In this document: positions 1 through 64,000 of the stretch, piece after piece | Layout of the letters: every line of letters starts with the position of its first letter | Numbering within the stretch: position 1 is the first letter of the stretch | Source: Patescibacteria group bacterium | GTDB lineage: Bacteria; Patescibacteriota; Minisyncoccia; Phycocordibacterales; Phycocordibacteraceae | Assembly: GCA_029260935.1 (NCBI GenBank) | Contig: JAJDCJ010000005.1 | Coordinates: 16,073 to 80,072 of the forward strand | Reading direction: 5' to 3' | DNA length: 64,000 nucleotides | The notes under the pieces: model-generated | Database searches by the model: none | Seen by the model: the letters and a program-made list of their open reading frames with translations, nothing else | What the model was told of the DNA's origin: nothing | Position numbers and translations under genes: made by a program

Positions 1-256
1 GCTTTCGGGGAGTAGTGGTGGTCACTTTCGTACATACACCACGCTTAAACGGAGAAGAGTAGAATGTTGGCTTGTTTTTAATAGTATTAAAACCACGTTG
101 AAGAGCAACGGTTTTTGATTTCCGTGCAGTCCTCTTGCGAGGTTTTCTTCTCAGTTGATTGATAGTAGACATTGTTACAAAAAAGCGCTCCACAGAGCTC
201 CATTACTTTACTACTGTACGGGGGAAAATGCAACCTCCTGAAGGACATTTCTATGG

Positions 257-934
257 CTATAGCCCGGTTAAGAGACTGAAAAGAGAGAGCACTAAAAAGA
301 AAATAAAGTCGTTGAAAACGTAAATAAGGAGGAGGAGTGCGCCGATCAAACCAATGGGGCCGAGAGAATACGTGAAGCTTTCTAGCCGTGCATAGGAAAT
401 AGCGGCCGAGTGCGGAAGGAGTGCCCGTAGAATTTTAGAGCCGTCAAGCGGAGGAATGGGAATAAGGTTAATAATTGCAAGTACTAAATTTGCAAAGACC
501 ACCAAAAGAGCAATTTGAATGACTAGTTCATTGGTAACACCTGAAAAACGTAGAGCAAGCGCTACAATAATGGCAATAATGATATTTGTGGCAGGGCCGG
601 CAATAGCAACAAGAGCCTCTCCCCATTTTCCATACCGAAGATTATAGGGATTATAGGGAACTGGTTTTGCCCACCCCACTAAAAAAGGAGTGCCTGATAA
701 GGCGAGTATGCCTGGAATAAGCACTGACCCTACCGGGTCAATATGCGGTAATGGGTTGAGGGTCAGACGTCCCTGCAGGCGCGCCGTTGGGTCGCCGAGC
801 CAGTTTGCAATATAGCCGTGCGCCACTTCGTGAAAAATAATTGACAGTATGACAAGCGCGATACCAATAATAAAAACATCTGGTCCCATATGGTAGTAGT
901 ATACCTGATAGAATAAAACAAAAGATAGAAACAT
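257..934 (-). CDS. Site-2 protease family (M50) membrane metalloprotease; start taken at the Met of MFLSFVLFYQ (Met at 889 is the alternative)
   Basis: HEVAHG (HExxH) motif inside a polytopic hydrophobic protein, with a downstream LDG motif. The long N-terminal extension in the ORF track is low-complexity and overlaps the divergent gene. Confidence 0.65.
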   Translation of the reverse strand: MFLSFVLFYQVYYYHMGPDVFIIGIALVILSIIFHEVAHGYIANWLGDPTARLQGRLTLNPLPHIDPVGSVLIPGILALSGTPFLVGWAKPVPYNPYNLRYGKWGEALVAIAGPATNIIIAIIVALALRFSGVTNELVIQIALLVVFANLVLAIINLIPIPPLDGSKILRALLPHSAAISYARLESFTYSLGPIGLIGALLLLIYVFNDFIFFLVLSLFSLLTGL

Positions 935-1628
935 GGCAAAAAAGAAGCACAATTTTTGGAACAGGGAATATGGCAATGCTACGCATTTGGCACTGTCTGC
1001 AACACATTCGGAAGATTTGGAAAAATTTACTCGTTTTCTTATAAGAAAAAGCGGAAAACAGTTTTTAAATGTCACCGCACGCTTGGTTGATATTGGCTGT
1101 GGTAATGGAAGGAACGCTATCTTTCTTTCAAAAACTTTTGGCATGCATGGCACCGGGTATGATTTCTCAGAGGTCGCAATAAAGGAAGCAGTGCATGCCT
1201 CGGGTGATCTTCCGCTCACTTTTGAGAAAAGACTGTTGAGCGACCCCATTCCGCTACCCAATGAGTCTGTGACGCTAGCACTTGATATGATGGCGTCGCA
1301 TGTGTTGAAAGAAAAAGAACGCGAAGCCCTGCGTAGTGAAATACTGCGCGTCCTCAAACCTGGGGGATGGTTATTTTTTAAGACATTCCTCAGAGACGGC
1401 GACCGTCACGCCGAGCGATTACTGGAAGAAAACCCGGGACCCGAGGAGGGAATGTATTTTCACCCTGAAATAAAAATACCAGAGTATGTATGGTGGGAAC
1501 AGGATATATACTCATTTTTTGAGCCGTATTTTACGGTCCATAAGTTAGAGCGTTCTCATAAGCACATAAACAAAAGAGGGCAGGCATGGAAGCGTCGCAC
1601 TGCAAGTGTGTATTTAGAAAAGAGATAA
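933..1628 (+). CDS. Class I SAM-dependent methyltransferase
   Basis: Motif I VDIGCGNGRN and a post-I acidic residue pattern; size of about 230 aa. Confidence 0.65.
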   Translation: MAKKKHNFWNREYGNATHLALSATHSEDLEKFTRFLIRKSGKQFLNVTARLVDIGCGNGRNAIFLSKTFGMHGTGYDFSEVAIKEAVHASGDLPLTFEKRLLSDPIPLPNESVTLALDMMASHVLKEKEREALRSEILRVLKPGGWLFFKTFLRDGDRHAERLLEENPGPEEGMYFHPEIKIPEYVWWEQDIYSFFEPYFTVHKLERSHKHINKRGQAWKRRTASVYLEKR

Positions 1629-1705
1629 TTTGAAAAAACGAGCGACACTATAAGAAGGTGTAGTGTCTTCACATTTTAGAGACGTCGTGGTACAGTGCCA
1701 TCCAT

Positions 1706-1951
1706 ATGAGTAAGCAATGTGCAGTAACTGGAAAAACATCCCTCGTCGGCGGACGGTATTCTAACCGAACCCGTGCAACCCAGTACAACCCGGGCACTAA
1801 AGTGCGTCGCAAGGCAAACCTTCAGAAAAGAGCTATTTTTATTCCTGAGCTCAATAAAACTATCTCACTCACCCTTTCGGCACGCGCTATCAAAACGATT
1901 GCAAAGCGGGGAGCGTATCAAACACTAAAAAAAGTAGGGCTCATAAAATAA
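1706..1951 (+). CDS. rpmB: 50S ribosomal protein L28
   Basis: An 81-aa basic protein that starts MSKQCAVTGK..GGRYSN and resembles L28 (MSRVCQVTGK...) throughout. Confidence 0.75.
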   Translation: MSKQCAVTGKTSLVGGRYSNRTRATQYNPGTKVRRKANLQKRAIFIPELNKTISLTLSARAIKTIAKRGAYQTLKKVGLIK

Positions 1952-2132
1952 ATGAGTGAGAGTATAAAAAACCAGACACACTCAAATGAGGATGTCTGTA
2001 AAGCACAAGAAATACACTGCCCAAACCCTCACTGTAGGAAGTGTGTTAATCAGGTTTCAACGAGCTGTAGATTTTGCCATACTCAATTGACGCACATCAC
2101 GTCACCCAACCCCAGAAGGTAAAGAAATAATT

Positions 2133-2972
2133 TCAACGCTCCAACTGTCGGAGCGTTTTTCCGTTTGAGATAAAGGTGATGGTTCCGGAGTCTGCCGTAT
2201 TCAAAATGACTGCGCCGTGATTTTCTATTCTATTAAGCACTTCTTGATGTGGGTGACCGTAGCGGTTGTTTTCCCCCGATGAGATAACTACAAAACCCGG
2301 ATTGACTGCCTCTAGAAAAACTTCAGCACTTGAGGTCTTTGATCCATGGTGCCCCGCCTTTAGTACGTCACTCTCTAAACTACTATGATTAATCATAGTA
2401 GTAGTAAGATATTTTTCTATGGCCTGTGGCGAGTCGCCAGTTAAAAGAAATTCTGTTTCTCCATACACTACTCTGATAATTACTGAAGCAGTGTTTGACT
2501 CAATGTCCGAAACATCACGGTCAGGAAATAGCACGTCAGCATATGCACCGCCACCAAGCAGAAAACGCATACCTGAGCGCGCAACAATTTGTTGTGGTGA
2601 ACCCTCCTCAATAATATCTTCTAGACGATTAAAAGCTGGAGAGTCAGAACTGTTTCCTGAGTGAATAAAATATTCAACTGAATAGCGCTCAAGTACATAC
2701 ACCAAGCCACCGATGTGATCTTGGTCGGGATGCGTTGAAATGACTGCATCAAGCGAGCGGTCAAAAAAGGAGAGACGTCCACTCAAACGACGAAGTACGG
2801 CCCGCGTTGCACCACCATCCACTAACACCTGAATACCAGTCGGACCTTCAATTAAAATTGAGTCCCCTTGCCCAACATCCAAAAAAGACACCGTAAGGTT
2901 AGACGGCGTGGGGACGGTATATACAAACACAACGACCACCACCAATACCCCTAAGAAGATACACTGCTTCAT
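2133..2972 (-). CDS. ComEC C-terminal-type metallo-beta-lactamase-fold domain protein (standalone, with N-terminal TM anchor)
   Basis: HxHxDH-like motif (STHPDQDHIGG) and distal GHHGS and GHPH motifs typical of the ComEC MBL domain. A single N-terminal hydrophobic helix is present. Confidence 0.7.
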   Translation of the reverse strand: MKQCIFLGVLVVVVVFVYTVPTPSNLTVSFLDVGQGDSILIEGPTGIQVLVDGGATRAVLRRLSGRLSFFDRSLDAVISTHPDQDHIGGLVYVLERYSVEYFIHSGNSSDSPAFNRLEDIIEEGSPQQIVARSGMRFLLGGGAYADVLFPDRDVSDIESNTASVIIRVVYGETEFLLTGDSPQAIEKYLTTTMINHSSLESDVLKAGHHGSKTSSAEVFLEAVNPGFVVISSGENNRYGHPHQEVLNRIENHGAVILNTADSGTITFISNGKTLRQLER

Positions 2973-3042
2973 ACACTACATCATAGTGTGAAATTTTTAT
3001 TGAAAATACCTTACCTCTCACGTTACGCAAAACACAAACAGT

Positions 3043-3651
3043 GTGCAAGGTACCATGCTACACTCAAAATATATGTATACACCCCAATCATTTAAATTTA
3101 AAACACTGGACGGGATTTCAGAGAAACAACTTGACGTCCATATCAAGCTCTACGAAGGGTATGTGAAGCACGTGAATCGCCTCTTTGAGGTGCAAACTGA
3201 GTTGAAGAAAGACCCGGAAAAAAACGCGTATGCGCTTTCCGAAGTAACGCGTAGACTCGGCTTTGAGTGGAACGGTATGCGTATGCACGAACACTACTTT
3301 GAACAATGGGAAGGCGGACACATTCCTCTTTCAAAAGAACTTGAGGGCGCGCTTGCCGCACAGTGGGGTGGTGACATGACGCATATGGTCAATGAATTTA
3401 AAGCGGTCGCTCTGATGCGTGGCATCGGCTGGACACTACTTTCCCAGGATAATAAAACAAAACAGTTCATCATCCACTGGGTTTCCGACCACGAACTTGG
3501 ACAACTCAACGACACCACTACCCTCATTGCCCTTGATATGTGGGAGCATGCTTTCATGGTTGACTACGCACCTTCTGAAAAAAATAGCTATATAGAAGCG
3601 TGGTTTAAGAACCTGAACGGAGAAGTAATCTCTTCTCGTTTCCTCGGATAA
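3043..3651 (+). CDS. sodA: Fe/Mn superoxide dismutase
   Basis: DMWEHAF(M)VDY metal-ligand motif and N-terminal HH.KH.....N motifs; about 200 aa. Confidence 0.85.
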   Translation: MQGTMLHSKYMYTPQSFKFKTLDGISEKQLDVHIKLYEGYVKHVNRLFEVQTELKKDPEKNAYALSEVTRRLGFEWNGMRMHEHYFEQWEGGHIPLSKELEGALAAQWGGDMTHMVNEFKAVALMRGIGWTLLSQDNKTKQFIIHWVSDHELGQLNDTTTLIALDMWEHAFMVDYAPSEKNSYIEAWFKNLNGEVISSRFLG

Positions 3652-5125
3652 GAACATATCCAAGCGTTGCATAGGACAGAGCGACAACGACAAGTGCACC
3701 CCACATAAAAGATTGTGGAATAGTGAGGGAAGCAAACGGCAGACCTCCAAACCAGACTGAGACTTTGAGTATATAGATGAGCAGGGCTTCAGTAATAACC
3801 GTTACCGGAAAAGCAATGACGGGGCTTATAAACGAAAGCATACTCGCTATAAATCCAAACGCCATTGCCCATGGAACAGCACCAATAACTGCAACGTTTG
3901 CAATAGGAGAAACTATTGAGACACTTCCAATTGAAACAATCAAAAGCGGTAGCACTGAAGCTTGCGCCACTATGGTAGCACCGGCAATATCACGAATACC
4001 AAAAAACGTGGGAAGAAAAGTGAGTTTTTTTGCCACGGGGTCAGCGGCAAGGATAATGCCGGCCGTTGCCAGAAACGATAACTGAAATGACAGGTTGAAA
4101 AGTAGTATGTAAGGATTTATCAAAACCATAATGGCACCAGCCAGTAATAGCGCGCGAAGCGCGCTATGGGGTCTTTTCAAAACAGACGCCACAATAATCA
4201 GCGTCGCCATTATTGAAGCGCGCACTGTCGTTTCACTTGCCCCTGTCATAAGTGCAAAAGCAATAATGCCGATACCTGCCGTTGAAAAACTCATCACGCG
4301 TGGGAGGAAAAAACTAGTTGTTTTTAAAAAGGCGTGTGCAACCAAAGAAACGTTGTACCCGGACAACACGATCATATGCACAACACCCGCTTTTTGAAAC
4401 GACGTATACAGTTCTTCCCCTAACGATTGACGCTCACCGAGTAACAAACCAGAAAGGAGTGGTGCCTCCGGGTCAGGAAGTATGGTTTCAATACGCCTCA
4501 CCAAAGTGTTTTTTACTTTTTGCAAAAACGAAACTACAGGATTACCACCTGTATGTTTTTCAACTGAAACCTGTGCGAAGGAAACGGTGTGTGTAATATG
4601 TCGTGCATATAAATAACGCTCATAATCAAAGGTGCGCCCTGAGTCAGTTATAAAAGACTCTGGTTTTTTCAACACACCCCTGACACGCACATAATCTCCA
4701 TAAACAATTTCAGTAAATGGATTTGCGGAAACCAGAACCACACCATCTACTTCATTATCGTTTACTGAAGTAACCTTCATACGAAAACGAACGGAAGATT
4801 CCGTATACTCAGGCGACGCAATAACACTACCGAGCACTACACTTTGCCCCTGTTCAAACGCTCCAAGTTCATTTGTGAATGACACATCAAATATAAAAAC
4901 GCGCGCAGTACCTAAGAGAGACGAGAAAAAGAATACACTTAGAATAATATACAATGCCTTTCTGCTGTGTATCGTCAAAAAAGAAAGCGCGAGTGTAGCG
5001 AGCGCGAGTGTAATAAAAAAAAGCAGTGCTATAAATGCACTACTTACTGTTCCTACTAAAACACCGAATACTATACCGCTAACAACTAACGGCAACACGA
5101 GGTTACGCCGGGTTATCCATTGCAT
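3605..5125 (-). CDS. comEC: ComEC/Rec2 DNA internalisation channel (DUF4131 + competence domain), lacking the MBL domain
   Basis: Polytopic membrane protein with an N-terminal OB-like soluble insert and a C-terminal multi-TM competence domain. It sits beside the separate MBL-domain gene. Confidence 0.7.
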   Translation of the reverse strand: MQWITRRNLVLPLVVSGIVFGVLVGTVSSAFIALLFFITLALATLALSFLTIHSRKALYIILSVFFFSSLLGTARVFIFDVSFTNELGAFEQGQSVVLGSVIASPEYTESSVRFRMKVTSVNDNEVDGVVLVSANPFTEIVYGDYVRVRGVLKKPESFITDSGRTFDYERYLYARHITHTVSFAQVSVEKHTGGNPVVSFLQKVKNTLVRRIETILPDPEAPLLSGLLLGERQSLGEELYTSFQKAGVVHMIVLSGYNVSLVAHAFLKTTSFFLPRVMSFSTAGIGIIAFALMTGASETTVRASIMATLIIVASVLKRPHSALRALLLAGAIMVLINPYILLFNLSFQLSFLATAGIILAADPVAKKLTFLPTFFGIRDIAGATIVAQASVLPLLIVSIGSVSIVSPIANVAVIGAVPWAMAFGFIASMLSFISPVIAFPVTVITEALLIYILKVSVWFGGLPFASLTIPQSFMWGALVVVALSYATLGYVLIRGNEKRLLLRSGS

Positions 5126-5519
5126 GGTTGGCTAACTCATCAGCGCGCGCATTGAGTTCGCGCACAACATGTTTGAAAGAAACTAGAGAGAAGTTATCCG
5201 TAATAATTTTTGAAGCGCGCGCATACTGTTTTTTTAATTCAGGGTTTTTAACCTTATATTCCCCCTTCATTTGTTTTACGATAAGCTCCGAATCCATATA
5301 TACGTCAGCTGATAGCTTTTTGCCTTTATAAAAATCTGTGGCGGCCTTAAGTCCAAGAATAAGTGCCTCATATTCAGCCCAATTGTTTGTTTGTTTCCCT
5401 AAAAACTGTGACACTGTTGCTACTTCACTCGCCCCTTCGTAGACCACCGCACCGGCGCCAGCAGGCCCCGGATTTCCTCGCGCTCCACCGTCAGTGAAAA
5501 TAGTAACTATGTCTTTCAT
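5103..5519 (-). CDS. rnhA: Ribonuclease HI
   Basis: Starts TDGGARGNPGPAG and carries the downstream WAEYEAL and ELNARADELA acidic-residue motifs of RNase H. Confidence 0.8.
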   Translation of the reverse strand: MKDIVTIFTDGGARGNPGPAGAGAVVYEGASEVATVSQFLGKQTNNWAEYEALILGLKAATDFYKGKKLSADVYMDSELIVKQMKGEYKVKNPELKKQYARASKIITDNFSLVSFKHVVRELNARADELANHAMDNPA

Positions 5520-5533
5520 GTGGGCATTGTACC

Positions 5534-7246
5534 TTATTGGTTAACGGTCATTGTAGGATCTTCTTTTAATTCTAACGCTTCCAAACGAAGACGACGTTCT
5601 TTTTTATGACCAAAAGAAGACTCTTCAAAAGAACCAGTAACTGAGACACAGTCGCCTAGAGATAGTAGCGCAATAGTGTCTCTGAAAGTATTTCTCTGTA
5701 GGAAAAAACTGATCGCATCAATAGTGTGCCCGTGGTCATCCGAAAGTGTGAGGCGTACGTGTTCTTTATGTGCACCAAAATAAATAATCTTTTCTATACG
5801 CACGTTTTGTAAATGCATAAGCGGCTTTGGGTTTGAAACACCATAGGGTGCCAGAGAACGTAGCGAAGTATAAAAAGAACTGTTCAACTCAGAAATAATG
5901 ATTGAAATATCTGCACCAAGCTTCGTTGTTTCATTTTTTGTATTTTCCTGTGCAACGCGCGCATAGACACCTGAAAGTGTCTCCTGTAAGGTATGCACCG
6001 CTTCAGTTTTTGCAGAAAAGCCACCGGCTTTTTCATGTCCTCCGTATTCTTCAAATGAATCGGAGGCGCCTTTCATTAAGGAAACAACATTTACACTTCC
6101 ATCTGAACGACATGAACCTTTAATAAGGTCACCGTCTTTCCCCCACAAACACACGGTACGCTTATACGTCTCAACAACACTGGAGGCGGCGATACCTAAC
6201 AGTGCCGGGTTCCAGTCCGGGTTTCCAAGCACCACTACACTGTCAAGCGAAACACCTTCAAGTCGTCTTTTTACTTCTTTTGCAACACGGGCGCCGTCTA
6301 GTTTTCGTGCATTATTTAACTTTATTAATTCTTTCGCTAATTCATCAGCGCGAAATCTGTCTTTTGTGGTGAGAAGTTCAAATGCAAGCATTGGACTTTT
6401 CATACGGCTGGAGGCATTCACCTTGGGGGCAATTGAAAAACTAATATCATCTTCAATAACTGATGAAAGTGGCACTCGCATTTTCTCAAGCAAGGTACGA
6501 AGACCTATGCGTCTGCCACGATGCAATACCATAAGTCCGTAATGAACTAATGTCCTATTTTCACCAATTAACGGAACAACATCAGCAACTGTTGCAACGG
6601 CAACTAAATCAAGCAACCACTTCTCAGTCCCTGTAGGTACCGTGACGCCACCTTTTTGTAAAAATGCCTCAACTAATTTGAATGCGACACCCGTTCCACA
6701 CAGCTCGGAAAATGGATATGCACAGTGTTCTTGATGCGGATTTAATATAGAAACTGCATCAGGTAATTCCTCAACCTCCTCACCTCCTTCATCTGAAACG
6801 CGCCTTGGTAAGTGATGATCAGTGATGATGGTGTCAATACCTAACTTCTTTGCGTAGGTCACTTCATCAAAAGCAACAATACCATTATCAACGGTGATAA
6901 TGAGTGCAACATGTTGTTCTTTGAGCGAGTCTATTCCTTTTTTATTAAGCCCATACCCCTCACTTCTCTCAGGAATATAAAACACTGCCGGATACTTAAT
7001 GAGCGTGAAAAAATCTGACATGAGCGCCGCTCCAGGAACACCGTCACAGTCATAGTCGCCCCACACCGCAATCACTTCGTTACTTTCAATCGCTTTTTTT
7101 ATACGTGCAACCGCACTGTCCATACCTCGCATAAGGAATGGGTCTGGTCTCTCTTCATACTGAGGGTTAAGGAATGTCGCCTGTTCACTACCTACAATAC
7201 CCCTCTCTTCAAGAAGGCGGGCAAGTTGTGGGGGAAGAGCTGACAT
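5534..7246 (-). CDS. recJ: Single-stranded-DNA-specific exonuclease RecJ
   Basis: DHH family motifs (DYDCDGV, ITDHH, NGIVAFD...) and a DHHA1 C-terminal region. The start is taken at MSALPPQLARLLEERG. Confidence 0.85.
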   Translation of the reverse strand: MSALPPQLARLLEERGIVGSEQATFLNPQYEERPDPFLMRGMDSAVARIKKAIESNEVIAVWGDYDCDGVPGAALMSDFFTLIKYPAVFYIPERSEGYGLNKKGIDSLKEQHVALIITVDNGIVAFDEVTYAKKLGIDTIITDHHLPRRVSDEGGEEVEELPDAVSILNPHQEHCAYPFSELCGTGVAFKLVEAFLQKGGVTVPTGTEKWLLDLVAVATVADVVPLIGENRTLVHYGLMVLHRGRRIGLRTLLEKMRVPLSSVIEDDISFSIAPKVNASSRMKSPMLAFELLTTKDRFRADELAKELIKLNNARKLDGARVAKEVKRRLEGVSLDSVVVLGNPDWNPALLGIAASSVVETYKRTVCLWGKDGDLIKGSCRSDGSVNVVSLMKGASDSFEEYGGHEKAGGFSAKTEAVHTLQETLSGVYARVAQENTKNETTKLGADISIIISELNSSFYTSLRSLAPYGVSNPKPLMHLQNVRIEKIIYFGAHKEHVRLTLSDDHGHTIDAISFFLQRNTFRDTIALLSLGDCVSVTGSFEESSFGHKKERRLRLEALELKEDPTMTVNQ

Positions 7247-7272
7247 ACCAAGTATGCTAGCATACTTGGTAT

Positions 7273-7680
7273 ATGGATAATTGTATTTTTTGTAAGATTG
7301 TCTCACATGAAATCCCAAGCTGTCGTGTCTTTGAGGATGATACCGTGATTGTGTTTCTGGACATTCATCCTGTTAACCCAGGGCACGTGCTTGTTATTCC
7401 TAAAAAACACTCTGAGAGTTTTTACGAGCTTGATAAAGAAACCTATATACACGCTATGGAAATTGCTCACACAATGGCGAACGCCATTATGAAAATAGTG
7501 AAGCCGGTGCGCGTCGGTTTGGTTATTGATGGATGGGAAATCTCCCACACTCATATTCATGTTATTCCTACTAATAACATAGGTGACATTACCTCCTTGA
7601 AAAAAATTAAAGGAGAGCTTGGCGCGCCAACGGCAGAAGAGCTCGCAGAAATGGCAGAGAACATCAAGAGCTTTCTTTAA
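7273..7680 (+). CDS. HIT family hydrolase
   Basis: CIFC zinc motif at the N-terminus and the histidine triad HTHIHVIP. Confidence 0.8.
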   Translation: MDNCIFCKIVSHEIPSCRVFEDDTVIVFLDIHPVNPGHVLVIPKKHSESFYELDKETYIHAMEIAHTMANAIMKIVKPVRVGLVIDGWEISHTHIHVIPTNNIGDITSLKKIKGELGAPTAEELAEMAENIKSFL

Positions 7681-8797
7681 GCGCCTCAATGCCCGGTAAT
7701 GTTCCATCTGCAATAAACTGAAGCATCGCACCGCCTGCAGTTGAAACATGAGTGAAGTGAGTGCGGATCTGTAAATTTTCAATAGCAGCAATGGTGTCAC
7801 CGCCACCAATCACTGAAGTTGCTTTTGCGGCGGCGACATACTTCGCCACTTCCTCGGTTCCTTCGGAAAATCCTTTTTCAAAATTACCTAACGGTCCGTT
7901 CCATAAAATAAAACGAGATTTTTCTATATGTGCCTTGAGTGCCTGTATTGTTTTAGGGCCCACATCAAGCACCATGTCGCGAGGCTCAATTTCATCAACC
8001 TCGCGAACAACTTTCCCTTCAGGGGAATCAATGACAACATCGCTCGGCAGAAGTAGTTTACTATTGATTAAAAATTCTTTTGCATTGGTATTGAAAGACA
8101 CAAGTGAACGGCCCACTTCATGCCCTTGAGCTGCAAAAAAATCATTCGCAAGAGCCCCGCCTATAAACACCTGGTCATATCTATCAAGAAGTGTCTGAAT
8201 AAGTGGCTCCTTTGTGAGGAACTTAGCGCCACCAATAATAGCAAAAGAGGGGCTGGGCGGATGCTGTGCCGGCGCAATACCCTCCATCTCTTGAATAAAG
8301 TGAGGGCCTGCAAAATGTTTAAGAAATGTTGGCACACCAATAATTGACGCGTGGCTTCTGTGTGAGTCAGCAAATGCATCGTTAATATAAACATCTCCAA
8401 AAGATGACAGTTTCTGTGCAAAAGAGTAGTCGTTGTTGGTTTCTCCTGGTTCTCTTCGCGTATTTTCAAGCAGAAGCACCTCGCCGTTTTTTAAATTAGC
8501 GACTTTCGTTTGGGCATCCTTCCCTATTACGTCGCTGGCAAAAAGAACAGACGGCCCTATTTCTTTTTTTAAAATTTCCCAAACTGGTAACAGCGAATCT
8601 GTGGCTTTCCGTCCGATGTGTCCACACACCACCGTTTTTGCACCACCGTGCGCGAGTTTTCTTATGGTTTTTATTGATTCATAGATTCTATAGGTGTTGG
8701 TAACAACGCCACGTTCAATAGGAGCATTGAGGGCTGAGCGCATCAAAACACGCACCCCTGTGAAGTCTTGAGAAAAATCAAATGCAACTACTTTCAT
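7664..8797 (-). CDS. pgk: Phosphoglycerate kinase
   Basis: Full-length similarity to Pgk, including the LLLENTRR motif and a GGGD-type hinge. Confidence 0.9.
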   Translation of the reverse strand: MKVVAFDFSQDFTGVRVLMRSALNAPIERGVVTNTYRIYESIKTIRKLAHGGAKTVVCGHIGRKATDSLLPVWEILKKEIGPSVLFASDVIGKDAQTKVANLKNGEVLLLENTRREPGETNNDYSFAQKLSSFGDVYINDAFADSHRSHASIIGVPTFLKHFAGPHFIQEMEGIAPAQHPPSPSFAIIGGAKFLTKEPLIQTLLDRYDQVFIGGALANDFFAAQGHEVGRSLVSFNTNAKEFLINSKLLLPSDVVIDSPEGKVVREVDEIEPRDMVLDVGPKTIQALKAHIEKSRFILWNGPLGNFEKGFSEGTEEVAKYVAAAKATSVIGGGDTIAAIENLQIRTHFTHVSTAGGAMLQFIADGTLPGIEALKESS

Positions 8798-8811
8798 GAC
8801 TTATTTTATAT

Positions 8812-9567
8812 TTACTTAGTAGCCCACTGAGAAACAATAGAAGTAAATGAGTCGGCATGAATACTGGCACGTCCCAATAAAAAACCTCCTGTTTCTCCGT
8901 TTTGAATAATCTCAAGCGCTGATTCTTCGTTTACCGCACCACCGTATAAAATGCGAACCTTGAGTGCGTCTTCTCTTTTAAATTTCTGCGCGAGTGTTTT
9001 GCGAATAAAAATCATCGTGTGCCGTATCGTGCGCCCAGTTGGTGGAAGTGGTGCTCCAATTGCCCACACTGGCTCGTAGGCAAGAATAACTTTCTTAAGC
9101 GATAAGACATCAACAAGCGCGAGCGATTCTAAAATAGAGCGCGCTAAGTCTTCTAAGTATTCTCCGTTTTTGTCACGCGATGATTCGCCAAACGCAACAA
9201 CAGGAGTAAGTTTAGCATCGAGCGCAGCGCCAACTTTTTTCGCGACCGTCTCATCTGTCTCCCCTTGTGCACGTTTCTCTGCATGTCCTATCAAGGCATA
9301 CCGAGCTCCAACGTCTTTTGCAAGCAGAGCTGGAGTTTCCCCCGTATGGGCACCGCTTTCAAAGAAAATGTCCTGCGCCCCAAAAGAAATTCTTTTTCCC
9401 GAATAGTTACGTGCAAGTGGATGCAAAAGAAGCGAGGGCGGGAAAAGTACTACGTCCGCTTTTAACTGACGGGGCAGCCCCTTTTCAATATCCTTAAACA
9501 ACTTCTTCGCTTCTTTTGTAGAGGTAACGTACGACTTCCAGTTACCTGCAATCATTGGTTTTGCCAT
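8812..9567 (-). CDS. tpiA: Triosephosphate isomerase
   Basis: AGNWK N-terminal motif, IGHAEKR and AYEPVWAIG motifs. The start is taken at MAKPMIAGNWK. Confidence 0.85.
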   Translation of the reverse strand: MAKPMIAGNWKSYVTSTKEAKKLFKDIEKGLPRQLKADVVLFPPSLLLHPLARNYSGKRISFGAQDIFFESGAHTGETPALLAKDVGARYALIGHAEKRAQGETDETVAKKVGAALDAKLTPVVAFGESSRDKNGEYLEDLARSILESLALVDVLSLKKVILAYEPVWAIGAPLPPTGRTIRHTMIFIRKTLAQKFKREDALKVRILYGGAVNEESALEIIQNGETGGFLLGRASIHADSFTSIVSQWATK

Positions 9568-9742
9568 ATAAATAAAAGGTTCTGGGTCAGAGGTGTTAGC
9601 TTTTAGCTTTGTAAAACAACCACGACCCGAATACCTACATCCTACCAAACAAAAACTCACATCCGTATTTCAACCCAAGCGAAGGAAAATGGCGAATTGA
9701 AGCACGGTCGCAGAACACAAAGCTCCCCCAGCTCTAGCGGAG

Positions 9743-9897
9743 GGCAATGGTAGTTTCGGAAACTCGCGCAGGAGGACAGGCAGGGTTCACGGCATAGTGG
9801 TTTTTTGTACAGCAGTGCAATGCCGTGACTGACCGACGAGCGGTAGTGCTGGTGCCTCGCTGGGACGCCACGTATGGTTCCGAAACTACCATTGCCC
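9743..9897. repeat. 155-bp element bounded by 20-bp perfect inverted repeats with a nested 9-bp inverted repeat; candidate structured ncRNA or MITE-like element
   Basis: Arm gggcaatggtagtttcggaa (9743-9762) pairs with the reverse complement of 9878-9897. Inner arms are tcacggcat (9787-9795) and atgccgtga (9820-9828). Confidence 0.4.
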
Positions 9898-9908
9898 AAA
9901 GCGCCTCT

Positions 9909-11312
9909 TTAATTGACCTCCTTCCAAAGATGAAGCTTATAGTTCTGCGAAGTAACAGGAGTAAATGGTGGTGGGGTAATTGAAAGACTTTGATCAAAAG
10001 AGTCGTTGCGCTGGTTAAATCCTGAAACATAGACACCGCCACTCGTCCATTTCGTCCCTACCCTTCCCTTTGAAACTACACTCCCTGTCGTGTTCAAAAT
10101 TGCGCGCGTCGCAAACGGATCATAGAGAGAGGGTAGAAAGGAGGTGCTGTAGTGGTTTCTTCCAAAGTGTCCATTTTGTGCAATAAACACCCCACGAATG
10201 TCCATTATATTAGGAACTTGGAGACCCACTAATATGTCCGATTCAGCAATGGCCGTCAGGCCATCGCCTTGTGCGTTTGCATACGTAATGTTTCCGTTCA
10301 ATATAATTGAAGGTTCAATGGACTGCGGACTAATGTTAGCGGCCGCAATAACTGCCTTTCCGCTCACGACTCCATCAAGCCATATATCATCTTCTGCAAA
10401 TACCACCGGGCAATTCGTAGGCACTGCATAATTAACGACGTTTGCCGTATTGGTAATAACAGAGCGCTCGCGTTGCCATCCATTTTTTGTTGAGTATCCC
10501 CACACAAGAGCTGTTCCGGTAACCTCCCGTACATCAACTGTTCCATTATTTCTAAAGGTTACCTGATATCCCTGTCCACCGGTCGGTGGCAAGTACACAC
10601 CGGAGGAAACAGCAAAACCTTTCAACTGCGCTAGGTCAACTGAGATACCACTGAAGTCAACTCCGGGTGTCGGAAACTCCCACAACTGTTGTGGCCCGCC
10701 TGAACCGAATACGCCATTTTTTGTAGAAGCAGGACTGCATCCAAAGCTTGAAGTACACGTCCAACTTTCCACCCCTGATGAAACTTTTGCATTATGGGTC
10801 CCGTCCATACGCACACCTTGGTTTGAATGATACGGCCCATTAATAATACGGTCGGAGCCAGCCCATACATTGGCGTCAACTATATGTGAAAACTCAGCAA
10901 CCGATGGCTGTACATACGTCGCCTCAACGGTTCGTTTGTATGCTGGAGCAGCTACTGTTTGACCTGTTGAAACAATTTTAATACTTGATACTGCGCCACA
11001 AAAAATATCAGCATCAATATCAAGCGAGAAACTCCCCACTGTTCCCCCTTCAGGGTCAGGAACAGTATGCACGTAAGGCCCAGGAAGTCCCGTGCCGTTC
11101 GTTATATCGTTTTCGTTGTGTGCAAGGAACCATTTATAATATTCTAAACCTGCTTCTGCAAAATGAAGCGCCTTCTCTTGATTTTCTTTTGCTAATTGCG
11201 CCTTTTTTTGTACAAAAATAAATCCTGACAAGGAAGAAAGGAGTGTAAAAAACACAGCAGAAAAAACTAAAACCAAAATAACAAAGAAGCCACGGTGATA
11301 AAGTTTATTCAT
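9909..11312 (-). CDS. Large pilus-associated protein with N-terminal TM anchor (PilX/PilY-like position in the operon), hypothetical
   Basis: N-terminal hydrophobic helix followed by a Gly/Ser/Thr-rich 440-aa extracellular region. It is the last gene of the pilB-pilC-pilin operon and overlaps the upstream pilin gene by 8 nt. Confidence 0.45.
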   Translation of the reverse strand: MNKLYHRGFFVILVLVFSAVFFTLLSSLSGFIFVQKKAQLAKENQEKALHFAEAGLEYYKWFLAHNENDITNGTGLPGPYVHTVPDPEGGTVGSFSLDIDADIFCGAVSSIKIVSTGQTVAAPAYKRTVEATYVQPSVAEFSHIVDANVWAGSDRIINGPYHSNQGVRMDGTHNAKVSSGVESWTCTSSFGCSPASTKNGVFGSGGPQQLWEFPTPGVDFSGISVDLAQLKGFAVSSGVYLPPTGGQGYQVTFRNNGTVDVREVTGTALVWGYSTKNGWQRERSVITNTANVVNYAVPTNCPVVFAEDDIWLDGVVSGKAVIAAANISPQSIEPSIILNGNITYANAQGDGLTAIAESDILVGLQVPNIMDIRGVFIAQNGHFGRNHYSTSFLPSLYDPFATRAILNTTGSVVSKGRVGTKWTSGGVYVSGFNQRNDSFDQSLSITPPPFTPVTSQNYKLHLWKEVN

Positions 11313-11898
11313 TTCGTAAATTTCTTAAGGTAGCACTTGAACGCAGTGTAAACTCTTCAGGTGCACGAATGGGCTGGATATTAACAATGAGATTAACGCT
11401 AATAAAACGAACACCGCCGATATCAGTGTAGTTGGTAATCTCAACTCCATCCTTATCATAGTATCTGAATATTTTTTTTCCCGTCTCTAAGTTGCGCACA
11501 TACTCAGATACGTTCGTGGTCACACCAAGACCACTATAGGAAGGAGGTATACCTAAGGAATCAAGTGTGATGCGCTCCAGTCGTGTCCCTGAAAGTGAAT
11601 AGGTTATTCTCTCAACACTCTGATCTGAGTCCGTGTCACTAAAAAAAGTAATTGTTGTTGATCCTATAGTAAGTAGCGGATATGAGCCATCGTCGCCGTG
11701 AATTGCTTCGCGTAAGTCCTGCACCATAAATTCAACCCCCTTGCGCGCACTGTTTATTTGAAACGACTGCTCTAGAGATGACGCGTTAGTCCGATAAAAG
11801 AAAAGGATGGACAATACAATGACCGACATAATAATAGTGATAATGGCGATGCTCACCACAGTTTCAAGAAGGGTAAATGCGCGTAATTGTTTTTGCAT
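11305..11898 (-). CDS. Prepilin-type N-terminal domain minor pilin
   Basis: N-terminus MQKQLRAFTLLETVVSIAIITIIMSV matches the class III signal / N-methylation motif followed by a hydrophobic helix. Confidence 0.6.
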   Translation of the reverse strand: MQKQLRAFTLLETVVSIAIITIIMSVIVLSILFFYRTNASSLEQSFQINSARKGVEFMVQDLREAIHGDDGSYPLLTIGSTTITFFSDTDSDQSVERITYSLSGTRLERITLDSLGIPPSYSGLGVTTNVSEYVRNLETGKKIFRYYDKDGVEITNYTDIGGVRFISVNLIVNIQPIRAPEEFTLRSSATLRNLRNE

Positions 11899-11901
11899 AC
11901 G

Positions 11902-13674
11902 TTATATTCCCACCAAGTTTACGGACAGTGTGGTGTCACCTGAAACGGTGACTTGCTCTACCTGTGTTTGGAAACCAGACTTGGTCACTGTCACTGTGTA
12001 AGGACTACCTATTGGTACGTTTCCAAAAAATGACTGCCCACACGCGGACGTTGGATTGTTTCCGGTAACCACCCCGCTGTCAATAGCAACACCAGCGTTT
12101 GAAATTGGCGCACCGTTTGCACTCACACTCACACGCAATGAGTGTGCAGAAGGAGTGCCAAGTATCAACGAAGCATTCAGGGATGCACCAGGAAGCACCG
12201 AAAGCACTCCCGGGCACAACTCTACAAGGTCGTACACACCAGTGTCTATCGTTAGATTATACGTGTCCCATTCAAGCGAAGGTTGGGACGCCTGCCCAAG
12301 CGAGTCGGTAGTAAGTAAATTAAGGAACTTGCGAATAGGGAGACCGCCTGCTGTTGTGCCCACTGTTTTGTTTCCAAAAACAGTAACCGCAACTCCCGGA
12401 AGTGGTGTTGGGCCAGCACTGTATGAAACGGACCAATCAAGGAGTGCCGGTGTCTCTGCGGTATCCAAAGTGGTGAGAGTAGCTACCAACTGAAGCGAGC
12501 TGTACGTTGTAACAGAAAGGAAAGAAAGGTTTATAGTGCCTTCGCTAAATCCAAGCGAGTTATTAGGAAGGTCAGTATCAGGAATGAGTACATAGTCAGT
12601 GCCGTTAAAGTAGAGCACCTGTACGGTAGCCGAAGTGTTTGGTGATGTTGTCGTATTAAACACAAGCTGGTTCCATGAAACGAGAAAGTTCGGTGCAATA
12701 AACTGAGAAGACGCCATGCCACTTGAAGCGTATGGACCGCCTCCTGACAGAACAACAGCACCTCCCACAACATCAGTGCTTGATGTTGTTACGAGTCCTG
12801 ACGACGAATTAAATGTATCGGTGAAACTTCCGGGACCTATCGGCTCAAACGTTGCTAGATTAAGTGAGCCGAACCGGTCAATTGCAAAACTAATTGACGT
12901 CGTGTCACCATCAAGTACCGAAACATGTGTCGGTGACGGGTTGGGGTTTTGAGTTGTTACGCTGTAGGTTTGTGCTGTTGAATATCCACTTTTAGTAACG
13001 GTAATTTCATACCCTGAACCCTGAGGTGAGCCGGGGAAAGAAACAACACCGGACTCATTAGCAGACGACGTGACATCAACGTTTGGTGTTACTGAACTAT
13101 TAACTATACGAACACTTGCTTGTGGCACCGATTGAGTCAATGCATCAAATACATTTACCCGCAATGTTCCGCCACTTGCGAGTGTTTCCAAACCAATAGG
13201 TGATACATACGTGACCGCCGATGTTGAACGTGGAACGTCGCGCACACTCCACAGAACCTCAACTTTAACTAACTTATAGTCAACAGGTGTATTGTTTTCG
13301 TCTGCTTGATCGAGCCCGTCTTCCGGCGCATCAATAAATTGAACAAGGGTGCGTAATGTGTAGTTTGTACCGTTTAAACTCACCTGCTCAAGCTGTGCGA
13401 TGGGCCCTGCTGGAATCCCTGCAACCGTTCCGACAGAGCTATACGGAAGTGAGCGAATAAACTCAATACGCTCATTCATAAGTGCCACTGCTCCTATTTT
13501 TGTTTTTGTTGAAAACACTAAATCAATAGACAATTTAAATGCCCCAAAAATCCCCAAGAACACAATGGTCATTATTGAAACACCAACAACCACTTCAATC
13601 AGCGTGATACCCCGCGCACCACTCGGCCGGGTGCGCTGTTTTTTCCTGCTCACTGCTCTATGCTGAGTGCTCAT
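11902..13674 (-). CDS. Large (590 aa) prepilin-type N-terminal domain protein with repeated Ig/carboxypeptidase-regulatory-like modules
   Basis: GITLIEVVVGVSIMTIV prepilin motif. Repeated TVTKSGY / TVTVTKSGF beta-sandwich-like motifs and a Thr/Ser-rich body. Confidence 0.6.
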   Translation of the reverse strand: MSTQHRAVSRKKQRTRPSGARGITLIEVVVGVSIMTIVFLGIFGAFKLSIDLVFSTKTKIGAVALMNERIEFIRSLPYSSVGTVAGIPAGPIAQLEQVSLNGTNYTLRTLVQFIDAPEDGLDQADENNTPVDYKLVKVEVLWSVRDVPRSTSAVTYVSPIGLETLASGGTLRVNVFDALTQSVPQASVRIVNSSVTPNVDVTSSANESGVVSFPGSPQGSGYEITVTKSGYSTAQTYSVTTQNPNPSPTHVSVLDGDTTSISFAIDRFGSLNLATFEPIGPGSFTDTFNSSSGLVTTSSTDVVGGAVVLSGGGPYASSGMASSQFIAPNFLVSWNQLVFNTTTSPNTSATVQVLYFNGTDYVLIPDTDLPNNSLGFSEGTINLSFLSVTTYSSLQLVATLTTLDTAETPALLDWSVSYSAGPTPLPGVAVTVFGNKTVGTTAGGLPIRKFLNLLTTDSLGQASQPSLEWDTYNLTIDTGVYDLVELCPGVLSVLPGASLNASLILGTPSAHSLRVSVSANGAPISNAGVAIDSGVVTGNNPTSACGQSFFGNVPIGSPYTVTVTKSGFQTQVEQVTVSGDTTLSVNLVGI

Positions 13675-13688
13675 TGCTGTTTCTTGTT

Positions 13689-14906
13689 CTAAATACTGTT
13701 AGATAACGAATAAATGGGGGCAATCATTGAGATTGCAAAAAATCCCACACCTGCACCAATAATAAGCATGAGAAACGGTTCAATAATAGTTGAAAGGTCT
13801 TTGGTCTGTTGTTCAACCGATTCTTCGTAAAAATCAGCTGTTTCTTTAAGAAGACCTGAAAGGCGTCCTGTCTCTTCTCCCACTGCAACCATTTCGGAAA
13901 CGAGCGGAGGATATAAGTTTGGATGGTTTCCAAACGACTCTGAAAGGTTTTTTCCTTTTACGACTCCAGCTTCGGCTTCGGCTAACACCGCTTGGTAGGC
14001 TTTATTTTGTAGTACGTCTTTGGTAATTGCAATTGCAAGCACCATATCAACACCTGATGAAAGGAGGGACGAAAGCGTGCGTGCGGTGCGCGCTGAGTTG
14101 GTTTCAACAACAAGCTGTTGAATTACTGGTGTTTTTAACATAAGCCAGTCTACAAGATCTCTCCCGCGTGTTGTCCGTATAAAAACAACACCACCAACAG
14201 TAACGGCTACCAATAGTGAAAATGAAAGCAGTGGACTTGTTGAGAGAAAATTACTGAGAGCAATAATAACTTGCGTTGTTGGTGGAAGCTCTGTTCCCAG
14301 TTCCTCAAATGTTTGTGTGAGCGTTGGCACTACATAAATAAGCATTAAAATCCCGATAATGATCATCGCAAACAACACGACTGACGGGTACATAAGGGCA
14401 CCGCGAATTTTCTTTTTGAGCGTACTTGTTTTTTCCATCTGTGTTGAGACAACACGTAAACTTTCTGAAAGTTTACCTGACTCTTCCCCTGCACGCACCA
14501 TGGAAATAAGCAGTGGTGAGAACACATTATCAAACTTAGAAAATGCAACTGAAAGCGGGCTTCCCCGCCCTACTTCTGCGGTGATACTCTTCAGAATAAG
14601 CTTAAGACGTGGATTTTTTGATTGACGCTCCATCACTGAAAGTGCGCGACTGGTGGTGAGTCCTGCCTCAAGCATGGCAGCTAAGTTACGCGTCAATACC
14701 ACCTTCTCGTCGGCGTTTACTCCTTGAAAAATGACTGAGAGTGAGTCAAGAGAAAAGAGAGATTTCTTTTGGTCTTCAGTCAGTGACGTTAAGTGGTCGC
14801 CTCTCTCTCGCACCTGCTTGTAGACGTCAAAACGATCTGGAGCTTCAATAATCTCCTCGTAGGGTTTGTTATCTTTGGCAACAGCGCTAACGTGATACTT
14901 TGGCAC
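13689..14906 (-). CDS. pilC: Type IV pilus assembly platform protein PilC (GspF family)
   Basis: Two T2SSF repeats, each with three TM segments and conserved GEETG.L motifs. Confidence 0.85.
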   Translation of the reverse strand: MPKYHVSAVAKDNKPYEEIIEAPDRFDVYKQVRERGDHLTSLTEDQKKSLFSLDSLSVIFQGVNADEKVVLTRNLAAMLEAGLTTSRALSVMERQSKNPRLKLILKSITAEVGRGSPLSVAFSKFDNVFSPLLISMVRAGEESGKLSESLRVVSTQMEKTSTLKKKIRGALMYPSVVLFAMIIIGILMLIYVVPTLTQTFEELGTELPPTTQVIIALSNFLSTSPLLSFSLLVAVTVGGVVFIRTTRGRDLVDWLMLKTPVIQQLVVETNSARTARTLSSLLSSGVDMVLAIAITKDVLQNKAYQAVLAEAEAGVVKGKNLSESFGNHPNLYPPLVSEMVAVGEETGRLSGLLKETADFYEESVEQQTKDLSTIIEPFLMLIIGAGVGFFAISMIAPIYSLSNSI

Positions 14907-15133
14907 AGTACTTTTATTCTACGCTACTTTTTTTGCACCCTCGCTCCCTGTCCACGCTCACGTGTGCTCAACTGTACGACATATTCTATTACAACCACTG
15001 CAATAGTACTTAGTGTATAAATGAAACTTTACTGAATATGTTTTATCACAATGAATGAACTCTGGCTTACATCCTTGTTCGGATTCAAATAAAGATTGTT
15101 CTCTCATACATGTATTCTATCAAGACAGAGAAG

Positions 15134-16870
15134 CTATTCCGAAACAACACGTAACACTTCCTCAATACTGGTTACGCCAAGCGCCGCTTTGTAAATACCG
15201 TCTTCAATCATAGTGAGCATACCTTCTTTCTTTGCCTGAGATTCAATTTTTGTAGCATCAGCTCCTTGTAAAATAAGCTCTCTAATTTCAGCAGTGATAG
15301 GGAGTATTTCATGAATGCCGATACGGCTCGCATATCCTTCAGGGCATGCTTTTGTTTCCTTTGGTCGGTAGAATGGAATATCTGAAACTTTTGCATCTTT
15401 CTCTATCTTTCCCTCTTTTTTGAGTACTGCCAATATCTTCTTGAGGTCAACTGACTCCTCCATTTCCTCCCTCTCCTTAGGGGAAAGGGTATACTCTTCC
15501 CTGCTTTCACAAAGTTTACGCACGAGTCTTTGCCCAACAATAACGCGCAATGTTGAAACTAAAAGAAAGGACTCCGCTTCCATATCAACTAAGCGCGGAA
15601 TGGTGGCAGAAGCCGAGTTCGTGTGAAGTGTTGACAGCACCACGTGCCCGGTGAGTGCTGCATTAACTGCAAGCGATGCTGTTTCCGTGTCACGGATTTC
15701 CCCCACCATAATAATGTCGGGGTCTTGTCGCACTAACGTGCGCAGTCCTTGGGCAAAGGTAAACCCGATGTCAGGACGTACCTGTGTTTGATTAACGCGC
15801 GGCATCTGATATTCAATAGGGTCTTCAATTGTTGAGATATTCACTTCAGGCGCGTTTAAAATATCAAGTATGGTGTAGAGTGTCGTAGTTTTACCACTTC
15901 CTGTTGGTCCTGTTACCAAAATCATACCCGTTTTCTGCCGTGTTGCATCATGAATATGCTCAAGTCCCGCACCATGAAAACCAAGACTCTCAAGGGTAAA
16001 GTTACCGCCACCTTCACGTAAAAGACGCATTACTATTTTTTCTCCATAGAAAGTAGGAAGTATTGATACACGGAAACTCACCCGCTCTAGATCGGCTTCT
16101 ATTTTAAACCTCCCATCCTGCGGAAGTCGTTTCTCGTCTAACTTAAGAGAGCTCAGCACCTTAATACGTGCCGTCACTCCCGCTGCAACGTGTGCAGGAA
16201 GCTCCATCGCATCGTGCAATAGTCCGTCAACGCGATACCTAATAAGGAGTTTTTCCTCCAAGGGCTCAATATGAATGTCAGAGGCATTTTGAATAATGGC
16301 GTGGCGCAGTAGTGTGTCTACAATTTTCACCACCGGTACATCCTCTGCCAAAAGTGCCAAACCCTTCTCGTCTAAATCTGTTTGCGTTGCAAGTGTTTGC
16401 GAAGCAGATTTAATAATGTCTCCAAACTCTTCTTTAAGGGTTTTTTGATAGAGCAACAACGCGTACTTGATTGACGCAACATCGGTGAGACGTGGGAGTA
16501 TTTTCAACCCTACTTTCTTTTTAATAAAATCAATTGACGCGATGTCGTTAGTATCAAGCATGGCAACTTCAAGCGACGTCTCGTCTTTTGTATATGCAAC
16601 AACATTATTGTTGCGTGCAATTGGCTCGGGAATAAGCATCAAAACATCTAAGTCAATTTTTGCCTTTACGAGAGACACGAACGGGATACCTAAAATATGT
16701 GCCTCCATACGACGAACGTCATCTTCTGAAAGAGACCCCAAGGAAACAATGGCATCTTTGAGTGATACTTTTTTTTCTTTTGCCATGCGCTCGGCCTCTT
16801 CTATGTCTTTGCGCGAAACCAAGCCCGAATCAATGGTAAACACCTTTAGTTGTTCGTCAGAAACCTTCAT
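15134..16870 (-). CDS. pilB: Type IV pilus assembly ATPase PilB (GspE family)
   Basis: N-terminal GSPII_E domain, Walker A GPTGSGKTTT, Asp box and His box, and a CxxC...CxxC tetracysteine motif. Confidence 0.9.
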   Translation of the reverse strand: MKVSDEQLKVFTIDSGLVSRKDIEEAERMAKEKKVSLKDAIVSLGSLSEDDVRRMEAHILGIPFVSLVKAKIDLDVLMLIPEPIARNNNVVAYTKDETSLEVAMLDTNDIASIDFIKKKVGLKILPRLTDVASIKYALLLYQKTLKEEFGDIIKSASQTLATQTDLDEKGLALLAEDVPVVKIVDTLLRHAIIQNASDIHIEPLEEKLLIRYRVDGLLHDAMELPAHVAAGVTARIKVLSSLKLDEKRLPQDGRFKIEADLERVSFRVSILPTFYGEKIVMRLLREGGGNFTLESLGFHGAGLEHIHDATRQKTGMILVTGPTGSGKTTTLYTILDILNAPEVNISTIEDPIEYQMPRVNQTQVRPDIGFTFAQGLRTLVRQDPDIIMVGEIRDTETASLAVNAALTGHVVLSTLHTNSASATIPRLVDMEAESFLLVSTLRVIVGQRLVRKLCESREEYTLSPKEREEMEESVDLKKILAVLKKEGKIEKDAKVSDIPFYRPKETKACPEGYASRIGIHEILPITAEIRELILQGADATKIESQAKKEGMLTMIEDGIYKAALGVTSIEEVLRVVSE

Positions 16871-16900
16871 ATCTTTTATTTTAGCGCAGAAAAATACCTT

Positions 16901-16930
16901 TGAATTGTTTTTGACAAAAAGTACCCCTTT
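16901..16930 (+). promoter_or_regulatory. Sigma-70-like promoter upstream of nusA
   Basis: TTGACA (16901-16906), an 18-nt spacer and TATACT (16925-16930), about 80 nt upstream of the nusA start. Confidence 0.5.
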
Positions 16931-17011
16931 GGTATATACTAGTTTTATAACCGAATATCAGTATATGGAAGCTCGTCCTGAATAGACGGGTTTTTTTAAT
17001 GAAAAAAATAT

Positions 17012-18409
17012 ATGTTTGACCTTAAAGGAATTAACTTAGTAGTAGAACAACTTGCAGAAGAGCGCGGTATTCCACGTGAAAAAATGCTGGAAGCAGTAGA
17101 GAATGCACTGGCAACTGCGTATAAAAAAGAATATGGAAAACGCGGACAGATTATAAAATCCCAGTTTAACATTGAGACCGGTGACCTTGATTTTTATCAG
17201 GTTAAGTTAGTGGTTGACCCATCTGAGGTTCGTATAGACGAAGAGGGAGAAGAGAACGAAAAGAAAGGAGACGGAGAAGACACAGACGAGCGCCCACACT
17301 TTAATGAAGAGCAACATATGTTTCTAGAGGATGCTCAACGAATTAAACGAGACGCTGAAATTGGCACCGAGATTACCTTCCCTCTTGAGACAAAAACTGA
17401 CTTTGGTCGCATTGCTGCACAAACTGCAAAACAGGTAATTATGCAGAAGATCCGTGAAGCGGAGCGCGCCAGTGTTATGGAAGAATTTGGTGGAAAAGAA
17501 GGTGACATTGTAACCGGTGTGGTACAGCGACTTGAACGTGGCAACCTTTACTTAGACCTTGGTCGTGCAACCGGCATTATGCCGTATGCAGAACAAATTC
17601 CCGGTGAACGTTTTCGCCCCGGCGAGCGTATTCGTGCCTTTCTCTTTTCAGTTGAAGAAGGTCAGCGCGGCGTGTTCCTTCGTCTGTCTCGTTCACACCC
17701 TAAGTTCTTGGAAAAACTATTTGAACTTGAAGTGCCTGAGCTTGGCAACGAAACTATCGCTATAAAGGCAATTGCACGAGAAGCAGGAAGTCGCTCAAAA
17801 GTAGCAGTGGTGGCACTTGATGATCGTATTGACCCCGTTGGCGCATTAGTAGGCCAACGCGGAGTGCGTGTATCAACAGTTACGAGTGAGCTCGGCGGAG
17901 AACGCCTTGATATTATTGAGTGGTCCGAAAATGAAACTGATTTTATTGAAGACGCCCTCTCTCCTGCAGAAATTCTCTCGGTTGAGCTTGATGCAGAAAA
18001 TCACCGCGCTGTTGTTGAGGTAACTGATGACCAACAGTCGCTTGCAATTGGAAGGGGCGGGCAAAACGTACGCCTTGCAGCAAAATTAACTGGATGGTCA
18101 ATTGATATTCACTCAGCACACGGCGCTGAACTTGCAGAAACTGATGGCGATGTGGTGTCAGTGGTACCAAAACCTGAAGAGGGGTCTGGAAACAGTGATG
18201 TTGAGCCAAGTGTAGTGCCTCACGAGGAAACACCAACTGAAAAAGAAGGTGCACTTGAAGCTGACCTTGAAAAAGCAGAGGGTGCCGTACAGCCACCCGA
18301 GGAAGCCCTTGAGTCGCCTGAGGAAATTGAAGTCGGCGAAAAAGAAGCGGAAGCCGTAGAAGGCGCCCCTGATGAGATGGATGAGGAAAAAGACTCCGAC
18401 AAGGAATGA
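17012..18409 (+). CDS. nusA: Transcription termination/antitermination factor NusA with acidic C-terminal tail
   Basis: NusA N-terminal domain, S1 domain and two KH domains (GRGGQNVRLA). The C-terminal 90 aa are strongly acidic. Confidence 0.9.
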   Translation: MFDLKGINLVVEQLAEERGIPREKMLEAVENALATAYKKEYGKRGQIIKSQFNIETGDLDFYQVKLVVDPSEVRIDEEGEENEKKGDGEDTDERPHFNEEQHMFLEDAQRIKRDAEIGTEITFPLETKTDFGRIAAQTAKQVIMQKIREAERASVMEEFGGKEGDIVTGVVQRLERGNLYLDLGRATGIMPYAEQIPGERFRPGERIRAFLFSVEEGQRGVFLRLSRSHPKFLEKLFELEVPELGNETIAIKAIAREAGSRSKVAVVALDDRIDPVGALVGQRGVRVSTVTSELGGERLDIIEWSENETDFIEDALSPAEILSVELDAENHRAVVEVTDDQQSLAIGRGGQNVRLAAKLTGWSIDIHSAHGAELAETDGDVVSVVPKPEEGSGNSDVEPSVVPHEETPTEKEGALEADLEKAEGAVQPPEEALESPEEIEVGEKEAEAVEGAPDEMDEEKDSDKE

Positions 18410-18445
18410 TACAGTAGAGATACTTAACAAAAAATAAAAAAATCT

Positions 18446-18970
18446 ATGAACCTTTGGCACGACATTGACCCCGGAACCTCAGAAAAAATGAATGTCATTA
18501 TTGAGATTCCACGAAACTCTCGCAACAAATACGAAATAGACAAAGACACAGGACTTATTGCACTTGACCGTGTGACCCATACCGCGCAGGTATACCCTGT
18601 TGACTATGGTTTTGTACCACAAACCTATTGGGACGACGGCGATGCTTTGGATGCAATGATTCTCACCACTGAACCATTGGCGCCCGGAATACTCGTGCGT
18701 ACACGCCCTGTGGGTATTATGGATATGATTGATGGAGGCGACCCAGACGCAAAAATATTAGGTGTTCCTATTGGCGACCCTCGGTGGAAGGATGTACATG
18801 ACATTGGTGATGTAAATCCTCACACCATTAAAGAAATAGAACACTTTTTCTTAACGTATAAACAACTTCAAAATAAAAAGGTTGAAATAAAAGGATGGAA
18901 AGGAGCACAAGAAGCGCGCGAAGCGTTTGATCGCTCGCTTGAGCTCTACAAAGAAAAGTTTGGTAAATAA
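18446..18970 (+). CDS. ppa: Inorganic pyrophosphatase
   Basis: Family I PPase motifs DGDALDAMIL and the DYGFVPQT context; 174 aa. Confidence 0.9.
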   Translation: MNLWHDIDPGTSEKMNVIIEIPRNSRNKYEIDKDTGLIALDRVTHTAQVYPVDYGFVPQTYWDDGDALDAMILTTEPLAPGILVRTRPVGIMDMIDGGDPDAKILGVPIGDPRWKDVHDIGDVNPHTIKEIEHFFLTYKQLQNKKVEIKGWKGAQEAREAFDRSLELYKEKFGK

Positions 18971-18984
18971 TATAGTCTCCCCAC

Positions 18985-19021
18985 ACAAAAACCCCGCGCC
19001 TTAGGGCGCGGGGTTTTTGTG
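18985..19021. terminator. Bidirectional rho-independent terminator between ppa and comM
   Basis: aaaaaccccgcgccttagggcgcggggtttttgtgt is a GC-rich stem flanked by A and T runs. Confidence 0.7.
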
Positions 19022-19027
19022 TATCTC

Positions 19028-20500
19028 TTACGTCTCCAATTTTGGGCGGTATTGTAGCGCTTCAAGAATGTGCTGTTCTTCAACGGCGTCTGAGTTTTCC
19101 AAGTCGGCAATGGTGCGTGCCACACGCATAACGCGGTGGTAGGAGCGCGGGGAAAGTTTTAACACGCCGGCTGAGCGTTGCAGTGTTTCAAGTGCAGTAT
19201 CTTTTATGTTGATAACACGCTCAATGTTGCGTGCGCCAATTTCACTGTTAGTGCTTCCATTTCTTGTATCAGCACATGCGCGCGCTTTGAGTATTCGCTT
19301 TAAAACAATTTCACTCGCCTCTCCCCCACCTTTTGAGAGAAGCTTATGAGGGACATGCGGTACCTCAATCCACAAATCAATACGGTCAATGATGGCGCCT
19401 GATAATTTTTTCTGAAAACGTGCAACGTCGCGCGGGTCGGCACGGTCGCTCGGTGGGTTCATTGCGGCAATCAACATAATATTTGCAGGAAACGTCGCAG
19501 TGCCCGACGCACGAGAAACAGTGACATGTCTGTTTTCAAGTGGTTCACGCAATGCTTCAACTGACCGACGATCAAACTCTGGGAACTCATCCATAAACAA
19601 CACACCACGGTGCGCTAGTGTTACTTCCCCGGGCTTTATAAACGTACCACCACCAACTAATGAAACGTACGATGACGTGTGATGCGGACTCCGAAAAGGA
19701 GCCGTGGTAATGGGAGATCCGTCTAACACGCCGGCTACGGAATGAATCGCGGTAACCTCCAAGACCTCGTCAGGTGTAAGTGGTGGTAAAATACCGGCGA
19801 GTGCTTGGGCCAACATTGTTTTGCCGGTGCCGGGTGGCCCACTGAGTGCAACATTATGTCTGCCGGCGGCCGCTATTTCTACTCCACGCTTTGCTGTTTC
19901 TTGACCTGCAATGTCACTCATATCAAGCGTATAGGGAGCGATATATATTTCTGGTGTATGTACTACTTCCTCCAAAGGAGCACTGCCCGTGAGGTGCTCC
20001 ACCAGTTCAGAAAGAGTTTCAACGCCGTAAATGGCAATATCATCAACGAGAGTTGCTTCTTTTGTATTTTTTTTCGGAAGAATAATTGAGGTAAAGCCGT
20101 TGTCACGCGCCGCAAGGGTGGCCGAAAGTGCGCCTTTAATAGGAGAAATAGACCCGTCCAATGAAAGCTCCCCGAGGCACACAGTATTTTTTGAATCAAA
20201 AGAAATTTCCTCGGCTGCAAGTAAATAGGCAAGCGCCATGGGTACATCAAACACCGGACCTTCTTTCTTTACATCGGCCGGTGCGAGCGAGATAACTATT
20301 TTATGGTTTTTACTTTTTGGTGCACTGAAACCCGCATGTTTGATTGCACTACTGACGCGGTCGCGCGCCTCTTCAACCGCCTTACCAGGAAGACCTACAA
20401 CAGTAAACGCATAGAGTCCTTTTGATAAGTCTGCCTCAATTGAAATAATTGGCGCCTTTGGAAACTGAGGCTGTACGCTAAATACGCGGGCAAATGCCAT
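19028..20500 (-). CDS. comM: YifB/ComM family Mg-chelatase-like AAA+ ATPase
   Basis: Lon-like N-terminal domain, Walker A GPPGTGKT, Walker B LFMDEFPEF and a C-terminal ChlI domain. Confidence 0.9.
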   Translation of the reverse strand: MAFARVFSVQPQFPKAPIISIEADLSKGLYAFTVVGLPGKAVEEARDRVSSAIKHAGFSAPKSKNHKIVISLAPADVKKEGPVFDVPMALAYLLAAEEISFDSKNTVCLGELSLDGSISPIKGALSATLAARDNGFTSIILPKKNTKEATLVDDIAIYGVETLSELVEHLTGSAPLEEVVHTPEIYIAPYTLDMSDIAGQETAKRGVEIAAAGRHNVALSGPPGTGKTMLAQALAGILPPLTPDEVLEVTAIHSVAGVLDGSPITTAPFRSPHHTSSYVSLVGGGTFIKPGEVTLAHRGVLFMDEFPEFDRRSVEALREPLENRHVTVSRASGTATFPANIMLIAAMNPPSDRADPRDVARFQKKLSGAIIDRIDLWIEVPHVPHKLLSKGGGEASEIVLKRILKARACADTRNGSTNSEIGARNIERVINIKDTALETLQRSAGVLKLSPRSYHRVMRVARTIADLENSDAVEEQHILEALQYRPKLET

Positions 20501-20568
20501 AGTGGTACTTAAAAGTATACCTTAATAATGAGCACACTTCTTTTTTAAAATATTTTAAGCACTACATA

Positions 20569-20602
20569 AAGTACATACTACGATTAATCGTAGTATGTAC
20601 TT
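20569..20602. promoter_or_regulatory. 34-bp perfect palindrome overlapping the stop codon of the TrpR-like gene (candidate operator)
   Basis: aagtacatactacgattaatcgtagtatgtactt is self-complementary. Confidence 0.5.
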
Positions 20603-21054
20603 GTACGTGCCGCGCGTCTGAACTCCTTCCATCTACCTCTTCCACGAGGGGGCAAAATACCTCCACGAGCTAAATCGTCAAGAAGGCTTGATAGTGATGA
20701 CCCATCAAACTTTTTTGGATTATTTTTTGCATATCGCACAAGATGTTCATACTGCCCTCTCTTCATACTGCACCATACTCGCCCTATAGTATCAGGGCTC
20801 ACTTTTAGTAATTGTTGTATTTGTGCGAAGCTGTAGTCGCGTGTTAACATCGCGATGATTGCAAAACGTTTTGCTAAAACTACCTGTTCAGAGTCGGTCA
20901 TAAGTTCACTGAAAAGTGCAGACGCATCTCGTTTTGAGTGTGTATGCATAATTGAAGAGACTAACTGGCTATTTATTGCCTCGGCAGTTTCTTTTTTTAT
21001 TTTCTGCTTTGAAATCCTCACCATATAATTCTCATTATATTTTGATAATAACAC
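20584..21054 (-). CDS. TrpR/YerC-like helix-turn-helix DNA-binding protein
   Basis: LAKRFAIIAMLTRDYSFAQIQQLLKVSPDTIGRV HTH segment. The gene is bracketed by two copies of the palindrome ATACTACGATTAATCGTAGTAT. Confidence 0.45.
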   Translation of the reverse strand: MLLSKYNENYMVRISKQKIKKETAEAINSQLVSSIMHTHSKRDASALFSELMTDSEQVVLAKRFAIIAMLTRDYSFAQIQQLLKVSPDTIGRVWCSMKRGQYEHLVRYAKNNPKKFDGSSLSSLLDDLARGGILPPRGRGRWKEFRRAARTSTYYD

Positions 21055-21082
21055 AAAATACTACGATTAATCGTAGTATTTT
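21055..21082. promoter_or_regulatory. 28-bp perfect palindrome in the promoter region of the TrpR-like gene (candidate operator)
   Basis: aaaatactacgattaatcgtagtatttt shares its 22-bp core with the palindrome at 20573-20594 and overlaps a TATTAT -10-like hexamer. Confidence 0.5.
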
Positions 21083-21167
21083 TACCTTTGAAGTCTGGGG
21101 TATTTTAAAATAAATATCCGTTTTTTAACTTACCTATTTTTTATATCCAGCGAGTTATAAAAAATAC

Positions 21168-21527
21168 TTACGCGTGGGCAATACACGTGATAGCTGCGGG
21201 GTTTGCATTCAAGCGCTCAAGTTCAATGGGATTACCTGATTCTTCACAAATACCATACGTTCCTTTTTCAATTCGCTCAAGCGCTAAAGAAACATTTTTC
21301 AAACGAATCTCAAGCTCATTTATTGCCGCGTTATTTTCGTGGAGTGCTTCAACAATGTCTGCGTTGTCATTTCTGTCTGCACCAAACTCTTCCCCGGGCG
21401 CTCTTGGCTCCCAATCATCAGGATTAGATGGGTTTTGTTTTCCTATTGAGGAAAGCTCTTTTTGCAAAATGGCCCGCTCTTTTTCAAGTCGGATTTTAAA
21501 CTCTTCAATGTGTTCTTTCGTTAACAT
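21168..21527 (-). CDS. DksA/TraR-family-like coiled-coil protein (putative Cys motif reduced to two Cys)
   Basis: N-terminal coiled coil and acidic tip (ADRNDNAD). The C-terminus C..(19)..C is reminiscent of the DksA zinc-finger region. Confidence 0.5.
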   Translation of the reverse strand: MLTKEHIEEFKIRLEKERAILQKELSSIGKQNPSNPDDWEPRAPGEEFGADRNDNADIVEALHENNAAINELEIRLKNVSLALERIEKGTYGICEESGNPIELERLNANPAAITCIAHA

Positions 21528-21561
21528 GAGATCTATAGTATCACGAAGCGGTGCTCAGTGC

Positions 21562-22401
21562 CTACCTTTGCGCGCTTCCCAGACGAGTCATTACTTCGCG
21601 CAGAGTAAACTCATTGGTAGTAAGGACCACCATGACTCTTGAGGGGTATGTGTACATAATAGGCCATGTACTTTGGCTTTTTCTTACATCAAGGTTCTGA
21701 ATAATACTGTCGCTAAACACAAGGTCAGGAGCTTCGCCTATACTATTTATTGGTGCATAGAAAGAGTTGAGCGCACGCCCTGCTTCTTTCTCCCACCCAA
21801 GAAGTGCACTGAATGTTCGGTCAAAAGTTAACAGTGAAAGTATTAAAAATGGTTGATTCCTATCAAATGAATGCACACCAATCATAATGTCCACCACCTC
21901 CCTTGAGATTGCGTCGGGAAAACCAAGCGCGCGTGCAACTGAAGAAGGCGCGAGTGCCACTCCACCTTGAGTAACCACTATACGTTCAACTTCACCAAGC
22001 GACAGCTCTGCATCACGTCGTTCAGTCGCAAGAAGTTTTTGTAGCGAAGAACCCTCAACAAACTCAATGGGTGTGGTTTTATTAGGAAACACAATACTGG
22101 GAGGAAACTCTTCAGGGGAAGCACTTGGCCGTGTTGCATAAAACGAAGTAGCAATCACTACAACTCCGAGTACCACAAAAAGCACAGACCCGAAAAGAAT
22201 CACTTTTGTTTTTGAAAACTTCTCTAGAACCGGTTCTTGTTCCAACTGCCTCCCCTTTTCTCTTTGTGCTGTTGCTATTGAAGACACGGTCTCGCCACGC
22301 GCTGTAATAACCCGACTGATATCAGCCGCATAGGTTCTAATGCGCGGAAGCCCCGAAGGGGTTTTAGGTGTCTCGTCTTTTTTCGCTGTTTCCTCTGCCA
22401 T
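21562..22401 (-). CDS. Hypothetical membrane-anchored protein
   Basis: Single TM helix (ILFGSVLFVVLGVVVIATSFYA) after a charged N-terminus. The start is taken at MAEETAKKD and overlaps the pnp 3' end. Confidence 0.4.
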   Translation of the reverse strand: MAEETAKKDETPKTPSGLPRIRTYAADISRVITARGETVSSIATAQREKGRQLEQEPVLEKFSKTKVILFGSVLFVVLGVVVIATSFYATRPSASPEEFPPSIVFPNKTTPIEFVEGSSLQKLLATERRDAELSLGEVERIVVTQGGVALAPSSVARALGFPDAISREVVDIMIGVHSFDRNQPFLILSLLTFDRTFSALLGWEKEAGRALNSFYAPINSIGEAPDLVFSDSIIQNLDVRKSQSTWPIMYTYPSRVMVVLTTNEFTLREVMTRLGSAQR

Positions 22402-24553
22402 AGTTTCTATGTTCGCCCGATGGCGTGTTTTCCTGAGGGAGTACCCCTTTACGTGAGGCAAACTCAGGGTCAATGCTCTTTATAGAGAGACTAACACGCC
22501 CATCCTCCCCTGCTTCTTTTACTTGAACTTTTACCTGCTCACCTTCTTTGACAACGTCATGTACATTTTCAATACGATATGGTGCGAACTCTGAAATATG
22601 CACGAGCCCCTCTATTCTTGAATTGAGGCGTACAAACGCACCGAAATCAACAACGCGTGTTACCTCCCCTTCAAGTATTTCCCCTGACGTAAACACACGT
22701 GTCATGTCACGGATAATGTCAGCTGCTTTTTCCGGCGCGTCTGCTTTTCCGGTGATAAATACACTACCGTCATCCTCAATAGTAATACTATCAACTCCTG
22801 TGTCTTCTTGAATTTTTTTGATATTTTTACCTTGCCCACCAATAACCATACCGATCATGTCAGGTGGAATTGAGAGTGAAATAATTTTCGGTGCACGCGG
22901 GTTAATATCCTCACGTGGCGAAGCAATCGCTTCATGTATTGTTTTTAAAATATGCAGACGTGCTTTTTTTGCCGCCTGAAGTGCTTCACCAAGCACCGGA
23001 AGAGGAACTCCCTCAACTTTTACATCAAGTTGAATTGCAGTCACCCCTGCTTCAGTTCCAGCTACTTTGAAGTCCATGTCACCGTGATGGTCTTCTGGTC
23101 CTTGAATGTCGGTGAGTACCCGATATTTAGTAGGGCTTTCATACATCACTCCCATTGCAATACCGGCAACAGGCGCCTTGATGGGCACTCCGCCGTCCAT
23201 CAAGGCAAGCGTTGACCCACATACACTTCCCATTGACGTAGAGCCGTTTGAAGCTAAGGCCTCTGAGACCAAACGAATAGTGTAAGGGAAATCACTTTGG
23301 TCTGGAATGACTGGCTCAAGTGCTTTTTCTGCAAGTGCACCGTGGCCGATCATTCGCCGGTTCATACCGCCAATGCGCCCTGTTTCCCCCACTGAATATG
23401 GAGGAAAATTATAGTGATGAATAAACCTCTTCTTCTGGTCTTGCGCTTCAATTGAGTCAATGATAAGAGAATCGTCCGGACCACCAAGAGTGAGTGCGGT
23501 GAAAACGTGAGTACCTCCACGGTAGAAAATACCCGACCCGTGGAGTATCTCTGAAACTCCTCCTGCTTGCGCAAAAAGTGGGCGTACCTCATCAACCGCT
23601 CTTCCGTCAACACGTTCGCCACTTTCAATAGCGCGTGTGCGCATCATGCTCTCCACCTGTTCTTCAAAGAATCGTTCTGCTTCTTTTATGTTGTCCGGTA
23701 GCATTTCAAGCACGCGCGCCATGTAGTCGTTTTTTAATTCACCCAAGTCTCCCTTGCCTGGCGTACTGGAGAAAACAGCCTGCGGAAACCTGTCATTAAA
23801 TGTAGTAAATAATTCTTTTACCGCATCGGGTATATCCGGAACTGACAGTACTATTTTTTCTTTACCTATTTTTTCTCTAATTGTATTTTGAAATTTCTGA
23901 AGCGCCTCAATTTCTTTTGTCCCTACATCAAAGGCAGCTAACAAAACATCTTCTGATGCTTCATGTGCACCAACTTCAATCATGGTAATGACACCGTCTT
24001 TTCCACACACCAACACATCAAGTTCACTGTCGTCATCCTTTCTAAAGTCAAAACTTGGGTTTACCACAAACGTATCATTTCCTTTCTTTTTACCTACCCG
24101 CACCGAAGAAACCGGTCCGGACCACGGAATATCTGAAGTAAGTAGTGCAATGCTGGCGGCGTTCACTCCCAAAACATCAGGATCATCATCTTCAAGCGAG
24201 AGTACGGTGACCACCACCTGCACATCGCGTCGCAGACGATTGTCAAACAGCGGGCGAATAGTGCGATCAACAATCCTTCCTGAAAGAATTGCTTCTTCTG
24301 ACGGTCGTCCTTCGCGTCGCATATAGCGACTTCCTAAAATTTTTCCCGCAGCATAAAACTTTTCTTCAAACTCAACCGAAAGAGGAAAGTAATCAACATC
24401 ACTTCTCTCTTTTTTTCCCATGACTGCTGTGGTAAACACCGTGGTGTTCCCCATACGCACCATGACCGACCCATTTGTTTGGTCTGCTAAATCACTAAAC
24501 GTAACTGAGAATTCTTTTTCTCCAACTGTTGTCTTGAATGTTTCTTGCTTCAT
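22364..24553 (-). CDS. pnp: Polyribonucleotide nucleotidyltransferase (PNPase)
   Basis: Two RNase PH domains, a KH domain (GGQGKNIKKIQEDTG) and a C-terminal S1 domain; 729 aa. Confidence 0.9.
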   Translation of the reverse strand: MKQETFKTTVGEKEFSVTFSDLADQTNGSVMVRMGNTTVFTTAVMGKKERSDVDYFPLSVEFEEKFYAAGKILGSRYMRREGRPSEEAILSGRIVDRTIRPLFDNRLRRDVQVVVTVLSLEDDDPDVLGVNAASIALLTSDIPWSGPVSSVRVGKKKGNDTFVVNPSFDFRKDDDSELDVLVCGKDGVITMIEVGAHEASEDVLLAAFDVGTKEIEALQKFQNTIREKIGKEKIVLSVPDIPDAVKELFTTFNDRFPQAVFSSTPGKGDLGELKNDYMARVLEMLPDNIKEAERFFEEQVESMMRTRAIESGERVDGRAVDEVRPLFAQAGGVSEILHGSGIFYRGGTHVFTALTLGGPDDSLIIDSIEAQDQKKRFIHHYNFPPYSVGETGRIGGMNRRMIGHGALAEKALEPVIPDQSDFPYTIRLVSEALASNGSTSMGSVCGSTLALMDGGVPIKAPVAGIAMGVMYESPTKYRVLTDIQGPEDHHGDMDFKVAGTEAGVTAIQLDVKVEGVPLPVLGEALQAAKKARLHILKTIHEAIASPREDINPRAPKIISLSIPPDMIGMVIGGQGKNIKKIQEDTGVDSITIEDDGSVFITGKADAPEKAADIIRDMTRVFTSGEILEGEVTRVVDFGAFVRLNSRIEGLVHISEFAPYRIENVHDVVKEGEQVKVQVKEAGEDGRVSLSIKSIDPEFASRKGVLPQENTPSGEHRNYGRGNSEKRRDT

Positions 24554-24760
24554 TATTATGTCTTTTTATTATGGAGCTTTCCGAATGACAGAGGCGATGT
24601 ATGTTCGCACCTGGGTATTCGGAAACCTGCACCTAGTAATACTAACTACAGAAAGTGTAGCAAGGTTATGGCGTAAAATAAACATTTTACGATCGCCTGT
24701 AAAAGACAGTATAAAAAAGCTATACTGTATAGAGTAATTACTCATTTACACACAAACACT

Positions 24761-24952
24761 ATGGGAAAAAATCCAAATGAATCATCCCCTACCGTATCAC
24801 GCGAGTTTGACGGATCAATAACAGTCGCACTTTTTGCAGCTATCGTAGCTGGGATGCTGACACAAAATGTTCTTATCGGTGCCGGAGCTGGAGCACTCGG
24901 CTATGTCGGCACCGGACTACTTCAGAAAAAAGGAAACAAAAAAACAAATTAG
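24761..24952 (+). CDS. Small hydrophobic protein (63 aa), hypothetical
   Basis: One Gly/Ala-rich TM-like segment. There is no other support. Confidence 0.25.
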   Translation: MGKNPNESSPTVSREFDGSITVALFAAIVAGMLTQNVLIGAGAGALGYVGTGLLQKKGNKKTN

Positions 24953-24981
24953 GGACGTTTTACATCATCTTTAATAGAGGG

Positions 24982-25635
24982 TTACCGACTGTCGTCAGTG
25001 TCTGAACCCACCACTTGTGGCATGGCGTCTTCGCCAGCTTCTTGAGAGCCATTCTCAACTTCAGGGTGACTGCCTGTTTTCGGCATAATCGCGCCTGCAT
25101 CTCCCCTGTTAGTAAGAGGAAGAGAAAAACGGTTGCCAAGAAGGAACTTCTTCGGCTGTTCTCCCATATCAATAAACTCATCGGCATCTTCGCGTAATCG
25201 CGACGATGAAGATTTTCCGAATGAAATAACCTCAACCTGTACGCCATGCGCCTTGAGATACTCAACTAACGGCACAAAGTCCCCGTCTCCTGTTGCAAGT
25301 ACAATGGAGTCAACTCTCTGTGATGTCTTGATAGCGTCAACTGCCATACCTACATCCCAGTCTGCCTTTTTAGCTCCTCCGTAGAAAATCTGAAGTTCTT
25401 TGGTCTTTGTTTCAATACCTATTTTAGTCAGTGCTTCAAAAAATGCCTTTTCTTCACCACTTTCTGTGGTCACCACATAGGCAACCGCACGAATAAGTTG
25501 ACGCCCTGCGACTGATTCTTTCAAAACGTTTGCAAAATTGACACGTGCTTTAAATAAATTTTTAGCGCTATGGTAGAGGTTTTGTGTGTCTATAAAAACC
25601 GCCACACGCTGATTTGGGTGTTTAATAATTGCCAT
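24982..25635 (-). CDS. NYN-domain (LabA-like) putative ribonuclease
   Basis: VFIDTQNLY and ATGDGDF motifs of the NYN/PIN-like fold. It lies between rpsO and pnp. Confidence 0.7.
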   Translation of the reverse strand: MAIIKHPNQRVAVFIDTQNLYHSAKNLFKARVNFANVLKESVAGRQLIRAVAYVVTTESGEEKAFFEALTKIGIETKTKELQIFYGGAKKADWDVGMAVDAIKTSQRVDSIVLATGDGDFVPLVEYLKAHGVQVEVISFGKSSSSRLREDADEFIDMGEQPKKFLLGNRFSLPLTNRGDAGAIMPKTGSHPEVENGSQEAGEDAMPQVVGSDTDDSR

Positions 25636-25690
25636 ATATAGTTAGTATAACCTGTATAAAAAAGAACATCCCAGCTGCGGGATGCGTGTA

Positions 25691-25957
25691 TTACTTTTTG
25701 AGTCCTAAACTCTTTACGAGTTTGCTGTACTCTCGCTTATCACTCTTCTCCAGATACTTCAAATGAGTACGACGGTCCGCAACCATCTGTAAAAGTCCAC
25801 GGCGAGAATGCTTGTCTTTAGTGTGCTTTTTAAGGTGAAGTGCGAGCTCGTCAATTTTCTGAGACAAAACAGCAACTTGAACAGATGCCGACCCAGTGTC
25901 GTCTTTGTGCTTCTGTACGGCCTTAATAGCCCGTGTTTTCTTTGTTTTTGTAAGCAT
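25691..25957 (-). CDS. rpsO: 30S ribosomal protein S15
   Basis: An 88-aa protein with HSRRGLLQMV..RR.LL.YL S15 signature. Confidence 0.9.
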   Translation of the reverse strand: MLTKTKKTRAIKAVQKHKDDTGSASVQVAVLSQKIDELALHLKKHTKDKHSRRGLLQMVADRRTHLKYLEKSDKREYSKLVKSLGLKK

Positions 25958-26023
25958 GAGAGTTTACTGTACCATAAATACCCTTAGTTTGCAACGCACT
26001 TTAGTCTAGTTTCAAGAGTGAGG

Positions 26024-26689
26024 TTAAATAAAGAGAGAAGCGACCTGAAAGGCGAGGTACCCTATCCCGAAACCTACAGGAGCCAAAACAGCAAGACCCG
26101 CTACATATTCTGTACTTGAATATGTTTTTGTAGGATCGTTTATACCTTCAGAAACGCGCCCTATAAAAGAAAACGGAGACCATATCACGGATCCAACAAA
26201 ACCAGCTGTTGCACCAGTTACTCTCACTGGTGTACTTGAGCTAATCGCCTCATATACAGACACTACAGCGTTCCGTTTTTCTTTAACCCACGCACGTGGC
26301 TTGGTCCAAAAAATATCTTTTATATTTATCTTCTTTATACTTGAAAGAAGGCCAAGGGCGACGCTTCCTGCCTGTTTTGCCCACGCGCCAATTTTGCACA
26401 GGGTATCCCAAACCTCCTGGCGAAAACTTGCCTCAGACTCATCTTTTTCGGGCACTAAACTCTCAGGAGCTGAGGGTCCGGCAATAGAATACGTAGTACG
26501 TATGTGATTCTCCTCTAGAGCTGTCTGAGGAATACTCTCTACACGTCCGTCGCCAAGAGAGTCGTTTGAATAGCGTTCAATAGGAAGCGCCGTGACCGTA
26601 AAAAGTTCTTTAGTTTTCTTAGTTGAAACAATTTCCAAACCGATTTTTGGGGATCCTTCAGGTCTTTTCATATAAACAAAAGATAGCAT
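26024..26689 (-). CDS. Hypothetical protein with C-terminal hydrophobic region
   Basis: Long ORF with no recognisable motif. The C-terminal segment GLAVLAPVGFGIGYLAFQVASLFI is hydrophobic. Confidence 0.35.
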   Translation of the reverse strand: MLSFVYMKRPEGSPKIGLEIVSTKKTKELFTVTALPIERYSNDSLGDGRVESIPQTALEENHIRTTYSIAGPSAPESLVPEKDESEASFRQEVWDTLCKIGAWAKQAGSVALGLLSSIKKINIKDIFWTKPRAWVKEKRNAVVSVYEAISSSTPVRVTGATAGFVGSVIWSPFSFIGRVSEGINDPTKTYSSTEYVAGLAVLAPVGFGIGYLAFQVASLFI

Positions 26690-26771
26690 ATTGTATCCAT
26701 TTTGTCAAGTAGCTCTCCTCTGTCTGTTTTTTATTACTATGAGGCGCTTGTAGAGTGGGTATACTGTAGCT

Positions 26772-27692
26772 ATGAATGCGTATGACCTAAAACGAAAGTT
26801 TCTTGAGTATCTGGAAATATCAAAAGGAAGGTCACTAAAAACCCTTGAAAACTACGACCGCTATCTGACGCGTTTTATTATTTTTACGAAAATAAGCGAG
26901 CCGAAAGAAATTACTGACACCATGGTGCAGGAGTTCCGCCTCTACCTCAACCGCCTCCCCACTCACGGAGGTGGCACCATGAAAAGAAAAACACAAAACT
27001 ACCACCTTATTGCCCTGCGTGCGTTTCTGAAATATCTTCAGCGTGAGAATGTAGAAACCCTTACGCCAGAGCGTATTGAATTAGCAAAAGTACCTGAGCG
27101 CTCCCTTGAGTTGATCACTACCGCGGAGCTTGAGCGCCTTATGAAGGCCCCTGCTGACGCTCTAAAAAAAGAAAGTGATTCATTTAAACAACAGATTCTC
27201 CTGCGCGACCAGGCAATTATGGAGCTCTTGTTTTCAACAGGACTTCGGGTGAGTGAGTTGGCGGCGCTCAATACAGACATAGACCTTTCGCGTGACGAAA
27301 TGTCAGTGAGAGGGAAGGGAGACAAGGTGCGTGTGGTGTTTCTTTCGGGTCGTGCGAAAACTGCGGTGCGCGCTTACCAAAAAGCGCGCACCGATATGGA
27401 AGAGGCGCTGTTTGTAGACGGACGCCCTAAAGCACTCCACCGCATTACCCCGAGGGACATACAGCGTCATATAAAAAAATATGCCATACAGGCGGGCATT
27501 ACCAGTAAGGTCACGCCTCACGTACTCCGGCACGTGTTTGCAACTGACCTTCTTGAAAACGGTGCTGATATTCGCTCGGTCCAGGCGCTTCTAGGACACG
27601 CTAATATTGCCACCACGCAGGTGTATACGCACGTCACCGATAAACACCTACGAGATATTCATAAGGCATTTCACGGCAAAAAAAGAACCTGA
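26772..27692 (+). CDS. xerC: Tyrosine recombinase XerC/XerD-like
   Basis: SAM-like N-terminal domain and a C-terminal catalytic R..H.RH..Y pattern (HVLRHVFAT...HANIATTQVYTHV). Confidence 0.85.
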   Translation: MNAYDLKRKFLEYLEISKGRSLKTLENYDRYLTRFIIFTKISEPKEITDTMVQEFRLYLNRLPTHGGGTMKRKTQNYHLIALRAFLKYLQRENVETLTPERIELAKVPERSLELITTAELERLMKAPADALKKESDSFKQQILLRDQAIMELLFSTGLRVSELAALNTDIDLSRDEMSVRGKGDKVRVVFLSGRAKTAVRAYQKARTDMEEALFVDGRPKALHRITPRDIQRHIKKYAIQAGITSKVTPHVLRHVFATDLLENGADIRSVQALLGHANIATTQVYTHVTDKHLRDIHKAFHGKKRT

Positions 27693-27707
27693 ACCTATCG
27701 ACACTTA

Positions 27708-27750
27708 CCCACTTGTGCGAATCCCGGGATTCGCACAAGTGGGTAAAAAA
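27708..27750 (+). terminator. Rho-independent terminator after xerC
   Basis: cccacttgtgcgaatcccgggattcgcacaagtggg followed by an A/T run. Confidence 0.65.
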
Positions 27751-27818
27751 CCGAGCAGTGTTTGACTTTTTTCTTTAAAATGTTAAAATAAGTTAATACT
27801 TACTAGCATATAAATTTT

Positions 27819-27971
27819 ATGCCTAAACCTGAGAAAATATGGGCCGAGGGAGAATACGAAACTTCTAAGACATTGAACGCTTTTTTAAAGTGGGTTGGTG
27901 TCGCAGCAATAATTGCACTTGTGCTTGGAATTCCGTTAGCGGTTGTTTTAAGCAATAAAGACATTTTCTAA
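27819..27971 (+). CDS. Small membrane protein (50 aa), hypothetical
   Basis: ORF MPKPEKIWAEGEYETSKTLNAFLKWVGVAAIIALVLGIPLAVVLSNKDIF with one TM helix, followed by a terminator hairpin at 28021-28055. Confidence 0.35.
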   Translation: MPKPEKIWAEGEYETSKTLNAFLKWVGVAAIIALVLGIPLAVVLSNKDIF

Positions 27972-28020
27972 GAGCATTCTCCAATATCCAGATAGTATCT
28001 TCTTAGCGTAACAGCACAAA

Positions 28021-28055
28021 AGTGTGCGAATCCCGGGATTCGCACACTTTTTTCA
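28021..28055 (+). terminator. Rho-independent terminator sharing the GTGCGAATCCCGGGATTCGCAC core with the xerC terminator
   Basis: aaagtgtgcgaatcccgggattcgcacacttttttc. Confidence 0.6.
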
Positions 28056-28088
28056 AAAAGAAGAGAGGGGTGGTGGTATGCTAGGTAT

Positions 28089-28883
28089 ATGAAACTGGTT
28101 TCGTGGAACGTAAATGGCATTCGTGCGGTGCACCGCAAAGAACAGCTGGTACCTATGGTAGAAACTCTGAAACCAGATGTTTTATGCCTACAGGAAACCA
28201 AAGCGAGGTCGGAACAGTCCGAGGTTGATCTGCCTGAATATGAAGAATATTGGAACTCGGCTGAAAGAAAAGGATACTCAGGAACTGCTGTTTTTAGTAA
28301 AATAAAGCCCTTGAGTATTATTGAAGATTTTCCTGAAGCGATTGTCAAAAAATACGGCTTAAAAGATGGGTTCGGTGACACTAATGCCGAAGGGAGGGTC
28401 TTGGTGCTTGAGTTTAGTGATTTTTACATACTGACCGTTTATACACCGAATGCGAAACGCGATTTGGGGCGTCTACCGCTACGAGATAAACACTGGGATC
28501 CTGCGTTTTTGGCATACATGAAACTGTTGGAGGAGAAAAAGTCCGTGATTGCCTGTGGGGACTTTAATGTTGCCCACAAGGAAATAGATATCGCCCGACC
28601 AAAAGAAAACAAAAACTCAGCTGGCTTTACTAAAGAGGAGCGCACCGGCTTTGATAACTATATAATGGCTGGTTTTATAGACACTTTTCGTATGTTTCAT
28701 AACGAAGGAGAGTGCTACACCTGGTGGAGTAATTTTAATCATGCCCGAGAGAGAAATATTGGCTGGCGGATTGACTACTTTTTAGTGTCTAGCGCCCTCA
28801 AAGAAAAAGTGAAAAAAGCCAATGTTCATATGGATATTTTTGGTTCTGACCACTGCCCTATTTCAGTGGAAATAGAGAGTTAG
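28089..28883 (+). CDS. xth: Exodeoxyribonuclease III
   Basis: Starts MKLVSWNVNGIRA, with LCLQETK, the GDFN/H motif (CGDFNVAH), WW..F and a C-terminal SDHCPI. Confidence 0.9.
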   Translation: MKLVSWNVNGIRAVHRKEQLVPMVETLKPDVLCLQETKARSEQSEVDLPEYEEYWNSAERKGYSGTAVFSKIKPLSIIEDFPEAIVKKYGLKDGFGDTNAEGRVLVLEFSDFYILTVYTPNAKRDLGRLPLRDKHWDPAFLAYMKLLEEKKSVIACGDFNVAHKEIDIARPKENKNSAGFTKEERTGFDNYIMAGFIDTFRMFHNEGECYTWWSNFNHARERNIGWRIDYFLVSSALKEKVKKANVHMDIFGSDHCPISVEIES

Positions 28884-29144
28884 GAGTGAGCAGTGAGCAA
28901 TCAGCATAGAGTTTTGAATACTCACTGCTCGTTGCTGATTGCTGACTATTTTCTAAAGGACAAAAACTGTTGATAAGTACATTAAAATGTCCTTTATAAA
29001 TGTATACTTGTAAAGGACAGTTCTTTACACGGTGGAGCTTCGCCTACCTATACGCGCTCTCAAAAATATTGAATGATAAAGCGGCGTCGTAATTTAGCGC
29101 TCTACCTTAAACAAAACAGACCTATGGTTTCATAGGTCTGTTTT

Positions 29145-29348
29145 TTAGCCATAGGGTTTATTACTTCCTTTCCACTTTCTTCTCATATCTCCTCGAGAAC
29201 GAGATTTTGAACCAACCGTATATCCAATTACAAAAATTGTAAACAACACAAGTAAGCCAGCTCCTCCATACATTATCCACTCGCATGAGTGAACAGCTTG
29301 TTCTTCCGCAACACCTCTTCCTGCTTCATAAAATTTAAAATCACTCAT
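29145..29348 (-). CDS. Small membrane protein (67 aa), hypothetical
   Basis: A single TM helix and a basic C-terminus, preceded on the same strand by hairpin 29112-29145. Confidence 0.3.
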   Translation of the reverse strand: MSDFKFYEAGRGVAEEQAVHSCEWIMYGGAGLLVLFTIFVIGYTVGSKSRSRGDMRRKWKGSNKPYG

Positions 29349-29381
29349 TTACACAGTATCGTATCATATTGATATATTTTG

Positions 29382-37917: not shown

Positions 37918-38048
37918 GACAAAACCGCCCGCTTCGCGGTACCATCGCCATTCCAATTCGTCGCGCAGCGGCGCGCCCATTTGCTTTCCGCCGCGCCTGC
38001 GGCGCGGCGGTCTTCCGTCCTCAATTCAGAAGAAGTTTCAATCTGTGC
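37918..38048. repeat. R1b, right (inverted) copy of the 131-bp repeat
   Basis: Reverse complement of 36353-36483 and abutting R2a. Confidence 0.8.
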
Positions 38049-38284
38049 TGACATTCTAACCTTTGCGCGAACCTTTTACGAGAACACTTAGCCGCCTCCG
38101 CTTCGCTCCGGCGGAACCACGCAGCGCCATTCTTTTTGCTTTTCCTTTTTAAAAAACACGCCGACAAAAAATTAGGAAAGCGGAAAAAAGAATGGCGCTG
38201 CTCGGTGGCGCTCCAGATGCGGCGTTGTGGCGGGGGCAACGCCGCATCTTTCGCCCAAAAGGCAAATGCAGTCTTAGGAAAAAT
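38044..38284. repeat. R2a, left copy of a 241-bp inverted repeat flanking the ABC transporter operon
   Basis: About 98% identical (about 5 mismatches) to the reverse complement of 40672-40912. It is internally palindromic (gcagcgccattctttt.../...aaaagaatggcgctgc and gatgcggcgttg/caacgccgcatc) and ends exactly at the stop codon of the substrate-binding-protein gene. Confidence 0.8.
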
Positions 38285-39351
38285 CAAATGTCTAAGAAAG
38301 TCGGAAGTGGACTTTTTGACTCGATGATTCCATTTGATAAGATATAATCTTGAACTGCCATGCCAATTCGTAGATACGAAAACTTTCCGTCTTCGTCAAT
38401 AAGTTCTTGTTCTGCCTCTTTGACCGAACGTGGCAAATATTCCTGTGTCAAAGCGGTTTTATAACCCTCAAGGGTATATTTTGTTGAAGCATTTTCGTCA
38501 AGATATTCAAGACTGTATCTTGCATTGTTGTCGATATCAGAATACACATAGTCAACAGAATCAAACCACATTTTCATAAACGCCTTGATCTCTGATTTCT
38601 TACTCTCTACGACACTCTTTCGTGCGACAATTCCCGTAATATCAGCAAACCCCGCATCTTCCATCGAGAAAACTGAGCGTCCACCTCGATTAAGTGTTTC
38701 AGTGAGTTGGGTCAAGCCAACAGATGCCGCATCAAGACTACCTGCTTCAGCCGCAAGAAATCCTTGATCAAGAGGGGTATCTACAATTTTTAGAGAATTG
38801 GCTGGCACATTGTTTGATGCTGCAAGAGAATAAAGCATCATGTCGAACATTGAACTTTTTTGTGCCCCAATTCTTTTAGATAAAAATTGTGCTACTTTTT
38901 CGCGGTTTTGTAGACCATTTGCGTCTAGTGTTGGTACTTCGTTTTCTCCCCGAAAAGTTACAAAAGCACCTCCCTTAAACACATATGCGGGGTACACATA
39001 TACCAATGGGTCGTTTGTTCCAGCATTTATGTTGTCCGCTTTTGTGAGGTATTCGATATAGCTGGCAAAACCAATATCAATACCTCCTCCAACAACTGCT
39101 TCCATGATGTTTTCCCAAGGTAGAGTAACGAGTTCAATATCGGTCTTATATTTTTCCTCAAGCCCCAAAGGTTCAATAGCAGCTGTCATTGCTAAATCTT
39201 GATAGGGAGATATACCAACTCGCAAAGAACCGTTCGACGACTGATTATTCAAATAAAAGAAAATTCCAACGACAATGACAGCTGCGGCGATAATGAGAAT
39301 CCATTTATACACTCCTACTTTCGCCAGAAAACTATTTTGCTCCATATCCAT
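38284..39351 (-). CDS. ABC transporter substrate-binding protein, NitT/TauT (NMT1/SsuA-like) family
   Basis: N-terminal TM/signal anchor followed by a periplasmic-binding fold. It shares an operon with a NitT/TauT permease and ATPase. Confidence 0.7.
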   Translation of the reverse strand: MDMEQNSFLAKVGVYKWILIIAAAVIVVGIFFYLNNQSSNGSLRVGISPYQDLAMTAAIEPLGLEEKYKTDIELVTLPWENIMEAVVGGGIDIGFASYIEYLTKADNINAGTNDPLVYVYPAYVFKGGAFVTFRGENEVPTLDANGLQNREKVAQFLSKRIGAQKSSMFDMMLYSLAASNNVPANSLKIVDTPLDQGFLAAEAGSLDAASVGLTQLTETLNRGGRSVFSMEDAGFADITGIVARKSVVESKKSEIKAFMKMWFDSVDYVYSDIDNNARYSLEYLDENASTKYTLEGYKTALTQEYLPRSVKEAEQELIDEDGKFSYLRIGMAVQDYILSNGIIESKSPLPTFLDI

Positions 39352-40046
39352 ATTAAGAGATTATCGAATAATGTTGTTAAGACGCCCAAAATCGTCGTCG
39401 CTAAGAGTATAACATCCAGCGAGAAGGTTGCACGGGAAGTTTGGATAAGATAACCAAGCCCCACTTGTGAACCGAGCATTTCGGCAACAACCACAATACC
39501 CACGGCTGTCGCCAGTCCAAAACGGAGCGTTGGCAGGATTGATTCAAGAATTCGAGGGAACCACCAAATCATTGTCATTCGATCAGTTGAGAGGTTGAAC
39601 GATTTAAAAAGTATTTGGTCATGTTCTCGTGGAAACTGGACAACGTTCGCACTCGCAACTAGCACATTGATACCGAGTCCTAATGTAAGGAGAATAACCC
39701 TGCCAACTTCCGAAAATCCAAACCAGAGTAGAAAGAACGGGATGAGCGCTATCGGCGGCACAGCGCGAAGCGCATTGAATGACGGCATAAAAACTTGCAT
39801 GAACCGCAGGCGATGAATAAATAGCGCACCGAAAATACCAAAAGAAATGCCGAGGACAAGAGACACGGCGATTCTTGCCGCCGTAGCGAATGTATGCAAA
39901 AGAAGTGTGTCCTTGAGTTTAATAGCAGCATCGATAACACTTATTGGCGACGGCAAATATCGTTCGGGTACGTTAAAAATAACAACAACACCAACCCAGA
40001 CGATGAGAAGCAAAAAAATACCAATAAAGATTTTAAAATATTTCAT
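39315..40046 (-). CDS. ABC transporter permease, NitT/TauT family
   Basis: Six TM helices and a binding-protein-dependent transport signature region (EMLGSQVGLGYLI). It overlaps both neighbouring genes. Confidence 0.8.
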   Translation of the reverse strand: MKYFKIFIGIFLLLIVWVGVVVIFNVPERYLPSPISVIDAAIKLKDTLLLHTFATAARIAVSLVLGISFGIFGALFIHRLRFMQVFMPSFNALRAVPPIALIPFFLLWFGFSEVGRVILLTLGLGINVLVASANVVQFPREHDQILFKSFNLSTDRMTMIWWFPRILESILPTLRFGLATAVGIVVVAEMLGSQVGLGYLIQTSRATFSLDVILLATTILGVLTTLFDNLLIWIWSKIVFWRK

Positions 40047-40654
40047 ACGCCGTTATTTTTAATTTTCCTCAGATTAGAAAAAGGCGGCTCGCCGTCAAAC
40101 TCAAAAAACTCTGCATCGTCAATAGCAACGTTATCCGTAAAATGAGCCGTCATAATAATCGGGACCTGCGGACATTGTTCGCTTTTGAGAAAATTGAGGA
40201 GGAGGAGTCGCTTTTTTGGATCAATGTAGTTCATGGGCTCGTCGAGCAAAAACATATCGGTATCAGCAACAAAGGTTCTAAATAACTCAACGATGCGACG
40301 TTGTCCAAACGACATCTCGTATGCACGTTTATGTAATATATCCTCGACGAGCGGAAAGAGCGGGTGTGTCTTCAGTTCTTCAACCGGTCGTCGAAGGAAA
40401 ATCGTCAGATTTTCAGTACCAGTCAGCCATGGTGCCAAATTGTCATCTTGCAAAACAAGGAACGACCTTTGTGGCACCAAAAACTCATCTATTGACTTTG
40501 GCTCCAAAACACCATGCAAAATTTTTAACAATGTTGTTTTGCCAGAGCCAGACGGACCGCGAATGATACCGATTCGTTTTGACAACTCAAAATCAAAGTC
40601 TTTGAAGACAGTCGCGTGTTGGTGTGAAAAATTTACCCCTGACACTTTTACCAT
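40043..40654 (-). CDS. ABC transporter ATP-binding protein, NitT/TauT family
   Basis: Walker A GPSGSGKTT, ABC signature (LSGGQ-like MSFGQRR), and Walker B LLDEP. Confidence 0.85.
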   Translation of the reverse strand: MVKVSGVNFSHQHATVFKDFDFELSKRIGIIRGPSGSGKTTLLKILHGVLEPKSIDEFLVPQRSFLVLQDDNLAPWLTGTENLTIFLRRPVEELKTHPLFPLVEDILHKRAYEMSFGQRRIVELFRTFVADTDMFLLDEPMNYIDPKKRLLLLNFLKSEQCPQVPIIMTAHFTDNVAIDDAEFFEFDGEPPFSNLRKIKNNGV

Positions 40655-40671
40655 AGTTTGAATAATACTAG

Positions 40672-40912
40672 ATTTTTCCTAAGACTGCATTTGCCTTTTG
40701 GGCGAAAGACGCGGCGTTGCCCCCGCCACAACGCCGCATCTGGAGCGCCACCGAGCAGCGCCATTCTTTTTTCCGCTTTCCTCATTTTTTGTCGGCGGGT
40801 TTTTGAAAAAGGAAAAGCAAAAAGAATGGCGCTGCGAGGTTCCGCCGGAGCGAAGCGGAGGCGGCTAAGTGTTCTCGTAAAAGGTTCGCGCAAAGGTTAG
40901 AATGTCAGCACA
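40672..40912. repeat. R2b, right (inverted) copy of the 241-bp repeat
   Basis: Reverse complement of R2a. It begins 17 nt upstream of the ATPase start codon, and its outer end is ...gaatgtcagcac. Confidence 0.8.
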
Positions 40913-40967
40913 AAAACAATGAGCCGGGCGTGATAACGCTCGGCGATTTGTTTTGTAGCGAGGAGAG

Positions 40968-41111
40968 GGGAATCGAAAGGCGGAGCCGGTATACAAGGCG
41001 AGGAGGGACGACGAGTGCTTGTCGGCGAGCCAGGGTCGTGAGCCGTAGAAAATTAAGGAATGAAATGACTATAATTTTCACGGACTCCTGACCGACTCCC
41101 TTATCCCGCAC
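40968..41111 (+). repeat. Copy B of the conserved ~150-nt element, ending in a 19-nt copy of the tRNA-Gly(TCC) 3' end
   Basis: Aligns to 32056-32207 and is preceded by hairpin 40921-40948. The terminal cgactcccttatcccgcac is identical to the tRNA 3' end. Confidence 0.6.
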
Positions 41112-41175
41112 CTGAAACGAAGAACATAGCGATGTAACCATTGATATGTTTGAGAGAAGGTGTGAGACAAGCTTT

Positions 41176-41198
41176 GCTTATCCCGCACACGAAACGAA
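41176..41198 (+). repeat. Third partial copy of the att-like motif cttatcccgcacNNgaaacgaag
   Basis: cttatcccgcacacgaaacgaag compared with 41100-41122 cttatcccgcacctgaaacgaag. Confidence 0.5.
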
Positions 41199-41300
41199 GT
41201 TCTTGCATCGTCTCCATAAGCATCCTTGCCTCACACTAAACAAAATCCCCCGCGTACGCGGGGGATTCTACCTAAAACCTAGTGACCTAGATCCTAGTCT

Positions 41301-41573
41301 CTATTTAACTGCATCCTTAAGTGCCTTTGCTGCGCGGAATTTTGGCACACGCATTGCGGCTATCTGGATAGTCTCACCAGTTCGTGGGTTTCTACCTTGA
41401 CGCGCCGGGCGCATTTTGGTTGAGAAGATACCAAGTCCGGCAACTGATACTTCTTCGCCTGACTTAAGTTCTCCTACAATGGAGCTGATAATAGTTTCTA
41501 CTACTTCCTCGGCTTGGGTTTTTGTTCCGCCAAGGACTGTTTGCACTTTTTGTGCGAGATCTGCTTTGTTCAT
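41301..41573 (-). CDS. hup: DNA-binding protein HU
   Basis: A 90-aa protein with GLGIFSTKMRPARQGRNPRTGETIQIAAMRVPKFRAAKALKDAV arm motifs. A terminator hairpin lies at 41241-41270. Confidence 0.9.
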   Translation of the reverse strand: MNKADLAQKVQTVLGGTKTQAEEVVETIISSIVGELKSGEEVSVAGLGIFSTKMRPARQGRNPRTGETIQIAAMRVPKFRAAKALKDAVK

Positions 41574-41667
41574 ACCACTGTTGTTATTACTAATATAAGT
41601 ACAAAATCATTATATATCGCGGTATTTTGTGCGCAACCCCTTAAAAAGGTTTGACTTTTATTCCAAC

Positions 41668-43848
41668 TTATTTTTTATTTCTCTTAGTAATCCATGCCTC
41701 ATACTCTTTAATAACAAGACGAGCTGATTCTTCGGCAGAAAGGTTACTAGTGTCAATCACGAGGTCAAACGGCTGGGTGTTTAAAATATCAATACCATAC
41801 AACTCCTGATAACGGCGTTTTTTACTCTCCTGTCGCATACGTGCATTGTGTTTGATATGCTCAATGGAAGCATCTTCTTCTGCCATACGCCCCTCTTCAT
41901 GAATACTTTGGTGTATGCGCTGTGCTACTAAATCATCAGAAACGGTCACGAACACCTTAAACGAGCGCTGTATCCAGTGGTAGGCAAGGCGCGAGTCAAT
42001 AACGAGATGATTTTCCTTAACGCCAAGTTCTTGAACAATCTCATCAATTTCTCTATCAATAGAAGGGTCCGCTTCTGCTTTTTCAGTAAGCTCATTTACA
42101 GACACGTTACGGTTTTCTGCAACCGATCTAAAAATGTCACCCGCCGAAAAGAGTTGGTACCTGAGTCGCCGGGCAAGTGCTCTGCCTATACTTGAGGCAC
42201 CAGCACCGTGTGTACCCGTTATAGTAATAATTTCCTTTTTTGTTCTTTGTATTACTTCTGTATCTTCTTTTTTTAATTGCTTTAAGATTCTGCCAACAGT
42301 ATGGGAACCCAAGCGCGCGACACTTTTTTCATGTCGTTTAATACTTTGTGTCTGAAAAATACCATACCCTAACACAGCAACCATAGGGAAGAGTGAGGCA
42401 AATGCGATGAGCCCAAACCCGTCAATAAGCGGGTCTCGGCCGGGAATACTTGAGGCAAGTCCCAAACCAAGTGCCGCCACAATAGGCACGGTGACCGTTG
42501 ACGTGGTGACGCCACCTGAGTCATAAGCAATAGGCACGGTTGTTTTTGGAGCGAAAAATGTAAGAATGACAACCACACTGTACCCGATGGCGAGGTACCA
42601 CACAATTGAGTCGCCGTTAATGATGCGGTATGCGCCAAGCAAGATACCTATTCCCACGCCGGACGCAACGGCAATGCGCAGAACAAATGAACGTATCGCG
42701 CCAGCACTTAAGAGCTCAGCTTTGTTCGCAATCGCCGTTAACGCTGGCTCAGCAATAGTGGTGGCAAAACCGATAGTGAAAGCGAAGAGATAGATAAGGA
42801 AAATGTTTCCCTTTACGGCAAGTGCTACTGCAATCGTCTCGCCAACAGGAAAGAGCCCAAGTTCAAGACCAACAACAAACGCATACAGTCCTAAAATAAC
42901 AAGAATAAATCCAAAGACATGAGTTATCGGAGAGGTGAGAGGTTTTCTGATAACTACCAAATAGAAAAAGAGAACCGTGAGTATAATCGGTGTCACGTCA
43001 CCTATAGTTGCAACGAACTGTGTAAGGTATGGAGTAAACGATGATGAGGCAAAAAATGCCACTGCCGCCTGCATTGACTGCGCCGCAGACCCAACAAGCG
43101 TGGCGCCTGAGAGCGAAGTAGCACTGATAACACCCGAGTACGCAACAACTCCGTAGAGTTGCACAAAAATCATCGGCAGTAGTGAAGCAAAAGCAATTAA
43201 CCCAAAGCCATCTATGATGGGGTTTCTGTTTTTTAAACTTGAGGCAACGCCAATACCTAAAGCCGCGATCAGTGGCACGGTGACCGTTGACGTGGTGACG
43301 CCACCTGAGTCGTATGCCAGTCCCACAATTTCCTGCGGTGCAAAATAGGTAACCGTCAGTGCAATAACGTAGCCGGAAATTATATACCAATGAATAGGGT
43401 GGTTGAGAAAAATACGAACAACACCGATGACAATTGCTACCCCCACAGAAAATGCCACGACAAGGCGAAGTATGAGTGCATCAATCTGTCCGTCGCTAAT
43501 AACTGCCGCTTTGTGGGCAATAGCCAACAAAGCGGGTTCTGCAATGGTGGTGGCAAAGCCAATAACAAACGCAAAAATAAGAACCCAAAACCTACGCTTT
43601 GAAGAAGCGAGTTGTGTGGCAAGATTTTCCCCAAGAGGGAAGACTCCCATTTCAAGTCCACGCATAAAAAGAGCAAGCCCGATACCAACAATTGCCAGCC
43701 CGAGCACCATGCTTGGTAAATTATCGGGAGTTGTTCGCAATATAACGAACTGGAAAAAAGCAATGACTCCGATAATAACGGTAAGGTCTAGAAATGATCT
43801 ACGAATATCGCCGACAAAGGTATAAAAATGCTTCTTGAGCTTCGGCAT
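41668..43848 (-). CDS. Fusion protein: tandem-duplicated polytopic membrane domain (DUF1538-like, two homologous halves) fused to a C-terminal cytidylate-kinase-like P-loop domain
   Basis: A continuous 726-aa ORF. The internal repeat pairs FATTIAEPAL / AYDSGGVTTSTVTVP are each present twice. The C-terminal 200 aa carry ITGTHGAGASSIGRALARRL, a P-loop in a cytidylate-kinase-like arrangement. Confidence 0.65.
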   Translation of the reverse strand: MPKLKKHFYTFVGDIRRSFLDLTVIIGVIAFFQFVILRTTPDNLPSMVLGLAIVGIGLALFMRGLEMGVFPLGENLATQLASSKRRFWVLIFAFVIGFATTIAEPALLAIAHKAAVISDGQIDALILRLVVAFSVGVAIVIGVVRIFLNHPIHWYIISGYVIALTVTYFAPQEIVGLAYDSGGVTTSTVTVPLIAALGIGVASSLKNRNPIIDGFGLIAFASLLPMIFVQLYGVVAYSGVISATSLSGATLVGSAAQSMQAAVAFFASSSFTPYLTQFVATIGDVTPIILTVLFFYLVVIRKPLTSPITHVFGFILVILGLYAFVVGLELGLFPVGETIAVALAVKGNIFLIYLFAFTIGFATTIAEPALTAIANKAELLSAGAIRSFVLRIAVASGVGIGILLGAYRIINGDSIVWYLAIGYSVVVILTFFAPKTTVPIAYDSGGVTTSTVTVPIVAALGLGLASSIPGRDPLIDGFGLIAFASLFPMVAVLGYGIFQTQSIKRHEKSVARLGSHTVGRILKQLKKEDTEVIQRTKKEIITITGTHGAGASSIGRALARRLRYQLFSAGDIFRSVAENRNVSVNELTEKAEADPSIDREIDEIVQELGVKENHLVIDSRLAYHWIQRSFKVFVTVSDDLVAQRIHQSIHEEGRMAEEDASIEHIKHNARMRQESKKRRYQELYGIDILNTQPFDLVIDTSNLSAEESARLVIKEYEAWITKRNKK

Positions 43849-43905
43849 TACCTATAGAGTCGCATACAATTCCCTAAAAACAAACTTTTCGCTTTTGTGT
43901 TTGTT

Positions 43906-45435
43906 TTATCGGGCAAACTCAATTGAGCGCTGTTCGCGAATAACGTTTACTTTGATTTCGCCAGGGTATTTTAATTCACTTTGAATACGGTTTGCTACAT
44001 TTCGTGCAAGTTCGCGCGCCTCTAGATCAGATATTTTCTCTGGCTGTACAAAAATACGCACTTCACGTCCTGCCTGGATAGCATATGATTTTTCTACCCC
44101 TTCAAAACTTGTCGCAATGTTTTCAAGATCGTTGAGACGCTCTAGATACCGCTCTACACTGTCGCGACGTGCACCGGGACGCCCTCCTGAGATGGCGTCA
44201 GCAACTTGTACAATAACCGACTCAATAGTTTCATACGGATATTCTTCATGGTGGGCCTGCATTGCTTGAATAATAGGTTTTTCTACACCAAACTTTTCAA
44301 GAATACGCCTGCCGATTTCAACATGAGTTCCTTCAACGTTGTGGTCCACCGCTTTTCCAATATCATGCAAAAGTGCCCCTGCTTTGGCCACCCCAACATC
44401 GGCGCCAAGTTCTGAGGCGAGCATACCTGAAATGTGTGCCATTTCAATTGAATGTTGTAGGACGTTCTGTCCGTAGGACGTTCTGAAGTAGAGACGCCCC
44501 AAAATATCCATAAGGCGTGGGTCTAAACTATGAAGTCCACACTCATAGGCAGCCGCTTCTGCCTTTTCTTTTATAGTAGAGGCAACTTCTTCTTTTGCTT
44601 TTTTAACTGTCTCCTCAATTTTAGCCGGCTGAATACGCTGGTCTACAATAAGGTTTTCAAGTGCAATGCGTGCAATATGCCTGCGCACAGGATCAAAAGA
44701 AGAGAGTGTGATCATGCCGGGGGTGTCGTCAACCAACACGTCAACTCCTGTTGCTCTCTCAAATGCCTTTATATTTCGTCCTTCTTTTCCAATAATCTTT
44801 CCTTTAATGTCATCGCTCGGTAGAGGCACCGATGTTGAGAGTAGTTCATTGTTGACGGCGTTTCCATACCGCTGAATAACCGTAGTGAGAATTTCTTTCG
44901 CTTTTTCCTCAAAGCGTTCCTTGCCTTCAATATCAAGTTTCTGAAGTCGTACCGCAATATCGTCTTCGTGGTTTTTGCGTAGCGACTGAAACAGCTCTTC
45001 TTTCGCATCCTCTTCCGTCAGATGCGCTACTTTTTCAAGCGCATGCTCGCGCTCTTCTACCAATTTCTCAGAGGCGTCTTTAATGGCACGCACCTCTTTA
45101 ATTTGTTCTTTTATACGCTCAGCTTCTTTGTCAACGTCTATCTGTCGTTTATCAAGATATGCTTCTTTTTCAACAATACGCCGATCTTTTACTAACAAGT
45201 TCTCCTCTTTTTGTTTAAACTCGGCGCGCAGAACCTCTTCAGTTCCCTCAACTTTTTTACCTGCAACGTCAATAATGTTTTTAGCTTCCTCTTTTGCCTC
45301 AAGCAGCATTTGCTTGATTTCTAGTTCAACGGAACCTTTTTGTCCCAACGAAACAATCCATCGGAGAAAGTATCCGACGGCGATGCCCACGATGCCTGCA
45401 AAGGCAAGGAGCACAAGTATTAATTTAAATGACAT
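43906..45435 (-). CDS. rny: Ribonuclease Y
   Basis: N-terminal TM helix, coiled coil, KH domain and HD domain (HSIEMAH...LLHDIGK). Confidence 0.9.
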   Translation of the reverse strand: MSFKLILVLLAFAGIVGIAVGYFLRWIVSLGQKGSVELEIKQMLLEAKEEAKNIIDVAGKKVEGTEEVLRAEFKQKEENLLVKDRRIVEKEAYLDKRQIDVDKEAERIKEQIKEVRAIKDASEKLVEEREHALEKVAHLTEEDAKEELFQSLRKNHEDDIAVRLQKLDIEGKERFEEKAKEILTTVIQRYGNAVNNELLSTSVPLPSDDIKGKIIGKEGRNIKAFERATGVDVLVDDTPGMITLSSFDPVRRHIARIALENLIVDQRIQPAKIEETVKKAKEEVASTIKEKAEAAAYECGLHSLDPRLMDILGRLYFRTSYGQNVLQHSIEMAHISGMLASELGADVGVAKAGALLHDIGKAVDHNVEGTHVEIGRRILEKFGVEKPIIQAMQAHHEEYPYETIESVIVQVADAISGGRPGARRDSVERYLERLNDLENIATSFEGVEKSYAIQAGREVRIFVQPEKISDLEARELARNVANRIQSELKYPGEIKVNVIREQRSIEFAR

Positions 45436-45737
45436 AATATTTCAACTCCCTTTATGAGTTGAAACTTCTTTTTACGGTACTGCCGAAAAATTTACGAAAT
45501 GATACACCTAGGATAGGCGGATAAAGATAAACATTCTTGAATATGCGCTCTGATATACGGACATAGCTCTAGTTTCAATTTTTGGTTGGATCATTTTAGT
45601 ATACGTCTTCAGGAGTAACAGGAGTTTCAAATCATCTGAACGGGATTATCAGTAATAACAGTGTGAACATATTCACTATACGCCCGTTTTTTTACCAAAG
45701 CAAATAGTGTGGCGCATCAGGGCTACTGCCTCAACAA

Positions 45738-45768
45738 AAAATCCCGCAATTGCGGGATTTTTTGTTGA
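45738..45768 (-). terminator. Rho-independent terminator downstream of clpP
   Basis: aaaaaatcccgcaattgcgggattttttgtt. Confidence 0.7.
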
Positions 45769-45776
45769 ATTTCAAT

Positions 45777-46397
45777 TTATGCTCGCGCCTTATATATATC
45801 GTCAATCACGCCGTACTTTTTCGCCTCATCAGCTGACATAAAGAAGTCACGATCTATATCTTTCTCAATTTGTGCCAGTGTTTGCCCCGTTGCTTTTGCC
45901 ATCATTTTTGCCAATTTCTCACGTGTCTTAATAATGTGACGCGCGGTAATTTCAATATCAGTTGCCTGACCTTGGGCGCCACCAAGTGGCTGATGAATCA
46001 TTACTTCTGCGTTGGGCAATGCAAAACGCTTTCCTTTTTGACCTTGCGACAGAAGCCACGCACCACCTGAGGCCGCCATACCAACACACACGGTAACTAC
46101 ATCCGGCTTTATATAATTCATAGTATCAATCATCGCAAGTGTTGAGGTGACCGAACCACCAGGGGAGTTGATGTAGAGGTAGATGTCTTTCTTTGGGTCT
46201 TCGGCCTCAAGAAAGAGAAGTTGGGCAATCACAAGGTTTGCGTTGTAGTCTTCAATAACACTACCCAGAAACACAATACGCTCCTTTAAAAGGCGAGAAT
46301 AAATGTCGTAGGCGCGCTCACCAAGGTTGGTTTTTTCAATTACCATTGGTACGATCATGCTGTTTTGTATAGGATTTAGTTCATCTTTCATAGACAC
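45777..46397 (-). CDS. clpP: ATP-dependent Clp protease proteolytic subunit
   Basis: The Ser-His-Asp triad context ([15 protein letters not shown]) spans the full length. Confidence 0.9.
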
Positions 46398-46626
46398 TAT
46401 GATACCGTAGACTACTTTTATTTACCAGCGACACCGCGTCGTATTCGTGTTTGAGCCGTTTACTATTTAAATGAGCAAGGACGGTCCTTGCTCATTTGTT
46501 TTCTCGCGGAGGGACTGCGGATGTATAAGGGAGTCCTTTCACATCAAAAATTAGTGACGTCGGACGTCACCCATTTTCTTTTGTTTTTATTTTATTGGAA
46601 AAATATGTACACGGCGTGTCAATATT

Positions 46627-47796
46627 TTATGGTTTTTTCTTTTTCTCTTCGGATGTATTCTCGGTGGTTTTTTTGGTTTCAGGTAGGTTAATTTTAATAC
46701 CCAAAGATTCCCATAATTTCTCGCGCATGAATTGTTCGTGCGCATAGGTGTGGGCTTGTTGATGCTCAACGCCTTGCTCTACAAGTTTGTGTGCAAACTC
46801 AGATTCTTTTTTCTTGTCATCTTCTGTGAGTTCTGGTTTTTCTTCTTTGATAATCTTGGCGAAAATAATATCAAGTACCACTCGTTTTCTGGCGCTCACT
46901 TTCAACTCTTCCTTTACTTGCTCTTCGCTCTTTCCAGCACGACTCAGGTAGTCGCTCCACTGAGTGTTTTGTGCGGTCACATCTTTTTTGAACATTTCAA
47001 GGAGCGCCCCTGCCTCTTCACTTACAATAAAGTGCGGAATACTGCACGAAGCTTTGGTGATGAGCGCTTCTGCGACGGCGCCACGTCTTTTTTGTTGCAC
47101 GCGGTCAGCAACTGCCTTTTGTGCTTCTCCTTCAATAAAGTGTTCTAGTGCGGCTCCATTTTCAAACCCAGCGGTTTTCGCTTCCTCGTCAGTAAGTGGT
47201 GTGTCTGCATTTTTGTCTTGGCTGTCCTCTTTGTTTTCAGTATCTTTTTTATCAGAAGCGTCTTTTGTTTTATCTTCTGTTTCTACTCCTCCTGCAGCCG
47301 CTATATTTCCCTTGGCAAGAGCTCTGATTTGTGTACGGAAAGCCTGTTTTGCCTGACTCTCTTCTTTCTGTGTGTCCTCTTTAGGTAAGGTATTCAACAC
47401 GCTTTTTGCGATCTCCTTATAGTCAGCAAGTTCACACGTAGGTGCCACTAGTGCCACTATTTCAAAATCAACGTCGCCTTTTTCTGTGCCGTCGCCCCGT
47501 GTCTTTAAAGAAAGCGTAAGTGGTGCAATAGGAAATACTTCTTCTTTAGTTAACATCTCTTGTGTTTCTTCGCTTAATGCCTTTTCAGCTGCGTCTTTCC
47601 ACAGAAAACCTGCACCGACTTCTTCAATCACCTTCTTTTGAGGAACATGGCCCTTACGAAAACCGGGGAGGGAAACCTCTTTCACTGCCCCTTCAACTGC
47701 TTTTTCATAAAATTTCTCTACAACGCTTGATGAGAGTGTTCCTTTTAAGACCACTTCGGCGTTTTCTTTTATTTCTTTTATTATATCCATTGCCAT
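46627..47796 (-). CDS. tig: Trigger factor
   Basis: N-terminal ribosome-binding domain with the GFRKGHVP motif and a long acidic C-terminal domain. A terminator hairpin lies at 46469-46497. Confidence 0.75.
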   Translation of the reverse strand: MAMDIIKEIKENAEVVLKGTLSSSVVEKFYEKAVEGAVKEVSLPGFRKGHVPQKKVIEEVGAGFLWKDAAEKALSEETQEMLTKEEVFPIAPLTLSLKTRGDGTEKGDVDFEIVALVAPTCELADYKEIAKSVLNTLPKEDTQKEESQAKQAFRTQIRALAKGNIAAAGGVETEDKTKDASDKKDTENKEDSQDKNADTPLTDEEAKTAGFENGAALEHFIEGEAQKAVADRVQQKRRGAVAEALITKASCSIPHFIVSEEAGALLEMFKKDVTAQNTQWSDYLSRAGKSEEQVKEELKVSARKRVVLDIIFAKIIKEEKPELTEDDKKKESEFAHKLVEQGVEHQQAHTYAHEQFMREKLWESLGIKINLPETKKTTENTSEEKKKKP

Positions 47797-47821
47797 ATCC
47801 TACATGATTCTTATCAATAAA

Positions 47822-47858
47822 ACAAAAAACCGAAGCGCGCTTCGGTTTTTTGTTACAA
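47822..47858. terminator. Bidirectional rho-independent terminator
   Basis: aaaaaaccgaagcgcgcttcggttttttgtt. Confidence 0.7.
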
Positions 47859-47878
47859 CAGAAAAGAATTTCTATTCT

Positions 47879-48211
47879 CTACTGTAAGTTTAACTCTGCG
47901 TCTAGGTCGGCTTCAGCGGCATCAAGTCCAGAGAAATCAGAAGCATCTAGGTCGGCTTGAATATCATTGAGTTCAACTGATGCGCTCTGCGTACGAAGGA
48001 TCTCTTCTTCATCTTGCTGAGCTGTTGTTTGATCATCTGATTGAATTTGATCAATGCCAACAGTGAAGTAATACACTCCACCAAGCGCAAGCAAAATAAC
48101 AATAATAATGATCCCAATAATGGCCCCAGCTCCTCCTGAATGTCCTCCGGATGGTGGTGTCACCGACGTTGGCGTTGGTGTGGTTGTTTGTTCTTGTTCT
48201 ACGTTCTCCAT
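47879..48211 (-). CDS. Hypothetical small membrane protein with acidic C-terminal tail
   Basis: One TM helix (IIGIIIIVILLALGGVYYF) and a D/E-rich C-terminus. Confidence 0.4.
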   Translation of the reverse strand: MENVEQEQTTTPTPTSVTPPSGGHSGGAGAIIGIIIIVILLALGGVYYFTVGIDQIQSDDQTTAQQDEEEILRTQSASVELNDIQADLDASDFSGLDAAEADLDAELNLQ

Positions 48212-48241
48212 ATTAGCTTAGTATACACGAAGATTAGGTGG

Positions 48242-49099
48242 TTAATTTGAGTCTGTTTCACTATCCTCATCGTGATCATCGTCGTCATTGTTATCCTCGT
48301 CGCGGTCTTCATCCCTACTATCCGTCAAGATTCTTACTGCCTCCCGAACAGATTTATGTGCGTCTTTTATATTATCTCTTGCGTCCTTGATAACTTCTTT
48401 GGCATCTTTAAGTGCCTCTCGTAAATCTTCCCGTGTGAGGTCTTCACCTGACCCAAACACTGAAGAGATAATACCGTCAAGTTCAATCAGGTTGGCTTCA
48501 GCTGAAGACAGCTCAAAGAGGGCTTCGTCAAGATGAAGTCGTGCACCTGTAGTGTCTATCCCGCGCGCGTCAAGGTTGTCTGTATGGGTTTCAATGCGTG
48601 CAATAAACCCTTCAATTCTTTCAATTGATGCGTCAAGGAGTCGGATGAAACGATTGAGGTGTGCCTCGGCTCTATCAACAACTCTGTCGCCAAGAGCTTG
48701 GTCGCGCCTGTCGCGACGGTCATGAGACTCATCCCGGATTCTTTGACGTACATCGCTATGAGAAGACTCGCTTCTTTCACGAACCTCACTACGATGTTCT
48801 TCTGTACGACCCTGTGCGTCACGCACTTCACTGCGAACCTCTTCACGTTTTTGAAGCGTGCGTGTTTTAACATCAACACGTTTTTCTTTAAGAGATTCTT
48901 TTCTTTCTTTGATTCGCTCGCGAATAAGAGTCGGTGTTGGACGATCTTTTTTCACTTCACCGAACAGTTCAGGGTGTGGTCCGCGACTATCGGTGTCCAC
49001 ATCATCGTCTGCGTGGGCAAACCCCGAAGGGGCAACGAGAAGTAGCCCAAGTATTACGAAACCAAATAAGGTTTGCTTTGCAACTATTTGTAATGTCAT
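48242..49099 (-). CDS. Secreted charged coiled-coil protein (DUF5667-like), hypothetical
   Basis: Signal peptide and repeated EVR/DxR charged heptad-like segments. Proteins of this type are common in CPR genomes. Confidence 0.45.
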   Translation of the reverse strand: MTLQIVAKQTLFGFVILGLLLVAPSGFAHADDDVDTDSRGPHPELFGEVKKDRPTPTLIRERIKERKESLKEKRVDVKTRTLQKREEVRSEVRDAQGRTEEHRSEVRERSESSHSDVRQRIRDESHDRRDRRDQALGDRVVDRAEAHLNRFIRLLDASIERIEGFIARIETHTDNLDARGIDTTGARLHLDEALFELSSAEANLIELDGIISSVFGSGEDLTREDLREALKDAKEVIKDARDNIKDAHKSVREAVRILTDSRDEDRDEDNNDDDDHDEDSETDSN

Positions 49100-49262
49100 A
49101 GGTGGAATAATTTAATTTTTAGAATAATATATCAGTCAACAGAAAGCTTGCTTCCAAACTCACTTCTCTACATTCTATAACGTTTTTTTTGTGTTTCTTA
49201 TTATAAAAACCCCCTCGTGGGGGTTCAAAAGCGCTCTTTAGCTAGTATGTTATTACCGTGAA

Positions 49263-50312
49263 CTAGAAGGGATTCCGGGCACCGCGTACTTCAAAGTGAA
49301 GATGGGGGCCTGTTGACCGTCCCGTATTACCAACGGCACCAATCACTTGACCTTGCACTACATAAGCGCCGGCAAACACATACGTGTTGGAGAGATGAGC
49401 ATAGAGTGTTTGTGTTCCGTTGTTGTGACGCACTACGATGTACTGTCCATAGCCACCGTTGTATCCAAAACTACGAGAGAGAATAACTTGACCTGAAGCC
49501 GAAGCAAGCACTGCGGTTCCTGTTCTCGCTGCAATATCAATGCCGTTGTATCCATGAATACCCTGACTTCGTCTTCCGCCGACTATTGGTCGTAAGAAGT
49601 AGCCGTCAAGTGAAGGGCCGCCAGCGCCGCGCGCAACTGAACGGATTGACGCTGAAGAAATGGTTTGAGGAGCGGCACCATAGGGAACAATGACAATATC
49701 TCCTACTGCAAGCGAGGCGTCTGCGCTTAAGGAGTTAAAATCAAGCACCTCATCAAGCTCTCCTTTGTATTTTTTGGTAATTGAAGCCAGTGTTTCGCCT
49801 TTCTTGACCGTATGCCGTATGCCGGAGACTGGCAAAATTGCCAGAGTTTCCCCGGGGCGAATAACATTGCCACGCGCAAGGTCGTTTGCCCAGATAATAG
49901 TATTAGTTGAAACATTGAAAAGCTCAGCAATTTGGGAGAGTGTGTCGCCTTCACGAACTACATATATTGAAATCTGATCAGCCCCTGGATGTGCCACCTC
50001 AATGTCGGCAAGTGTACCTGAGGGACCAATTTCAGGAACCAAAGCAACACCGCCGGCTATAGTAATATCTCCCCCTCCCTTTGCTGGGTTCGGATCAACG
50101 TTAAGTGCTGCTCTGAGCGCCGGTGTTTCCGAAACCCGGTGGAGTCGTATGTCACTTGAAGCGCGTACTAAACTTGATCCAAAAGAGAGAATGCTTTGTA
50201 TAGAAAACGCATGGGTGTTTTGTGGCACCACCGCAAAGGTAAGCGCAAGAAGCCCTATTAAAGATACGGCAAGCGCTTTTTTTTCTGTTGCTTGTTGAGT
50301 TATTTTTCTCAC
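49263..50312 (-). CDS. LysM-domain M23 family peptidoglycan metalloendopeptidase
   Basis: Two LysM repeats (YVVREGDTLSQIA; HTVKKGETLASIT) and the M23 motifs H..GIDIAA...HLHFEVR. Confidence 0.85.
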   Translation of the reverse strand: MRKITQQATEKKALAVSLIGLLALTFAVVPQNTHAFSIQSILSFGSSLVRASSDIRLHRVSETPALRAALNVDPNPAKGGGDITIAGGVALVPEIGPSGTLADIEVAHPGADQISIYVVREGDTLSQIAELFNVSTNTIIWANDLARGNVIRPGETLAILPVSGIRHTVKKGETLASITKKYKGELDEVLDFNSLSADASLAVGDIVIVPYGAAPQTISSASIRSVARGAGGPSLDGYFLRPIVGGRRSQGIHGYNGIDIAARTGTAVLASASGQVILSRSFGYNGGYGQYIVVRHNNGTQTLYAHLSNTYVFAGAYVVQGQVIGAVGNTGRSTGPHLHFEVRGARNPF

Positions 50313-50608
50313 TGTCTCAACAAGGTTGTTGTGTTTTTTTCCTATAAGAATTCCCCTCGGGAGCTGTAATCAGTGGTTTCAGAATGTGGCTTTGTTAAGC
50401 CATATACAACCGTCTTCTGTGTGTCAGAATATGACCACTATACGCTCCACGAGAGGGAAGTCAATGCGAAAAAAAAGTCTTCGTGGACAGTGTTAAAAGC
50501 TTGACATTGGCACTTTAATGTTATATTGTACGGTAAATTTCGGACGCGAGTAGAGGCCATTAATAATACGCCTGCATTACTTTCCGTACGTTTTTACTTT
50601 AAAACATT

Positions 50609-52285
50609 ATGATACTTTACGAACTGTTAAACACACTTGATATAGACCCTGTCACACTCACCAAAAGAGTTTTAGGGGTGACACTAGAAAATACTACCGC
50701 GTCTCTGGACACGACAGCTTCATCAAATGTGACCGAAACACTTCTTCCAGTTGATAGCTCTACAGTAGTAGAGGAGATGCCTTATGGAGCGAGCGACACT
50801 ACAGGAGACGCAGTGTCTGCGCCCGAATCAGAGACTATTAGTGACGCCGTGATAATTGAAGAGGTTAGTGTTCCATGCCCTGACACGTACGTTATTGAAA
50901 ATGAAATAGTTATTTCACCAGGGTGTACGGGAGTTATCCAAGGGCTTCAAGAGTGGGCACAAAATGCTATCAGCAGTGGCGCCGGCATTGATACGTATCC
51001 TCAGGGGTCTGTTCCTGACCGCTTAATTGAAGCCATGCTTTCAGGAAACGGCTCAGAGGTAGCAACTGATATTGCAAAAGAACAAGGACTTTTTATACCT
51101 GACGCTGAAAAAGATAGTTTTAATTTATACAAAGATTCTATTATTAGCATGGACCAAGATGGTGGGCTACACATTGTTAATCCGAACGGGAGCACCGCAC
51201 ATACCTTGTGGAACCAGTGCGACCAAAACCCCTACACTGGCACGCGCATGATTGCAACAGGGCCTTGTGTGCCGTGTACACCTGAAGTAGTCCCGGTGCC
51301 TGAGATCATTCCAGAGCCAGAACCTGTGCCACTAGTAGCTGAACTACCACCCGAGCCAGAACAACCGTCAGTTGTAGAGCACCCACCGATCGCCGACAAC
51401 TACTCTGTGTGGAAACAAGAGCTTCTTCTTGGGTGTGTTGACAATGTATGTTCAAACACTGCCTACGGCACCGTTATTGTTGTCCAACCTGAGATTGCAA
51501 ATATGAGCCCGAAAGAACTTCTTGAAAAGGGAAGAGAGATTGCAAAAATAGTTCCCGATGGATATCAGGAAGTGCTTAACCCAGAAAAGCGATTTATTAT
51601 GCTCGGCGATGGGCGATGTATTAGTTTATATGACGGCCATGTCTACCGCTACGACCCAAATGTCGGCGGCCCACGCTCGCTTATTCATGAATTGAAGCCA
51701 GATCAGGTTGATGACTACCTACGAAGCACGCTTGATGGAGAAAGTGATGTTATTCCGACACCGGGCGAGCCGTTGAGGTTAATACCTGCTGATATTGACG
51801 GGGATGGTAAGGCAGACACACTTTACCAAACGGATCGTTCAGTTGACAGCACAAAGTTCCTCACACAACACAATGCGGGTCACGATATTTTTGGAGATAA
51901 AGGTGGACTTGTGCCAGGAGAAGACGGTTACAGCGACCAAGTGATTGAAAACCAGCGAACCTGGAATAAAATGTTATCTCTATCACTACCGGAAGATCTT
52001 AATCCAATAACAAACCCTGATTTGACCCGCGATGGATTTCTTGAAGCACTTGACGATTACTATGACAGTGAAGGTATTCATCTTTCCAAGAAAGAGTTGA
52101 ATGACCTCGCGTGGTACTTAAGTGTGTATGACACCGAGTCAGCACCGGGTGCTCTAGGATCACCGGCTAACATTGATAACCAAAACTATACGTCGTTCAC
52201 CCGACCTGATGGTTCAATGAAAACACTGGGCGAGTTCCTTGAAGACGCCGCCGTTGAGGCAAAAAAGCAAGGAGACATGTACTAG
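50609..52285 (+). CDS. Hypothetical large protein with a Pro-rich linker and an FG-GAP/calcium-binding-like DIDGDGKAD motif
   Basis: A 558-aa ORF followed by terminator hairpin 52305-52340. No catalytic motif was recognised. Confidence 0.45.
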   Translation: MILYELLNTLDIDPVTLTKRVLGVTLENTTASLDTTASSNVTETLLPVDSSTVVEEMPYGASDTTGDAVSAPESETISDAVIIEEVSVPCPDTYVIENEIVISPGCTGVIQGLQEWAQNAISSGAGIDTYPQGSVPDRLIEAMLSGNGSEVATDIAKEQGLFIPDAEKDSFNLYKDSIISMDQDGGLHIVNPNGSTAHTLWNQCDQNPYTGTRMIATGPCVPCTPEVVPVPEIIPEPEPVPLVAELPPEPEQPSVVEHPPIADNYSVWKQELLLGCVDNVCSNTAYGTVIVVQPEIANMSPKELLEKGREIAKIVPDGYQEVLNPEKRFIMLGDGRCISLYDGHVYRYDPNVGGPRSLIHELKPDQVDDYLRSTLDGESDVIPTPGEPLRLIPADIDGDGKADTLYQTDRSVDSTKFLTQHNAGHDIFGDKGGLVPGEDGYSDQVIENQRTWNKMLSLSLPEDLNPITNPDLTRDGFLEALDDYYDSEGIHLSKKELNDLAWYLSVYDTESAPGALGSPANIDNQNYTSFTRPDGSMKTLGEFLEDAAVEAKKQGDMY

Positions 52286-52304
52286 TTTTATAGACGGCAC
52301 TTCT

Positions 52305-52340
52305 TTCCATCACCGCCTCACATAAGGCGGTGATTTTTTA
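52305..52340 (+). terminator. Rho-independent terminator
   Basis: atcaccgcctcacataaggcggtgattttttat. Confidence 0.65.
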
Positions 52341-52505
52341 TACATAATACTTTTCTACAAACACAGACATCAAAATATGGACACGGCGTGTCCATATTTT
52401 GATGCGGATAGAGAAAAACTTTTATTGCACAGAAGCAAAACGTATAGCCCCCATGGTGTAAAAATAAGTGTAGGGGTATAGTGAGTACACTCTGCAACTT
52501 TTTTC

Positions 52506-54482
52506 ATGCACGACTCCCTCAATCCACAACAAAAAAAAGCAGTACTCCATAAAAATGGCGCGCTTTTAATTTTGGCAGGGGCGGGAGCTGGTAAAACACG
52601 CGTTATTACACACCGTATTGCAGATATTATCCGCGAAGGGACTCCGCCCGAGAAAATTTTAGCGGTGACCTTTACCAACAAAGCGGCAAAAGAGATGCGC
52701 GAGCGCGTTGAGAAAATTACGAGAGAGCAGTGGGAACTTTCACCGTACGATACGCCACGTACAGCGCCGTTTATCGGTACCTTTCACGCACTGTCGCTTC
52801 ACATTATAAAAACATTTCATACACAGGCGAATTTACCAAAACGTTTTAGTATTTTTGACCGCTCAGATTCACTCAAAGCTGTAAAAAAGGCAATAGAACA
52901 GGCAGGTTTTGACCCGAAAGAGCTGGAACCGCGACGTGTACTTTCAGTGATGGGTCGCGCAAAAGGGGACGCGCTTTCGGTTGAGACATTTAAAAATGAA
53001 CGTACCTCTTCTTATATTGATGAGGCAATAGCAGAGGTGTGGGAGAAATATGACGCTCTTTTAAGAAAAGAACACGCGCTTGATTTTGACGATATTTTAG
53101 TGCGCGCATGGCGCCTCCTCAAAGACCACACAGAGGTACGTGATTTTTTTCAAAGCGCATGGGACTACATCCACGTTGATGAGTACCAGGATACAAACCG
53201 CGTGCAGTATGAATTGATAAAACTATTGTCAGAAAATCACGGCAACGTGTGTGCGGTGGGTGACGCCGACCAAAATATTTACAGTTGGCGGGGTGCCTCA
53301 CTTAAACATATTCTAAATTTTGAAAAAGATTTCCCTGATGCAACACTACTTTTGCTTACCCAAAATTACCGCTCAACTAAAACAATCATACAAGCGGCAA
53401 ACGACGCCATTGCAAAAAATATACAAAGGAAAGAAAAAGAGCTGTTTACTGAAAACACAGACGGGGAACGTATTTCACTTGTTGAACATCACGACGAAAC
53501 ACGCGAGGCGCAGTTTATTGCCAGTGAGTGTCGTGTACTTATTGAAAGAGGCGCCTCACCAAATAATATTGCTGTGTTGTATCGGGCTAATTTTCAGTCA
53601 CGTATTTTGGAAGAAGCGTTTTTAGCCTTCGGCGTTCCGTACCAAGTATTAGGAACACGTTTTTTTGAACGCAAAGAAATAAAAGACACGTTGTCATATA
53701 TTCGCTTGGCACTCAACCCGGAAAGTACCACCGACCTTGCACGCATTATGAATGTTCCTGCGCGCGGTATTGGAAAAGTAACACTTGCAAAAGTGGTAAA
53801 CGGCGGACGCGTGACACTGAATGCCGCACAAGAAATAAAAGTCGCTGACTTCTTTTCTCGTATAGAACGCATACGTACTGTATTAAAAACAAGGAAGGTT
53901 TCAGAGGCAGTTCATTTTGTAATACGTGAAAGTGGACTGCTGGGAATGTACAAAGAAGGGAAGGGAGAGGATGAGGAACGTGCAGAAAACCTTGCCGAGC
54001 TGGTAAGTGTTGCCACTAAATATGATTCTTTTGAGTCAGAAGAAGGTATGCAGTTGTTTGTAGAGGAGGCGATGTTGCAATCAGATCAAGATGAACTTTC
54101 AAGCGAATTATCTGACCAAAAAAAGCAAAAAGAGAAAGAAAAGAAAGACGGGGTAAAACTCATGACAATTCACGCGGCAAAGGGTTTGGAGTTTAATACT
54201 GTCTTTGTTGCAGGGCTTGAAGAGGGGTTGTTTCCGCACGAGAGAGACAGCTCAGACACGATGGACACCGAGGAAGAACGGCGTCTTTTCTATGTGGCAC
54301 TCACTCGTGCAGAACAAAAGCTGTATCTTACCTACGCACTGAGTAGAAGAATTTTTGGCACTCGTTCACTGAATATCCCTTCAACATTTGTCACTGAAAT
54401 AGACCCTGCCCTTGTTGACGTAACGGTTGCCGAAACAAACTTTTTAGACGATAGTGGTGGTACTGATGGCATTATTTTCTAA
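52506..54482 (+). CDS. pcrA: ATP-dependent DNA helicase PcrA/UvrD (superfamily 1)
   Basis: Walker A AGAGAGKT, and helicase motifs II DEYQDTN, III, V and VI (VALTRA); 658 aa. Confidence 0.9.
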   Translation: MHDSLNPQQKKAVLHKNGALLILAGAGAGKTRVITHRIADIIREGTPPEKILAVTFTNKAAKEMRERVEKITREQWELSPYDTPRTAPFIGTFHALSLHIIKTFHTQANLPKRFSIFDRSDSLKAVKKAIEQAGFDPKELEPRRVLSVMGRAKGDALSVETFKNERTSSYIDEAIAEVWEKYDALLRKEHALDFDDILVRAWRLLKDHTEVRDFFQSAWDYIHVDEYQDTNRVQYELIKLLSENHGNVCAVGDADQNIYSWRGASLKHILNFEKDFPDATLLLLTQNYRSTKTIIQAANDAIAKNIQRKEKELFTENTDGERISLVEHHDETREAQFIASECRVLIERGASPNNIAVLYRANFQSRILEEAFLAFGVPYQVLGTRFFERKEIKDTLSYIRLALNPESTTDLARIMNVPARGIGKVTLAKVVNGGRVTLNAAQEIKVADFFSRIERIRTVLKTRKVSEAVHFVIRESGLLGMYKEGKGEDEERAENLAELVSVATKYDSFESEEGMQLFVEEAMLQSDQDELSSELSDQKKQKEKEKKDGVKLMTIHAAKGLEFNTVFVAGLEEGLFPHERDSSDTMDTEEERRLFYVALTRAEQKLYLTYALSRRIFGTRSLNIPSTFVTEIDPALVDVTVAETNFLDDSGGTDGIIF

Positions 54483-55350
54483 TAAAAAAAATAAGGGAGC
54501 ACCGCTTGGGCAACACTTTTTAACGTCACGGTACATCGCGCGCGACGTGTGTGAGGCGGTTGATGTTACCAAAGGTGAAACCATTCTTGAAGTAGGGCCG
54601 GGGAAGGGAATCTTAACCCACGAACTTCTTGAAAAAGGAGCGTCTCTTATTGCAGTTGAAAAAGACTCTGAAATGGTTATAGCTCTCAAAGAAACTTTTG
54701 CAAAAGAAATTTCAAACGGTCAACTGACGCTTTACGAAGAAGATGCGCGCACTTTTTTACTGAATGCTAAGCACTCATTACCGGATGCTGGGTACAAAGT
54801 CGTTGCAAACATTCCGTACTATATAACCGGTGAGTTGTTACGACTTTTTTTAACCGCGCCCGTACAACCAACCGCTGTTTCTTTGTTGGTGCAAAAAGAA
54901 GTTGCCGAACGTATTGCGCGAGAGAAAAAAGAAAGTATTCTTTCGCTTTCAGTTAAGGCGTATGGTACTCCTCGGTATGTAAAAACAGTAAAAGCAGGGA
55001 GTTTCAACCCTGCACCAAAGGTAGACTCTGCGATTCTTGCAATTACAAATATCTCAAGAAAAAATTTCACCCCCAACCCCCATATGCTTGATGTCCGACA
55101 TCAAGCATATGGGGGAGAAGAGGGCGTAGCAGAAAAGGAGAAGAGGTTTTTTGAACTCCTCCATGTCGGCTTTGGACAGAAAAGAAAAACACTCCTTGGC
55201 AATATAAAAAGAGCATTCGGCAGTGAGCACTCAGCAGTGAGCGCTGTGAAAATTGAAAAGGTTTTTGAAAAATGCAACCTAGATAAAAAAGTGCGGGCGG
55301 AGGATGTGCCACTTGAAACATGGCTCATCCTTGCGCGAGAGCTTTTATAG
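54454..55350 (+). CDS. rsmA: 16S rRNA (adenine1518/1519-N6)-dimethyltransferase RsmA/KsgA
   Basis: LGQHFL start motif, VLEVGPGKGILT SAM motif and NIPY motif. Overlaps the pcrA end. Confidence 0.85.
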   Translation: MVVLMALFSNKKNKGAPLGQHFLTSRYIARDVCEAVDVTKGETILEVGPGKGILTHELLEKGASLIAVEKDSEMVIALKETFAKEISNGQLTLYEEDARTFLLNAKHSLPDAGYKVVANIPYYITGELLRLFLTAPVQPTAVSLLVQKEVAERIAREKKESILSLSVKAYGTPRYVKTVKAGSFNPAPKVDSAILAITNISRKNFTPNPHMLDVRHQAYGGEEGVAEKEKRFFELLHVGFGQKRKTLLGNIKRAFGSEHSAVSAVKIEKVFEKCNLDKKVRAEDVPLETWLILARELL

Positions 55351-55354
55351 AAAA

Positions 55355-55729
55355 CTAAAAACCGAGTTTACTTGACCCGTGCCCCGGCGCACTGTCTATT
55401 TTAATACCCACGATACTTGTTTTAATGCCTGTAATACACGTGATGTCAGGGATGCCCGAGCCAAGACCCCACTGCCCTTTCCTTGTGAGGGGACCGAAAA
55501 GATATGAGCGAGTAAATCCTGGCTGTGTAATTGCACTAAAAGGACCAAAGGTATTGCCTAAAAACCCAATCATTTCAACGGCAAATGCGCCGGGAATGTT
55601 CAAACATGGCTGAGGAGCCGGGGAAATGACGCGTCCTCCAAAGGGAACCAGGGCAAAACTAGAAAGAGGAAAACTGAATGCGAGTATGGTGCCGAAAATA
55701 AAAACAATCTTTTTCATTATTTTTACCAT
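55355..55729 (-). CDS. Small secreted protein, hypothetical
   Basis: Signal peptide (MKKIVFIFGTILAFSFPLSSFA) and a Gly/Pro-rich mature region. Confidence 0.4.
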   Translation of the reverse strand: MVKIMKKIVFIFGTILAFSFPLSSFALVPFGGRVISPAPQPCLNIPGAFAVEMIGFLGNTFGPFSAITQPGFTRSYLFGPLTRKGQWGLGSGIPDITCITGIKTSIVGIKIDSAPGHGSSKLGF

Positions 55730-55855
55730 ACCACACAGAAAAAACCCGTTCGTTTAAAACGGGTATAGTGCTCGCGTTTTACAGAAATACCTATCAACAG
55801 AAACCACCGCTTGTGGCGCTCCTGAAAGAAATCAAGGGGGTATACTGGAAGGACA

Positions 55856-56794
55856 ATGATAGACCGAAAATCACTCGGTATTCTTGCAGTTGCGACACTG
55901 ATTGCGCTCGGTGCCATAGGCCTTGCCATCGTCTTTGCATCTCAGAAACCACAAGATGCTACTGTAGCCGAAATTTCGGTTGTAGAAAATCGCCTCGCAG
56001 ATGCTGTTTCCGCGTCAGTTGTGGGCGGAAACCAAAACCAAGATCCTGACGAAGACGGTCTTTTAAACTGGAGAGAAACTTTGTGGGGCACTGACCCTCA
56101 TAACCCAGACACTGATGGAGATGGTGTTTCAGATGGAGAAGAAGTTGCACTCGGTGCTAACCCACTCAAACACGGCACTGAATTAATTTCAGAAAATGAC
56201 ACATACGAGGCTCCTCGTGGACTCGCTCCAACCGATGCACTGGCGCGCGAGATATTTATTGGCTACGCAAATGCAAAACAAGATGGAGAGTTTAGTGAAG
56301 AAGAAATAAGTGTTGCTTTTGCCGATATTCTTGCGCGGAAAATACAAGAAGGTACTGAAGTGAAAAAAGTCTATACTCTTTCTGATATTTTAATTGATCC
56401 ACAACTTTCAATTGAAGAGTATGAACGCGCATTTTCTTCAATTATCAGAAAAACAACTGCTGTGCGCGAGTATGAATTAAATGTCTTTTCACGTGCAGTG
56501 ACTGATGGACAATCAAGCGAACTTACAAAACTCATCACCAGTGCTCTTATATACGAGACCGTGCGTGATGAATTGTTGACACTCAACGTTCCTGAAAGAG
56601 TCGCCCGCGAACACCTGGAAGCAATAAATACTCTCTCAGGACTTGCCAGCGCGACCACAAACTTGAGCGCCTGGAGCGGTGATCCATTTGACGCGCTTGC
56701 TTTGGTTAATAGTTTTTCTAATGCTGAAGATGATTTTTCAGATGGACTACTTGGTCTCTACTCATTAGTGCGTGCCATTGAGCAACAATCATGA
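55856..56794 (+). CDS. Membrane-anchored protein with thrombospondin-type-3-like Ca-binding Asp-rich repeats, hypothetical
   Basis: N-terminal TM helix and the motifs DPDEDGLLNWRE...DPHNPDTDGDGVSDGEE. It is the first gene of the T4SS-like cluster. Confidence 0.45.
   Translation: MIDRKSLGILAVATLIALGAIGLAIVFASQKPQDATVAEISVVENRLADAVSASVVGGNQNQDPDEDGLLNWRETLWGTDPHNPDTDGDGVSDGEEVALGANPLKHGTELISENDTYEAPRGLAPTDALAREIFIGYANAKQDGEFSEEEISVAFADILARKIQEGTEVKKVYTLSDILIDPQLSIEEYERAFSSIIRKTTAVREYELNVFSRAVTDGQSSELTKLITSALIYETVRDELLTLNVPERVAREHLEAINTLSGLASATTNLSAWSGDPFDALALVNSFSNAEDDFSDGLLGLYSLVRAIEQQS

Positions 56795-64000: not shown

Follow-up and report, generated by a model that had tools for sequence, protein, structure and literature searches.

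Canonical ComEC is one polypeptide that carries all three of its domains: an OB fold (DUF4131), the Competence channel domain and a metallo-beta-lactamase (MBL) domain. In the reference topology, the tenth transmembrane helix (TM10) is followed by CH1, TM11 and the MBL domain, with TM11 disordered and the MBL domain on a flexible linker (PMC13539106). The characterised ComEC nuclease has the motif HxDxDH (PMC12455585). ComECs of the 'DC' profile, which show the first two domains only (e.g. that of H. pylori), were counted as cases of domain loss in the survey of Pimentel & Zhang (2018), in which trans-encoded MBLs were not sought; the question how the non-transforming strand is handled where ComEC has no nuclease was raised by Silale et al. 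(2021). No published account of a split ComEC was found in the literature searched, from which most subscription-journal papers were missing.

The locus described here lies in a window of 64,000 nucleotides (the whole stretch of DNA that was analysed) from a Patescibacteria genome. ComEC is divided over a channel gene and a separate gene for a membrane-anchored MBL protein, and a gene for a Fe/Mn superoxide dismutase (SOD) lies between them on the opposite strand, converging with the channel gene up to a tail-to-tail overlap (Table 1). The initial annotation had proposed this arrangement, and open reading frames and domains were confirmed in all three cases. With an opposite-strand gene between them, the two ComEC halves must be made as separate proteins, and rejoining by a frameshift can be dismissed for this genome. 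The start of the channel gene is overlapped over 23 nt by the 3' end of the RNase H gene; given this overlap and the shared orientation, the two genes probably form one operon. RecJ is the first gene of a conserved run of recJ, rnh and the comEC channel gene; recJ is conserved in about 45 related loci, and the position of the RNase H gene is likewise conserved. The divergent region between the MBL and SOD genes presumably holds both promoters; one weak promoter-like site was found on this side, on the minus strand (3096–3068). Genes for PilB, PilC and a ComM-like protein are present within 15 kb of the split locus, and the relevance to natural competence in CPR bacteria that had been suggested is reasonable.

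Table 1. Features of the split ComEC locus (positions in the window).
Feature	Position	Strand	Remarks
ComEC N-part (channel gene)	3605..5125	-	506 aa; Pfam matches
ComEC C-part (MBL gene)	2133..2972	-	279 aa; Pfam/TIGR00361 matches
Fe/Mn SOD gene between ComEC parts	3043..3651	+	202 aa; Pfam matches
Tail-to-tail overlap of channel and SOD 3' ends	3605..3651	.	47 nt; from coordinates
Divergent intergenic region of MBL and SOD genes	2973..3072	.	70–100 nt, depending on the SOD start chosen
RNase H gene	5103..5519	-	directly upstream of channel gene, same orientation; Pfam matches
RecJ gene (DHH, DHHA1, RecJ_OB domains)	5534..7318	-	Pfam matches
GC-rich hairpin, terminator-scoring on both strands	2135..2157	.	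at 3' end of MBL gene, faces rpmB

The channel protein was analysed by Pfam searches, hydropathy and alignment to homologues. It starts with three TM helices, which are followed by the OB fold (PF13567 DUF4131, E 1.9e-19) and the channel domain (PF03772 Competence, E 5.6e-44, residues 227–485), and it aligns with residues 30–470 of the solved full-length ComEC 30bt_A (E 2e-23). The last TM helix spans residues 475–493, after which 13 residues remain as a basic tail, RGNEKRLLLRSGS. Key residues of the channel and the OB fold are conserved among 51 homologues: Y168 and Y171 (Y169 and Y172 in ComEC-Nc), H250 (H254 in ComEC-Nc), the SGxN motif and R302. On its own the protein scores 95.6 bits against TIGR00361 (cutoff 190). 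The MBL domain (PF00753) was absent, by Pfam search, from all 120 nearest channel homologues.

The MBL protein matches PF00753 Lactamase_B (E 2.4e-14) and has a single hydrophobic helix at its N-terminus (residues 4–22 by hydropathy, modelled by AF2 as a helix of residues 2–19) with K2 on the N side; such a helix was found in 72 of the 73 homologues scored. Judged by sequence, this signal anchor is the equivalent and homologue of ComEC TM11. The best NCBIfam match is the C-terminal part of TIGR00361 (positions 418–663 of 663, E 5e-39; 134 bits for the protein alone, cutoff 190), followed at E 2e-21 by the best family other than ComEC. All six matches in a PDB sequence search were ComEC, and the protein aligned with residues 518–789 of 30bt_A (E 1.7e-32) and with 9ic4 (E 5.5e-30). 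The AF2 model (pLDDT 91) retrieved the ComEC nuclease domain 9IC4 as the top match in Foldseek (E 9e-25, TM 0.79/0.82; the runner-up had an E of 6.5e-16). NCBIfam, PDB and Foldseek therefore agree with the initial annotation in placing the protein closer to the C-terminal domain of ComEC than to unrelated MBL hydrolases. The motif of the ComEC nuclease is present as H81-x-D83-x-D85-H86, and residues D37, D83, D85, H86, D180, H208, H209 and H240 show no variation across 81 sequences, in all of which the open reading frame is intact (41–63% identity). These residues point to a two-metal nuclease of the ComEC type, with predicted activity.

Together the two proteins cover residues 30–470 and 518–789 of the 801-residue solved ComEC, and no segment is missing. 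The order TM10, cytoplasmic loop, TM11 and external MBL domain is matched by the two halves (as seen from hydropathy and the AF2 helix only), and the break between the genes maps to the cytoplasmic loop that joins TM10 to TM11. Three features of ComEC/Rec2 are present: a channel domain, an OB fold with entrance aromatics, and an MBL domain with metal ligands. The canonical DCL architecture, with the three domains in one polypeptide, is not found; there are two ORFs with an opposite-strand gene between them.

The arrangement was surveyed in related genomes. ComEC was split in all 61 Paceibacteria-type loci with a channel gene upstream, and the SOD gene lay between the halves in 48 of them, always on the opposite strand. 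Where SOD is missing, the two ComEC ORFs lie in different frames and either adjoin or overlap. The overlap of channel and SOD genes recurs in 10 of the 48 loci (20–73 nt), and in about half the gap is at most 50 nt; the spacing between MBL and SOD genes is mostly 50–200 nt. The order channel–SOD–MBL looks ancestral for the sampled clade. The initial annotation had spoken of SOD as inserted between the halves; its position is borne out by the survey, the insertion event is not. As to its alternative of an ancient disruption, the split is ancient and clade-wide (61 of 61 loci, and none of the 120 channels with an MBL domain), and decay is contradicted by the intact halves. Of about 69 loci with sufficient flanking sequence, 61 have the channel and MBL genes linked. 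In 8 loci the MBL gene had no channel gene within 5–10 kb, and in 4 further loci the two were 6–8 kb apart, so that linkage is not obligatory. Divergent channel genes hidden at the MBL-alone loci were considered and rejected, since the upstream ORFs are unrelated by Pfam (iPGM, ClpP, ComM-like, CreD, Band 7 and trigger factor). Among the 150 best cluster representatives of the MBL protein, about 139 were standalone. In an NJ tree of 151 MBL domains the fused sequences formed no clean outgroup by which fission and a primordial split could be told apart.

The halves are intact and their key residues conserved (81 MBL and 51 channel sequences), which favours the functional two-component reading, already put forward in the initial annotation, over decay. 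We consider it likely that the two genes encode a functional two-subunit ComEC in which the nuclease is supplied in trans and presumably associates physically with the channel. The channel gene, probably co-transcribed with recJ and the RNase H gene, would give the OB fold and a channel of ten helices, and the MBL gene would be transcribed alone from the region shared divergently with SOD. The eleventh TM helix would then act as an N-in/C-out signal anchor, which leaves the nuclease at the external side of the membrane. The anchored nuclease may diffuse in the membrane and dock at the channel entrance via TM11 and a weak interaction of the MBL domain with the OB-fold loop; once docked, it would degrade the strand that is not taken up, while its partner enters. 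From these data we infer nuclease activity, as well as a role of the system in transformation or in acquiring nucleotides. A mirror-tree test on 26 loci showed no co-evolution of channel and MBL protein once phylogeny was accounted for (partial r 0.07 given RecJ), a result that speaks neither for nor against a weak interface. AF2 prediction on the concatenated channel and MBL sequences without alignment gave a mean pLDDT of 38.5 and a pTM of 0.25 and is uninformative. The higher in vitro activity of the ComEC nuclease with the OB fold on the same chain (PMC12455585) counts against a nuclease acting in trans.

In the alternative that survives best, the standalone MBL protein takes no part in the work of the channel and has become an extracellular nuclease or phosphodiesterase in its own right, anchored in the membrane. 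Its task might be nucleotide scavenging in an organism unable to make its own, and its proximity to the channel gene would be no more than inherited gene order. The unlinked and distant loci described above fit this proposal, as does the absence of a specific co-evolution signal. Conservation is also higher in the MBL protein than in the channel (mean distances 0.52 and 0.62), ComEC-type MBLs without any channel exist (the tandem-MBL lipoprotein P0135), and phosphorylcholine esterase is the nearest structural relative of the MBL model after ComEC. Against this stand the linkage kept in most loci and the homology of the anchor to TM11. Furthermore, the ORFs are adjacent or overlapping where no gene intervenes, which suggests coupled expression, and the channel halves never carry a nuclease of their own, which would leave the cell without a ComEC nuclease. 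On balance we regard an independent role as unlikely.

The SOD protein matches PF02777 Sod_Fe_C (E 7.6e-17), with a weak match of the N-terminal domain to PF00081 (19.7 bits, cutoff 27). The gene caller puts the start at 3073, yielding 192 aa, and this ATG is likely the true start. The best PDB match is the Aquifex Fe-SOD 1coj (E 1.1e-19, full-length alignment). The protein shares the fold family, the four metal ligands and the gateway Tyr of these Aquifex/archaeal-like enzymes. The 56 homologues compared all share the ligands H33, H82, D165 and H169, and a suspected loss of the first ligand was discarded, as the alignment shows all four. The second-sphere His30 (E. coli numbering) is replaced by Leu in all 56 homologues. 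Neither a signal peptide nor a TM helix was predicted from the sequence. The protein is a genuine cytoplasmic Fe/Mn SOD, vertically inherited at this position, and is most likely a passenger at the split ComEC locus. A functional partnership with ComEC, for instance a shared divergent promoter that ties DNA uptake to oxygen exposure, could be read from the retention of SOD between the halves across class-level divergence, from the short intergenic region shared with the MBL gene, and from the correlation of SOD presence in Patescibacteria with oxic habitats (PMC8672522). However, the SOD is cytoplasmic and the nuclease predicted to be extracytoplasmic; a DedA/VTT gene replaces SOD in one clade and others have no SOD; at broken loci SOD remains with either half; and the unrelated neighbours rpmB and recJ are equally conserved. 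The analysis of this locus yielded nothing that ties SOD functionally to DNA uptake, and such a partnership is very improbable.

Still less probable is a role outside DNA uptake with the MBL protein as a multifunctional or beta-lactamase-like hydrolase, a proposal that has been made for 'MBL-like' genes of CPR bacteria. Thousands of CPR MBL-fold genes were classed as B3-like in a survey in which ComEC was never considered (PMC10459063), and the protein has a weak NCBIfam match to blaAHM, a B3-like MBL (E 2e-21). This match reaches only 76 bits (cutoff 590), too low for B3-like membership; the matches to ComEC are far stronger in both sequence and fold, and the motif is of the ComEC nuclease type. 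That the split is a sequencing or assembly frameshift artefact, or a decaying comEC with a non-functional MBL remnant, might be entertained for a protein that is canonically a single polypeptide, and for MAG assemblies, in which frameshifts are possible, but it is already refuted by the comparative data: a complete opposite-strand gene separates the halves, the split is identical in 61 independent assemblies, 81 MBL sequences have an uninterrupted frame in which the catalytic residues never vary, and an independent Logan assembly yields the identical sequence.

Two ways of rejoining the halves were also discarded. A programmed frameshift was considered at the A-rich junction of two related loci (L015 and L028), but the MBL frame there brings an ATG and a signal anchor of its own, and in most loci a gene intervenes. 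For a split intein there is no room, as the channel tail ends 13 aa past the last TM helix and the MBL protein starts with one.

The two-subunit reading bears on several wider questions. A whole clade would supply the ComEC nuclease as a separate anchored subunit, which suggests an answer to how seemingly nuclease-less ComECs may be served. The cut coincides with the loosely tethered TM11–MBL module seen by cryo-EM, from which it is predicted that a ComEC divided at this point would remain functional. Surveys of domain profiles will score a split ComEC as domain loss, and surveys of 'beta-lactamase-like' genes in CPR bacteria may count ComEC nuclease subunits as resistance-type enzymes. The split also refines the parts list for DNA uptake in CPR bacteria, for natural transformation and possibly for nucleotide acquisition. 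More speculatively, trans-encoded TM11-anchored nucleases could be general, with detached partners for many of the roughly half of ComECs scored as nuclease-less, and the standalone MBL protein might be the pre-fusion ancestor; we hold this extension to be doubtful. If the standalone form were ancestral, three-domain ComEC would have arisen by repeated gene fusion, which would fit the multiple Lactamase_B 'gains' inferred by Pimentel & Zhang.

Compared with canonical ComEC/Rec2 (B. subtilis ComEC, Neomoorella 30bt/9IC4, TIGR00361), the locus keeps all three modules and their order and shares HxDxDH and the other metal ligands, the entrance tyrosines, the channel His, SGxN and the Arg; it differs in being two genes, with SOD on the opposite strand between them, and in having the nuclease as a separate membrane-anchored polypeptide. 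The channel protein alone has a DUF4131 and Competence profile identical to that of the 'DC'-profile ComECs; here, the 'missing' MBL domain is a separate gene nearby. D. radiodurans has two genes annotated as ComEC homologues, dr1854 and dr0361, one of which is the essential channel (PMC7314969). Deletion of the second, dr0361, leaves transformation intact (PMC7314969), which counts against a nuclease in trans; the likeness to the split ComEC is by annotation only, and the pair serves as a lead only. EndA of S. pneumoniae is likewise a nuclease apart from ComEC; anchored in the membrane and facing outwards, it degrades the non-transforming strand beside the ComEC channel (PMC8579336). EndA, however, is not of the MBL fold and is unrelated to the C-terminal domain of ComEC, whereas at the locus described here the separate nuclease would be the detached module of ComEC itself.

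The two halves of ComEC, one encoding the channel and the other the metallo-beta-lactamase (MBL) domain, and the superoxide dismutase (SOD) gene between them were all present where the initial annotation had put them, with the domains it had described. The same sequence is found, without differences, in an independent Logan assembly (run SRR15505513). By hydropathy, the strongly hydrophobic helix of the MBL half comprises residues 4-22. The SOD gene, for which the gene caller places the start at 3073, lies on the opposite strand, converges with the channel gene and overlaps it by 47 nt; its orientation proves that the two ComEC halves are transcribed and translated separately. A GC-rich hairpin overlapping the last MBL codons scored on each strand as an intrinsic terminator. 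Beyond it, a Cys-rich ORF of 56 aa begins at the base directly following the rpmB stop codon; it had no Pfam match, and there is no room for it in the related loci L002 and L003.

Features of the split comEC locus and its surroundings
Feature	Position	Strand	Remarks
Cys-rich ORF	1952-2122		56 aa; CxxxxC...CxxC
MBL half	2133-2972	-	279 aa; Lactamase_B domain after one N-terminal hydrophobic helix
GC-rich hairpin	2135-2157		
Fe/Mn SOD	3043-3651	+	202 aa; domain search
ComEC channel half	3605-5125	-	506 aa; DUF4131 (OB fold) E 1.9e-19, Competence E 5.6e-44
recJ, RNase H gene, comEC channel gene (last)	5103-7318 + channel gene	-	co-oriented; 14-nt gap, 23-nt overlap
PilC (T2SSF)	13689-14906		8-15 kb range from split comEC
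PilB (T2SSE)	15134-16870		8-15 kb range from split comEC
ComM-like Mg-chelatase/AAA protein	19028-20500		8-15 kb range from split comEC
Tyrosine integrase	26772-27692		
Four tRNA genes	31455-36355		
Large serine recombinase	36346-37980		
DUF1538 protein	41668-43848	-	726 aa

The MBL protein is the C-terminal domain of ComEC by three independent measures. Its top NCBIfam match was TIGR00361 (ComEC/Rec2; model positions 418-663 of 663, E 5e-39), the strongest non-ComEC family scoring E 2e-21. When all PDB sequences were searched, six of six matches were ComEC; the best covered residues 518-789 of the 801-aa full-length protein (E 1.7e-32), and the isolated nuclease domain 9IC4 matched with E 5.5e-30. 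A fold search with an AF2 model (built with 22 homologues, pLDDT 91) returned 9IC4 first (E 9e-25, TM 0.79/0.82); the second match, nine orders of magnitude behind, was Pce, the closest structural neighbour published for the ComEC domain itself (PMC12455585). Its motif, H81-P-D83-Q-D85-H86, follows the H-x-D-x-D-H variant known from the ComEC nuclease (PMC12455585). Together, the sequence matches, the fold matches and the motif dispose of the alternative raised by the initial annotation, a protein closer to unrelated MBL hydrolases.

Alignment of both proteins to full-length ComEC, suggested earlier as a check, placed the channel protein on residues 30-470 of the same solved structure; the pair thus tiles the whole protein, with ~43 residues covering the 47-residue gap. 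The channel protein ends in a TM helix (475-493) followed by a basic tail, and the MBL protein begins with MK and a TM helix directly after. The cryo-EM structure of ComEC shows 11 TM helices, TM10 and TM11 being joined by a short helix in the cytoplasm; TM11 cannot be seen in one of the protomers, and a flexible linker holds the nuclease domain, whose position is set by no more than a small and weak contact to a loop of the OB fold (PMC13539106). Given the terminal helices of both halves and this topology, the cut falls between TM10 and TM11, in their cytoplasmic loop, and frees a structurally semi-autonomous module of TM11 plus nuclease. Nearly all of 51 channel proteins stop soon past a TM helix, mostly with a basic tail, and 72 of the 73 MBL homologues scored carry an N-terminal TM helix, 12-24 residues ahead of the GQGD motif.

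The search for MBL homologues gave thousands of matches; the best 120, from which length and naming were taken, are each 246-306 aa and, where named, belong to Patescibacteria or Paceibacteria. With the homologues clustered at 50% identity, 139 of the 150 best representatives have at most 320 aa. A few are fused (788-824 aa, 42-46% identical); these are three-domain ComECs of the usual type, their genomes are not CPR-like, and one lies within a comEA-comEC operon on a contig of 2.35 Mb. A lipoprotein signal and two ComEC-type MBL domains in tandem make up another representative (P0135/P0280, 721 aa), which has no channel and shows that this nuclease module occurs in free form too, as an extracytoplasmic enzyme. 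PF00753 was found in none of the 120 nearest channel-protein homologues; these have DUF4131 and Competence, the truncated ones only Competence.

With each GTDB species represented by one genome, the scan matched at least 570 genomes, from which the best 80 loci were taken (Kaiser-, Wolfe-, Zambryski-, Campbell-, Nomura-, Taylor-, Yonathbacteria and other Paceibacteria-type MAGs). Many MAGs among L006-L078 are titled 'uncultured Candidatus Saccharibacteria bacterium' and have Paceibacteria-type gene order and proteins 45-55% identical; these titles look like placeholders, not true Saccharibacteria. The survey bore out the split: all 61 loci with a same-strand upstream channel gene have it (fused, 0), and SOD lies between the halves in 48 of them, on the opposite strand every time. 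In five loci without SOD the channel and MBL ORFs either adjoin or overlap in different frames, and every MBL there has its own ATG and anchor. In a Yonathbacteria-like clade (L034, L042, L049-L052, L074, L033) a gene for a ~196-aa DedA/VTT-domain membrane protein takes SOD's slot, likewise on the opposite strand, so that two different, unrelated genes are kept between the ComEC halves in the same orientation. In L033 the DedA-MBL pair has a ComM-like gene directly upstream. When the MBL proteins are placed on an NJ tree, the channel-SOD-MBL order extends across the whole tree with variant orders nested inside, and is thus probably ancestral for the sampled clade. In a further NJ tree, of 151 MBL domains, the fused sequences form no clean outgroup; the split may have arisen by fission or may be a pre-fusion state.

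The 81 standalone MBL sequences, only 41-63% identical, show no variation at D37, D83, D85, H86, N160, D180, H208, H209, S211 and H240. The 51 channel sequences conserve the entrance tyrosines Y168 and Y171 (ComEC-Nc Y169 and Y172), the constriction histidine H250 (ComEC-Nc H254), the SGxN motif and R302. Judged from these alignments, such conservation in both halves is incompatible with decay; between the readings first offered, a functional two-component system and an ancient disruption, it supports the functional form and contradicts decay.

The nearest solved relative of the SOD is the Aquifex Fe-SOD (E 1.1e-19). Its four metal ligands and gateway Tyr are invariant in 56 homologues, and its N-terminal domain scored below the Pfam cutoff. 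The second-sphere residue that we take to be His30 (E. coli Fe-SOD numbering) is Leu in 56 of 56. Hydropathy gave no TM helix or signal sequence. SOD distances follow RecJ distances (r 0.77), as vertical inheritance at this site would predict, and in broken loci SOD remains with either ComEC half. Patescibacteria commonly have SOD2-type genes, with enrichment in oxic groundwater (PMC8672522). No mechanistic link of SOD to DNA uptake was found, and the gene is best regarded as a passenger of long conservation.

The recJ-RNase H-channel order recurs in ~40 related loci; the run suggests an operon coupling DNA import to nucleases that process ssDNA and RNA-DNA. Farther along, a tyrosine integrase and a large serine recombinase flank four tRNA genes, and 26772-37980 may be an integrated mobile element. 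The DUF1538 protein joins two such membrane domains to a C-terminal cytidylate-kinase-like/AAA domain, an unusual architecture.

Homology, topology and conserved linkage support the functional two-component interpretation. On these grounds the anchored nuclease would join the channel in the membrane, restoring the canonical ComEC geometry, and would then break down the non-transported strand. This assembly model is weakened by a mirror-tree test in which no channel-MBL co-evolution signal beyond shared phylogeny was found (partial r 0.07), by eight loci with the MBL gene and no channel gene nearby, and by the higher in vitro activity of the ComEC nuclease with the OB fold on the same chain (PMC12455585). 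The main rival, in which the MBL protein is an autonomous anchored extracellular nuclease, seems to us rather unlikely.

Domain variation of ComEC is well documented, and proteins without Lactamase_B have been counted as losses (Pimentel & Zhang 2018). How the second strand is degraded in organisms lacking the nuclease domain is a stated open question (PMC8579336), and transformation by such species is described as still to be shown (PMC12455585). CPR papers, among them PMC8672522, give 'ComEC' as a single core gene, and competence goes unmentioned in a survey of MBL-like genes from CPR bacteria (PMC10459063). Some standalone MBL proteins already carry the pipeline label 'ComEC/Rec2 family competence protein', so the likeness was already visible; a description of the split, the cut position or the conserved synteny was not found in the literature searched, the coverage of which is incomplete. 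H81, the first motif-II His, is Asn in 4 of the 81 standalone MBLs, a substitution of the kind also noted for the ComEC domain of S. pneumoniae, which may be inactive. A second 'ComEC' homologue of D. radiodurans, dispensable there (PMC7314969), may be a precedent.

What the first reader, a model, noticed from the sequence alone, without database searches (positions are those of the whole stretch)
20569..21082. TrpR-like HTH gene bracketed by two copies of a long perfect palindrome, one spanning its stop codon
Seen in sequence:
- A 34-bp perfect palindrome at 20569-20602 and a 28-bp perfect palindrome at 21055-21082 share the core ATACTACGATTAATCGTAGTAT.
- The upstream copy overlaps a TATTAT -10-like hexamer 10-20 nt before the ATG.
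- The downstream copy contains the TAA stop.

Inference: perfect palindromes of this length are rare by chance. The likely readings are an autoregulatory operator pair bound by the encoded dimeric HTH protein (possibly looping), or a tiny mobile/addiction-type module with palindromic ends.
Basis: partly seen in the sequence, partly recalled or inferred. Interest (0 to 1): 0.55.

Follow-up and report, generated by a model that had tools for sequence, protein, structure and literature searches.

The report
Repressor gene bracketed by its own operators
A small Trp-repressor-like DNA-binding protein gene carries the same long palindrome at both ends; about 80 related loci do the same, each lineage with its own palindrome, so these are most likely the protein's own binding sites, in an uncharacterised gene layout.

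Summary
Perfect palindromes of 34 bp (20569-20602) and 28 bp (21055-21082) share a 22-mer found nowhere else in the window.

- **The gene.** It lies on the minus strand (21024..20584, 146 aa, Pfam Trp_repressor). So 21055-21082 is the promoter-side copy, and 20569-20602 spans the TAA stop.
- **Related loci.** In 76 of 81, the same motif of at least 10 nt lies on both sides of the gene.
- **Lineage-specific motif.** It is TACGATTAATCGTA in this clade and TATCATATATGATA in the largest clade. It tracks changes in the recognition helix.
- **Not mobile.** Neighbours are housekeeping genes in several conserved contexts. There are no phage relatives, and extra copies are rare.
- **A third site.** A variant at 2379-2402, inside a ComEC-type MBL gene, is conserved in two orthologous genes.

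Best reading: these are the protein's own operators. The 5' copy sits on or next to the core promoter and mediates autorepression. The role of the 3' copy (loop, roadblock or hairpin) is unresolved. Binding is inferred, not shown. The mobile-element and REP readings are rejected.

One thing stays unexplained: many sites are perfectly symmetric well beyond the shared core, up to 64 bp.

This is a new variant of a known kind.

The parts
20584..21024 (-). Gene for a 146-aa TrpR-fold HTH protein, called X here. It has a TrpR/HisR-like domain (about residues 11-100) and a family-specific C-terminal extension with an amphipathic helix and a PPRGRGRW motif.
   Evidence: ORF list. Pfam PF01371, E 9.9e-12. 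Closest solved structures are the HisR/YerC-type proteins 3FRW, 3G1C and 3KOR. The AF2 model has pLDDT 74-93 (10-residue block means) over residues 11-100, and the top Foldseek hits are TrpR/HisR. The start codon was chosen from the N-terminal alignment with homologs.
21055..21082 (.). 5' (promoter-side) palindrome AAAATACTACGATTAATCGTAGTATTTT, the proposed primary operator O1. Its centre lies 44 nt upstream of the ATG, and its end abuts an extended -10.
   Evidence: Homolog loci have the same core 0-30 nt from the start codon. The consensus scan also flags it as terminator-like on the minus strand.
20569..20602 (.). 3' palindrome AAGTACATACTACGATTAATCGTAGTATGTACTT, the proposed auxiliary operator O2. 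Its left arm encodes the last residues TSTYYD and the stop codon TAA (20586-20584). Its centre is 483 bp from O1 and 85 nt upstream of the comM start.
   Evidence: Stop-spanning copies occur in L002-L004; copies 10-24 nt after the stop occur in L005-L007. Its RNA hairpin is predicted at -19.8 kcal/mol.
21034..21053 (-). Promoter-like elements between O1 and the ATG: extended -10 TGTTATTAT (21053-21045) and TATAAT (21039-21034).
   Evidence: Read from the sequence. The consensus scan did not call them as a full -35/-10 pair, so this is an inference.
2379..2402 (.). Third, variant site ACTACTATGATTAATCATAGTAGT, a 24-bp perfect palindrome. It carries a symmetric C>T / G>A change relative to the core. 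It lies inside the ComEC-type metallo-beta-lactamase gene (2133..2972, minus strand) and codes for TTMINHSS.
   Evidence: The orthologous genes in L102 and L103 keep CACTATGATTAATCATAGTG at the same place, although flanking synonymous positions differ and this protein loop is variable in 117 other homologs.
19028..20500 (-). Downstream co-directional neighbour comM/yifB (Mg-chelatase-like AAA+). It may be influenced by O2 in this clade, but it is not shown to be part of the unit.
   Evidence: Pfam. Synteny DksA-X-ComM in L002, L003, L004 (one extra gene between DksA and X) and L006. In L002 a promoter-like TAGACC-17-TAAAAT starts 4 nt after the 3' palindrome. In most other family loci the downstream neighbour is convergent.

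Best explanation
The two palindromes are the cognate DNA binding sites of the TrpR-fold protein encoded between them.

- **Binding (inferred).** A dimer of the protein recognises the dyad-symmetric core TACGATTAATCGTA. The site has the same ~20-bp palindromic size and TACG-N6-CGTA layout (cf. TTTA-N6-TAAA) as the published HisR operator motif.
- **5' copy (inferred from position).** It sits on or directly against the core promoter of the gene. Occupancy would shut off the protein's own transcription, giving negative autoregulation.
- **3' copy (inferred; mechanism open).** It lies at or just after the stop codon and is a second operator of the same specificity. Most likely it reinforces repression, either by looping to the 5' copy across about 460-480 bp or by acting as a protein roadblock. 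As an RNA or DNA hairpin it may also mark the 3' end of the transcript.
- **C-terminal extension (speculative).** The roughly 45-residue extension, with an amphipathic helix and a PPxxGRGRW motif, is absent from TrpR and HisR. It is the obvious candidate for higher-order assembly or for minor-groove contact with the AT-rich centre of the site.
- **Other sites (shown as sequence conservation).** A few further sites exist, such as the conserved one inside the ComEC-type MBL gene. The protein therefore probably has a small regulon beyond itself.

What is shown: the sequence facts, the conservation, the co-variation and the synteny. What is inferred: binding, repression and looping.
For: - **Fold and family.** Pfam Trp_repressor above its cut-off. 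The nearest solved structures are HisR/YerC-type proteins, and the N-terminal AF2 model is confident. TrpR and HisR bind 20-bp palindromes, and about half of hisR genes carry a site upstream of themselves (PMC9413887).
- **Close homologs.** In 6 of 6 loci at 51-57% protein identity, the core TACGATTAATCGTA is unchanged on both sides of the gene. The one exception is a single central base in all three L006 sites. This holds in two different gene contexts, DksA-X-ComM and LigA-X-GatC, so the sites go with X and not with its neighbours.
- **Family-wide pattern.** 76 of 81 loci share at least 10 identical nt between the 5' and 3' flanks, and 65 share at least 12; controls gave 13 and 2 of 243. In the largest clade, 44 of 45 loci have exactly two copies of TATCATATATGATA, one on each side, with one extra copy in 133.5 kb of flanks.
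- **Lineage-specific motifs.** Each lineage has its own palindrome, for example CTACAGTTAACTGTAG, GCATCGGTTAACCGATGC, ATGGTTCGAACCAT and AATGAATCGATTCATT. Within the largest clade, recognition-helix variants go with site variants...SPATIxRMSL with TATCATATATGATA...SYPTLSRMSL with TAACATATATGTTA, and ...TTIxKMSL with the ATACAGTAT type.
- **Promoter position.** In the largest clade the 5' copies conserve TGATATACT overlapping the right arm, with the ATG about 18 nt further on; the 3' copies keep the palindrome but not that element. The scan also calls TATCAT inside the palindrome as a -10. In the window an extended -10 abuts the palindrome.
- **The core is not a terminator.** In the largest clade the 14-bp core alone folds at only -0.9 kcal/mol. 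The downstream neighbour is often convergent, so the 3' copy is not the operator of the next gene.
Against: - No binding, expression or oligomer data exist; everything rests on comparative sequence evidence.
- Co-variation of sites and protein would also arise if site-gene-site simply diverged as one unit. The argument depends on the cores being far more conserved than the proteins, and on both copies changing together.
- Many sites are perfectly symmetric well beyond the part shared by the two copies: 19 of 96 sites by at least 5 nt, against 0.09 expected. There are 64-bp and 52-bp perfect palindromes in L028. A dimer footprint does not explain this. It points to an added hairpin or cruciform role, or to a palindrome-perfecting mutation process.
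- Helical phasing between the two copies is only weakly non-random, and the test is confounded by relatedness.
- The C-terminal part of the model is of low confidence.
- The same 18-mer occurs in 9 loci of other Patescibacteria MAGs with no X gene within the 8 kb held, some inside housekeeping genes. A plain self-repressor does not predict this.
Confidence: 0.7

Rival explanations
1. The palindromes work mainly as nucleic-acid hairpins, not as sites for X. Possible roles are intrinsic or bidirectional terminators, 3'-end stabilisers, or 5' hairpins that hide the start codon in read-through transcripts. Under this reading, genes in this genome are simply separated by reused hairpin families.
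For: - The consensus scan flags the 5' copy as terminator-like (12 pairs followed by TTTTGTGTT).
- Predicted RNA hairpins are -11.7 and -19.8 kcal/mol.
- Flanks are often A-rich on one side and T-rich on the other.
- Private symmetric flanks with compensatory changes look like stems, for example TAATG..CATTA against CAATG..CATTG in L101.
- In L006 and L007 the 5' palindrome reaches the start codon.
- Another pair of palindromes in this window (27705-27746 and 28018-28051) shares a core, brackets a small ORF and looks like GC-stem terminators.
Against: - A stem needs only complementarity, yet the core sequence is invariant across loci whose proteins are 51-57% identical, and identical in both copies.
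- The largest clade's conserved core is a 14-bp all-weak palindrome of -0.9 kcal/mol with no U-tract.
- Mismatches show no bias towards G.U pairs on the sense strand.
- The 5' copy overlaps -10-like elements. Much of it would therefore not be in the gene's own transcript.
- dksA already has its own terminator-like hairpin at 21188-21170.
- The motif type tracks the recognition helix.
- No Rfam family matches.
Confidence: 0.12
2. X is not primarily a self-repressor. It would be the reader of a low-copy chromosomal address: a lineage-specific palindrome placed at both ends of its own gene and at a few other, often intragenic, positions. Its role would be like ParB-parS, Noc-NBS or MatP-matS (segregation, nucleoid organisation) or a transcriptional insulator or roadblock.
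For: - The intragenic site in the ComEC-type MBL gene is conserved in orthologs in an otherwise variable protein loop.
- L102 has another site inside a methyltransferase gene.
- The 18-mer is found 9 times in Patescibacteria MAGs, inside tsaD, murC-like and alaS-like ORFs and in intergenic palindrome arrays. My own estimate of the chance expectation is about 0.2-0.4 for that share of the database; it assumes roughly 1-2% of the bases and is not a tool result.
- X is 68-100% identical within the largest clade, where the neighbouring ThrRS drops to 41%. That suggests a core function.
- Intragenic sites have no obvious promoter logic.
Against: - There is no ParB-type N-terminal or CTPase domain, and no partner ATPase gene next to X.
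- Site density near X is very low.
- The 5' copy is positioned like an ordinary promoter operator.
- None of the MAG loci carrying the 18-mer shows X within the 8 kb held, so the link between those sites and X is unproven.
Confidence: 0.13
3. The unit palindrome-gene-palindrome is a small mobile or selfish cassette, with REP/RAYT-like, MITE-like or addiction-type ends.
For: - The gene is flanked by two copies of one element in direct register.
- It occurs in at least 8 different gene contexts.
- There are weak HMM echoes of transposase HTH domains: HTH_Tnp_ISL3 at E 0.0035 and IS630 at E 0.017, both far below their cut-offs.
Against: - There is no catalytic domain and no second gene.
- Contexts are blocks of housekeeping genes shared by many loci (ThrRS-X-GyrB in 7, GAPDH-X-DapF in 7).
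- X identity correlates positively with neighbour identity (r 0.27-0.81).
- There is one X gene per locus and no second copy in the 64-kb window.
- There are no viral relatives and no PHROG or PADLOC hits.
- Copy number of the palindrome is low.
Confidence: 0.04

Closest known systems
E. coli TrpR and its autoregulated trpR operator
   Same: Same Pfam family and fold. Both are small helical HTH proteins that act as dimers on a dyad-symmetric operator of about 18-20 bp overlapping their own promoter. Tandem or multiple dimer binding is known for TrpR (PDB 1TRR title). The dimer and autoregulation statements come from PMC9413887 and from general knowledge.
   Different: - The TIGR01321 score is 18.5 against a cut-off of 67.25.
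- X is 146 aa with an extra C-terminal region.
- The operator sequence and half-site spacing differ: here NNACT-N12-AGTNN or TACG-N6-CGTA, against GNACT-N8-AGTNC.
- A second identical site lies at the 3' end of the gene.
- No tryptophan genes are in view, and the corepressor is unknown.
HisR (YerC/YecD family, TIGR02531), the histidine repressor of Firmicutes
   Same: These are the nearest solved structures by sequence profile (3FRW E 4e-9, 3G1C E 1e-8). HisR binds a 20-bp palindrome with the layout cacTTTA-N6-TAAAgtg, the same geometry as TACG-N6-CGTA here. About half of hisR genes have a HisR site upstream of themselves (PMC9413887).
   Different: - X scores below the family cut-off (26.5 against 42.2 bits).
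- HisR proteins are under 100 aa and lack the C-terminal extension.
- HisR regulons are his biosynthesis and transport genes, none of which appear next to X in any locus.
- Paired sites on both sides of the regulator gene are not described for HisR in that paper.
Repressors with a promoter operator plus a distant auxiliary operator (LacI O1/O2, 401 bp apart inside lacZ; lambda CI OR/OL flanking the immunity region)
   Same: Two sites of one specificity, a few hundred bp apart, one at the promoter and one downstream. Here the centre-to-centre distance is 483 bp, with a family median of 462 bp. This is a comparison of mechanism from general knowledge, not a homology claim.
   Different: - The folds are unrelated.
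- Looping needs a tetramer or higher oligomer, which is untested for X.
- Here the auxiliary site marks the 3' end of the regulator's own gene, and this holds across the whole family.
ParB-parS and Noc-NBS type systems
   Same: A highly conserved perfect palindrome of about 16 bp, present in few copies, some inside coding sequences, with copies at the gene of the binding protein itself (general knowledge; compare).
   Different: X has no ParB N-terminal domain and no ParA partner gene. It has a TrpR fold. And the palindrome differs between lineages, whereas parS is nearly universal.

Membership tests
Trp repressor family (Pfam PF01371) | Match to the family HMM above the curated gathering score | tested here: met
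   45.2 bits against a cut-off of 27, E 9.9e-12, residues 20-91.
Trp repressor family (Pfam PF01371) | All-helical TrpR fold with the HTH in the C-terminal half of the domain | tested here: met
   The AF2 model has helices 11-26, 31-41, 44-61, 66-73 and 77-88, with pLDDT 74-93 (10-residue block means) over residues 11-100. The top Foldseek PDB hits are all TrpR or TrpR-like (3KOR, 6F9K, 3FRW; probability 1.0, TM to target 0.65-0.80), although E-values are only 0.02-0.1.
Trp repressor family (Pfam PF01371) | Binds a dyad-symmetric operator of about 18-20 bp as a dimer | not testable with these tools
   Candidate sites of the right size and symmetry flank the gene and co-vary with the recognition helix. 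Binding and oligomeric state need experiments.
Trp repressor family (Pfam PF01371) | Amino-acid corepressor controls DNA binding | not tested
   No ligand could be inferred. No amino-acid biosynthesis genes lie next to X.
YerC/YecD = HisR (NCBIfam TIGR02531) | Score above the curated family cut-off | tested here: not met
   26.5 bits against a cut-off of 42.2. X is therefore a relative, not a member.
YerC/YecD = HisR (NCBIfam TIGR02531) | Protein of about 100 aa controlling his biosynthesis or uptake genes through cacTTTA-N6-TAAAgtg sites | tested here: not met
   X is 146 aa (130-150 across the family) with a conserved C-terminal extension. Its sites have different sequences. Neighbours are ThrRS, GyrB, GAPDH, DapF, ComM, LigA, GatC and others, with no his genes.
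TrpR proper (NCBIfam TIGR01321) | Score above the curated family cut-off | tested here: not met
   18.5 bits against a cut-off of 67.25.
REP elements with RAYT transposase | HUH/Y1 transposase gene flanked by REP palindromes that are also dispersed in many copies | tested here: not met
   The protein is a TrpR-fold HTH with no nuclease domain. There are 2 exact copies and 1 variant in 64 kb, and 1 extra copy in 133 kb in the largest clade.
Insertion sequence / MITE | Terminal inverted repeats, a transposase, target-site duplication, and variable insertion sites among close relatives | tested here: not met
   There is no transposase. The two copies are in direct register and each is itself a palindrome. 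Synteny is conserved and X divergence correlates positively with neighbour divergence. Target-site duplications were not specifically searched for.
Rho-independent terminator | GC-rich stem-loop directly followed by a U-tract | tested here: inconclusive
   The window's 5' copy passes the consensus scan (12 pairs, 3 GC, T-rich tail), and the 3' copy folds at -19.8 kcal/mol but has no T-run. Family-wide the conserved core is too weak (-0.9 kcal/mol) and lacks a U-tract.
ParB-parS partition / Noc-NBS | ParB-type N-terminal (CTP-binding) domain plus HTH; a partner ParA for partition systems | tested here: not met
   No such Pfam or NCBIfam domains were found in X, and no ParA-like neighbour.

The most novel reading that the evidence does not exclude
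X belongs to a deeply conserved, probably Patescibacteria-wide family of TrpR-fold proteins. In this family each lineage would own a private palindromic 'address'. That address is written at both ends of the protein's own gene and at a handful of other places, including conserved positions inside genes such as the ComEC-type MBL gene. The system would then be a chromosomal marking, insulation or organisation device, functionally like parS, NBS or matS, or a competence-linked regulon, and not an ordinary metabolic repressor. In addition, these genomes would have a process that keeps such sites perfectly symmetric far beyond any protein footprint, up to 64 bp. That process could be cruciform or hairpin function, or template-switch 'palindrome perfecting'.
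Probability: 0.15. Interest if true: 0.8.

Novelty: new variant of a known kind. Interest (0 to 1): 0.6.

Why it matters
Regulation in Patescibacteria (the CPR group) is almost unknown, because few of these organisms can be grown. This locus gives a ready-made protein-DNA pair.

- **The family is large and strongly conserved.** It has 1202 clusters at 50% identity with E up to 1e-10. X stays at least 68% identical where the neighbouring ThrRS falls to 41%.
- **The binding site can be read from the genome.** It brackets the gene in nearly every lineage and changes along with the recognition helix. That amounts to a natural specificity table for a TrpR-fold HTH, directly testable by EMSA or DAP-seq.
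- **The layout is unusual.** The constant 5'-plus-3' arrangement was not described in the HisR/TrpR paper read here or in the library searches. It may reveal how very compact genomes insulate a dosage-sensitive regulator.
- **There is a possible link to DNA uptake.** The conserved site inside the ComEC-type gene, together with the comM neighbour in this clade, hints at competence, a process thought to be central to these organisms. This last point is my inference.

If only the plain reading holds, this is a well-documented new subfamily of autoregulated TrpR-like repressors.

Tried and rejected
- **Regulon from exact 18-mer hits in 185,579 species genomes.** There were 14 loci, 9 in Patescibacteria MAGs. 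None has X within the 8 kb held. The neighbours (ruvB-yebC-ruvC, dinB, grpE, the rplB-rpsS spacer, tsaD, murC-like, alaS-like) gave no coherent theme. The 5 hits in unrelated taxa fit my estimate of about 9 chance hits in 596 Gb. I kept this only as evidence that extra sites exist.
- **Helical phasing of the two copies.** Rayleigh n*R^2 was 5.3 at a 10.5-bp period, but many loci are close relatives, so I treat this as inconclusive.
- **G.U-wobble test for a sense-strand RNA hairpin.** No bias was seen in the 3' copies (47 against 37). The opposite bias in the 5' copies is caused by the conserved -10 element. This gives no support for an RNA stem, but the test is weak.
- **Phage or defence origin.** No viral contigs encode a relative, and there are no PHROG or PADLOC hits.
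- **Known RNA families.** Only two chance-level Rfam hits appeared, far below their gathering scores.
- **Terminator reading for the whole family.** Rejected because the largest clade's conserved core cannot form a stable hairpin. It is kept as a possible added role for the long palindromes of this clade.
- **The -35/-10 reading in L002 and L003 (CTGACA-17-TAGTGT-6-ATG, leaderless).** The consensus scan does not call it, because the -10 matches only 3 of 6 positions. It stays my own reading of the sequence.
- **The stop-spanning position as a constraint on the C-terminus.** The aromatic-acidic end (YYD, YFE, YE, FD) persists even where the palindrome lies after the stop. The overlap is therefore clade-specific and not the cause of that motif.
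- **Oligomer or DNA-complex modelling.** This could not be run with the tools allowed.
Full report
**1. What is in the window**

The two palindromes are exactly as reported. Position 20569-20602 reads AAGTACATACTACGATTAATCGTAGTATGTACTT (34 bp), and 21055-21082 reads AAAATACTACGATTAATCGTAGTATTTT (28 bp). Both are perfect.

The shared 22-mer occurs only at these two places in 64 kb, even with 3 mismatches allowed, and in none of 100 dinucleotide shuffles. A shuffled window holds on average 0.07 perfect palindromes with arms of at least 10 nt and 0.01 with arms of at least 12 nt. The real window holds nine with arms of at least 10 nt. This genome is therefore generally rich in long palindromes, several of which look like GC-stem terminators. 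What sets this pair apart is the shared core.

The gene between them is on the minus strand, with ATG at 21024 and TAA at 20586-20584 (146 aa). It follows that:
- The 28-bp copy is on the promoter side.
- The 34-bp copy spans the stop codon. Its left arm encodes TSTYYD and the stop.
It starts 4 nt after it, with TG in front (TGTTATTAT).
- A perfect TATAAT lies 9 nt before the ATG.

Upstream is a DksA/TraR zinc-finger gene with its own terminator-like hairpin. Downstream, in the same direction, is comM/yifB.

**2. The protein**

- It matches Pfam Trp_repressor above the cut-off (45.2 bits).
- It falls below the NCBIfam cut-offs for YerC/YecD (26.5 against 42.2) and for TrpR (18.5 against 67.25).
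- A profile search of solved structures finds the HisR/YerC-type proteins 3FRW, 3G1C and 3KOR first.
- The AF2 model is confident over residues 11-100, and its best Foldseek matches are TrpR and TrpR-like structures.
- Residues 101-146 are a family-specific extension, modelled with low confidence. It holds a leucine-rich helix and a PPxxG[RK]G[RK]W motif, which is present in 72 of 81 family proteins recovered here.
- The family is large: 1202 clusters at 50% identity with E up to 1e-10, nearly all full-length proteins of 130-150 aa.
- No phage relatives, defence families or phage families were found.

**3. Close relatives keep both palindromes**

Six loci encode proteins 51-57% identical to the window's. 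All have a palindrome with the core TACGATTAATCGTA both just upstream of the start codon (0-30 nt away, reaching the ATG in L006 and L007) and at the 3' end. At the 3' end it spans the stop in L002-L004 and lies 10-24 nt after it in L005-L007. The only departure is a single central base in all three L006 sites.

Two different gene contexts occur: DksA-X-ComM and LigA-X-GatCAB. The sites therefore go with X and not with a neighbour. The core is invariant while the proteins have diverged by almost half. That is far more conservation than a stem would need.

**4. The whole family does this, each lineage with its own palindrome**

A metagenome scan returned 80 more distant loci at 27-38% identity.
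- In 76 of 81 loci with enough flank, the 5' and 3' flanks share an identical motif of at least 10 nt. In 65 it is at least 12 nt and in 60 at least 14 nt. Control regions gave 13 of 243 and 2 of 243.
- The motif differs by lineage. It is TATCATATATGATA in the largest clade. Others include CTACAGTTAACTGTAG, GCATCGGTTAACCGATGC, CACTTCAGTTAACTGAAGTG, ACTACGATATATCGTAGT, ATGGTTCGAACCAT, ATTAATCGATTAAT and AATGAATCGATTCATT.
- In the largest clade, 44 of 45 loci have exactly two copies (up to 1 mismatch), one on each side of the gene. Only one further copy occurs in 133.5 kb of flanking DNA.
- Within that clade, variants of the recognition helix go with variants of the site. SPATIxRMSL goes with TATCATATATGATA, SYPTLSRMSL with TAACATATATGTTA, and TTIxKMSL with ATACAGTAT-type sites. 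The window's clade has VSPDT[VI]xR[LVI]W.

Both copies always change together. This is the pattern expected when a trans-acting reader encoded at the locus co-evolves with its sites. The simplest reader is X itself. TrpR-family proteins are documented to bind 20-bp palindromes: TrpR binds TGTAcTnGTnnACnAgTACA and HisR binds cacTTTAnnnnnnTAAAgtg. About half of hisR genes carry their own site upstream (PMC9413887). The layout TACG-N6-CGTA within a conserved palindrome of about 20 bp matches the HisR geometry.

**5. Position relative to the promoter**

In the largest clade the full site is about 28-34 bp: TTCCTTAA-nn-TATCATATATGATA-nn-TTAAGGAA. Dyad symmetry is high at positions 1-7 and 11-14 from the centre and falls to background by position 18.

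The 5' copies conserve TGATATACT, an extended -10, overlapping the right arm, and the ATG follows about 18 nt later. The 3' copies keep the palindrome but not this element. The consensus scan also calls TATCAT inside the palindrome as a -10.

In the window an extended -10 abuts the palindrome. In L002 and L003 I read CTGACA-17 nt-TAGTGT-6 nt-ATG, which would be a leaderless arrangement with the operator filling the spacer. The scan does not call this, so it remains an inference. In every case a protein on the 5' copy would occlude the core promoter. That is classical negative autoregulation.

**6. The 3' copy**

Downstream neighbours are often convergent: GyrB in 11 loci, DapF in 10 and a HAM1-type gene in 7. 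Family-wide, the 3' copy therefore cannot be the operator of the next gene. It belongs to X.

The options are:
- an auxiliary operator for looping (centre-to-centre 483 bp here, family median 462 bp);
- a protein roadblock that insulates X from read-through or convergent transcription;
- a hairpin at the 3' end of the transcript.

The phasing test is weak and confounded by relatedness. The wobble test shows no sign of a sense-strand RNA stem. The C-terminal extension could supply tetramerisation, as it does in LacI, but this is untested. In the DksA-X-ComM clade, a promoter-like element for comM starts 4 nt after the 3' palindrome in L002, so a local effect on comM is possible.

**7. More sites exist, some inside genes**

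The window has a third, variant palindrome, ACTACTATGATTAATCATAGTAGT, at 2379-2402. It lies inside a stand-alone ComEC-type metallo-beta-lactamase gene.

Two orthologous genes (proteins 58-60% identical) from the same sequencing series as L002 and L003 carry CACTATGATTAATCATAGTG at the same position. The 18-bp centre is identical, although nearby synonymous positions differ. The protein loop it encodes (MINHS) is variable in the other 117 homologs examined. This is conservation of a DNA site inside a gene. L102 has a further perfect 28-bp site inside a methyltransferase gene.

The exact 18-mer ACTACGATTAATCGTAGT occurs 14 times in 185,579 species genomes. Nine of these are in Patescibacteria MAGs, against my rough chance estimate of 0.2-0.4 for that share of the database. 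Some lie in the reading frame TTINRS inside housekeeping genes. Others sit in intergenic arrays of several different TTAA-centred palindromes. None has X within the 8 kb held, so their link to X is open.

**8. Not mobile**

Neighbours are housekeeping genes in several recurring contexts (ThrRS-X-GyrB, GAPDH-X-DapF and others). X identity correlates positively with neighbour identity (r 0.27-0.81). X stays at least 68% identical where ThrRS drops to 41%. There is one X gene per locus and none elsewhere in the window.

**9. What remains unexplained**

Many sites are perfectly symmetric beyond the part that the two copies share. Of 96 sites, 26 extend by at least 3 nt (1.5 expected) and 19 by at least 5 nt (0.09 expected). 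Examples:
- the window's AAGTACAT...ATGTACTT against AAAAT...ATTTT;
- symmetric internal substitutions in L101;
- 64-bp and 52-bp perfect palindromes in L028.

The symmetric C>T / G>A change in the ComEC-gene site is of the same kind. A dimer footprint does not need this.

Two explanations are possible. The palindromes may have an added structural role, as a cruciform or as a hairpin in read-through transcripts. Alternatively, a mutational process may copy one arm onto the other; template-switch correction of quasi-palindromes is a known mechanism (general knowledge). I could not separate these.

**10. Verdict**

- The operator-pair reading is well supported by comparative evidence but not by any binding data.
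- The mobile, addiction-module and REP readings are rejected.
- X is a relative of TrpR and HisR but not a member of either curated family.
- The new element is the family-wide arrangement of a lineage-specific palindrome at both ends of the gene. I found no description of it in the held literature.

I rate it a new variant of a known kind, with moderate to high interest.

Noticed in passing
window 27705-27746 and 28018-28051: A second pair of long perfect palindromes (42 bp and 34 bp) shares the core GTGCGAATCCCGGGATTCGCAC. The pair brackets a 50-aa putative membrane ORF (27819..27971, plus strand) just after a XerC-like recombinase gene. With GC-rich stems and A/T runs they look like bidirectional terminators. 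The 'gene bracketed by two copies of one palindrome' layout therefore occurs twice in this window, with different sequences.
   Followed up: partly
window 7245-7272: A 28-bp perfect palindrome, ATACCAAGTATGCTAGCATACTTGGTAT, with no A/T runs. It could be the site of another regulator.
   Followed up: no
window 41244-41267, 45731-45768, 47821-47854: Perfect palindromes with GC stems flanked by A-runs and T-runs (for example TCAACAAAAAATCCCGCAATTGCGGGATTTTTTGTTGA), typical of bidirectional intrinsic terminators. In total the window has nine perfect palindromes with arms of at least 10 nt, against 0.07 expected.
   Followed up: partly
window 52368-52404 and 55077-55115: Two further perfect inverted repeats (18-nt and 19-nt arms, 1-nt spacer), unrelated in sequence to each other and to the finding.
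   Followed up: no
window 2133-5125: ComEC appears split. A stand-alone MBL-domain gene (2133..2972, minus strand) is separated from the membrane ComEC/Rec2 part (3605..5125, minus strand) by an opposite-strand ORF (3043..3651) that looks like a superoxide dismutase. That identification is from the sequence motif only and was not tested.
   Followed up: no
L015 3600-3716 (Parcubacteria MAG JADHUX010000005.1): An unusually long rplB-rpsS spacer of about 500 nt holds four adjacent, different TTAA-centred palindromes: ACTATAGTTAACTGTAGT, ACTACGATTAATCGTAGT, AGTCCAGTTAACTGGACT and GTCTAGTTAACTAGAC. They resemble the cognate sites of different clades of the X family. A small hydrophobic ORF follows.
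   Followed up: partly
L019 7535-7922 (Paceibacterota MAG JBBDKB010000020.1): Another intergenic array of different perfect palindromes: ACTACTCCAGTATACTGGAGTAGT, CTACTTTAATTAATTAAAGTAG, CAATTTTAGTTCGGTTAACCGAACTAAAATTG and CACTACGATTAATCGTAGTG. The same MAG carries the 18-mer on two other contigs, after ruvB (L011) and 79 nt upstream of a dinB-like gene (L012).
   Followed up: partly
L016 905-922, L020 6999-7016, L021 6062-6079, L008 4861-4878: Where the 18-mer ACTACGATTAATCGTAGT lies inside genes (tsaD-like, murC-like, alaS-like, and ruvX-like in a cyanobacterium), it is always read in the frame T-T-I-N-R-S. By eye it replaces residues and is not inserted.
   Followed up: partly
L028 1060-1123 and 1588-1639; L024 2452-2491: Very long perfect palindromes (64, 52 and 40 bp) flank X homologs. 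Only the central 24 bp (L028) is shared between the two copies. Palindromes of this length are usually unstable in bacteria that have SbcCD (general knowledge).
   Followed up: partly
L002 8238-8438: The UvrD/PcrA-type helicase gene downstream of the syntenic block has a precomputed Pfam Intein_splicing hit (1029 aa). Its counterpart in L003 (661 aa) has none.
   Followed up: no
L057 429-442: The only extra exact copy of TATCATATATGATA in 133 kb of largest-clade flanks lies about 60 nt upstream of the uracil-DNA-glycosylase-like gene that precedes X. It is a possible second target promoter.
   Followed up: no

Follow-up and report, generated by a model that had tools for sequence, protein, structure and literature searches.

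A two-module large serine recombinase element with an apparent internal inverted attachment site at a tRNA-Gly gene of Patescibacteria

The inverted repeats that bracket an ABC transporter operon in this Patescibacteria genome belong to a 4.55-kb insertion at the 3' end of a tRNA-Gly(TCC) gene. We call the window the whole stretch of 64,000 nucleotides that was analysed, and give all coordinates within it. Two modules make up the insertion, each enclosed by its own long inverted repeats, and one of them carries a large serine recombinase (LSR) gene. Probably, this is a two-module LSR element that has an internal inverted copy of its attachment site attP, whose recombinase would read the tRNA T-arm and whose repeats would undergo concerted evolution. 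This account builds on the architecture, insertion boundaries, family-wide conservation, tRNA targeting and motif registers observed here. Integrative elements of the LSR type are already known; judging from the literature searched, the second, inverted attP copy appears to be the new feature.

Two pairs of inverted repeats

Only two pairs of long inverted repeats, IR-A and IR-B, are present in the 64 kb of the window. IR-B corresponds to the repeats R2a and R2b of an earlier sequence-only reading, which had given them 241 bp and about 98% identity. They are real: we measured 242 nt per arm, 98% complementarity, five mismatches (38119, 38151, 38158, 38173 and 38246) and a spacing of 2385 nt. 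That reading had also placed them correctly at the operon limits, as the left arm stops within the stop codon of the binding-protein gene (38284..39351, minus strand) and only 16-17 nt separate the ATPase start (40654) from the beginning of the right arm upstream of it. The sub-palindromes reported within R2 exist as well (27-nt arms with a 47-nt loop, plus a 13-bp GC stem). Folding, which had been proposed as a check, gave the arm -57.6 kcal/mol as DNA, far more stable than shuffled sequences (z = -4.7), and no Rfam family was retrieved within the repeat arms, even in permissive E-value mode. The earlier reading had missed the IR-A pair, the recombinase gene that it brackets and the adjoining tRNA. 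The inner arm of IR-A abuts R2a with an overlap of 5 nt (38044-38048). The features of the locus are as follows.

36285..36356, plus strand: tRNA-Gly(TCC), integration target (ARAGORN; Rfam tRNA, 63 bits)
36346..37869, minus strand: large serine recombinase gene, 507 aa (Pfam Resolvase, Recombinase and Zn_ribbon_recom)
36353..36357, plus strand: core copy 1, GCACA, attL crossover region (same 5 nt at all three junctions)
36353-36483, no strand: outer arm of IR-A, which is the P' arm of attL; complementary to 37918-38048 over all of its 131 nt (100%)
36358..40912, no strand: whole inserted element, 4555 bp with one core copy counted (empty-site match)
37918-38048, no strand: inner arm of IR-A, an inverted P' arm; the recombinase gene starts 48 nt downstream of it
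38044..38048, minus strand: core copy 2, the inverted core TGTGC, where the repeat pairs overlap at the centre of the inverted internal attP (A'/B)
38044-38285, no strand: IR-B inner arm, R2a (inverted P arm), with motif CCTTTGCGCGAACC at 38060-38073 (P-arm profile from 41 loci)
38284..40654, minus strand: ABC transporter operon, the cargo (Pfam)
40654..40043, minus strand: ATPase (Pfam)
40046..39315, minus strand: permease (Pfam)
39351..38284, minus strand: NMT1/SsuA-like binding protein (Pfam)
40671-40912, no strand: R2b, the outer arm of IR-B and P arm of attR, with the motif at 40883-40896
40908-40912: core copy 3, GCACA, within R2b
40913..41111, plus strand: native tRNA flank, outside the element (terminator-like site, structured repeat, consensus fold)

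The Logan assembly of run SRR15505513 contains a 2445-nt contig identical to window 38256-40700. Its ends are exact reverse complements over 30 nt, and thus the contig stops where both arms begin.

Boundaries of the insertion

The empty-site junction predicted for this locus, TTATCCCGCACA followed directly by AAAACAATGAGC, occurs exactly in the metagenome contig FRDC01001808.1. This exact match implies that window 36358-40912 is one insertion. At the empty-site locus (L087), positions 1985-2011 match window 36331-36357 and positions 2007-2088 match window 40908-40988. GCACA, in which these matches overlap, is present once in the empty-site contig and at both ends of the insert in the window. 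Hence, comparing the empty site with the window, the insertion has a short common core and no long target duplication. The core, made up of the final bases of tRNA-Gly(TCC) and CA, is common to three junctions: attL (tRNA/A), the inverted complete attP (A'/B) and attR (B'/flank). By GC content, the element is not distinguishable from its surroundings.

The flank at 40913-41111 has a hairpin and T-run (40923-40953) immediately after attR, a structured repeat of about 155 nt and, at 41093-41111, 19 nt that duplicate the 3' end of the tRNA. The same arrangement is found after tRNA-Gly(GCC) at 32012-32212 and after tRNA-Gly(TCC) in the empty-site locus. We rejected an element end at 41111, because the empty site sets the boundary at 40912 and the block 40913-41111 pre-exists there. 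The tRNA 3'-end copies (36338-36357 and 41093-41111) were also rejected as tyrosine-integrase-style ends, since most relatives lack the duplicate (it occurs in four loci only). Among the region's open reading frames scanned against Pfam, there was no tyrosine recombinase.

The recombinase and its cargo

The 507-aa protein presents the LSR domains in order, PF00239 (1.7e-19), PF07508 (1e-12) and PF13408 (1.3e-09), and reads YARKSTEED in its N-terminal part; it probably catalyses the recombination. Its relatives in the PDB are SPbeta YokA and the A118 integrase. NCBIfam matches are weak (CcrB, CcrA and XisF), with CcrB the best, below cut-off; identity to phage or plasmid LSRs in annotated collections is at most 27%, and exact-protein look-ups returned no match. 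The stop codon lies inside the tRNA-Gly gene, on the opposite strand, and the final ~45 codons of the recombinase gene, from codon 463 of 507 onwards, fall within the outer arm of IR-A. The cargo proteins gave SsuA-, SsuC-, TauC- and NtrB-like matches in NCBIfam, all below cut-off. Our sigma-70-type scan found no promoter on the minus strand of R2b, in which the sequence-only reading had placed that of the operon. The small HTH gene present in 15 of 25 related cargos is absent from the element in the window.

A family of elements in Patescibacteria

This element is part of a large and apparently undescribed family of LSR elements in Patescibacteria, with at least 578 LSR loci in species-representative genomes. 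Its members carry their attachment site twice, the second time in inverted form. The repeat of about 131 nt was found in 65 of the 70 related LSR genes with full context, and an abutting cargo repeat of 122-434 nt in 22 of the 40 loci with at least 3 kb upstream. Convergent tRNA genes lie at the 3' end of the LSR gene in 69 of 86 related loci, and the targets include tRNAs for Gly, Leu, Arg, Ser, Glu, Val, Ala and Lys. The layout is also present in the complete-chromosome records CP060229.1 and OY970382.1. When the three sites were aligned for 23 elements, they shared a core of at least 4 nt, and the overlap between repeat pairs in relatives is mostly 4-9 nt.

Arms are very similar within elements. 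Of 68 elements, 36 have arms with 100% identity and 52 have arms with 98% or more, although repeat collapse in short-read assemblies could partly inflate the number of perfect cases. Yet within the protein, conservation is lowest in the C-terminus that the arm encodes (amino-acid identity 0.33-0.51). Recombinase activity is not supported as what keeps the arms identical, given that loci with diverged arms mostly retain intact recombinase ORFs. The cargo is highly variable, even between elements with near-identical arms, and comprises transporters, methylases, oxidases, secreted proteins and defence-like ATPases.

None of the contigs among 100 loci was circular; the predicted circle junction and the internal site are alike in sequence. 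Contigs of about 4.7 kb, considered as candidate free circles, turned out to be ordinary host contigs. Our literature search turned up nothing specific on this LSR architecture in CPR and no counterpart of the conserved internal inverted attP.

Half-site motifs and proposed target recognition

Profiles of the half-sites from 41 loci revealed that the P and P' arms are conserved, but the flank is not. In the P arm, the motif CGAAC occupies +20 in 35 of 41 loci; in the tRNA T-arm, it occupies +14 in 40 of 41, a shift of 6 bp. The same profiles show no CGAAC motif in the P' arm or in the flank. There is no obvious symmetry of the P and P' arms. In serine integrases, the motif of the zinc-ribbon domain is shifted by 5 bp between attP and attB, and is nearer the centre in attB (PMC3783163). 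At the level of sequence, the 6-bp shift of CGAAC resembles this register shift.

Recombinase subunits may read the conserved P-arm tip, TGA.AT..TAACCTTTGCGCGAACC, and the P'-arm tip, ..GAAACTTC, the latter also coding for the last residues of the enzyme. Chromosomal recognition would take place via the tRNA T-arm, where the same motif is 6 bp nearer the core, and this reading would account for the use of many different tRNAs by the relatives.

Proposed origin and maintenance of the architecture

We propose that R2a and R2b are the two P-arm copies of the attachment region of an integrative element that the LSR inserted at the 3' end of tRNA-Gly(TCC). One module would consist of the recombinase gene between the perfect 131-nt repeats A and A', and the other of the cargo, here the ABC transporter, between the 242-nt repeats B and B'. 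The two pairs would abut because a complete inverted attP (A'-TGTGC-B) sits between the modules. The outer arms A and B' would be the halves of the other attP copy, split by recombination with the tRNA site at GCACA, which would yield attL (tRNA/A) and attR (B'/flank). The circular form is predicted to carry two inverted attP copies. Random re-integration of such a circle predicts that both orientations are common, yet recombinase genes facing the tRNA outnumber flipped ones by 69 to one. Hence, the account with a two-attP circle needs selection or some other asymmetry. The failure to find a circular contig, a directionality factor or an obvious symmetry of the P and P' arms also counts against this account.

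Concerted evolution, with gene conversion as its most likely mechanism, probably preserves the identity of the long arms within an element. The arms may occasionally allow a module to flip and would have no role as a promoter switch for the transporter. The internal attP has three candidate functions: autoregulation in the divergent control region of the HTH and recombinase genes, a second usable attP, or self-inversion driven by the recombinase.

Alternative explanations

The repeats could instead delimit independent mobile cassettes, each with a palindromic circle site (A'/A or B'/B), inserted serially at the tRNA as in integrons. Some loci look like this: four of them (L001, L024, L036 and L074) contain chains of bracketed units, cargo differs between near-identical arms, and in L002 a collapsed recombinase unit adjoins tRNA-Leu. 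Yet a serine recombinase cannot excise a single unit when the sites flanking it are inverted and their cores are not palindromic (GTGA, GTGC). Furthermore, the recombinase module is the one adjacent to the tRNA in all 69 loci with a convergent tRNA, the conserved P-arm tip lies beside A' in 40 of 41 loci, and the extra cassettes of L001 are bounded by another type of local GC-rich palindrome. We consider this explanation improbable.

It is quite improbable that the operon is a phase-variable unit, frequently flipped by the recombinase or by homologous recombination so as to turn the transporter on and off. The sequence-only reading had suggested such a switch, and long near-perfect inverted repeats next to a serine recombinase gene do invite it, as does the C segment of phage P1, whose inverted repeats of about 0.6 kb have the cix crossover sites at their outer ends. 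The suggestion that the operon is invertible has weak support from rare flipped relatives, for the cargo in the L089 family and for the recombinase module in L071. However, two related elements kept one orientation in every independent sample, nine contigs altogether: L001-L004 (4/4 samples) and L089, L090, L091, L095 and L096 (5/5 samples). The family bias is strong, as the cargo is flipped in only one of the 15 HTH-carrying cargos (14 to 1) and the recombinase gene reads away from the tRNA in one locus against 69 facing it. In cargo comparisons and multi-sample contigs, we found rare fixed flips only and no inversion polymorphism within populations. Inversion between near-identical 242-nt arms would also leave the sequence upstream of the operon essentially unchanged, uncoupling no promoter, which makes an ON/OFF promoter switch unlikely. 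Finally, the sites flanking the cargo (A'/B and B'/flank) are not an attP/attB pair, their outer halves being unrelated, and the enzyme is a 507-aa LSR rather than a small invertase.

Two near-identical, internally palindromic 242-nt copies around an operon are also what a composite transposon, or the chance insertion of two MITE or IS copies, would leave, but we regard this as extremely improbable. The locus has no transposase ORF, and the empty site indicates that the recombinase module and the operon entered as a single 4.55-kb unit. R2, which was to be an abundant dispersed MITE if the flanking were coincidental, has only two copies within the 64 kb. Outside this locus, recurrence is confined to the initial 40-70 nt of the arm (nt 1-70) and always to the arm tips of related recombinase elements, and the 5-mers that flank the arms are inverted instead of forming a direct target duplication. 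The operon is thus portable, as had been proposed, as the cargo module of a mobile element, but the carrier is an LSR element at a tRNA end and not a composite transposon.

We give practically no credence to an assembly artefact (a chimeric fold-back or the mis-join of a mixed population): contigs often break in the repeats, with many loci starting in the A' arm and the Logan contig ending at both arms, but, as the sequence-only reading had argued, the repeats are genuine, since many different studies and assemblers yield the same architecture, at more than 60 loci, complete-chromosome records included, with unique-to-arm junctions on both sides in the independent Logan assembly and arms that co-vary between elements.

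Comparison with known systems

The two-module LSR element shares with the LSRs of phages (phiC31, Bxb1, A118/LI, SPbeta SprA/YokA) the resolvase, recombinase and zinc-ribbon architecture, and the insertion at a short shared core without long target duplication. It resembles them in a distal motif set outwards by roughly half a helical turn in the element arm relative to the chromosomal half-site (PMC3783163). It differs in several respects. The Patescibacteria enzymes are at most 27% identical to phage or plasmid LSRs in annotated collections and have no relatives in IMG/VR, they target the extreme 3' end of many tRNA genes, and only one chromosomal half-site, that of the tRNA, is conserved. 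The integrated element retains long perfect repeats and an entire attP in inverted form, has no phage genes, and we identified no recombination directionality factor in it.

SCCmec (CcrAB/CcrC) and the ssrA islands of Dehalococcoides (DsiB; PMC3146451), which are LSR-driven cargo islands, are also small, non-replicative and variable in cargo; the term 'inverted repeat' does not occur in the text of the Dehalococcoides paper. Their recombinase genes likewise lie beside attL and read towards the target RNA gene, and they too accrete in tandem at one site. In contrast, the elements studied here have one recombinase each, not CcrA plus CcrB or DsiA plus DsiB, insert after the acceptor stem and not in the T-loop, and in most loci lack the 15-20-bp direct repeat of the target end.

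Serine-invertase segments (Hin, Gin and the C segment of P1) also have crossovers at the outer repeat tips and an adjacent serine recombinase gene. Here, however, the enzyme is a large integrase and not an invertase of ~190 aa, the outer halves differ between the flanking sites, which are hybrids, samples agree in orientation and the entire structure was itself inserted. The yeast 2-micron plasmid has FLP/FRT inside a pair of 599-bp inverted repeats. The predicted circle is similar, with two unique segments between two inverted repeats of ~373 nt and a recombinase site inside each. Yet FLP is a tyrosine recombinase and the plasmid an autonomous replicon, whereas we saw neither a replication gene nor a free circle. 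Integron arrays, like this family, gather small and highly variable cargo units at one chromosomal site, but do so with the tyrosine integrase IntI and a folded attC at one end of the cassette. Here the recombinase is a serine one and the repeats bracket each module, with no single attC hairpins.

Implications

Patescibacteria (CPR) have tiny genomes in which few mobile elements have been described, and this LSR family appears to be a major vehicle for their accessory genes. Its arm repeats explain why CPR assemblies so often break beside tRNA genes. A further proposition, which we advance tentatively and hold to be possible rather than likely, is that the two inverted attP copies form a control device that works without an excision factor, together with a T-arm-reading and naturally retargetable integrase. 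As such a device, either attP might be used for integration from a two-repeat circle with a topology like that of the 2-micron plasmid, or the recombinase might silence its own gene by flipping it to face the tRNA. Specificity would then be set only by the 4-nt core. The recombinases, at most 27% identical to characterised ones and seemingly reading the T-arm with a short exchangeable core, are of interest for genome engineering. More generally, an internal inverted attP that is identical to the outer arms while drifting between elements points to a possible principle of control or maintenance in LSR elements.

Two abutting pairs of inverted repeats

The sequence-only reading had placed near-perfect inverted repeats around an ABC transporter operon. 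A repeat finder retrieved these arms, R2a and R2b (B and B'), at 38044-38285 and 40671-40912: they are 242 nt long, 98% complementary (5 mismatches) and 2385 nt apart. Their fit to the operon also held, as the left arm ends inside the binding-protein stop codon and the right arm starts 16-17 nt ahead of the ATPase start codon. Sub-palindromes were likewise recovered within the arms by the repeat finder, and folding of an arm gave strong self-structure (z = -4.7). In an independent Logan assembly, one contig corresponds to 38256-40700 and its ends are mutually reverse-complementary over exactly 30 nt, i.e. the assembly graph branches at the arm starts there too. The similarity of the operon to sulfonate/taurine/nitrate-type systems in NCBIfam is sub-threshold only. 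The ORFs between the arms are:

40654..40043, minus strand, ABC ATPase
40046..39315, minus strand, permease
39351..38284, minus strand, NMT1/SsuA-like binding protein

The window holds only two long inverted-repeat pairs. The second, from the same run, is perfect (131 nt, 100%), with an outer arm A at 36353-36483 and an inner arm A' at 37918-38048 that overlaps R2a by 5 nt (TGTGC, 38044-38048). The 507-aa ORF between them carries Resolvase, Recombinase and Zn_ribbon_recom domains, and its product is, judged by sequence, a large serine recombinase (LSR). The LSR stop codon lies inside tRNA-Gly(TCC) (36285-36356), encoded on the opposite strand. Among solved structures, the LSR is related to the SPbeta and A118 integrases. 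LSR relatives number in the thousands. Identity is 67-86% for the best 120, and where one of these has a named source, it is mostly called a Patescibacteria lineage.

A single insertion at a tRNA end

The motif GCACA, made of the last two stem bases of the tRNA, the discriminator base and CA, occurs at three junctions:

36353-36357, GCACA, tRNA/A junction
38044-38048, GCACA, inverted, A'/B junction
40908-40912, GCACA, B'/flank junction

These can be read as half-sites, in which case tRNA/A would be attL, the inverse of B'/A a complete inverted attP, and B'/flank attR. The predicted empty site was built from the tRNA end and the bases that follow 40912; when TTATCCCGCACAAAAACAATGAGC was scanned for in a metagenome collection, it was present exactly in one contig, FRDC01001808.1. 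Immediately after tRNA-Gly(TCC), this contig has the same hairpin (terminator-like, at 40923-40944 in the window), a T-run and a related block of ~150 nt. The stretches that match the two window flanks share the contig's single GCACA, so window 36358-40912 (4555 bp) is one insertion with a 5-nt shared core and without long duplication. The 19 nt at 41093-41111, a copy of the tRNA end, were considered as part of the element and rejected; they belong to the pre-existing flank. A block similar to the post-element flank also follows tRNA-Gly(GCC), at 32012-32212.

Several other features of the window deserve mention. A repeat of ~155 nt (32046-32200 and 40947-41101, 89% identical) follows two different tRNA-Gly genes at a distance of ~35 nt and is found also at the empty site in another organism (about 2060-2175 of FRDC01001808.1). 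It terminates in a copy of the last ~20 nt of the adjoining tRNA and begins, at its 5' end, with sequence resembling that stretch in reverse complement; its ends are paired in the consensus fold, where 4 pairs vary in both partners. A structured RNA is one possible identity, the collapsed remnant of an earlier element another. Two more partial copies of the tRNA-Gly(TCC) 3' end (41100-41122 and 41177-41199), each followed by (C/A)(T/C)GAAACGAAG, may have been left by previous insertions at this site. Inspection by eye showed three small cysteine-rich ORFs between tRNA genes (31628-31762, 31783-31895 and 33337-33497), with stretches such as ..CYCTCPCE.., ..CSKCRCNCPNCGCDGECCTRCSK and ..CCGCKSCSQPGGCNCK... 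A 726-aa ORF at 41668-43848 matches a DUF1538 region in two stretches, then a cytidylate-kinase-like domain, and contains a 191-nt direct repeat (42373-42563 and 43162-43352, 70% identical).

The architecture recurs across the recombinase family

We scanned one genome per species, confirmed at least 578 LSR relatives and analysed the best 80 loci by self-comparison and tRNA prediction. An inverted repeat of ~131 nt (range 100-148) brackets 65 of the 70 LSR genes with full context, and a convergent tRNA gene lies at the LSR gene end in 69 of 86. The overlap of the arm with the tRNA 3' end is typically about 4 nt, and the targets are tRNAs for Gly, Leu, Arg, Ser, Glu, Val, Ala and Lys. A second, abutting pair (122-434 nt) is present in 22 of the 40 loci whose upstream sequence reaches 3 kb or more, around cargo of 1.1-6.1 kb. 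The recurrence extends to complete-chromosome records (CP060229.1 and OY970382.1). An assembly artefact is therefore excluded (the sequence-only reading had argued against a recent one from the few mismatches), and chance is not an issue. Many contigs of related loci start inside the A' arm, showing that the repeats break assemblies. A few LSR loci (L024, L030, L070 and L073) are binned as Bdellovibrionales or Methylomirabilis, with a tRNA and arm layout matching the Patescibacteria loci, and one related protein (P0050) is named Deltaproteobacteria. Such labels may reflect mis-binning or spread beyond the phylum.

The three junctions, aligned in 23 elements, have 4 or more core nucleotides in common; the core is composed of the last stem bases of the tRNA, the discriminator and the next base. 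On the recombinase-sense strand the core is GCGG (16), GTGA (15), GTGC (7), GTCC (2) or GTGG (1) in 41 loci. Outward from it, these 41 loci conserve TGA.aT..TAaCCTTTGCgCGAACc.AtTTcGaa in the cargo-side (P) arm, AaAa.GAaACTTC in the recombinase-side (P') arm and the T-arm, GGGA.TCGAACCC, on the tRNA side; the far chromosomal flank shows no conservation past a few A's. The first base of CGAAC is at +20 in the cargo arm (35/41 loci) and at +14 in the tRNA (40/41). The A118-family integrase has its zinc-ribbon-domain motif at 16-24 in attP and 5 bp nearer the centre in attB (PMC3783163), and by analogy the 6-bp shift would fit this register picture. We infer that the LSR may read the universal tRNA T-arm, which, if true, would account for the wide choice of tRNAs. 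The two R2 tips are the only places in the window with the P-arm motif, and nucleotides 1-70 of R2 alone recur in other loci, invariably at arm tips. R2 is thus not a dispersed MITE, a possibility raised for it earlier.

Inversion, arm evolution and arrays

Inversion of the operon had been proposed, with a phase-variable transporter switch as its outcome. Modules can flip, also singly: the whole cargo is mirrored in one family (L089), and in one locus (L071) the LSR module is: the A arm comes after tRNA-Ser there, and the gene points away from the tRNA. Cargo is different in nearly all loci, and homologous cargos share orientation. Orientation is uniform in four independent samples of one element (L001-L004) and in five of another, and inversion between 242-nt near-identical arms cannot alter the sequence just upstream of the operon; for both reasons a switch is unlikely. 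The view that every bracketed unit moves alone via a palindromic site is disfavoured: cores are generally non-palindromic, which would prevent a serine recombinase from excising a unit between inverted sites.

A small HTH_3 gene is found in 15 of 25 cargos, adjoining the internal attP and diverging from the LSR gene in 14 of the 15. Candidate roles for this attP are autoregulation within the HTH/recombinase control region, a spare attP, self-inversion and homology arms for cargo exchange. No circular form was found: IMG/VR yielded no relatives, and none of the contigs of 100 loci was circular. A search by junction would not tell a circle from the internal site, because the one is the other in reverse complement at the junction. 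Integration of a circle carrying two identical, inverted attP copies should yield either orientation, and the strong bias to LSR genes facing the tRNA needs selection (e.g. against tRNA read-through) or some asymmetry.

The A arm encodes the last ~45 codons of the LSR, its least conserved part (identity 0.33-0.51 versus 0.6-0.9 elsewhere, 45 loci). Of 68 elements, 36 have two arms that are 100% identical to each other, a count that short-read repeat collapse may inflate, and 52 have arms at least 98% identical, with a tail to 90%. The C-terminus is divergent between elements yet the arms are near-identical within them, hence the arms evolve together; gene conversion between them would be the simplest cause. 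Non-homologous DNA past the boundary explains the near-constant inner arm boundary.

Elements are chained in L001 (six bracketed units, two recombinases), L024, L036 and L074, the A arm of one abutting the P arm of the next, the arrangement expected from successive insertions at one tRNA end. The three tandem LSR elements of L036 have identical 178-nt spacers (4702-4881 and 8277-8456) made of native tRNA-Ser flank and an 18-nt tRNA-Ser 3' fragment, suggesting that the attachment site itself was duplicated. Beside tRNA-Leu in L002 (about 9436-9584), a ~100-nt fold-back with LSR-arm tips at both ends and a GC hairpin between them looks like an LSR module collapsed onto its own arms, deleted between palindromes inside both. 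Positions 1-127 and 9463-9589 of L002 are identical and flank the entire 9.46-kb array as a direct repeat. Downstream of the LSR, L001 (6831-13155) and L002 (4680-9262) hold three cassettes (NUDIX and methyltransferase; DHDPS and aminotransferase; MFS), each with a small HTH gene. The boundaries between them are local GC-rich palindromes (GCGAGGGCGCGGCGGAA..TTCCGCCGCGCCCTCGC), unlike the LSR arms in type.

Relation to known systems

The closest known systems are phage serine integrases and LSR-borne cargo islands (SCCmec, Dehalococcoides ssrA islands); the latter ssrA islands show tandem accretion, with the recombinase gene adjoining attL (PMC3146451). We found no description of the twin-repeat LSR architecture in the literature searched. 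The Patescibacteria LSR family is at most 27% identical to annotated phage and plasmid recombinases. Compared with LSR cargo islands and phage integrases, its elements use a single recombinase, and they differ from known LSR systems by inserting at the very end of many different tRNAs and by having twin inverted repeats made by a putative internal inverted attP.

Follow-up and report, generated by a model that had tools for sequence, protein, structure and literature searches.

Probable nested insertions behind a tRNA-Gly(TCC) gene of a Patescibacteria genome: a small serine-recombinase element and a structured tRNA-trailing element

The 3′ end of a tRNA-Gly(TCC) gene in the 64-kb stretch of Patescibacteria DNA analysed here (the window) is an insertion hotspot with at least two, and probably three, nested layers. 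A 12-mer, CTTATCCCGCAC, occurs exactly three times in the window, always on the + strand (starting at 36345, 41100 and 41177). Our best explanation, which we consider reasonably probable as a whole, is that these are the tRNA 3′ end and two downstream duplicates, marking an insertion site of three layers. The preliminary description of this DNA had proposed an integration hotspot; the insertion site and its nesting are retained here, but the boundaries and the mechanism given for it were wrong. The features of the locus are as follows (the arms of the inverted repeats are listed without a strand):

31260–31417 (−): third copy of E2, behind tRNA-Arg(TCG) (31454–31526, −)
32047–32211 (+): second copy of E2, behind tRNA-Gly(GCC) (31940–32011)
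36285–36356 (+): tRNA-Gly(TCC) (ARAGORN; Rfam tRNA, 63 bits; repeat family analysis)
36338–36356 (+): repeat copy 1, the last 19 nt of tRNA-Gly(TCC)
36346–37869 (−): gene of a large serine recombinase (LSR), 507 aa, ATG at 37869 (Pfam, translation)
36353–36483: arm A, the P′ arm of attL and the last 44 LSR codons, read on the − strand (inverted repeat)
37918–38048: arm A′, 49 nt ahead of the ATG of the LSR gene, whose 3′ end it duplicates in inverse orientation
38044–38285: arm B (inverted repeat with B′, 98%)
38284–40654 (−): cargo, three ABC-transporter genes (Pfam)
38284–39351 (−): NMT1-like binding protein (Pfam)
39315–40046 (−): ABC permease (Pfam)
40043–40654 (−): ABC ATPase (Pfam)
40671–40912: arm B′, the P arm of attR, ending in the attR core GCAC, 40909–40912 (inverted repeat; empty-site comparison)
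40913–40947 (+): native tRNA trailer, comprising an A-rich stretch, a terminator-like hairpin (40923–40944) and a T run (terminator scan)
40948–41111 (+): E2, a structured tRNA-trailing element, whose 3′ strand (41093–41111) is repeat copy 2 (R1 covariance model)
41112–41176 (+): 65 nt separating copy 2 from copy 3, a spacer or a remnant, starting with CTGAAACGAAG
41177–41199 (+): repeat copy 3, comprising the last 12 nt of the tRNA and then ACGAAACGAAG

As had been described, all three copies share the 12-mer, and the first is the end of tRNA-Gly(TCC), a gene called alike by ARAGORN and Rfam (36285–36356). The tRNA and copy 2 are identical over a longer stretch than was reported, however, namely 19 nt, CGACTCCCTTATCCCGCAC (36338–36356 and 41093–41111), from the T loop to one base beyond the discriminator. 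Copy 3 matches the tRNA 3′ end exactly over 12 nt (41177–41188). Copies 2 and 3 have NNGAAACGAAG in common and, in agreement with the earlier observation, are alike past the 12-mer (CTTATCCCGCAC-NN-GAAACGAAG, 21 of 23 nt, 41100–41122 versus 41177–41199). The positions noted for the first two copies were correct, whereas the third lies one base off the interval given for it (41176–41198). The three repeats are far above the chance expectation for CTTATCCCGCAC, which, at up to one mismatch, is approximately 0.15 matches.

The repeats had been viewed as the ends of an island with variable cargo. This does not hold for the LSR/ABC-transporter element located between tRNA-Gly(TCC) and E2 (36357–40912; 4.56 kb), which ends 181 nt before copy 2. 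The element is joined to its flanks at a 4-nt core, GCAC (attL, 36353–36356; attR, 40909–40912), which is all that it has in common with its target. The reconstructed attB (tRNA...GCAC/AAAAACAATGAG-hairpin) is matched by the uninterrupted tRNA-Gly(TCC) locus of a relative that is without the LSR (L082; GCAC/AAAAATAAAG-hairpin-E2), and also by the layout of the window's own tRNA-Gly(GCC) and tRNA-Arg loci. The 199 nt to the left of copy 2 (40913–41111) are contiguous with the tRNA in L082; they begin with the native trailer, whose layout is homologous behind tRNA-Gly(GCC), tRNA-Arg and the tRNA-Gly(TCC) of L082. The direct repeats of the tRNA 3′ end do not bound the 4.56-kb island, and the LSR element itself makes no partial-tRNA repeat.

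The recombinase carries the motif YARKSTEEDD at its N-terminus and contains the resolvase catalytic, recombinase and zinc-ribbon domains of LSRs (PF00239 Resolvase, 1.7e-19; PF07508 Recombinase, 1e-12; PF13408 Zn_ribbon_recom, 1.3e-9); its PDB matches are SPbeta SprA/YokA and the A118 integrase. As in LSR systems, attL and attR are attP/attB hybrids that have only a short central core in common. Three junctions are present in the window: (i) tRNA/GCAC/A, (ii) B′/GCAC/trailer and (iii) A′/GTGC/B. Arms A and A′ form a perfect 131-nt inverted repeat (100%), and A′, the core GTGC (38045–38048) and B together constitute an intact inverted attP. The integrated LSR ends in ...SICAG, with its stop codon within the tRNA gene, while a spare LSR 3′ end with the conserved tail (...SICA-DILTFARTFYENT, then stop) is encoded on the + strand at 37921–38091. 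Pfam searches revealed no candidate gene for a directionality factor within the 4.56-kb element, and no Phage_integrase match, i.e. no tyrosine integrase, among the ORFs of 33.5–43.8 kb.

This LSR has more than 5,700 homologs (60–86% identity), often several per genome. Of 80 family loci, approximately 65 have a convergent tRNA immediately next to the 3′ end of the LSR gene, and 60 contain the arm pair corresponding to A/A′; the three-site layout with a common core of 4–6 nt is present in 22 fully resolved loci. The first base of a common CGAAC motif is at +13 in the tRNA half-site (32 loci), whereas in arm B it is at +19 (42 loci), which gives an offset between attB and attP of 6 nt across the family. 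In serine integrases the zinc-ribbon motif is shifted by 5 bp between attB and attP, and is closer to the centre in attB (PMC3783163). The family shows a half-site shift of this kind, and CGAAC may be the zinc-ribbon contact.

The reading frame of the LSR crosses the crossover core, and arm B encodes the conserved tail (...DILTFARTFYENT), which 47 of 60 loci retain, with variation at third codon positions. Integration therefore replaces the conserved C-terminal tail of the LSR, the last ~13–20 codons being exchanged. Judging from the sequences, inversion of the LSR segment would restore this tail. The arm-B tail is carried by 13 of 120 homolog clusters. In most loci the LSR and the tRNA converge; the LSR segment is flipped at one locus (L066), and at two others (L205 and L206) the LSR is fused to arm B; many of the supporting genomes are short-read MAGs, in which the orientation of a segment between inverted repeats is prone to misassembly.

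Elements of the family are 3–8 kb long and are without phage or plasmid genes. Their cargo includes transporters, enzymes, surface proteins and defence genes, with replication genes absent. Nothing related to the LSR was found among viral contigs, which leaves a phage origin unsupported. At locus L031 the LSR element sits at an E2 end: an element of the same family is inserted exactly at such a copy of the tRNA end and not at the tRNA, as would befit the attachment-site-like nature previously ascribed to the repeats. The idea that the LSR requires E2 as part of its target was rejected, since E2 is present behind only 4 of ~23 resolved elements. No description of this LSR family was found in the literature, and as far as we found, its layout, with a reading frame across its own attP plus an inverted spare attP, is unreported for serine integrases.

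Covariance model R1 recognizes E2 at 40948–41111 with 100.5 bits (E = 2e-25), and the single-sequence fold has z = −5.4. Copy 2, previously taken for one of multiple scars, is no decayed scar: it supplies the 3′ strand of the helix at the base of this conserved ~165-nt element. R1 matches the window three times only, and all three matches immediately follow a tRNA. The copy at 32047–32211 shows 89% identity to that at 40948–41111, but only from a point ~35 nt past the tRNA, and its degenerate tRNA-like end resembles the TCC type; the similarity of these two copies would fit gene conversion between residents as well as transposition. Rfam 15 (28–46 kb, E ≤ 1) returned the tRNAs alone and nothing for E2 or the repeats, and at a permissive E ≤ 10 (40880–41300) it gave chance-level matches only. 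No reverse transcriptase was found near E2. Derivation of E2 from the LSR arms was rejected, there being no blastn similarity outside the window, and assignments as a hammerhead, tmRNA-like, YrlA-like or retron RNA were dropped on inspection by eye, as their core motifs misfit and Rfam gave no support.

The E2 family was searched for with the motif GGGAATCGAAAGNCGGAG in metagenome contigs. This yielded 84 matches. At 52 of them a tRNA gene precedes the motif by 18–132 nt, and these genes cover at least 16 amino-acid types; 31 of the 52 repeat the end of their own tRNA exactly (13–24 nt), 136–364 nt downstream. Such exact repeats often run 1–5 nt past the tRNA (e.g. L087, L112, L119), some units form tandem arrays (L135, L137, L123) and many copies have degenerate ends. 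In unrelated LSR loci, R1 matches directly behind tRNAs or directly behind arm B′. The consensus fold contains 27 pairs, 17 of them with compensatory (double) changes; 93.9% of the cells are paired, versus 72% in shuffles and 30–48% with slid partners, and the covariation score (0.54 versus 0.16) was reached by 0 of 500 shuffles. The base pairs of E2 are maintained by compensatory changes, as in structured elements.

The 5′ strand of E2 complements the tRNA-like end and differs from one tRNA type to another; an inner strand tailored to each tRNA finds no simple explanation in a generic mobile cassette. E2 is also a small unit bracketed by tRNA-end repeats, and may be a non-autonomous integrative element; repeats, arrays, many copies and a presence that differs between distant relatives were seen, but no cognate recombinase, no circle junction and no pair of occupied and empty sites within one species. 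No description of E2 was found in the literature. We regard E2 as a candidate new structured RNA, widespread behind tRNA genes of Patescibacteria.

Copy 3 is the only copy that resembles a bare remnant; it looks like a solitary older or outer repeat. A scan of 41095–41310 with R1, filters off, revealed no E2 remnant ahead of it, the best score in the spacer between copies 2 and 3 being 1.2 bits. Because this spacer is without E2 signal, an "older E2 unit" would be an analogy only. In approximately 8 E2 loci (e.g. L108) an inner tRNA-like end is followed by a spacer of 10–57 nt and an exact outer repeat. The motif AACGAAG(T) follows the tRNA end in several E2 loci, and a mini-hairpin could form from GAAACGAAGTTC in copy 3.

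Other explanations of the repeats were considered. The recombinase gene adjoins the tRNA, and this gene and its cargo lie between exact 19-nt repeats, which would suit a model in which these repeats (36338–36356 and 41093–41111) are attL and attR of a 4.7-kb LSR/ABC island, with copy 3 as the scar of an earlier one. We consider this very improbable: it is contradicted by the empty site, with 40913–41111 following the tRNA in the LSR-free L082, by the same layout behind two other tRNAs of the window and by the inverted-repeat arms, which terminate at 40912. Moreover, the three sites of family members have just 4–6 nt in common, and serine recombinases require just a central dinucleotide (PMC3783163). 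Hardly credible at all is that the repeats arose by chance or are a regulatory motif of the HU gene, the latter named in the preliminary description as what would overturn the hotspot. Chance predicts 0.15 matches and sits poorly with identities of 19 nt and 21/23 nt. Copies 2 and 3 do lie 100–200 nt from the HU 3′ end, but HU is convergent, so that the repeats are beyond its terminator (41244–41267). In L082, a distant relative in which the arrangement is found again, the repeat adjoins the tRNA, 3.2 kb from HU, and tracks that genome's own diverged tRNA sequence exactly. In L083, tRNA-Gly(TCC) and HU are adjacent, yet neither the repeat nor E2 is present. The sole contig retrieved by an exact-protein look-up of HU (1.4 kb) was uninformative: its sequence is that of the window, and it stops at 41124. 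The look-up of the neighbouring DUF1538 protein retrieved no record.

A more serious rival, which we nevertheless think unlikely, holds that E2 is an immobile, vertically inherited ncRNA gene derived from the tRNA 3′ trailer, and that the repeats are not insertion scars. The basal helix would then mimic the acceptor/T arm, gene conversion with the tRNA would keep the two identical, and copy 3 would be a slippage duplication; the 3′ETS-derived RNAs of E. coli would be comparable. Such a gene would account for the strong RNA-type covariation, the invariable position directly behind, and co-oriented with, a tRNA, the 5′ strand that complements the tRNA-like end and varies by tRNA type, the presence of E2 at three of the four tRNAs of the window and its retention behind the corresponding tRNA of a relative whose protein identity, in a neighbouring gene, is 61%; the high similarity of two window copies is compatible with conversion. 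Less easily reconciled with it are the repeats that often extend 1–5 nt past the mature tRNA end into the trailer, which RNA mimicry does not need, the tandem arrays, the loci with separate inner and outer repeats, and the many degenerate ends, which imply that the identity is not under steady selection. E2 also varies in presence at orthologous tRNAs, being found at tRNA-Gly(GCC) in the window but not in L082 and being absent from tRNA-Gly(TCC) in L083, contrasts that are between distant relatives, as the nearest genome to the window shows ~61% protein identity in one neighbouring gene.

For the favoured explanation, insertion in three layers, the repeats, the element boundaries, the empty site, the E2 family with its fold and the family-wide site architecture were observed directly, whereas the order of events is inferred. 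The oldest layer would be a short unit, now 65 nt (41112–41176), between two CTTATCCCGCAC-NN-GAAACGAAG copies, with copy 3 (41177–41199) as the original tRNA end plus trailer, or as an outer repeat. The second would be the E2 unit (40913–41111), consisting of the trailer hairpin and the ~165-nt element that ends in copy 2, which pairs with the upstream complementary strand to form the basal helix. E2 units are small elements without a recombinase gene, located directly behind many tRNA types, and would arrive via site-specific recombination with the enzyme supplied in trans. Each would recreate a tRNA-like half-site behind itself, so that arrays could build up. The youngest layer would be the 4.56-kb element (36357–40912), inserted precisely between the tRNA and E2 by strand exchange within GCAC. 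The LSR would read the T arm of the tRNA as the attB half-site, the attP half-site being a T-arm-like motif 6 nt further out in the element's own arm.

The LSR element resembles the large serine integrases (phiC31, Bxb1, A118/LI, SPbeta SprA) in its domain set and its SprA and A118 structure matches, in its hybrid attL and attR with a short core common with attP and attB, and in a motif that is about half a helical turn nearer the centre in attB than in attP (PMC3783163). It differs from them in (i) the target, i.e. the 3′ ends of many tRNA types, via the universal T arm, (ii) the location of attP within the recombinase's own reading frame, (iii) a second, inverted full-length attP in every element, with arms of 131 nt and ~240 nt, (iv) the lack of an evident directionality factor and (v) a size of 3–8 kb, without phage or plasmid genes. 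The "suicidal" SSV-type integrases of archaea also have tRNA targets and a recombination site within the integrase frame, so that integration alters the gene, but they are tyrosine recombinases, which are split into two inactive halves (PMC7253208). The enzyme described here is a serine recombinase that exchanges just its last ~13–20 codons and retains an inverted spare 3′ end, and inversion could restore the gene.

Tycheposons, which carry cargo at tRNA genes of streamlined genomes, undergo successive integrations by which older elements are displaced outward and partial copies of the tRNA remain, which was in essence the first idea about this locus. Their defining genes are a lineage-specific tyrosine recombinase and shared replication and mobility hallmark genes, and LSRs occurred in only 27 of the 937 elements surveyed (bioRxiv 10.1101/2020.12.28.424599). 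Cargo at tRNA genes and partial tRNA copies are common to both systems; however, the element found here has only the LSR and the ABC transporter, and the partial tRNA copies belong to a gene-free ~165-nt structured element. Unlike a classical tRNA island, the locus has no tyrosine integrase, and the tRNA repeats are not the ends of the 4.56-kb island.

Small, recombinase-less, att-bounded elements in tandem with autonomous ones are known from streptococcal CIMEs and ICE accretion, and from Xer-dependent IMEX arrays; E2 is likewise small, lacks a recombinase and forms tandem arrays that share a site with autonomous elements. CIMEs derive from larger elements by deletion, whereas E2 has a conserved size and an RNA-like fold, in which the att copy is a helix strand. 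Among inversion systems, the hin/H segment of Salmonella carries its own recombinase, the 2-micron plasmid has FLP repeats, and inversions of the Mu G segment and the R64 shufflon switch C-termini. As in these systems, a recombinase gene lies between inverted repeats and inversion would swap the 3′ end of a gene; the circular form, as in the 2-micron plasmid, would hold two unique segments between long inverted repeats. In contrast to them, the gene whose C-terminus is switched is that of the recombinase itself, the alternative 3′ end is host tRNA antisense, and the arms are 131–240 nt instead of ~26-bp sites.

Patescibacteria have tiny genomes, whose gene gain and loss are poorly understood. 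The locus points to very abundant, small serine-recombinase gene shuttles targeting tRNA 3′ ends. The family offers a ready collection of natural integrases directed at the universal T arm of tRNAs, and its layout makes a mechanism of directionality or immobilisation testable without a separate excision factor. E2, a candidate new structured RNA that follows a large share of the tRNA genes of these organisms and may function as an RNA, would explain the pile-up of partial tRNA copies there. For annotation, the locus is a warning that partial-tRNA repeats need not delimit the neighbouring island. We propose tentatively, with distinctly less confidence than the layering itself, that E2 represents a new class of RNA-fold cassettes and the LSR elements self-truncating serine-integrase shuttles, both previously undescribed. 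If so, E2 would be a ~130–200-nt cassette that inserts behind tRNA genes, copies or carries the stretch from the T loop to the 3′ end, and uses this tRNA copy as a strand of its own fold, thereby regenerating a landing site for further insertions. The LSR would lose its tail on integration and regain it by inversion between the 131-nt repeats, and this loss and recovery would act as a built-in two-state lock on mobility.

Three copies of the 12-mer CTTATCCCGCAC are present in the 64-kb window, always on the + strand (positions 36345, 41100 and 41177), compared with approximately 0.15 expected occurrences. These exact matches bear out the three-copy repeat of the preliminary description, which had placed copy 3 one base off. 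[quoted passage not shown] It shares with copy 2 a stretch of 19 identical nt, CGACTCCCTTATCCCGCAC (36338-36356 and 41093-41111), which spans the T loop and reaches one base beyond the discriminator. Copies 2 and 3 have 21 of 23 nt in common, including NNGAAACGAAG, which follows the 12-mer in both of them.

Every gene located between the tRNA and copy 2 lies on the - strand. This region contains a gene for a large serine recombinase (LSR) and an ABC transporter, each flanked by inverted repeats.

Features of the LSR element
36346-37869, - strand: LSR gene (Resolvase, Recombinase and zinc-ribbon domains)
36353-36483 and 37918-38048: inverted repeats A/A′, 131 nt, 100% identical, flanking the LSR gene
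38284-40654, - strand: ABC transporter, three genes
38044-38285 and 40671-40912: inverted repeats B/B′, 242 nt, 98% identical, flanking the transporter
attL: tRNA...CCC-GCAC-AGATTGAAAC (arm A)
internal site: arm A′ GTTTCAATCT-GTGC-TGACATTCTAACC (arm B)
attR: arm B′ ...GTCA-GCAC-AAAAACAATGAGCC (trailer)

Arm A begins within the final four bases of the tRNA (GCAC), arms A′ and B adjoin with a 5-nt overlap (TGTGC), and GCAC at 40909-40912 forms the end of arm B′; the core alone is common to attL, the internal site and attR. Removal of 36357-40912 reconstructs the layout tRNA-GCAC-AAAAACAATGAG-hairpin-TTTGTTTTGTAG..., which is intact behind tRNA-Gly(GCC) and tRNA-Arg of the same window, as well as behind the orthologous tRNA-Gly(TCC) of L082, a relative that lacks an LSR at this site and shares with the window the gene order HU, tRNA-Gly, trypsin-like protease, MscS, tRNA-Pro, tRNA-Gly, tRNA-Arg. 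Since these three layouts are uninterrupted, the LSR element extends over 36357-40912, with 4 nt in common with its target, and the 19-nt repeat at 41093 lies outside it. The empty-site comparison contradicts a literal reading of the 19-mers as attL and attR of the island: the repeats do not mark its limits, given the intact empty site in L082 and at two tRNA loci of the window. The notion of an integration hotspot was right in spirit and wrong as to boundaries and mechanism.

Several other repeats were observed in the window. A perfect 22-nt inverted repeat (36155-36176 and 36265-36286; 88-nt loop), ending two bases inside the 5′ end of tRNA-Gly(TCC), may terminate the small ORF upstream or serve as a structure for processing. 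Two tandem 39-nt units (35949-36026; 74% identical) are also located upstream of this tRNA; at the matching position of L083, another relative, a 38-aa gene is called, the product of which appears from its sequence to be a small repetitive peptide rich in Asp, Ala and Pro. The palindrome TTTCACGTGAAA and its variant CACATGAAA, which recur in the low-GC spacer (32300-32615) upstream of the gene at 32624 and at the orthologous place in L082 (21400-21545), upstream of a UPF0102 gene, may constitute a conserved operator. The 191-nt direct repeat (42373-42563 and 43162-43352; 70% identical) inside a DUF1538-cytidylate-kinase fusion gene is ordinary, and corresponds to the two DUF1538 halves of this gene.

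The stretch of 161 nt that has copy 2 as its 3′ end shares 89% identity with one behind tRNA-Gly(GCC). Both represent E2, a tRNA-trailing structured element of approximately 165 nt, which has no match in Rfam and belongs to a family for which no description was found in the literature searched. A shorter E2 is present behind tRNA-Gly(TCC) of L082, and closes with an exact 19-nt copy of that relative's own diverged tRNA end. A scan of metagenome contigs for the conserved motif GGGAATCGAAAGNCGGAG gave 84 matches, 52 of which lie 18-132 nt downstream of tRNA genes that represent at least 16 amino-acid types. At 31 of these 52 loci, an exact 13-24-nt repeat of the own tRNA end lies 136-364 nt (mostly 136-209 nt) downstream; this repeat usually begins at CGATTCC (T loop) and often reaches 1-5 nt beyond the tRNA. 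Tandem arrays occur in three contigs (L135, L137 and L123), and L133 and L155 carry two GGGAATCGAAAGNCGGAG matches apiece. The E2 covariance model (R1) identified only 3 places in the 64-kb window, each directly behind a tRNA (Gly-GCC, Arg and, behind the LSR element, Gly-TCC). In unrelated LSR loci, its matches are directly behind tRNAs or directly behind arm B′ (L022 and L077). A second, degenerate E2-like stretch (GGATTCGAAGGCGACC...GGGGGAATCC; 31110-31250, - strand) follows the E2 behind tRNA-Arg, which suggests a decayed two-unit array there too.

The copy-2 and tRNA-Gly(GCC) stretches fold far better than shuffled sequences (z = -5.4 and -6.5, respectively). From 23 aligned sequences, a consensus structure with five helices and 27 pairs was obtained; compensatory changes occur in 17 of these pairs. 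In one of them, the N of AAAG-N-CGGAG pairs with the N′ of GAG-N′-C as A:U, C:G or G:C, with zero exceptions. Altogether, 93.9% of the cells are paired, compared with 72% for column shuffles and 30-48% when partners were slid, and the covariation score (0.54 vs 0.16) was reached by 0 of 500 shuffles. In the basal helix, GGGAATCG pairs with CGATTCCC of the tRNA-end copy, and bases further upstream, which vary by tRNA type, pair with the acceptor-strand copy.

Comparison with relatives contradicts both a chance origin of the repeats and the view that they are a regulatory motif of the HU gene. The main rival explanation regards E2 as a resident RNA gene derived from the trailer, whose likeness to its tRNA is kept by gene conversion. 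The fold and strict position of E2, and the fact that a distant relative has it behind the same tRNA, agree with this view; against it, the repeats reach into the trailer, E2 forms arrays and has degenerate ends, and its presence differs among relatives. Neither a within-species pair of empty and occupied E2 sites nor a recombinase for E2 was found, so the mobility of E2 is putative.

In another genome, L031, an LSR element is joined to the tRNA-like 3′ end of E2, not to a tRNA, and a 191-nt E2 unit is present on either side of it. E2 ends are usable attachment sites, and this junction makes the earlier idea of an array of att-like sites correct in function, although in the window the LSR took the real tRNA end.

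No E2 signal was found in the 65-nt interval that separates copy 2 from copy 3. The AACGAAG(T) motif that follows these copies also follows the tRNA end in several E2 loci (L089, L093, L095, L112 and L113), where it can form a small CGAAG-loop hairpin, and in about eight E2 loci the inner tRNA-like end is separated by a 10-57-nt spacer from an exact outer repeat (e.g. L108). We infer that copy 3 is the original tRNA end with its trailer. It would have been displaced either by an older unit, most of which has since been deleted, or by the E2 insertion, whose outer repeat it would then be. The nesting suggests that copy 3 with its trailer is the oldest component, followed by the E2 unit with copy 2, and that the LSR element would be the latest. 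The slot between E2 and the HU gene differs in content from lineage to lineage. In L082 (12597-15609) it comprises 3.4 kb, lacks a recombinase and includes genes for a cupin/CDO-like protein, a TrmB regulator and an M20 peptidase. The sole other contig with an identical HU gene, Logan contig L001 (SRR15505513; window 41124-42514), stops at 41124, only 13 nt past copy 2, perhaps because the population is heterogeneous at this junction or merely because coverage is low.

More than 5,700 homologs of the LSR were found (60-86% identity), and nearly every one with a named source comes from Patescibacteria. In about 65 of 80 genome loci, its 3′ end overlaps the convergent 3′ end of a tRNA gene (Ser, Glu, Arg, Leu, Gly, Lys, Ala or Val). 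At 60 of the 80 loci, the last ~131 nt of the frame recur as an inverted, near-identical copy that lies 30-50 nt ahead of the start codon; most of the remaining loci have too little flanking sequence or no detectable repeat. In 22 resolved loci, a second inverted-repeat pair adjoins the first and encloses 1-6 kb of cargo; many contigs of the family end within these repeats. At two loci, L019 (5530-5560 and 14285-14320) and L069, a third inverted-repeat pair, C/C′, with a T-loop-like motif takes the place of the tRNA at the LSR end, and the outer flanks are inverted repeats of one another, so modules can be chained or nested.

The core corresponds to the tRNA discriminator region and reads GCGG, GTGA or GTGC on the LSR coding strand (antisense to the tRNA). 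In all 32 loci in which the search pattern matched, the T-loop motif CGAAC of the tRNA half-site begins 13 nt from the divergence point. Arm B bears CCTTTGCGCGAACC, in which CGAAC begins at +19 (42 loci), i.e. 6 nt further out. In serine integrases, the zinc-ribbon motif is 5 bp nearer the centre in attB than in attP (PMC3783163). It is probable that the tRNA T arm acts as an attB-type half-site, which would explain the use of many tRNA species by one LSR family, and arm B as an attP-type half-site; the internal A′|B site would then be a complete attP in inverted orientation.

The + strand across A′|B (37921-38091) translates as ...SICA-DILTFARTFYENT*. The tail (D/E)(I/V)(L/I)xFART(H/Y/F)F is kept in the spare copy at 47 of 60 loci, and its variation is mostly at third codon positions (0.37 vs 0.24 and 0.16), which indicates protein-level constraint beyond any DNA-site constraint. 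The integrated frame runs into the antisense tRNA, ending ...SICAG* in the window and xGGIRT..., of variable length, in other loci, so integration swaps out the last ~13-20 LSR codons. The nearest known concept is that of the 'suicidal' SSV-type archaeal tyrosine integrases (PMC7253208). The inverted spare 3′ end suggests a tail-restoring mechanism: the gene would be rejoined to an intact tail if the LSR segment were inverted between A and A′, and likewise by integration via the other attP. Evidence for such a second state comes from L066 (tRNA, arm A, then a co-directional LSR), from L206 and L205 (LSR fused to a B-type arm, then co-directional cargo) and from the 120 best homolog clusters, of which 13 end with the FART tail and at least 75 with a tRNA-antisense tail. 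The caveat is that the orientation of a segment between inverted repeats can be wrong in short-read assemblies. A 77-codon ORF (37858-38091, + strand) covers the spare 3′ end, taking in A′ and the tail encoded in B. Its product, were it expressed, would be a free copy of the C-terminal 56 residues of the LSR, which could be a recombinase regulator or have no significance.

We found no description of such an abundant serine-recombinase gene shuttle of Patescibacteria, in which a spare attP is present in inverted orientation and the recombinase frame runs across its own crossover site. No LSR relatives were found in the viral contigs searched, and the diverse cargo lacks phage and plasmid genes. 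It includes GTP cyclohydrolase II-methyltransferase, aromatic amino-acid lyase, an FAD oxidase, beta-helix/PKD surface proteins, an N6 methylase, AAA_15/AAA_21 ATPases and many unknowns. Several cargo modules (L049, L070, L205 and L206) contain defence-type genes, in sets of N6 methylase with AAA_15/AAA_21 ATPases, EcoRI-type methylase with a GmrSD/HNH protein, or Bro-N. LSR elements may be a main vehicle for the defence genes of Patescibacteria.
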